Source of the DNA: Catajapyx aquilonaris
Lineage: Eukaryota
DNA: 20,000 bases
Direction of reading: 5' to 3'
Assembly: GCA_000934665.2 (NCBI GenBank)
Contig: JYFJ02001450.1
Span: 59,734-79,733 of the forward strand
In this document: positions 1 through 20,000 of the stretch, piece by piece
How the letters are laid out: each line of letters opens with the position of its first letter
Position numbering within the stretch: position 1 is the stretch's first letter
Program-made: the position numbers and the translations under genes
The notes under the pieces: generated by a model
Database searches by the model: none
What the model saw: only the letters and a program-made list of their open reading frames with translations
Told to the model about the DNA's origin: nothing

Positions 1-939
1 TACTTGCTGACATTGTTTTTAAAGGGCTGAGTAGATAGAAAATTATGATGAAAATTGTATGGCTTGAGGATGAAGAAACTTATTGCATTTGTTGGGTTGG
101 GGGCAAGGGTAAATGATTGGGAGAAAATGACTGCTTGAAGGTGAGAAAAGTTATTGCGTCGTGCACCGGCCGTAATAGCAATTAGGGAGCTACAAAAACG
201 TTTCAAATTGCTGGGAATTAATAAGGACACCGATAATTACACGGGGCATCGCAAAACCTATGCAGGCTCGTAAAATACCTACCTCATGTGGCGTACGTTA
301 TTGATATTATTGCGAGTAACAGTGACAATAATATTGTTAGTAAAGGCCGTTACACGCTACGCAAAGAACAATCTTTAGCGTTGACACAAAACGTATAGTA
401 CTGCGTATAGTTTTGTTCCCTGCTTAGGCAAAAAGGCTCTTTTGAAAGGAGGATCCCTTTCGACGCCTCTTCTCCTCATTACGTTCCCAATTGGTCATTT
501 CGAGAGGCAATCCTCTCGTTCCTCCGGGGTCAAGTCTCTCCTTGGGGACATTCGAGGCGATATCAAAGGCTCAAATTACAAGGCAGAATAGTCTGAGCAA
601 AACCAGTTGAGCAGGAGCCAGGACCAGGATGAAAGAATTACCCGCCTCATATTACACTAGCTATAGAGCATCATCGGTTTTTTGAATAACTTACAAGCTA
701 TAGCTGACGAGGACAACCCCGCTATCAAACTAGAAAGGTGCGCCGCGTTCCCACAAGGTCTCTGAATATTGGATTGCAAAAGTGACATAACCTATGGGTG
801 GGTGTGGAGTGACTTATTCCTCAAACGTGCGTTGTTGCGTGTTCCAGGACAATTACATGGAACGACGCCCTCACGTCCTATAATAAAAGAGATGGAGGTG
901 TTTCTTGAAGAATGCCCATCTTCGAATATACTTTCAGCT

Positions 940-1110
940 TGGGGTCCATTATGAGCAGCAAACATAAAGCCCTCACTTTCAGACTCGGCTATGGATTGGC
1001 AAAGGAATCCAAGCGTGACTTTTGGGGAGATCAAGCTCGATGTGGCGGAAGAAAACGGGATCAGTTTTATGATCTGAGGTCGGAAGGGCTTTATGTTGCA
1101 TCTAGAGCTT
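940..1110 (-). mobile_element. Possible decayed fragment of an RLE-type (R4/Dong-like) non-LTR retrotransposon
   Basis: The - strand gives VFFRHIE / SPKVTLGFL / SESEGFMFAA in shifted frames, resembling the 'L.SETEGF..A.QD' motif upstream of the zinc knuckle in these elements. Frameshifted and weak. Confidence 0.3.
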
Positions 1111-4100
1111 TATGTTGTTGGCGGCTACTTGTTCATAGAGTGGAAGGGGGATTAAGATCAGGGAGAAGCGTTTTGTAGTGGGAGGATGGAAAGTGCAGTA
1201 GGAGATGGGTCTGGATGATCCCAAGGCTTGGAGGGAAGCACTGCACTGGCTTGGATAGTCTAATGTTGTGTCTAGAATAATCAGTTACACAGCTGGATGA
1301 GAGAACTTTATCAGTGCTACTTTAATGAGAAATTGTCTGCAAGGAGGAATGTATACAGTTCAAATCTTCAGAGATAAATTTAAAAATGAAGTGTGTAAAA
1401 TACCAGGAAGTACTGGACACAAATAGATTTTCTGAGAAAAGAAGCAACGTCCACAGTTACATTCTAAATATTAAGGCACGTACGTTTGAGAAGCAATGAC
1501 TTGAAACCTTTTAAAATCAGCAAAAAAAACATGTTGAGAGAGAGGAAATGATACCTGATACTTGTATACCAGGAAGCTATTATCATCTTATTTATTTGTT
1601 TACAGCAGTCTTTAATTATTATTTTACTGATTAGCATTTCTTTGTTTTTTCAGGAAGAGTGATTTGTCTGGCTGAGACATTTGTCGTATAACTGCGATAG
1701 GAGACTGGGGAAAAAAACTGACAAAATCAGTCAACTGGAAATGAATCAATATTGATCGTGACCATTTCTGCAGAACCACAACAGTTCTGTTGGCAAATAT
1801 AATTTTTTGCCCTCGTGCTTAATCAAATAAAACGCTCATGCTGCTAAACTCCCACACTCTATCGCAAAGTATACTGTACAATATTGACCAATTGAAGGCG
1901 CATAGAGCAGTGTCTTGCATTACATTAATAATTACAATATTGATCACTGTTTCTATTGAGAATTTTGTATTACTCAATAGATGTCAGGATTTAAATAACC
2001 ATTCAGAATGACTTGGCATGGCAATCCGTGTGCCATTTATTGCAAAGCACTTGACATGGTACTCTATTATTCTTCCTAATTGTGAATCCTATAACCATAC
2101 GGCATGTAGCAAGTTCAAAGTCTAATTCCTGACCCAGCATGTGAATGACTGAATCATAAAATATGCATGCAGTTTATACGTGTAGCTTGGCTTACAGTAA
2201 GAGAAACTTTCCTAATTACGATTGGAATCTTATAGTTGAAATCGCCCACCTTCCTTTTTTGCGTTTCTTGAGCATAAGGCAAGTAACGATTTAAGCTGTG
2301 TACATTATTACCATGACAGGCACTTCTGTTTATGTTCCTAAACTCATGAACAATTCACATATTGCTTCCTTGGTGCTTAAAATGTTACCAGTTGCAGGGA
2401 ACATTTTTTTTGCACCAAGTAAGTGCTGTCATTATATTATTTTAATATCATTACTACTCCCATAAGCTGCTTCAGAGCTTCACTGTAATGCACAAGGACA
2501 ACCGTGTTTAAACAGCATTTAATAAAAGGCAAACCACCAGGAAGCACGACTCGTGGATGTAGTAGCATTCTGACGTTTTTTTTTTACTGTAATGGTATAC
2601 TCAGTGGCAAAGCAGTCAGTGCAAACTGATTTAGCTGAACAATTCACAAGTTATCACCCATATGACAGACCTGCGTAAGATGTCCAGTAGGCCTATAGTA
2701 CGACCAAAATCTTTGTGTGCTTGGACCTTGCCAGTGAATAGATTGATATTGCTGTCCGAAAAGGTAGGAGAAACACTCGCAGTAATGACAACGACAAGTT
2801 CGTGCAACGAATTTCGACCAGATGCATGTGAAAGGATGAAAGCAAAAAAGACTTTCTCGTGCTGTTGTAATCACGTAGTCATCCCATATGACAAAGTGAG
2901 CTTCTGACTCGTGAAGGGGCTAACCCTGCATGACACTTCAGTCGGATGCAGCAGGCGGTGGTGTTCAAGTGCTGTAACATGATTCAAAATAAAGGTATTC
3001 ACGTTCAGTATTCTCTCTGCATCAGACCGGATAATTATGAGAATGAGATACATTATTTGGGCCCTGACTGGTTTAAAAAAAATGATTAGGCCTACCATAA
3101 TGAGAAGCTTGCTTTCATTCAAAGTATATTATGCTGATGTGGTTCGCTATTAATTTCTAATGATGAGAGGGCAAGACCGATGTATAAAACATTACTCCCG
3201 GTTACAAAAAGGGATGATAAAATTTTTTGCGCATTCAATTTGAGTTCCTAGAATATATTACAACATTATAGTGACTTAGGGTGAATTACAACCGTAGAGG
3301 ATTTATCGTACCGCATACGTGCTGAAGCATTAAGGCATTATGAACTGTATTTAGTAAGATATATTAGGAGGGTATGTAAATGAGGATTTAGGCGTTTTTT
3401 GTAAGATAATAATCTTCTCGCCATATTGATTGCCAAAATTTAATTTGCCAAGTTTATCGCGGAAGGGCCTAGAGGTGGCATATCAATAAGAGTGTGTCTC
3501 AAATGACTGATGATCTGACTTTTTATTAGCACTGTTACCTAGTCCTAGCAATTAATAACTGCCGGAGCAAAAGGACCGCATTGTGTGCGACTGTGCAACG
3601 AATGTCGCCGTTTTGCAAATGATCCCAAGGGAGGAATAAATCACACGGCTTCATTCAACAGAACAGCGTTTAATGGTACTTCACCCGAGACAAGAAACAG
3701 TTGTAATACCCTCGTGTTAGACAATATAAAGCATCGCCGATCCTAAAACGCCAACAAGTGCTGTTGATCCATGCCTGCCTTTAAATTGCCTAAACTTTTA
3801 GAGACTTTCTCCATTGATCGGCCAAGCTAAGCTCGTGTTGAAGAAGAGCTGCGAGGAGAAAAAGTACACGATATGAAAAAAAGTTCGTTTGATTCTGGCC
3901 TGGCATGCACCAAAGTGTGTATGCAATCGCCTACAACAATATGTTAAAAATTTGTGAACACTAACGCCGTATCGTTTTGTTAAAATAAATGTTCAAACTA
4001 TTTTAAGCAATTCTTTGCATTGCGTGACTAAAGAGCTGGTAGCTGACTGAAATTAATCGAACCAAAAAAAGCATAGAATTTACAACTTATTCGACAGGAA

Positions 4101-5075
4101 TAATTATTATTAATAACCTACTGAAAGTTTTAGAGTCTCTTTTAATGCAGCTGATTACTGTAATCAAGATTAATCAATGCAACATACAGTACGTATCAGG
4201 GAAAAAATACTTCCGCAAGGATTTTCGTCATTCAACTATTGAATTCAATTGCATCCGCCCATATGCGGACATATTTTAGGAAGTTCATATAATTGCTTTA
4301 CTTGCTTACTAGCCTAATAAATTACGAGCTACAACGAGTACAACGAGAACCCCGCATTATAAAACGCTTCTGAAGGCACGTAACAACTTGTGTATTTACA
4401 AGAACACTTTTAATTACTCCTTTGAGTAATTTCCTTCACGCTTTGGTGCCCTTCCCTAAGTTGTTTTATCTCTCAGTAAGCCGACCTTAGATGCAAAAGA
4501 AATATATACTGCATTTATTGGACCGTTGAAAATTGTATTTAAAGGATTTCAAACATTTGAGTGAGAGGAACCAAGCAAGTAGATTAGATTCCCCGTTAAT
4601 CTAGAGAATGATTTAGATACAATGACATGTATTTAGCTTGAGTGGCGAGCATGTGATGAGGTCTCGCCTAGAAGTGGCAGCAACTTGGTCCAGTTTTTTT
4701 TTTCTTTCTGCTCACCAACTCGACCCTTCCTCGTTCATCTTTTTTTAAAACTCTTTTTCCCGGGTCCACTCTACACGCTCGGCACAATCTCGCAGCATCC
4801 CGAGGGCATCACTTTCCAGCTGTCATCAAATGCAGTTGGTTGAAGTTATCCCGCCAATTAGGTTAATGGTCAATCCGCAGAAGCGGGTGATGTAACAAGC
4901 ATTAGCTGCATTAGTCCACTTGTTTATAGTCGCTATACCAAGAAAAAAAAATATTTCCACACTTTTGCCCTTAAACTTTTCTGGGAGGTAAGGGTGGCAA
5001 CTGTGGCGCATGGAGATGACCTGTGACCCCTTGAGGAAAAAAGGGGATAGGGACAGAGCTCATTCTGTGGCCAAG

Positions 5076-5147
5076 ATGCCTTCCAGGGTGGTGGTGTGGG
5101 CGTTGCATCTCCTCGGCTGCTGTGTGTGCCAGATTCATCTATCCCAC
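5076..5147 (+). CDS. SVEP1: SVEP1-like exon 1 (putative signal peptide)
   Basis: aagATG MPSRVVVWALHLLGCCVCQIHLSH then GTAACT donor, phase 0, matching the phase-0 acceptor at 6396. In-frame upstream ATGs at 5010 and 5016 are also possible. Confidence 0.65.
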
Positions 5148-8100
5148 GTAACTGATGGACCACATTCATAAGCTGAGGATCTCAGTGTTCAGGATAAGCT
5201 TCCCTTTTGAGACGAGTAGAGCTTATGATTGTTTTTCGCATTTTCTTGGATCGCATGGTAGGCTACTGCCTGTGATAAGAGCTTTAGACCAGATATTTTT
5301 AGGCATTTTAGTATGATTAATGTGAATTTTGCTAGAGACGGGATGCAATCATCTTGTAATCTAGTCTACGGTTTTTTGTGTGTGTGCATGAATGTATGTT
5401 TGTTCTCAACGAACGTCAATATGAAGTATTCTGATTCTAGGATCTAGGACAGCATGCGATGTTTGCAAATTTTGCGCATTACGAGTGTTTTCATATGCAA
5501 ATAACGCACGCCACAAAATAATGTTTATTTGACAACTTCCCTGATCACTATATTTGATTAAAATACTCTTCCAGTCATCCCGTCCCCGTCACCTCTGCTT
5601 GGCCGGGTCTTTTTCCGCTTTTCACCCGACATGCCGGAGCAGAATTGCACTTCCTTCTCTGCTCGGGGCCAGGAGAAAAGGCCTGGTGTTAAAGAATGTC
5701 AGAAATGGCTATCGCACGGCGCCCTCCCTTGGGAACTTCCCCTTTCCCCCTAAGAGGGCCTCGAAAATAAATAAATAAATAAATAAAATAAAAATACTCT
5801 TCCAGTCGATGCAACAGCGGACAGTGTAATGATAATAAATGAGGTCGTAAGGCTACGTCGGGCCAATCTCTAAAAAAACTTAAATTTTCAGTGTAATGAT
5901 AATGTGGTCGGCTCGACTATACTCATCGAATCTTTATGCAAGTAGGCGTCTACTGTAACATTGCTACGAAACGTGTGGCTGGAGAATCGGCTACAATTAC
6001 ATGTGGGAAATTTGGCACAGAATCGTTGAGTGATTAGGATAATTGAAAACATAAAAAAACAGCCACGAAAAAGATATGTGTGTGTACATACGTACTACAT
6101 CTCAAAAAATGTGTGGAAATTGCGCGAGAACAAAATAAAGGTGTGATATTTTATTTTCCAAATCATTAGATTAGAGCCTATTTATGATTATGCGAAGAGC
6201 ACATATTTATCCCTGATTTCTGCTTCTAACGGCTGTTAGTTCCATTCTAGCAGCTTTCTTGATGTAAATGGTTTAGTCTACACTGTTGCCCATATGACGT
6301 CAATTCCATTATCCAGCAGTTTAATGAACTGTAGGCAACTGTAGGCCTATGTCTTACAGTCAGACGCCTTTTTTCAACTCCGCGCCTCATTTCAGTCTCA
6401 GACACTTGACCCGGTGCCTTCGACATCACCCATGATCTACGACCTGGATGCCCAAGCTTTGTCCCTGAGGTCAGCAGTGACCCGACTCCGAGGTCAACAC
6501 GAGACCGAGCTGGTGTTTCTCCTGGACTCGTCTTCATCCGTGGGCAAAGAGAACTTCCAGGCCGAGCTTCGTTTCGTGCGAAGACTTCTGGCCGACTTCA
6601 CCGTTTCACCTGAAGCAGCCCGTGTAGCCGTGGTGGTCTTTTCTTCAAAAAAGATGGTCCAGACCCACGTGGACCAGTTGGCAACCCCTGGGCTCAAGTG
6701 CGACCTTCTCCACATGCTCAATGTGGCATATACAGGAGGAGGCACCTACACACTTGGGGCTTTCCTGCAAGCAAATGTAAAATACACTTTCCCTATCTCT
6801 AATTAGTATTTTTTGTCCCACAACTGTAGATCCACCGCTCTCTTAATTAGTGATGTTAATTAAACGCGTTTAAAGGCAGTGCTGTCAATCTTTAAAGTGT
6901 TTTAAAATGCGACAAAAATCGGCGACAAATTGCCCTTAGATCACTAGGCTAGTTAAGAGGCACAATTTACAGCCTACTAGGAGCCATAAAGCCTTATCGT
7001 CACCGGTATAGTTATTTAACATGCATGCCGTAAATTAGACGCATGTCATTTCCCTCAGCTGCCAACATTTTTCGTGTAAATCATGAGCCGACGTCTATTC
7101 ATCAGGCCATATTGCAACATAGTCGACCGGACGCTGCCCGAGCCATATTCCTGGTGACTGATGGCTACTCCAACGCGGGCGATCCGGTACCGGCTGCGGT
7201 ACAGCTGCGGCATGACCACGTCGAAGTCTTCACCTTTGGCATACGGAACGGAAACGTTGCCGAGCTCATGGCCATGTCTTCTCATCCAGTCTCAGAACAC
7301 ACTTTTCTGCTCGACTCATTCCACCAGTTTGAAGCACTAGCTCGACGGGCTCTTCACCAAGGTGGGTTAAACAACACTAATGATTACTCGTATTATAATA
7401 ATTATTGTAATTATTGCAGATCTTCAGTCTGGTGGATATGTGGTCCAAAATGCGTCGATTTGCAAGGAGCTGTGTTATGCGACGGATGGCGATTGTTGTG
7501 ACGAGAGTGCCAGTTGCGTCTGTGGTGTTCACTCTGGAGTGTACTCCTGTGCGTGTCCTCCAGGCCACTTCGGATCCGGAATGTTAGGAGACTGCCATCG
7601 TAAGTAACAAAAACAAAGTTAAAACAAAAAAATAACAATCACATTACACGTCGCCAGAAGAGCAACAGGTGCCAACCGCAAATATCATTTGTGGCAGGCT
7701 CATTATGCCAGAATAAAGTTTCGAGGTTATTTTCACGTGCGCATGTGCATGTGGCGGTTAATTAAAAATGAGGATAATTTTTTCCAGCCTGCCCTCCGGG
7801 AACATTTCGAGATGAAGTTGGCCCCGCTGACGAATCCTCATGTAAAAGCTGCCCAGATCCTCACCAAATGTCAGCCAGTGGTTCAACAACACCCACTGAT
7901 TGCTACTGCTCCCAGGGATACACGCCCACGGACACCGGATGTGCCGGTTAGAGAATTTGTGAAAATTTATTCACGCTGTGACTTTAACACATGTTTCCAG
8001 AAAAAAACACACGCAAATTTGACCCCATCTGAGCGAGGTTAGGGGCACCCTTCAAGGGGCCATTCAAATCTATTCTGGATGTGCTTGATGCTCCTGGAGT

Positions 8101-11100
8101 AAGGTCCGTAGATCTCGAGCTGGTAATCACGGTTGGTACCAAGACGACCGTACTCTGCGTACGTTGTAGGGGGGCAAGGTGGCATCTTCTTCTCCGGGGG
8201 AGGTTCAGTAGCGGCAATGACGTCGGCTACCCCTGATCGACGCTGACTCATCAACAGAAGGTCCTGCACTATCTGGGTAGTCTCTTTGGTTTCGGAGATA
8301 CGCTTCTTCTCTTCCAGACTCTTGAACAGGTCTCTGACAGGGAGATATATTTGTTAAACACACTCGTAGCAACAATGAACGGATTCCAGATAGTTAGGTC
8401 TACAGTAGAAATATTATTCAAACACGTCTTCACTGTAGATATGAGCTAAATTATTGGACACACTGCACAACTCGATTTTTTTCCTCTTCATTTTCTTAAA
8501 GTGATAAAAATTTGTGCAATTTTGCTACGATGATCCACATTTTGTTGTTACTTACTTGTAGTGCTCTTGGACGAACCCCCAGCTTGAACGCCAATAACGT
8601 GCGGTTTTGGCCTCATGGGCGATCAGGTCGCGCCAAATTTGGTCTTGTCCAACCTGGTTGTATTTGTCGAGCTCGAAATCTGTTATCTTGGCGCCGGCCA
8701 TGACTGGAACTTTTTGTGAGACAATTTTGCGCTGAAAAGTTTAGCCTAGCTGGCGTGGGAGTCTCTTGGTAACCGGTCGCCACAGCTAACAATGAGGCAA
8801 AACTGTCATTGTTGGTCACGCACAGTCCAGAAAAAATTACGATTAGGGCCTATACTGTATATTACGATTAGACTACTATTTTCTCTTTGAACACAAAGTA
8901 GTGTATTCATTGCTCATAACGTCATAAGTATCGTAATGTACCCAACGGGCCATAATTATGACTATAGGCTACCTACGATATAGGGTAGTTTTGCTCAAGC
9001 TGATCGATGATACGCCAAAAACAATTTATATCTGCAAAATATGCAGCAACAGGGAGTCACTCCACACGCCCTTCCCACATATTTTTGCAGCCGAGTTTCT
9101 GATATCTGACGGGTGTCATACCCTGTACGTCACGGCCTGCGAAAGGAAGGTTGTTGGTGCTGGATAATTGAATCGATCAGTGTTTGGAGTAAGCCATCAA
9201 ATGAGAAATTCAGTTAGGACTTAAGAGAATATGTACGAGTAAGCTTAATAAGATGAGCTACATGGCGCAAGAAGAAACACACATAATTAGCACACAAGTC
9301 TGGAGACATTAATTTATTATTCTATAAGACCGTACTGTACATCTTTCACTGTTGATGGAATTAGTCAAATTATTATTTTGTCGCATTCTTGGGGAAAAAA
9401 TGTAATATAGTTGTTATCAAATATCAGTAGCAAAAATACTTTTAAACCATAATTTTTATTTAATTTTTATTGAAAATTATTTATATTTAGATATACTACT
9501 TAGGGCAAATTAAATGTAATTCTTGCTGAGTTTTTGACCATAGGCTATTCGTCAACAGTGCACGATCGCTGCATGCTTATCTGATTTCAAATCACTAAAG
9601 CCTACTAACAATGACACATCCGCATTATTCTCTAAGCTTATTGTTACTCAGCAGAGCAACATTGTGCAGATTATTAATTATTAATTACTAGCGTAAAGTT
9701 ATGGATATTTTCAGCATAGCACTAGAACAAAACAGGTCATTTATTATAAAGCCTCTACATGTTTACTTGAAATAATGCGCGTTAGCTCTCGAGCAATTAT
9801 GAACATGCAATTTCATATCACGTTATTGCAAAATATGCAGTGCTTGTAGTCCACCTCATTATGAACCCAACACAGAATAAAATGTACTCTCAGTCCAATG
9901 GGCCGGAAAATCAATGTTTAAAGTAAGTCTACATTAAATAGATCCGTATTACGCACCCACCACCGCTCATTTAATGAAACCCTACGGCAAGTGTACAGTA
10001 CTTTTAATTATTCATTTCAGCCGTCCAATGTCCCCCTCTTCCTCCGATTCCGAACGGCTACTTCGTCCACGGCGAATGCTTGTCCGAATTTCCGTCCGTC
10101 TGCACCATCCGCTGCCGTACCGGGTTCAGGCTGTCAGGAAGCGACGTCCTGGTGTGCTCCTCCGACGGCACGTGGACTGGCAACATCCCACGCTGCATAG
10201 GTAGGTAGGTCAACATTGCAGATCCGGCACATTTACTAATGGTCATGCTTCATGATGCATCGTGTGATTCCAGCCGTTGATTGTCCTCCTCTCCGGGCTC
10301 CCCGTAACGGAGCGATGGACTGCGACCAGCCCAGTGGTGACCATCATCAACAGTGTCGCTTCACATGCGACCAAGGGTACGCTCTGGTGGGTGTCCATCG
10401 ACATACCTGTCTCCCTGGAGGGACCTGGGATGGCGTCACAACTTTGTGCAGGCGTGAGTATACAGCACCTACACATTCATCGGACCATATTTTAAAGTGT
10501 TGAAACACTGATTACTCACTGTGTTAAAAATAGACAATGTAATGTGAAAAAGGACGTTTAAAATGGGATAGTTCTACTCGTAGCATACATGCTGATATTC
10601 GCTGATCATTGCAGCTTTTTGTTGGCGCAAATAAAATATTCGCGCGCGTGTGTACTGTAATGTCAAAAAAGCATTTTGTTCGCAAAACCATGAATATATT
10701 GTAAATGTAGGTTAGCTCTGCAGTGCAGTGTACTCGTATATGAGTTAATCAAAATGGAATAAAATCCTCACCGAAAGTACGGTTCTATAATAATAATGTG
10801 TGAAAAGTGCTCACTTGCAAACGAAGCACTGCAGAGCAGATTTTAGGGTCATAACTTCATTTGAATGAAGAGCTTTACAGTTTTGCAAAAAAAACAAAAA
10901 AAAACATAATGACCAGAAACCACATCCGAGGCTTAGCTTGCAATTTATTAACATAAAATAATGAGCGTGCAAGAGAAGGGTGCTCTGAATCGATCGCATC
11001 ATGTGCTGTATACTGATTGTAAAAGATTAGAGATGCTCTCTGATGACTGAATTCTCTTTCCAGCTGTGTTGTGCCAACCGTTGAACCTGCCCCAACCTCT

Positions 11101-14100
11101 GAGTGTCACAACACGGTGTACGGTGACTAAAGTACAGTACGGAACCACATGCGACATCGGTTGTCTTCCCGGATTCAAGCTTGAAGGAGCTCCAAATGTG
11201 ACCTGCATCGGACACGGATTCTGGAGTGAAGATCTGGACACTTTGAGGTGTGTGGACCATGTTCCTCCTGAGATTATGTGTCCTGATGACCTGGCCGTGG
11301 ACGCTGCGGAGGACGAGTCTTGGGCGCTGGTCAGGTGGGACATACCGGTACCTGTGGACAACTCAGGACTAGTGACCATCACTAGGGCCATCCCGAGCGT
11401 GTCCCCGCCCAGGAAGATGCCAATCGGGATCCATGATGTGACATACATTTCTCAGGATGTGTTTGAAAACGAGGCGAACTGCACCTTCCGCATATCTGTC
11501 ACAGGTAACACCATTTTACTGTACTTACTGCTACATAACCTGATCAATTATTTACATGCTCAGACCGCCAACCACCCAAAGCAGAAGACTGTATTTCACC
11601 TCCGCCCTTTTTATCGAGTGACCCAAACGTGGAGCTGCAATGGGAAGAGCCCACATTTTGGGACAATTCAGGTCAAGAGGTTGTGGTCACCCGGTATCCA
11701 ACCGGCAACACCTTCAAATACGGAACCACCAACGTTACATACAGCGGTACAGACCCTTTTGGAAACACAGTCGAATGCACCATTCAAGTCACCATGCAAG
11801 GTATATGTCCACTATGCTCTCACTAAAGTCAATCGGACAGCGTCCGTAAACGTATTTTATTTGGGACAGAACATGCCTGCGAGCAGATGCCAGACCCTCT
11901 GCATGGTTACTCCAACTGCAGCCGACTTCCAGAAGGACTTGTGTGCACCTTGTCCTGCGAAGATGGATACGCATTCGCACTTAGAGAGCAGCCACTGTAC
12001 TTTTGCGCATTTGACGATGGCTGGGAGCACACCACAAACGTCCTTCCTCTTCCTGACTGCTCTGGTGAGTACAGGCACACTTTTACTATATACACACCTA
12101 ATATAACGTTGCACTTGCCAGTGACGGTACTTCCAACAAGTGTCGCAATGGGAGGAGACCTGGATTTGGACATGATTCTTCCGGAGTTTTGTCACCAACC
12201 GGAACTTCTCGCATTGTTGCTGGAAGGTGTTAGGCACCAGCTGACCGAAAAGGTGCGGGAGTCGTGTCCGGACGGCCTGCGCTGTTCTCTGGACATACAC
12301 GACGCTATGGACACCCTGTGCGGACAAAGGCACAGACGGTCAATCGGCAACAATGTGCTCAAGTTCAACCTGACTGTCGAAGGCGATACGACCAAATTTG
12401 AAGAATTGTCGTCTCGCTTGTCAAAAGAAGAGGTAAAAGTTTTCATCCAGGGACAAAGAGTTTTGGTTGGACGAGTTAAGCCGACAAGGATGTTTCTGAG
12501 TTGCCCGGAAGGATCAACGGCATCGGCTGACAGGCGAAAATGCGGTGAGCGAATTACTTTCTCACAAATTGCTTATTGATCACATGATGCTCACATGTTT
12601 TTTTGGTTCCTTCATCAGTTAAATGCCCTGCCGGATCATACTTTTCTGGAGCTGGAAAATGCTCCAGGTGTCCTAAAGGATCGTACCAGAACTTGCAGGG
12701 TCAGCTGGCTTGCAAAGTGTGTCCGGAGGGAACGTCCACGAAGAAATCCGGACAGAAGAAGAAGGCAAACTGCTCGGGTGAGACAATCCAACGGGCAGTA
12801 CTTGACTTGCGTTTGAAGGTGTGTGTCCTCCCGGCAGGTTTTCTCGTCATGGTCTTGAGCCGTGTCGAGCATGCCGCAAAAGTTGGTTCCAGCCTCTTGA
12901 AGGTTCCTCCAGTTGCTTCAGGTGTCCACGAAAAGCGAGGACACTCAGGAAGGGTTCGACGCGAGCTGGTGACTGCAGAGGTACCTGGTTCCGTCAGTTA
13001 AAATGTTTACATCAATTTACAGCCCGCAAACGTTGCAGATCCGTGTCCTCCGGGCAGTGCTTCTCCAACCGGACTGTCCCCATGTCTTCCGTGTCCTCGT
13101 GGATTTGTCCAGCCCAAAGAAGGACGCACCCTGTGCATTCGGTCGCAAGACCGTACCAAGAGGGTTGAAAACAACTCGTTGTCGTTGATCTCCGCTGCTG
13201 ACGATTGCTTCTCGTCACCTTGCCAATCTGGAGGGACGTGTCGGCCTATGGACGTCGGATTTGTGTGTGTATGTCCGGCAGGATTGTCCGGAAACACTTG
13301 CACCGAAGAGGTTGATCCGTGCCTGTCCTCACCGTGTCTCCGTGCCGGTACATGCCAACATGTACGTGGCGGGCTCCAGTACCGGTGTTTATGTCCCAGA
13401 GGTGTGACAGGATCACGTTGCGAGGTGTTAGACGCATGTGCGTCGTCTCCGTGTAGCAGAGGCGCCACTTGCGTCAACATACCAGGCGGGTTCTTCTGCC
13501 AGTGCAGCATCGGTACGTCCGGAAAACGATGCGAACTGAACGACGACGACTGTGCCGGCGCCACTTGTTTCAACGGCGGAACTTGCGTCGACGGTATCGG
13601 TCGATACACCTGCTTGTGTGCGAGGGGATTCGTTGGGAAGTACTGTGAGGACAGGGTACGGCTGTGCTCTCGAGGTGCCTGTCTGCACAAGGGAGTGTGC
13701 GTCGACACCGACGACGCCGTCGGATTCAGATGCGAATGTCAAGCTAATTACGGCGGTCGTCGTTGCGAGAGAAGAGTGACGGCGTGTCACAGCAATCCAT
13801 GCCCAGAAGGCTCTACTTGCCGGGAAGTACCTGCACGAAGCGGTATTGTCAAGTGCATGTGTCCTCCTGGTCGTACCGGTACCGACTGCCAGATTGGTAA
13901 GTTATAGTTGACGTAGAAATAGAGTTTCGGATCATTCCAACATGTGGCATTTACAGAAGTGGCTGGAAATTTCTCTCTGGTGTTTCCTGTCCCGCGTGTG
14001 ACCAGCGACGTGGTCGTGTTGGACACTGGACTTCGTCGAGACCTGACCCAATTCACGCTGTGCATGTGGATACGGAGCGAAGACAAGCTTCATTACGGGA

Positions 14101-16356
14101 CGCCGTTCTCGTTTGCCACTAGACAAAGCGACAACTCCTTGACCTTGACAGACACCAACGGGTTCGTCCTGTACGTCCTAGGTCAAAGGGCAGTCACAGA
14201 CGCCACAGCCAACGACGCCCGTTGGCACCACTTTTGCGCCACTTGGACGTCCATCGGAGGTCAGTGGACCCTGCACCGAGATGGACAGGAGCTGTCGTCT
14301 GGTCATGGACTGGCCTCAGGAGCGGTCATACCCAAGGAGGGTACGGCCACTCTGGGCCAGGATCAGGACAGACCCGGAGGAGGATTTTCAGCTGTGGAGG
14401 CCCTTGTTGGAGGACTGTCCCATGCGGACTTGTGGGACAGGGTGTTGGACTCTGAGGAAGTGTCCAACTTGTCCCAAAGCTGCCAGCCGCCCTTGGGCAA
14501 CGTGTTGGCTTGGACTGACTTCGCAGATGGACTGCGTGGGAGGGTCAGCATGGACACTGACCCACTGTGCAGTGGATGTCCGGTTCTGGTGCCTCCGGTG
14601 CAAGGTGCGGTAGAGGTGATGGATGATGGGACGTCCAGAGTGGACTGCAACAAGGGGTTTTTGTTGGAGGGGTCTCCGCTGCGAAAGTGTCTTCCAAGTG
14701 GTCATTGGGATGGAGCAGAACCCACTTGTCATCGTAAGTTTTTAGTTCAATATAGCCTACTGTAGGCCTACAATCTAAGCTCTAACAATATAAGTAAGTG
14801 AATATGAATGGATACCAATTACTAATATTTCAGGTGTAAAGTGCCCACCAATGCTCATTACCAATGGGTATGTTGCTGGGGGTGGTTACTACGGGGACAT
14901 ACGGTCATTGCAGTGCAAAGCTGGGTACATGTTGTCTGGACCGAAGCAGTCAGAGTGCCAGTCGGATGGGACCTGGAGTAACATGGAGGAATCTTACTGT
15001 CACGATGGTATGCGCTGTCATGAAATTTTATAGCATGAGCATGACACATTTTGTTAATTTTCAGGGTCAATGTGCAACCCTCCTCTGCCACCTGAGAATG
15101 GCACCACAGTGATCAATGGTCCAATTGCTCAGTTTTCATGCTTACCTGGTTTCCACCTGCAAGGAACTCGCACCCTAACCTGTTTGGAAGATGGTACCTG
15201 GAGTGGCCAATCCCCCCAATGCCTCATACATTGTCCACCTGTACAGGTAAAAAAAATTATCAGTGCATTTAAAAGTTATTGTTCGTCATGCTCCACACTT
15301 GAATTAATGACATCCTTATGCCATTTACAGCCTCCATCAAATGGAACACTTGTCCTTGACAATGAAAATCTCACTCTGGATGGGTACGAAGCAAGTGGAG
15401 CATCTGTTGGTTCTAAGGTGACATTCAGTTGCCATGAGGGCGCCGTATTGGATGGTCCAAATGAGCTGGAGTGTGGGTCTGATGGTTCCTGGTCAGCAGA
15501 ACCACCAATCTGCATCCCAGAATGTCCATACCCATCAGCACCCACAAATGGCTGGGTTCGGGTGGCAGGAAGGCGACCTGGTGATGTCGCGTCATACGGG
15601 TGCAAAGATGGGCATGTGTTGAACGGAAGCTCTGAAAGTGTCTGCTCCAATTTAGGGACATGGAGTGCACCACCTTCCTGTCGGGTCAAGTCCTGTGATA
15701 AGCCTGTTACCAAAGGAGGAGCATCCATAGCTGGATTTGGGTACAATGTTGGACGTCGAATGTTGGTCACCTGCCCTCCAGGTCACCGTCCAATTGGAGG
15801 TGACATTTTGGTCTGTACAGACTCTCTCACTTGGGAAGGCGGTGAAGCAGAGTGTGTGGCAGTCTGCACAACTCCATGCTTGAATGACGGGAAGTGTATC
15901 AGACAGGATTTATGTGCTTGCCCTGCCGGCTACACTGGAGCTCTATGTCAGCACTGTACGTAACACCACAGCATTTTCCATATGCCACGCACAGCTGGTA
16001 AATGTATTGTACCTAGCATGAATCCAGATTTCTGATTGAACATGTCACATCACACAATTTAAACATGGTGTTTAAATGAGCCTCTCTGAATTCTGCCTGT
16101 AGAGTCCTATCAGCCTTTAATAACAACTAATAAGTATGTTTGTATTCTAGCTCTGTGTGTGGTACCATGCCAAAATGGAGGAAGTTGTACAAGTCCGTTC
16201 ATGTGCACCTGTCCTGAAGGGTACACTGGGGATGCATGTCAGACACATTTGTACAGCTCAGGTACAGTATGTTCATGTGATGCCCCTGCTATGCACTCAC
16301 CTTTTCTAAAAATAGTAGCTAAATCCACCTTGTTTGTTTCCTTTACTGTTTTTTAA
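5076..16356 (+). CDS. SVEP1: SVEP1/polydom-like protein (sushi, vWA, EGF, pentraxin, HYR), spliced, ~1948 aa (~1930 aa if the alternative last exon 16531-16571 is used)
   Basis: Hand-assembled phase-compatible GT-AG exons: 5076-5147, 6396-6776, 7106-7361, 7420-7599, 7788-7946, 10021-10200, 10274-10453, 11064-11504, 11564-11800, 11870-12064, 12122-12544, 12619-12777, 12819-12980, 13039-13896, 13957-14733, 14834-15007, 15065-15246, 15331-15955, 16151-16356. Domain order is signal peptide, vWA (MIDAS DSSSS...T...TDG), Cys-rich/ephrin-rec-like, 3 sushi, 2 HYR, sushi, 3 ephrin-rec-like, 6 EGF, pentraxin, 6 sushi, 2 EGF. This is the characteristic SVEP1 architecture. Confidence 0.93.
5560..5807 (+). 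mobile_element. Short 5'-truncated non-LTR retroposon (LINE 3' end or SINE) with target-site duplication
   Basis: Exact 17-bp direct repeat AAAATACTCTTCCAGTC at 5560-5576 and 5791-5807 flanks a 214-bp GC-richer insert ending in an (AAAT)n tail. Confidence 0.8.
6396..6776 (+). CDS. SVEP1: SVEP1-like exon 2 (vWA N-half)
   Basis: tttcag acceptor; ELVFLLDSSSSVGKENF...RVAVVVFS...YTGGGTYT; GTAAAA donor. Confidence 0.9.
7106..7361 (+). CDS. SVEP1: SVEP1-like exon 3 (vWA C-half)
   Basis: catcag acceptor; AIFLVTDGYSNAGDP...VFTFGI...FEALARRALHQ; GTGGGT donor. Confidence 0.92.
7420..7599 (+). CDS. SVEP1: SVEP1-like exon 4 (Cys-rich/EGF-like)
   Basis: ttgcag acceptor; CCDESASCVCGVHSGVYSCACPPGHFGSG; GTAAGT donor. 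Confidence 0.9.
7788..7946 (+). CDS. SVEP1: SVEP1-like exon 5 (ephrin-receptor-like Cys repeat)
   Basis: ttccag acceptor; CPPGTFRDEVGPADESSCKSCPDPHQMSASGSTTPTDCYCSQGY; GTTAGA donor; this frame is not in the ORF track. Confidence 0.9.
8039..8701 (-). CDS. CIMIP1: C20orf85/CIMIP1 (LLC1)-like ciliary microtubule inner protein, 146 aa, nested antisense in SVEP1 intron 5
   Basis: Exon 1 is 8701-8556 (MAGAKITDFELDKYNQVGQDQIWRDLIAHEAKTARYWRSSWGFVQEHY, GTAAGT donor, phase 2). Exon 2 is 8333-8039 (ctgtcag acceptor; KDLFKSLEEK...PPCPPTTYAEYG...FEWPLEGCP*). The motifs NxVGQDxIW, WxxxWGF, PPxPxTT and C-terminal WPxxG match C20orf85 as I recall it. AATAAA on the - strand at 7971-7966. Confidence 0.82.
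8761..8773 (-). promoter_or_regulatory. RFX X-box-like motif upstream of the nested ciliary gene
   Basis: GTTACCAAGAGAC on the - strand (GTCTCTTGGTAAC on +), 60 nt upstream of the ATG at 8701; it has one perfect GGTAAC half-site. Confidence 0.55.
10021..10200 (+). CDS. SVEP1: SVEP1-like exon 6 (sushi)
   Basis: tttcag acceptor; VQCPPLPPIPNGYFVHGEC...CTIRCRTGFRLSGSDVLVCSSDGTWTGNIPRC; GTAGGT donor. Confidence 0.92.
   Translation, partial: PSNVPLFLRFRTATSSTANACPNFRPSAPSAAVPGSGCQEATSWCAPPTARGLATSHAA
10274..10453 (+). CDS. SVEP1: SVEP1-like exon 7 (sushi)
   Basis: ttccag acceptor; VDCPPLRAPRNG...CRFTCDQGYALVG...CLPGGTWDG; GTGAGT donor. Confidence 0.92.
11064..11504 (+). CDS. SVEP1: SVEP1-like exon 8 (sushi + HYR)
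   Basis: ttccag acceptor; CDIGCLPGFKLEG...CVDHVPPEIMCP...WDIPVPVDNSG...CTFRISV; GTAACA donor. Confidence 0.92.
11564..11800 (+). CDS. SVEP1: SVEP1-like exon 9 (HYR)
   Basis: gctcag acceptor; DRQPPKAEDCISPP...WEEPTFWDNSG...GNTFKYGTTNVTYSGTDPFGNTVEC; GTATAT donor. Confidence 0.92.
11870..12064 (+). CDS. SVEP1: SVEP1-like exon 10 (sushi-like)
   Basis: ggacag acceptor; CEQMPDPLHGYSNC...CTLSCEDGYAF...LPDCS; GTGAGT donor. Confidence 0.88.
12122..12544 (+). CDS. SVEP1: SVEP1-like exon 11 (linker with RHRR furin-type site)
   Basis: tgccag acceptor; ...CGQRHRRSIG...SCPEGSTASADRRKC; GTGAGC donor. Confidence 0.85.
12619..12777 (+). CDS. SVEP1: SVEP1-like exon 12 (ephrin-rec-like)
   Basis: catcag acceptor; VKCPAGSYF...CSRCPKGSYQNLQGQLACKVCPEG; GTGAGA donor. 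Confidence 0.92.
12819..12980 (+). CDS. SVEP1: SVEP1-like exon 13 (ephrin-rec-like)
   Basis: ttgaag acceptor after a 41-nt intron; CPPGRFSRHGLEPCRAC...FQPLEGSSSCFRCP; GTACCT donor. Confidence 0.88.
13039..13896 (+). CDS. SVEP1: SVEP1-like exon 14 (Cys repeat + 6 EGF)
   Basis: ttgcag acceptor; DPCPPGSASPTGLSPCLPCPRG, then six EGF repeats (e.g. DDCFSSPCQSGGTC); GTAAGT donor. Confidence 0.93.
13957..14733 (+). CDS. SVEP1: SVEP1-like exon 15 (pentraxin/LamG + sushi)
   Basis: ttacag acceptor; FTLCMW...YGTPFSFAT...WHHFCATWTS...LGQDQD...LWDRVL; GTAAGT donor. Confidence 0.94.
14834..15007 (+). CDS. SVEP1: SVEP1-like exon 16 (sushi)
   Basis: tttcag acceptor; VKCPPMLITNG...CKAGYMLSG...CQSDGTWS; GTATGC donor. 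Confidence 0.9.
15065..15246 (+). CDS. SVEP1: SVEP1-like exon 17 (sushi)
   Basis: tttcag acceptor; CNPPLPPENG...FSCLPGFHLQG...CLEDGTWSG; CAG/GTAAAA donor. Confidence 0.88.
15331..15955 (+). CDS. SVEP1: SVEP1-like exon 18 (3 sushi + EGF)
   Basis: ttacag acceptor; three sushi repeats, then CTTPCLNDGKCIRQDLCACPAGYTG; GTACGT donor. Confidence 0.9.
16151..16356 (+). CDS. SVEP1: SVEP1-like exon 19 (terminal EGF); may end at donor 16261 and splice to 16531-16571
   Basis: ttctag acceptor; LCVVPCQNGGSCTSPFMCTCPEGYTGDACQ; the 3' end is ambiguous. Confidence 0.75.
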
Positions 16357-16867
16357 TTGGTAATATATGAATCACCCTGACTGACCATTCTTATCTGAAC
16401 TATTTGTATGAATAGGCAACACTAAGATGTCACTGGGACAGTGAGGCATTTCGCAGTCCCTACTTCTCATGTAGAAAATATTTATATGGATTCTCTCTGT
16501 ATTCAATTAGTTTTCTTCGGATTCTTACAGAGCATTTCAATTATAACACTGTGCATTTAATTAACTTATAATTAACAACCATTTTATTTTAACATGTAAT
16601 AAACATTCACAGGATATGTCGCATCATGTAGAAATTGCAACTAACTTGTAAGTCACTGCATTCCTATTTGCAAGAGAGCATTATACTATTGATCACATTA
16701 TCATGAATTTGACATATTATTTAAAAAAAATAAATGCCACGTTTCCTGTGGTACTGAAATTTTACGTCTCTTAAACCTTGATATTTATATAACTTATCAC
16801 ATTAACATTATTGTCCTTCTACTTTCAGACTGTACAGGAAAATTCTGCAACCACAGCTGAACGGCCA

Positions 16868-17224
16868 TTACTTTGGAGGTATAACTTGCGCAGTCCCTTC
16901 TACTGCCACAGGCCCGTCTTCATTCTCGACTTTGCATTGAAACCGACATGACGCAATCCGCCTGGTCAATGGTGACGTTATCTCCACCTCCAAGCACACC
17001 TGATCACCACAATAAACAGCTGATGGGAACCTTGCTTCAATTTTAGTTACTACAGTACCAGGGCCAGGTAACTTTGTCCCTACTATGCCAGCCACCAGTG
17101 ACAAGAGGTACGATCCAGGCACCACTCCTCTTTTCCCAGAGTGGATTGGATTTGAGTCGCCAGTCAGGGCAACAAATGCGGCGACGTCTTGAGAGGTGAT
17201 CAAGCGGATGAGTCGAGCCCTCAT
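16868..17224 (-). CDS. HTD2: HTD2-like hydroxyacyl-thioester dehydratase (MaoC/hotdog fold, mitochondrial FAS II), intronless, 118 aa
   Basis: ITSQDVAAFVALTGDSNPIH (hydratase-2 D-x-N-P-x-H motif), GTKLPGPG, RFPSAVYCGD and VEG near the C-terminus. ATG context is acaATGa (A at -3). Confidence 0.85.
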   Translation of the reverse strand: MRARLIRLITSQDVAAFVALTGDSNPIHSGKRGVVPGSYLLSLVAGIVGTKLPGPGTVVTKIEARFPSAVYCGDQVCLEVEITSPLTRRIASCRFQCKVENEDGPVAVEGTAQVIPPK

Positions 17225-17860
17225 TGTGGTAATGGTATGGAAGCACGTAGCGTTGACAACTGGTGCACGTCTGGGTTTATTTCATGCAGGAGGGAGGAAG
17301 CGACATTCTTCACGCGTGCGTCTGGGCTTGAAGCTAACCGCAAAATGCAGTCCAGCACTGGTACTGAGGTCAAAACTGGCTTTGACTCAGGGCAGGCAAG
17401 GTAGTACAGGGTCGTTACTGCTGTTAAGACAATGTCCTCATCAGGTGATGATAAGCAGGTGACAATTAGTGGAAGTGCCCCTTTGGTGACTACAATGTCG
17501 CGAGTCTCAGGATCTGTTGAAGGGACATGACAGAGTTAGATCCTTAAAACTGGTAAATACTTGTACAATGTAAACCGCTAATTACCTGCAACCAAGTTGC
17601 AGAGTCCGCTCAGGGCGAATCTCTTCAGTTCAGGCGATGATGGATTTCCAACCTCGTTCAAGAACAGGTCGATCACATTCAGCTGGCGCAGATACTCAAA
17701 GTTTACTGGATCATATGCAAAATTGGCCAAGTTTGCCAGGACCTGGCACCGAGCCTCTGGTGTAATGAGAGCGGAGCGATAAAAATGAATTAATCATCGT
17801 CACAGATTCATTGCGCTTGTCATAATGATTATTACATTATTGTTGTTGTTGTTGTTGCTG

Positions 17861-17938
<78 letters not shown>

Positions 17939-18069
17939 ATAATTATACAGTATCACACACCTTTTGAGTTGGTGTCCTGAAACTCTGTGACTAGCTGCTG
18001 CAGGTAGTTGTATCTGTCCGTTCCCTTTGACCCGGTCCGTCTGGCAAGGCGGTACTTGCTGGAGAACAT
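17221..18069 (-). CDS. ARMC7: Armadillo repeat-containing protein 7, 190 aa, 3 exons
   Basis: Exons are 18069-17961 ([36 protein letters not shown]), 17756-17586 ([33 protein letters not shown]...[11 protein letters not shown]) and 17513-17221 (DPETRDIV...[20 protein letters not shown]...[10 protein letters not shown]...IPLPQ*). Both introns are GT-AG, phase 1. [10 protein letters not shown] and [13 protein letters not shown] are ARMC7 hallmark motifs. Absent from the ORF track. Confidence 0.93.
17838..17946. repeat. Compound (TTG)n/(TTA)n microsatellite in ARMC7 intron 1
   Basis: Directly visible trinucleotide runs, with more than 20 TTA units. Confidence 0.95.
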
Positions 18070-18169
18070 GACCTCAGTACATGTCCATTACTCGCTGTCA
18101 CATGTACATATTTTCAAGATTCAAGACAGAGCCACTCGTGCACACACTTCACACATGTGGATACGGTAT

Positions 18170-18180
18170 CAAGATGGCGG
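18170..18180 (+). promoter_or_regulatory. YY1-like motif CAAGATGGCGG, or start codon of a divergent gene, in the ARMC7 promoter region
   Basis: Matches AANATGGCGG and lies about 100 nt upstream of the ARMC7 ATG on the opposite strand. Confidence 0.45.
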
Positions 18181-18679
18181 ACTGCGGGGCTGGAAGTAGC
18201 ACAACAGCTTGGGGTGAGAGGATCGCACTTGGCGGCGATAGCCGTTGGTGGCACACTGAATAATATTAGCTACTGAATATTTCTGTACATACTTCCTCCA
18301 TTACAATGACAACAATCCATTTAACAATTAAAAAATTCCGTCAGGGGAGAGAGAAGAGAGGGAGAAGAGAAAAGGGGAGGAAGAGGAAAGAGCAAATGTG
18401 AATCCCGTACCGCCAGACCCAGGGTACGGCCCGTACGGGTCTTCTTTTGTCAAATACGGTCAAATCCCGCCCGTCAGGCGGACTCTGTGACTTCAGAACC
18501 ACCCACAGCATCGTTCGGGCATGGTTCAAGCTGGGCCAGAACATGGCCATACCCTCTGGAGAATATAATATTTTAATTACGTGCAAATCAAAATTTCCAA
18601 CGCTACTGTGGTGTCATGATCACTATAATCTGCGTGTCAATATTCGACGGTTCAAAAATTCTCAAAGAGCTCGGAAAAG

Positions 18680-19049
18680 GCAGGTTTGGCAAAATTTTGC
18701 AAGATACACATCGACAATAATTCCACGCAGCAGGTGGCACGTACTGAGTGGGTTCCAATTGAAGTGTCCGTTTCATTTTGCAAATTTTTACGAAAATTTG
18801 TGCGAAAAATTCGCTAATAAAATGTATTTGGCTTATATAGCCTTATCAACCCAAATACGTGTAACTTACTGTATTTGCGAATATTGCAAAATGAGACGGC
18901 TCCATCAATCGGAGGTCAATTTGCAAATTTTTCGCACACATATTTCCCGAAATTTGCAAAATGAAACGCACATTTAAATTGGAACCCACTCAGCACGTGC
19001 CACCTTCTGAATGGAATTGATGTGTCTTGCAGAATTTTGCCAAATCTGC
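18680..19049. mobile_element. MITE-like element with long imperfect terminal inverted repeats
   Basis: Left arm ~18680-18815 (gcaggtttggcaaaattttgcaaga...ggtggcacgtactgagtgggttccaatt...gtttcattttgcaaattt) is the reverse complement of right arm ~18920-19049 (aaatttgcaaaatgaaac...aattggaacccactcagcacgtgccacc...tcttgcagaattttgccaaatctgc). No convincing coding capacity. Confidence 0.75.
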
Positions 19050-19883
19050 TTACAGTATACTTATTAGGCTATATGAGGATTCCACTGTACTTTGTCAATT
19101 ACATTCACCTAAGCTTGTGTGCCATTGAACACAAAAAGCTTTTCGCCTGCGGCGGGCTCTTATTTGCCCTCTCCCTCATTTACATAATTCCTTCTGCCCT
19201 TCCTTTCAACAATTTGCCAAACACCAATGAGGTTATTTTACTAGCATGTAGCCTATATCACGGAGTGGAAAACCATAAGCAGCCACAACGTCTTATGGCC
19301 ATTTTATGAACCAATCCCAGCATGAAATTAGCATTTCGGAATTTTTGTTAATTCCAAAACGCGCTCTATGTGCGCTTTGAAAACGAGCGGGCTTTTTGTG
19401 TTGTGGGGAAGGGGGGGGGGGGCACCATTAATANACAGAATAGTTCCTTCCCCAAAATTCCTATCTGGATCCGCCCCTGCCTGTGACATTGCTGGGTGAC
19501 GGCCACAATCGCCATAGGTTATTTTACGCCATGTCGGTTATAGGAGAAGGGAAATATCCGCCGAGATTGACCAGTTCGTGCCAAAAATATACAGTCCTCC
19601 TTCCGCTTGATCCCTCCTTTCCCTGTGGGTTAACCCTATTTCAGGACTATATTTCCTGTTTTCTTCCGATTCGTGTTTCCTTCGATAAGAACACGACCTC
19701 CTCCTAGTATACCTATCAGCCTAGATAGTACTGTACTACTAAACCAAAGTATATAGAAGACTACAGGTAGAGCCATAACCGATGACGGATCGGGCCGATT
19801 ATAGCGCAGCGGTATGCGACGTCATCGGGATGACAAAATTTCCCGCCAATTATGAAAGACAGGCTCTGGGCATGGGGAAACGG

Positions 19884-19922
19884 GCTTGTGCCCGCTTGTG
19901 CCCGCTTGTGCCCGCTTGTGCC
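19884..19922. repeat. 10-bp tandem repeat (GCTTGTGCCC) x ~3.9
   Basis: Directly visible. Confidence 0.9.
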
Positions 19923-20000
19923 TGCGATTAGAGACTGAAACTCAGGTGATGTGCCATTGTACGATGTATTCTGATTGAAGGGAATGTGCCCAGTACTCAC

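Follow-up and report, generated by a model that had tools for sequence, protein, structure and literature searches.

A long intron of the SVEP1 gene in the 20-kb window (the whole stretch of 20,000 nt analysed here) raises two questions, namely whether it houses an intact second gene on the opposite strand, and whether such an arrangement matters to the host. Intron 5 of SVEP1 carries an intact LLC1/CIMIP1 gene, which we consider likely to be driven by RFX in axoneme-building cells; its product is predicted to be an inner-wall protein of doublet microtubules, and the nesting is most likely lineage-specific. The features concerned are listed in Table 1.

Table 1. Features of the host gene and of the gene nested in its intron 5 (positions in the window)
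Feature	Position	Strand	Remarks
Host SVEP1 gene	5076..16261	+	19 coding exons modelled; 3' end provisional
Host SVEP1 exon 5	7788..7946	+	Ephrin_rec_like repeat, Pfam PF07699; tblastn to Timema SVEP1 P0016
Host SVEP1 intron 5	7947-10020	+	2074 nt, phase 1 (donor 7946/7947, acceptor 10020/10021)
Host SVEP1 exon 6	10021..10200	+	First sushi domain, Pfam PF00084; tblastn to Timema SVEP1 P0016
CIMIP1/LLC1-like coding exon 1	8701-8556	-	146 nt; ATG 8701-8699; 48 codons + 2 nt
Nested-gene intron	8555-8334	-	222 nt, GT-AG, phase 2
Branch-like sites in nested-gene intron	8397, 8357	-	
Coding exon 2	8333-8039	-	295 nt; TAA 8041-8039; C-terminal conserved block (SNYG-like stretch + terminal W-P block)
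AATAAA, candidate poly(A) signal	7971-7966	-	67 nt past stop, 19 nt from host donor
Candidate cleavage CA sites and GU-rich downstream element	7910..7943	-	Would lie antisense within host exon 5
RFX X-box	8773-8761	-	Exact match to strict Drosophila consensus; ~60 nt upstream of ATG
Second X-box-like site	8776..8790	-	1 mismatch
Third X-box-like site	8805..8819	-	1 mismatch; overlaps RYMAAYA forkhead core 8816-8810

SVEP1 is a secreted matrix protein. The host model of 1960 codons, open throughout and interrupted by 18 GT-AG introns, encodes in order a signal peptide (exon 1, judged by eye) and vWA, ephrin-like, sushi, HYR, EGF and pentraxin domains. The vWA, ephrin-like, sushi, HYR, EGF, pentraxin and sushi domains are colinear with those of Timema SVEP1 (P0016), from which the host differs in length (~1960 codons modelled here versus 2333 aa) and in the presence of the nested gene. 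Intron 5, a number that counts coding exons only and would shift with a 5'-UTR exon, had been described as the longest of the gene, and it is indeed the top of the 18, the next being 1212 nt.

Within this intron, the first-pass annotation had proposed a two-exon antisense gene with phase-2 GT-AG splice sites at 8039..8701. All of its coordinates held on re-check, and the entire CDS lies inside the host intron on the opposite strand. The spliced frame comprises 146 codons and a stop, free of internal stops or frameshifts, whereas the unspliced frame ends after codon 49. Among 26 donor-acceptor pairs preserving an open frame, 8555/8334 scored highest (12.7 bits; runner-up 10.0), and on a host-trained matrix its donor and acceptor ranked 28 of 1206 and 52 of 1157, respectively, among minus-strand sites. 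A donor 4 nt downstream of exon 1 was rejected, as it runs into an in-frame TAA, and so were alternative acceptors, which scored far lower than the 8334 pair. GC3 of the nested CDS was coding-like (0.62), against a GC content of 0.34-0.37 in the adjacent intron DNA.

The proposed C20orf85/CIMIP1-like identity was borne out by Pfam LLC1, homologue profiles and PDB chains. With a gathering cut-off of 27.3 bits for PF14945, exon 1 alone matched LLC1/PF14945 positions 6-41 with 39.3 bits and exon 2 alone positions 66-119 with 37.4 bits, separately and in colinear order. An N-terminal block (N-x-V-x-Q-x-x-I-W ... W-G-F) is followed by the C-terminal block, colinear across the full length. When the 646 six-frame segments obtained from the window were searched with a profile of no sequences other than the outside homologues P0019 and P0020, the latter a sponge C20orf85-like protein, the two nested exons took the first two ranks (E 3.2e-13 and 1e-6), and the third segment had E 1.1. 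End to end, the spliced product aligned with P0019 at 34% identity (E 3e-23) and with P0020 at 28% (E 1e-17); exon 1 showed 47% identity to residues 1-49 of P0020 by tblastn, and exon 2 matched P0019 (42% over 48 aa) and P0020 (35% over 46 aa) by BLASTP. The initiator Met aligns with Met1 of the homologues, and the C-terminus with the end of the sponge protein. The end of exon 1 appears to fall 4 nt before the intron position implied by a comparison of P0008 with P0019.

The searches for further relatives were less productive. An all-protein HMMER scan gave five matches, one of which (P0008) is an LLC1 protein; the other four, long proteins matched through repeated stretches (judged by eye and name), were dropped. 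Of 22 candidates, two were picked out by the two-sequence profile, and two full-length homologues were retrieved in all; exon 1 alone yielded no candidate among longer proteins, and none of the 82 pattern matches in a metagenome scan for the nested gene was confirmed. No arthropod CIMIP1 was among the homologues retrieved, but these searches are insensitive, and we therefore do not claim its absence from arthropods.

CIMIP1 belongs to the SNYG group of microtubule inner proteins, described as sharing the motif [ST]-N-x-x-[ILVY]-G with an invariant Gly (PMC10973386). The nested protein has the Thr, the aromatic residue and the Gly, and is without the Asn, as are the aligned C20orf85 chains. We think it highly improbable that the product is no CIMIP1 orthologue but another member of this group (FAM183/CFAP144, SPMIP11 or CFAP90 type). 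The language-model neighbours of exon 2 alone were indeed SPMIP11 and FAM183 clusters (~0.9), with recognition below the reliable level, but (i) LLC1 was the sole Pfam family above cut-off for either exon, (ii) LLC1 clusters came first among the language-model neighbours of exon 1, and (iii) the profile of exon 2 with two homologues matched three PDB chains, all of them C20orf85/CIMIP1. Exon 1 matched 8otz_P, 9v10_Ea and 8snb_1f, and exon 2 alone had two PDB matches, one to C20orf85/CIMIP1 and the other weak and over a Pro-rich stretch (E 0.26). The nested gene shares with CIMIP1/C20orf85/LLC1 both conserved blocks in order, the aligned start and end, and a similar length (146 aa versus 128-206), at 28-34% identity to the full-length homologues. 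It differs in its diverged linker, in being nested within SVEP1, and in bearing R after a conserved G where all five aligned homologues have W.

The region upstream of the nested gene holds a cluster of three RFX X-box-like sites. Under the strict Drosophila consensus GYTRYY-N1-3-RRHRAC, as given in PMC2375033, site 8773-8761 is one of only two matches on both strands of the window (P 0.045 for a single strict site), and together with the two relaxed sites it spans 60-118 nt upstream of the ATG. The cluster had P 0.003 (3000 shuffles, 200 nt) and P 0.017 (1200 shuffles, 500 nt), values to be read with mismatch thresholds picked after the sites had been viewed. At least three sites including a perfect one occurred in 4 of 396 sliding 200-nt windows, and all four overlap the nested-gene promoter. 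Neither the SVEP1 start nor that of ARMC7 has X-box sites upstream, and the strictest consensus, RTNRCC-N1-3-RGYAAC, had zero matches. PMC4168999 describes X-boxes in pairs at motile-cilium genes, and one well-matched X-box near the start with relaxed boxes nearby is the layout reported for promoters under RFX and Fd3F/FOXJ1, such as that of CG31320/HEATR2 (PMC4168999, PMC2375033). In contrast to Fd3F/FOXJ1 motile-cilium promoters, the forkhead core here is at chance level (P 0.45), and we rejected it as a signal. PMC2375033 also carries a warning that an unconserved X-box is no predictor of RFX control. RFX would bind the sites at 8761-8819, and the nested gene would then likely be transcribed from its own X-box promoter in axoneme-building cells. 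At 8732, a minus-strand acceptor of high score (10.7 bits, on a matrix that included one mis-set host acceptor) could mark a 5'-UTR intron of the nested gene, in which case the X-boxes would sit within that intron.

In mouse sperm, CIMIP1 is reported to be among the doublet inner proteins that have been resolved (PMC13066092). By analogy, we predict that the nested protein attaches to doublet microtubules on their inner wall, where its N-terminal helix block and C-terminal SNYG-like block would contact tubulin in the lumen as they do in the solved CIMIP1 chains. The motile axonemes that the first-pass annotation saw implied in this animal would fit the CIMIP1 family. If the animal is an arthropod, one would look to sperm or chordotonal neurons, and not to ciliated epithelia, for the cells in question.

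Could the nested gene instead have arisen by recent duplication, or be in decay, while a working CIMIP1 sits elsewhere in the genome? Young duplicates are often the source of nested genes, and the change of the conserved G-W to G-R might be taken as a sign of decay. Nevertheless, we judge this decidedly unlikely, as the frame is intact with start and end aligned to the homologues, the intron has been kept with good splice sites, GC3 is high, the X-box cluster is in place, and no flanking direct or inverted repeats suggestive of an insertion scar, and so of recent insertion, were found. A scan of 7600-10300 with Rfam gave no matches.

The conservation of the nesting, which had been left to a synteny check, was not borne out. 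A metagenome scan for the host confirmed 3 of 435 (L001-L003); L003 ends short of the intron, and L001 and L002 are 99.7% identical, such that the comparison amounts to one other species. Over exons 3-6 of SVEP1, the identity amounts to 51% with L001 and 47.5% with Timema, and the intron positions after exons 3-6 are common to L001, with intron 5 matching in position and phase. None of the 371 segments of the orthologous L001 intron (8915-10222, same flanking exons and phase) matched CIMIP1 under E 1. As CIMIP1 is missing from that intron, the nesting is not universal; most probably it arose by relocation in one lineage and reflects no function common to the two genes. In human, the C20orf85/CIMIP1 and SVEP1 genes are on different chromosomes.

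The SVEP1-CIMIP1 pair was not found in the literature searched. About 10% of fly genes are reported to be nested, mostly antisense, and the internal genes to be often testis-biased. Opposite-strand nested genes of Drosophila, as described in PMC5174743, PMC3814207 and PMC13343718, resemble the present guest in being small, with one intron, in the host's longest intron, and in a probable testis-type function; the guest differs in being ancient and conserved, not a young duplicate. Because nesting is this common, the CIMIP1 gene in SVEP1 is real but ordinary. The two genes probably coexist, since they would mostly be needed in different cells. Antisense interference or mutually exclusive expression, raised at first pass, is a general expectation for nested pairs and nothing particular to this locus.

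The 3' end of the nested gene is where an effect on the host might arise. The AATAAA expected about 70 nt after the stop lies at 67 nt, and is weak on its own (P 0.055, 5000 shuffles); four more occur on the minus strand over the other 1221 nt of the intron. Candidate CA sites at 7943-7940 follow it by 24-26 nt, and a GU-rich stretch beyond (9 GT/TG steps in 30 nt, the top 3.1% of minus-strand 30-mers) may merely reflect host Thr/Pro codons. The guest would yield a short transcript in which 8556 is joined to 8333 and whose 3' end is cleaved near 7942, on the border of host exon 5 or barely within it. As this predicted end overlaps the 7946/7947 donor, an active guest might prevent SVEP1 from being transcribed or its exon 5 from being spliced; alternatively, forward firing of the guest's palindromic X-box promoter could yield a short SVEP1 transcript starting from exon 6. 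Precedents are described in C. elegans, where nested-gene activity triggers a short transcript from the host (ceh-10/polq-1, PMC12274878), and in mammalian testis, where host isoform changes accompany nested-gene expression (PMC11694760). We nevertheless regard such an influence as improbable, considering the near-chance poly(A) signal, the host codons that can yield the GU-rich stretch, the lack of such nesting in L001/L002, and the survey in PMC11694760, by which most mammalian pairs lack a strong expression relation. Furthermore, a host transcript started in intron 5 would be without the signal-peptide exon. Equally doubtful is a more specific version, in which the 3'-processing signal is split over the host donor (AAUAAA on the intron 5 side; cleavage site and GU-rich element antisense in SVEP1 coding exon 5) and acts with the triple X-box as an RFX switch that silences or truncates SVEP1 in axoneme-building cells, in an arthropod perhaps those with chordotonal cilia. 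If that were true and the animal an arthropod, a doublet inner protein of multiciliated epithelia and sperm would be placed in a lineage without multiciliated cells.

For the intact, ordinary CIMIP1 gene that we favour, the main value is in annotation, as ORF-based callers would split or miss a conserved axonemal gene. It also extends, with a divergent invertebrate sequence, a family of which the representatives retrieved were the sponge protein, metagenome records and three PDB chains, and its compact promoter with three X-boxes offers a convenient place to examine RFX control. The import would be bigger if the guest's 3' end did overlap the host donor and alter SVEP1 output, or if it were sensory cilia, and not those of sperm, that employ CIMIP1.

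Elsewhere in the window, the stop of ARMC7 and the start of HTD2 overlap in an ATGA at 17221-17224, which is possibly more interesting than the nested gene.

The first-pass annotation had placed a complete two-exon gene on the minus strand, with GT-AG sites joined in phase 2, in the longest intron of the plus-strand SVEP1 gene, and this structure is borne out by the coordinates and an open frame. The exons of the nested gene (146 nt and 295 nt) give 146 codons plus a stop when joined in phase 2; without splicing, the frame meets a stop after codon 49. GC3 was 0.62 in the nested gene and 0.54 in SVEP1, against a GC content of 0.34-0.37 in the flanking intron DNA. With a splice-site matrix trained on the 18 SVEP1 introns, the donor and acceptor scored 6.5 and 6.2 bits, both inside the SVEP1 range, and the pair was the best among 26 open-frame pairs. 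SVEP1 itself, modelled by hand from ORFs and tblastn with the Timema orthologue, comprises 19 coding exons separated by 18 GT-AG introns, with 1960 open codons in all and the end of the last exon not fixed, and a Pfam scan of 21 segments recovered vWA, Ephrin_rec_like, sushi, HYR, EGF and pentraxin domains.

Coordinates of the nested gene, its surroundings and neighbouring genes
Feature	Position	Strand	Remark
CIMIP1 start ATG	8701	-	sequence
CIMIP1 donor GT	8555	-	sequence
CIMIP1 acceptor AG	8334	-	sequence
CIMIP1 stop TAA	8041-8039	-	sequence
AATAAA, candidate poly(A) signal	7971-7966	-	67 nt past CIMIP1 stop
SVEP1 intron 5	7947-10020	+	2074 nt, longest of 18; next longest 1212 nt
Strict X-box GYTRYY-N1-3-RRHRAC	8773-8761	-	exact match, upstream of CIMIP1 ATG
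X-box-like site	8790-8776	-	one mismatch
X-box-like site	8819-8805	-	one mismatch
ARMC7	about 18069-17221	-	PDB match 7dvq_K, E 1e-16
HTD2-like MaoC ORF, 118 codons	17224-16868	-	best PDB match human HTD2, 3ir3, E 1e-14
AATAAA	16598 and 16729	+	SVEP1 side of convergent region
AATAAA; ATTAAA	16588; 16561 and 16357	-	ARMC7/HTD2 side

The proposed assignment to C20orf85/CIMIP1 also held, as both exons separately passed the Pfam profile PF14945 (LLC1; cut-off 27.3 bits), exon 1 with 39.3 bits (profile 6-41) and exon 2 with 37.4 bits (profile 66-119), and LLC1 was the sole Pfam family above cut-off for either. Against PDB, all three matches of exon 1 (E up to 1; best 0.003), one of the two of exon 2 alone, and all three of a profile of exon 2 plus two homologues (E 9e-13 to 3e-10) were C20orf85/CIMIP1. 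Full-length homologues numbered two among 22 candidates, P0019 and the sponge C20orf85-like P0020, both LLC1; a profile of these alone ranked the two exons first and second among 646 window segments (E 1.1 for the next best). Aligned from first to last residue, the spliced product is 34% identical to P0019 and 28% to P0020. In a language-model search, exon 1 grouped with LLC1 clusters and exon 2 with SPMIP11/FAM183 clusters, which belong with C20orf85 to one SNYG group of microtubule inner proteins (PMC10973386); beside the LLC1 matches of both exons, a different SNYG paralogue is highly improbable. A duplicate or decaying copy is quite improbable too: although the protein differs from the aligned homologues in having R in place of W after a conserved G, the frame is intact after splicing. 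The gene is real and correctly identified, and adds to two known classes, the CIMIP1 family and antisense nested genes.

P0019 and a further homologue, P0008, are identical over 50 residues and then diverge as though P0008 reads into an intron, which would sit 4 nt later than that of the nested gene. A second GT is present 4 nt after the donor (8551-8555), the use of which would read an in-frame stop; GTAAGT-type donors yield such a second GT anyway. The two introns are possibly one old intron that slid.

The strict X-box (RFX site) consensus matches twice in the window, one match being that upstream of the nested gene (P 0.045, 5000 shuffles). For the three-site cluster, P was 0.003 over 200 nt (3000 shuffles) and 0.017 over 500 nt (1200 shuffles), with thresholds chosen post hoc on sites already seen; 4 of 396 sliding windows reached this level, all at the putative promoter, and the strictest consensus gave zero matches. 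X-boxes without conservation are described as not predictive (PMC2375033), and paired X-boxes as typical of motile-cilium genes (PMC4168999). RFX would turn the gene on in axoneme-building cells, and the protein would sit in the doublet lumen, as in mouse sperm, where CIMIP1 is located in the doublet (PMC13066092), touching tubulin through its SNYG-like block; the nesting would stem from a move into a long intron that was tolerated. We consider this joint reading likely. Directly established are the gene structure, the family assignment, the nesting, the cluster of X-box-like motifs and, in one other animal, an orthologous intron that lacks the gene. C20orf85 has been flagged as a candidate multiciliation gene, and Ecdysozoa are described as being without multiciliated cells (PMC8470418). 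An acceptor-like site at 8732 could belong to a 5'-UTR intron. The other strict match (677-690) lies in an AT-rich stretch around which no gene was recognised, and is probably due to chance.

The orthologous intron comes from a scan with the SVEP1 vWA exon (3 loci confirmed of 435 matches). Loci L001 and L002 from another animal are 99.7% identical and therefore counted as one species. L001 has the exons and phases of SVEP1 exons 3-6, with the intron orthologous to intron 5 at 8915-10222, and no CIMIP1 signal was found in either locus (0/371 and 0/340 segments under E 1). Thus, intron 5 is old and the nesting, the conservation of which the first-pass annotation suggested checking, is absent from the one species compared. 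Over exons 3-6, SVEP1 is 51% identical to L001 and 47.5% to Timema. By eye, ORFs at L001:657-1943 (+), upstream of SVEP1, resemble C-terminal exons of a sugar-transporter gene, which was not recognised in window 1-5000; the upstream neighbourhood therefore seems not conserved.

The AATAAA noted about 70 nt past the stop is present (P 0.055), with 4 further minus-strand copies elsewhere in intron 5. CA dinucleotides follow 6, 8, 24 and 26 nt downstream, the latter two within SVEP1 exon 5, as is a GU-rich stretch (top 3.1% of 30-mers), which may follow from SVEP1 codons; an overlap of the 3' end with the SVEP1 donor is therefore plausible from these motifs. Functional interplay between the two genes is unlikely. 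Mammalian nested pairs are reported to have mostly no strong expression relation, some testis pairs having one (PMC11694760); in one worm pair a short host transcript is induced (PMC12274878). No title on a CIMIP1/SVEP1 nested pair appeared among the literature matches listed (titles only).

The SVEP1 model includes a 41 nt GT-AG intron (12778-12818), its other small introns being 57-84 nt, and extends beyond the final EGF exon into an AT-rich stretch (16151-16420); from inspection of the sequence, the true end may instead be reached through a donor near 16261 and one more small exon close to 16417. SVEP1 and the minus-strand ARMC7/HTD2 unit converge at 16357-16734, where poly(A)-type motifs on both strands suggest that their 3' UTRs probably overlap. 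The ARMC7 stop TGA (17223-17221) overlaps the HTD2-like ATG (17224-17222), and the pair is a candidate for a single mRNA encoding both proteins. In vertebrates, HTD2 shares a bicistronic mRNA with RPP14 (PMC5932603), so ARMC7 would be a different partner. Alternatively, there may be splicing or an upstream start here, since the HTD2 match begins a few residues ahead of this ATG and the ORF shows no evident targeting peptide. No title on an ARMC7/HTD2 pair was found among the matches listed. An AATAAA lies at 17281 within the last ARMC7 exon, and a trinucleotide microsatellite (TTG units, then TTA) at 17836-17945 within the first ARMC7 intron. Upstream of ARMC7, two similar stretches of ~110 nt in opposite orientation (18680-18800 and 18915-19040) are possibly a small non-autonomous transposon.

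Follow-up and report, generated by a model that had tools for sequence, protein, structure and literature searches.

Gene content of the locus

The window, i.e., the whole 20,000-nt stretch of Catajapyx aquilonaris DNA that was analyzed (contig JYFJ02001450.1), carries ARMC7 and an HTD2-like open reading frame (ORF) in head-to-tail order on its minus strand. The features of the locus are listed below in the order in which the minus strand is read.

18070..18125, minus strand: presumed 5′ leader, of approximate extent (RNA contig 4 has a loose end of 165 letters past 17758, which equals the 109 nt of exon 1 and a further ∼56 nt)
17961..18069, minus strand: ARMC7 exon 1, coding part (109 nt; ATG at 18069-18067; ends in phase 1; the exon 1/2 junction lies in the loose end of contig 4)
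17757..17960, minus strand: intron 1 (204 nt, GT..AG)
17586..17756, minus strand: ARMC7 exon 2 (171 nt; encodes the best conserved part of the protein; both borders confirmed by RNA)
17514..17585, minus strand: intron 2 (72 nt, GT..AG; skipped in RNA that connects 17513 with 17586, the plus-strand ends being CT..AC)
17221..17513, minus strand: ARMC7 exon 3, coding part (293 nt; ends in ...IPLPQ followed by TGA at 17223-17221)
17221..17224, minus strand: ATGA stop/start overlap (relative to ARMC7, HTD2 is read in the -1 frame; RNA contig 3 is identical)
16868..17224, minus strand: HTD2-like ORF (118 aa, intronless, with one hot-dog domain and without an N-terminal presequence; stop codon at 16870-16868)
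16561..16867, minus strand: shared 3′UTR (AATAAA at 16588-16583, ATTAAA at 16561-16556; RNA contig 1 ends at 16561)

The ARMC7 gene consists of three exons with a coding sequence of 573 nt (190 amino acid residues plus the stop codon), and all its introns have GT..AG borders. An armadillo repeat was recognized in exon 3 (Pfam Arm, 3.7e-11), and a protein search with exon 2 recovered 301 proteins at E ≤ 0.001, many of them named ARMC7, in many animals and with identities of up to 69%. Residues 1-190 of the spliced protein aligned with residues 1-197 of the 198-residue Periplaneta ARMC7 (50% identity), and the alignment with mammalian ARMC7 covered residues 19-190; identity was ∼43-54% throughout, whether the partner came from insects, a mollusc, annelids, echinoderms or mammals. 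In a tree of 26 rows, the window sequence was placed on a long branch (1.25) and in no supported clade. The IPLP tail is common to the C-termini of insect ARMC7 proteins, and the stop codon therefore stands at the native C-terminus. Exon 1 has the same length (109 nt) and the same phase 1 end in two of the metagenome loci described below (L006 and L001), with which intron positions are shared. The second intron is likewise in phase 1, at residue 92/93, and the third intron of insect ARMC7 genes is missing here. Intron 1 harbors a (TTA)28 microsatellite at 17862-17946. An alternative acceptor site (cccag, 17272/17271) follows the AATAAA at 17281-17276; its use would preserve the ARMC7 frame when joined to the phase-1 exons, but it had no RNA support and was discarded. 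The initial annotation had described ARMC7 as a minor-spliceosome factor, and the protein is indeed listed among the minor-spliceosome proteins in the available part of PMC12084885.

The HTD2-like ORF matched the Pfam family MaoC_dehydratas (3.3e-8) with 33.6 bits, above the cut-off of 27, and its best solved relative by sequence was human HTD2 (3ir3, 2.2e-14). An AlphaFold model of the ORF (pLDDT 92.9, pTM 0.81) was used for a fold search, in which human HTD2 again ranked first (3ir3_B; TM 0.87, rmsd 1.9 Å, 38% identity). When 149 sequences were aligned, the residues of all columns that were invariant or at least 90% conserved were found to be retained (D23, N25, G37, G49, P53, G54, G56 and G110). 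The D-x-N-P-x-H motif is complete (D23, N25, P26, H28), and in an alignment of 11 sequences D23, N25 and H28 were invariant and P26 was at least 90% conserved. The Asp and His of this hydratase-2 motif are presumably catalytic, as in PhaJ. Judged by these matches, both ORFs are genuine homologues and not chance frames, and the HTD2 ORF looks functional from its conserved residues, its Pfam score and its predicted fold.

No mitochondrial presequence was found ahead of the hot-dog domain: the ORF opens at strand 1, which occupies residues 2-8 of the model, and all 10 aligned relatives reach ∼7-60 residues further toward the N-terminus. The first 20 residues include three Arg and one Asp, and it is possible that this N-terminus contains an uncleaved mitochondrial signal; because the local HTD2 is devoid of an N-terminal extension, its mitochondrial import is left unexplained. 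A second, conventional HTD2 gene may exist elsewhere in the genome. The missing presequence could also mark the ORF as an untranslated relic decaying in the 3′UTR of ARMC7 while a working HTD2 is encoded elsewhere in the genome, and the presence of Pro in the V-H-G stretch, where most relatives have His, would fit such decay. This is highly improbable, given that the 118-codon frame is intact with every near-invariant residue of the family, that the fold model is complete and confident, and that the linkage to ARMC7 is conserved (see below). The Pro is not private to this sequence, since it also occurs in the relative P0001, and the short loop that follows NPIH is common to P0001, P0004, P0005, P0010 and P0015.

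The junction and the RNA across it

On the minus strand, the end of ARMC7 reads ...CCA TTA CCA CAA TGA, in which TGA (17223-17221) is the ARMC7 stop codon and the ATG at 17224-17222 begins HTD2. It follows from the ATGA geometry that there are no intergenic bases between the two genes. The ORF encodes just one Met, so that the HTD2 frame has no AUG besides the one in this overlap, which has a purine at its -3 position. The canonical signals AATAAA and ATTAAA were searched for on the minus strand from 18200 to 16400 and occurred only at 17866 (within intron 1), 17281 (within the coding part of ARMC7), 16588 and 16561; none was present from the ARMC7 stop codon as far as 16588, and thus none across HTD2 to its stop. 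Readthrough of the ARMC7 TGA was dismissed as a source of HTD2, the ARMC7 frame meeting its next stop codon six codons on, and resolution of the unit by spliced-leader trans-splicing, as in operons, was likewise set aside as being at odds with an overlap of coding sequences.

Public data were represented by a single run containing this sequence (X1), the kind of which is not on record and which may belong to the same project as the assembly. It was treated as RNA because one of its contigs skips a GT..AG intron. Uncovered stretches and depths in X1 were given no weight, and its contigs have no power on transcript ends or rare isoforms. Contig 3 matched 17183-17513 and 17586-17634 with no differences, intron 2 being spliced out, and it crosses the ARMC7 stop codon by 38 nt. 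The spliced RNA of ARMC7 thus runs on into HTD2. In contig 4, exon 2 is joined to letters that are reverse-complementary to the end of exon 1, of which loose end only the first 30 letters were visible. Contigs 2 (16768-17058) and 1 (16561-16711) correspond to the 3′ half of HTD2 and the 3′UTR; the stretch between contigs 2 and 3 (17059-17182) is uncovered, and no single RNA record extends across both ORFs. The 3′ end of the unit may lie near 16561, where one contig stops. If the 5′ leader is collinear with the genome, it contains four upstream ATGs, which open mini-ORFs of 3, 1, 4 and 2 codons.

The junction could in principle be an assembly fault, in which a missing or extra base would have created a false overlap, and the assembly is imperfect, with a single N in the window at 19434. 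The agreement of contig 3 over 17183-17513, with no other letters and no gaps, and the ARMC7 end itself, which is the IPLP tail of its homologues, make such an error barely conceivable. The description of the junction in the initial annotation was accordingly borne out: the ARMC7 stop and the HTD2 start overlap as ATGA in the genome and in contig 3, there is neither space nor a canonical signal for polyadenylation between the ORFs, and HTD2 is an intronless ORF within what would be the ARMC7 3′UTR.

Conservation of the gene pair

Relatives were collected by an exhaustive HMMER search for HTD2 and by the exon 2 search for ARMC7; word-index protein searches were weak, with one match among 15 candidates for HTD2 and none among 394 for ARMC7 exon 3. 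Among the 148 best HTD2 relatives, eight began with a full ARMC7. These were merged gene models, and the eight species that they come from are arthropods (Trichogramma, Polistes, Nesidiocoris, Halyomorpha, Lamprigera, Operophtera, Eupeodes and the crab Petrolisthes), and for Polistes dominula a model carrying both the ARMC7 and the MaoC Pfam families was also found. The RefSeq models from Halyomorpha and Eupeodes (two of the eight) are labelled LOW QUALITY, a label that RefSeq gives to models in need of frame or stop correction. In Periplaneta, the two genes have adjoining locus tags, ANN_24881 (ARMC7) and ANN_24882 (MaoC). The longest contig measured 1627 for both HTD2 P0004 and ARMC7 P0260, and 2363 for both HTD2 P0018 and ARMC7 P0186; these equal values hint at shared transcript contigs.

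A metagenome scan with an alignment of four sequences yielded 80 loci that were kept. ARMC7 exons occurred only in the best seven (L001-L007), which have the animal-type HTD2, and in all seven ARMC7 lay directly upstream on the same strand. The spacers of these loci measured 50 to ∼450 nt, the 50 nt being that of L006, and the termite-like loci have their first in-frame ATG 442-451 nt past the ARMC7 stop. Neither AATAAA nor ATTAAA was present in the L001 and L006 spacers, the two that were examined. Among loci 94-96% identical to one another, the frame offset between ARMC7 and HTD2 was 0, 1 or 2, with stop codons between the ORFs; two ORFs, and not a fusion, are therefore indicated by the varying offset.

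By these sequence comparisons, the ARMC7-to-HTD2 head-to-tail linkage is lineage-wide and kept across arthropods, and the window holds its most compact form. The proposal that HTD2 had independently become a second cistron in this animal was thus only partly right and found no support as to its being local, the same pairing being present in the eight arthropod models, in Periplaneta and in the seven metagenome loci. Gene order and strand were preserved in relatives; the AUGA overlap was not, the metagenome relatives having their spacers of 50 to ∼450 nt in its place.

The merged models bear on a further explanation, in which ribosomes would slip into the -1 frame somewhere in the final 19 codons of ARMC7 and make an ARMC7-HTD2 fusion protein. 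HTD2 does lie in the -1 frame, which is open from position 17281 on, and a single candidate heptamer, A_AAC_CCA at 17279-17273, stands in the right register. At efficient -1 slip sites, the second position is taken by a triplet of A or U; A_AAC_CCA has no such triplet and is not a canonical slip site, and a stimulatory structure downstream of it was not found (z = -0.30). The offsets of 0, 1 and 2 and the separating stops in relatives identify the merged models as annotation joins and not as a conserved fusion, and frameshifting has only a very slim chance of being the route to HTD2.

More weight attaches to the possibility that HTD2 has a monocistronic mRNA of its own, arising from an internal promoter or processing site within ARMC7 (intron 1, intron 2 or exon 3), so that the ARMC7-HTD2 RNA would be an ARMC7 mRNA with a long 3′UTR. 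The spacers of ∼450 nt in insect relatives leave room for a promoter, the X1 contigs are blind to starts and rare forms, and in the available text of PMC4528330 only 45 of the 159 Drosophila dicistronic pairs in FlyBase seem to be exclusively dicistronic. In Catajapyx, such a start would have to lie inside the ARMC7 coding sequence or in one of its very short introns (72 and 204 nt), contig 3 crosses the region unbroken, and none of the X1 contigs was seen to start just upstream of the HTD2 AUG; in L006, a mere 50 nt separates the ORFs. A separate HTD2 mRNA is on balance unlikely, albeit a serious contender.

Translation of HTD2 and its parallels

The preferred explanation, to which a probability of about 0.45 is assigned as a whole, is a compacted dicistronic unit with reinitiation. 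ARMC7 and HTD2 would form one transcription unit that gives a two-ORF mRNA of ∼1.3 kb, with ARMC7 (190 codons, three exons) followed by HTD2 (118 codons) and a poly(A) site near 16561. Both the spacer and the part encoding the presequence would have been lost in this lineage, so that the HTD2 AUG came to overlap the ARMC7 UGA. Ribosomes would finish ARMC7 at the UGA and re-start at the overlapping AUG (termination-coupled reinitiation), and the enzyme would be made at a low, fixed ratio to ARMC7. Co-transcription and conserved linkage, taken jointly, are very probable. We further infer that one mRNA carries both ORFs in full, that HTD2 is translated from this mRNA and that reinitiation takes place. 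Reinitiation as the main route to HTD2 is the preferred but tentative reading, with odds below even.

Termination-reinitiation at an overlapping stop and start is known from caliciviruses and influenza B, where it is associated with the TURBS element; motif 1 of the calicivirus TURBS is UGGGA, which is complementary to 18S rRNA and has a flanking stem. The geometry of the Catajapyx junction is of this type: a stop and a start overlap (17224-17221), as the viral codons lie within a few bases of each other (AUGA or UAAUG), so that synthesis from the second ORF could require termination at the end of the first. In contrast to the viral cases, the messenger is a cellular mRNA with a first ORF of 190 codons, UGGGA (TGGGA) did not occur in the 176 nt that precede the HTD2 AUG, and no stable local structure was detected, the 151 nt around the junction folding no better than shuffles (z = -0.30). 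Reinitiation after an ORF of 190 codons is normally inefficient in eukaryotes.

The lack of any internal Met in ARMC7, a property shared by only 2 of 99 homologues of 170-215 aa, raises the alternative of leaky scanning, in which some 40S subunits would skip the ARMC7 AUG, translate very short out-of-frame ORFs, go back to scanning and arrive at the HTD2 AUG on a dicistronic mRNA. Between the two starts there are five ATGs, all sharing a single other frame; their ORFs have 3, 1, 5, 9 and 2 codons, and none of these ORFs overruns the HTD2 AUG; a longest ORF of at most nine codons was obtained in 5% of codon-order shuffles and in 13% of synonymous shuffles. However, the five out-of-frame ATGs are no fewer than in the shuffles (means of 3.8 and 4.3), a purine stands at -3 of the ARMC7 AUG, and with six successive AUGs to pass few ribosomes would be left. 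The linked ARMC7 genes of insects, moreover, have internal ATGs (eight in L006 and seven in L001), in-frame ones included. Leaky scanning is accordingly rather improbable. Returning to reinitiation, the mechanism in L006 and L001 need not match the one proposed for Catajapyx, on account of their long spacers and the 7-8 internal ATGs of their ARMC7 genes. Conserved two-ORF nuclear mRNAs that are translated by leaky scanning have been described as bicistronic loci of green algae (PMC7896298, PMC11892635). Loss of AUGs from the first ORF would be the signature of leaky scanning, which the Met-free interior of ARMC7 resembles, whereas out-of-frame AUGs are not depleted in Catajapyx, and the algae belong to another kingdom.

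The closest parallel in animals is the vertebrate RPP14/HTD2 mRNA, which the initial annotation had named as bicistronic with HTD2 downstream; the available text of PMC4705651 and PMC5932603, which refer to Autio et al. (2008), agrees with this. In both cases, HTD2, an enzyme of mitochondrial fatty-acid synthesis, is located downstream, in the 3′UTR behind an ORF for RNA processing, and the linkage is conserved. The upstream partner differs, however, being RPP14 (RNase P) in vertebrates and ARMC7 (minor spliceosome) here. As far as the available text goes, the vertebrate ORFs are separate, with HTD2 lying within the 3′UTR, whereas those of Catajapyx overlap as ATGA, and the human protein has 168 aa as against 118 aa without a presequence in Catajapyx. 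The ARMC7-HTD2 linkage was seen in arthropods and in this animal, and not in vertebrates. From sequence, the locus looks like a conserved two-protein messenger that resembles RPP14-HTD2.

Among cellular animal mRNAs, the 159 dicistronic gene pairs of Drosophila (FlyBase release 6.04; PMC4528330) are comparable. According to the available text, they too join two unrelated conserved ORFs, often have monocistronic forms as well, and need internal initiation or resumed scanning for the second ORF; relative to them, the stop/start overlap in the window is an extreme of spacing. A fly ARMC7/HTD2 pair was not matched in the supplementary files of that paper that were searched; the File S1 list, which was outside the search, may name the pair. 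Full-text literature searches returned no paper that links ARMC7 and HTD2, ARMC7 with a dicistronic or bicistronic mRNA, or MaoC with a dicistronic one, and in the available text of PMC5932603 the HTD2 encoded behind RPP14 is called the only functionally characterized protein encoded in a 3′UTR.

A broader and somewhat doubtful reading is that HTD2 is in animals a habitual passenger cistron behind an RNA-processing gene. The ARMC7-HTD2 pair would then date far back among invertebrates (across all arthropods at the least, and in this lineage), with RPP14 as its vertebrate equivalent, and Catajapyx would have arrived at an AUGA re-start after a 190-codon ORF without TURBS. A second, independent-looking partnership, again with an RNA-processing gene, would make passenger status a property of HTD2 itself and not a chance feature of a single locus. 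Annotation pipelines mishandle the ARMC7-HTD2 locus, as is evident from the eight merged or LOW QUALITY database models. A conserved arthropod pairing would open the question to easy insect genetics, and the ATGA form would be a natural minimal construct for termination-reinitiation coupling after a long ORF in animal ribosomes. If the habitual-passenger reading is true, the dose of an enzyme of the mitochondrial fatty-acid/lipoate pathway would be tied to that of a minor-spliceosome factor.

The ARMC7 and HTD2 frames

The ARMC7 gene of the window consists of three exons, every intron is of the GT..AG type, and the spliced coding sequence of 573 nt encodes a protein of 190 amino acid residues followed by TGA.

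18069-17961, minus strand, ARMC7 exon 1 (coding)
17756-17586, minus strand, ARMC7 exon 2
17513-17221, minus strand, ARMC7 exon 3 (coding; Pfam Arm, 3.7e-11)

When exon 2 alone was searched, 301 proteins across animals, named ARMC7 by their sources, were matched at E<=0.001. The cockroach ARMC7 (1-197 of 198) and the window ARMC7 (1-190) were aligned end to end with 50% identity, and intron positions 1 and 2 are common to the window and both insect-type models (metagenome loci L001 and L006); the ARMC7 tree gave no resolved placement of the window's sequence. Because the C-terminus (...IPLPQ) agrees with the IPLP tail of insect ARMC7, the native stop is the TGA at 17223-17221. Much of intron 1 is filled by a (TTA)28 microsatellite (17862-17946) followed by a short CAA run.

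A frame of 118 codons on the minus strand starts with an ATG at 17224, one base ahead of the ARMC7 TGA, and ends at 16868; the ATGA stop/start overlap proposed in the initial annotation was thus confirmed exactly. The AUG within AUGA is the single AUG of this frame. The frame was identified as HTD2 by its match to Pfam MaoC_dehydratas (33.6 bits vs a threshold of 27), by human HTD2 as the solved structure closest in sequence (3ir3, 2.2e-14), and by a predicted fold that forms a complete hot-dog domain (pLDDT 92.9), for which human HTD2 was again the top structural match (TM 0.87). The protein opens directly with its first beta strand (residues 2-8 in the predicted fold) and has no N-terminal extension, whereas one of 7-60 residues is carried by all 10 aligned relatives. 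Its first 20 residues include 3 Arg and 1 Asp; if HTD2 enters mitochondria, its targeting would have to depend on this Arg-rich beginning of the domain. Pro replaces His in the conserved V-H-G stretch, as it also does in a GC-rich MaoC group (metagenome locus L060 and database protein P0001).

An SVEP1-like multi-exon gene (6345-16356, plus strand; VWA, Sushi, HYR, EGF and Pentaxin domains) is convergent on the 3' end of the unit. The single N of the window lies at 19434.

Spliced contigs across the junction

The public run X1, the only one holding this stretch, has no kind on record and could stem from the project that produced the assembly; it was treated as RNA because its contigs are spliced. 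One contig skips 17514-17585 (CT..AC ends), follows exon 2, exon 3 and the sequence beyond as far as 17183 with 0 differences, and thereby reaches 38 nt past the ARMC7 stop, inside HTD2. An AATAAA within the ARMC7 coding sequence (17281-17276, minus strand, 53 nt ahead of the stop), followed by cccag (17275-17271), is passed by the RNA contig without interruption. In a second contig, exon 2 is joined to the reverse complement of the exon 1 end. Two more contigs cover 16768-17058 and 16561-16711, the latter stopping 22 nt past an AATAAA at 16588-16583. Neither AATAAA nor ATTAAA was found from the ARMC7 stop to the HTD2 stop, in agreement with the earlier claim that the frames leave no room for a poly(A) site. 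These contigs fit one mRNA of ~1.3 kb with both frames. Co-transcription of ARMC7 and HTD2 is well supported, short of proof because X1 contigs leave 17059-17182 uncovered and cannot reveal transcript ends, and because X1 may belong to the assembly's project.

Upstream, 18070-18125 (minus strand) is a putative collinear 5' leader; the loose end of the RNA contig was compared over 30 letters. Four ATGs lie in these 56 nt ahead of the ARMC7 start and open mini-ORFs of 3, 1, 4 and 2 codons; if they are in the leader, ARMC7 translation itself would rely on leaky scanning or reinitiation. A CT-rich tandem array (18343-18390; 16-nt period, ~3 copies) sits ~280 nt ahead of the ARMC7 ATG and could belong to the promoter.

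ARMC7-HTD2 linkage in other genomes

With the HTD2 frame as query, an exhaustive HMMER search gave 1464 matches at E<=0.001, of which 147 of the best 150 (all but P0149-P0151), plus P0001, were aligned and scanned. Eight of these 148 best relatives carry a complete ARMC7 at the start and HTD2 at the end.

Merged ARMC7 and HTD2 models among the scanned relatives
Trichogramma brassicae
Polistes canadensis
Nesidiocoris tenuis
Halyomorpha halys (RefSeq, LOW QUALITY PROTEIN)
Lamprigera yunnana
Operophtera brumata
Eupeodes corollae (RefSeq, LOW QUALITY PROTEIN)
Petrolisthes cinctipes (decapod)

Models bear the LOW QUALITY PROTEIN label when a frame or stop had to be corrected. A comparable model with both Pfam families exists in Polistes dominula, and in Periplaneta the two genes bear consecutive tags. 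Both Polistes models (P0058, P0270) have a third, cysteine-rich C-terminal part of ~150 residues after ARMC7 and HTD2, which points either to a read-through unit of even greater length or to another merge made by annotation. In Logan assemblies, HTD2 P0004 and full-length ARMC7 P0260 have an equal longest contig (1627 nt), as do HTD2 P0018 and full-length ARMC7 P0186 (2363 nt); each pair may lie on one transcript contig.

Among 80 HTD2-like loci kept from a scan of metagenome contigs, ARMC7 exons occur only in the seven best (L001-L007), which are AT-rich with sparse open frames, and in all seven they lie upstream of HTD2 on the same strand. Sixteen other loci inspected are mostly 56-70% GC (one 43%) with near-fully open long frames, like prokaryotic DNA. 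The seven represent two lineages: L006 forms one, and the other comprises four termite-like sequence types with 94-96% identity (L001 equals L007, and L002 nearly equals L004). In L006, 50 nt separate the ARMC7 stop from the HTD2 ATG, and the HTD2 N-terminus is an Arg/Leu/Ser-rich presequence; the HTD2 frame of the termite-like loci has its first ATG 442-451 nt past the ARMC7 stop. No canonical poly(A) signal was found in the spacers of L001 and L006. The frame offset between ARMC7 and HTD2 is 0, 1 or 2 among near-identical termite-like sequences, so two ORFs are present with non-coding sequence between them, and the merged proteins in the databases were joined by annotation. Conservation of the linkage is solid; the initial annotation had placed HTD2 behind ARMC7 as an independent event here, and the eight arthropod models, the Periplaneta tags and the seven metagenome loci show that the pairing is not local.

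Possible translation of HTD2 and known systems

The simplest reading of the exact overlap, and the hypothesis preferred here, is termination-reinitiation, in which ribosomes would terminate at the ARMC7 UGA, step one base back and reinitiate at the HTD2 AUG. UGGGA, the motif of viral termination-reinitiation (TURBS), is absent from the 176 nt upstream of this AUG. No stable RNA structure was detected around the junction (z = -0.30). In yeast, 80S-mediated reinitiation can occur without cis-elements, according to PMC11952965.

Ribosomes could instead scan past the ARMC7 AUG to that of HTD2. The window ARMC7 has no internal Met in 190 residues, as is the case for only 2 of 99 homologues compared (P0167, P0252; the usual count is 2-4), and the five ATGs between the two starts all open ORFs of 1-9 codons; however, the intervening ATGs are not depleted, and a pattern of such short ORFs arises in 5-13% of shuffles. 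Leaky scanning is improbable. HTD2 might also have its own mRNA with an internal start, as is common in dicistronic loci of flies (PMC4528330); X1 contigs could not reveal such an mRNA, and we regard it as somewhat doubtful. A -1 frameshift fusion is unlikely given the lack of junction structure and the varying frame offset among relatives, and stop-codon readthrough is likewise unlikely.

Among known systems, the RPP14-HTD2 mRNA of vertebrates comes closest (PMC4705651 and PMC5932603). The enzyme, its downstream position and an RNA-processing partner are shared, ARMC7 being a minor-spliceosome protein (PMC12084885), whereas the partner, the taxa and the stop/start overlap in the window differ. 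Full-text literature searches returned no ARMC7-HTD2 link; the FlyBase list of polycistronic genes may already name the fly pair. The conserved ARMC7-HTD2 linkage provides a second, genetically tractable instance of HTD2 as a passenger.
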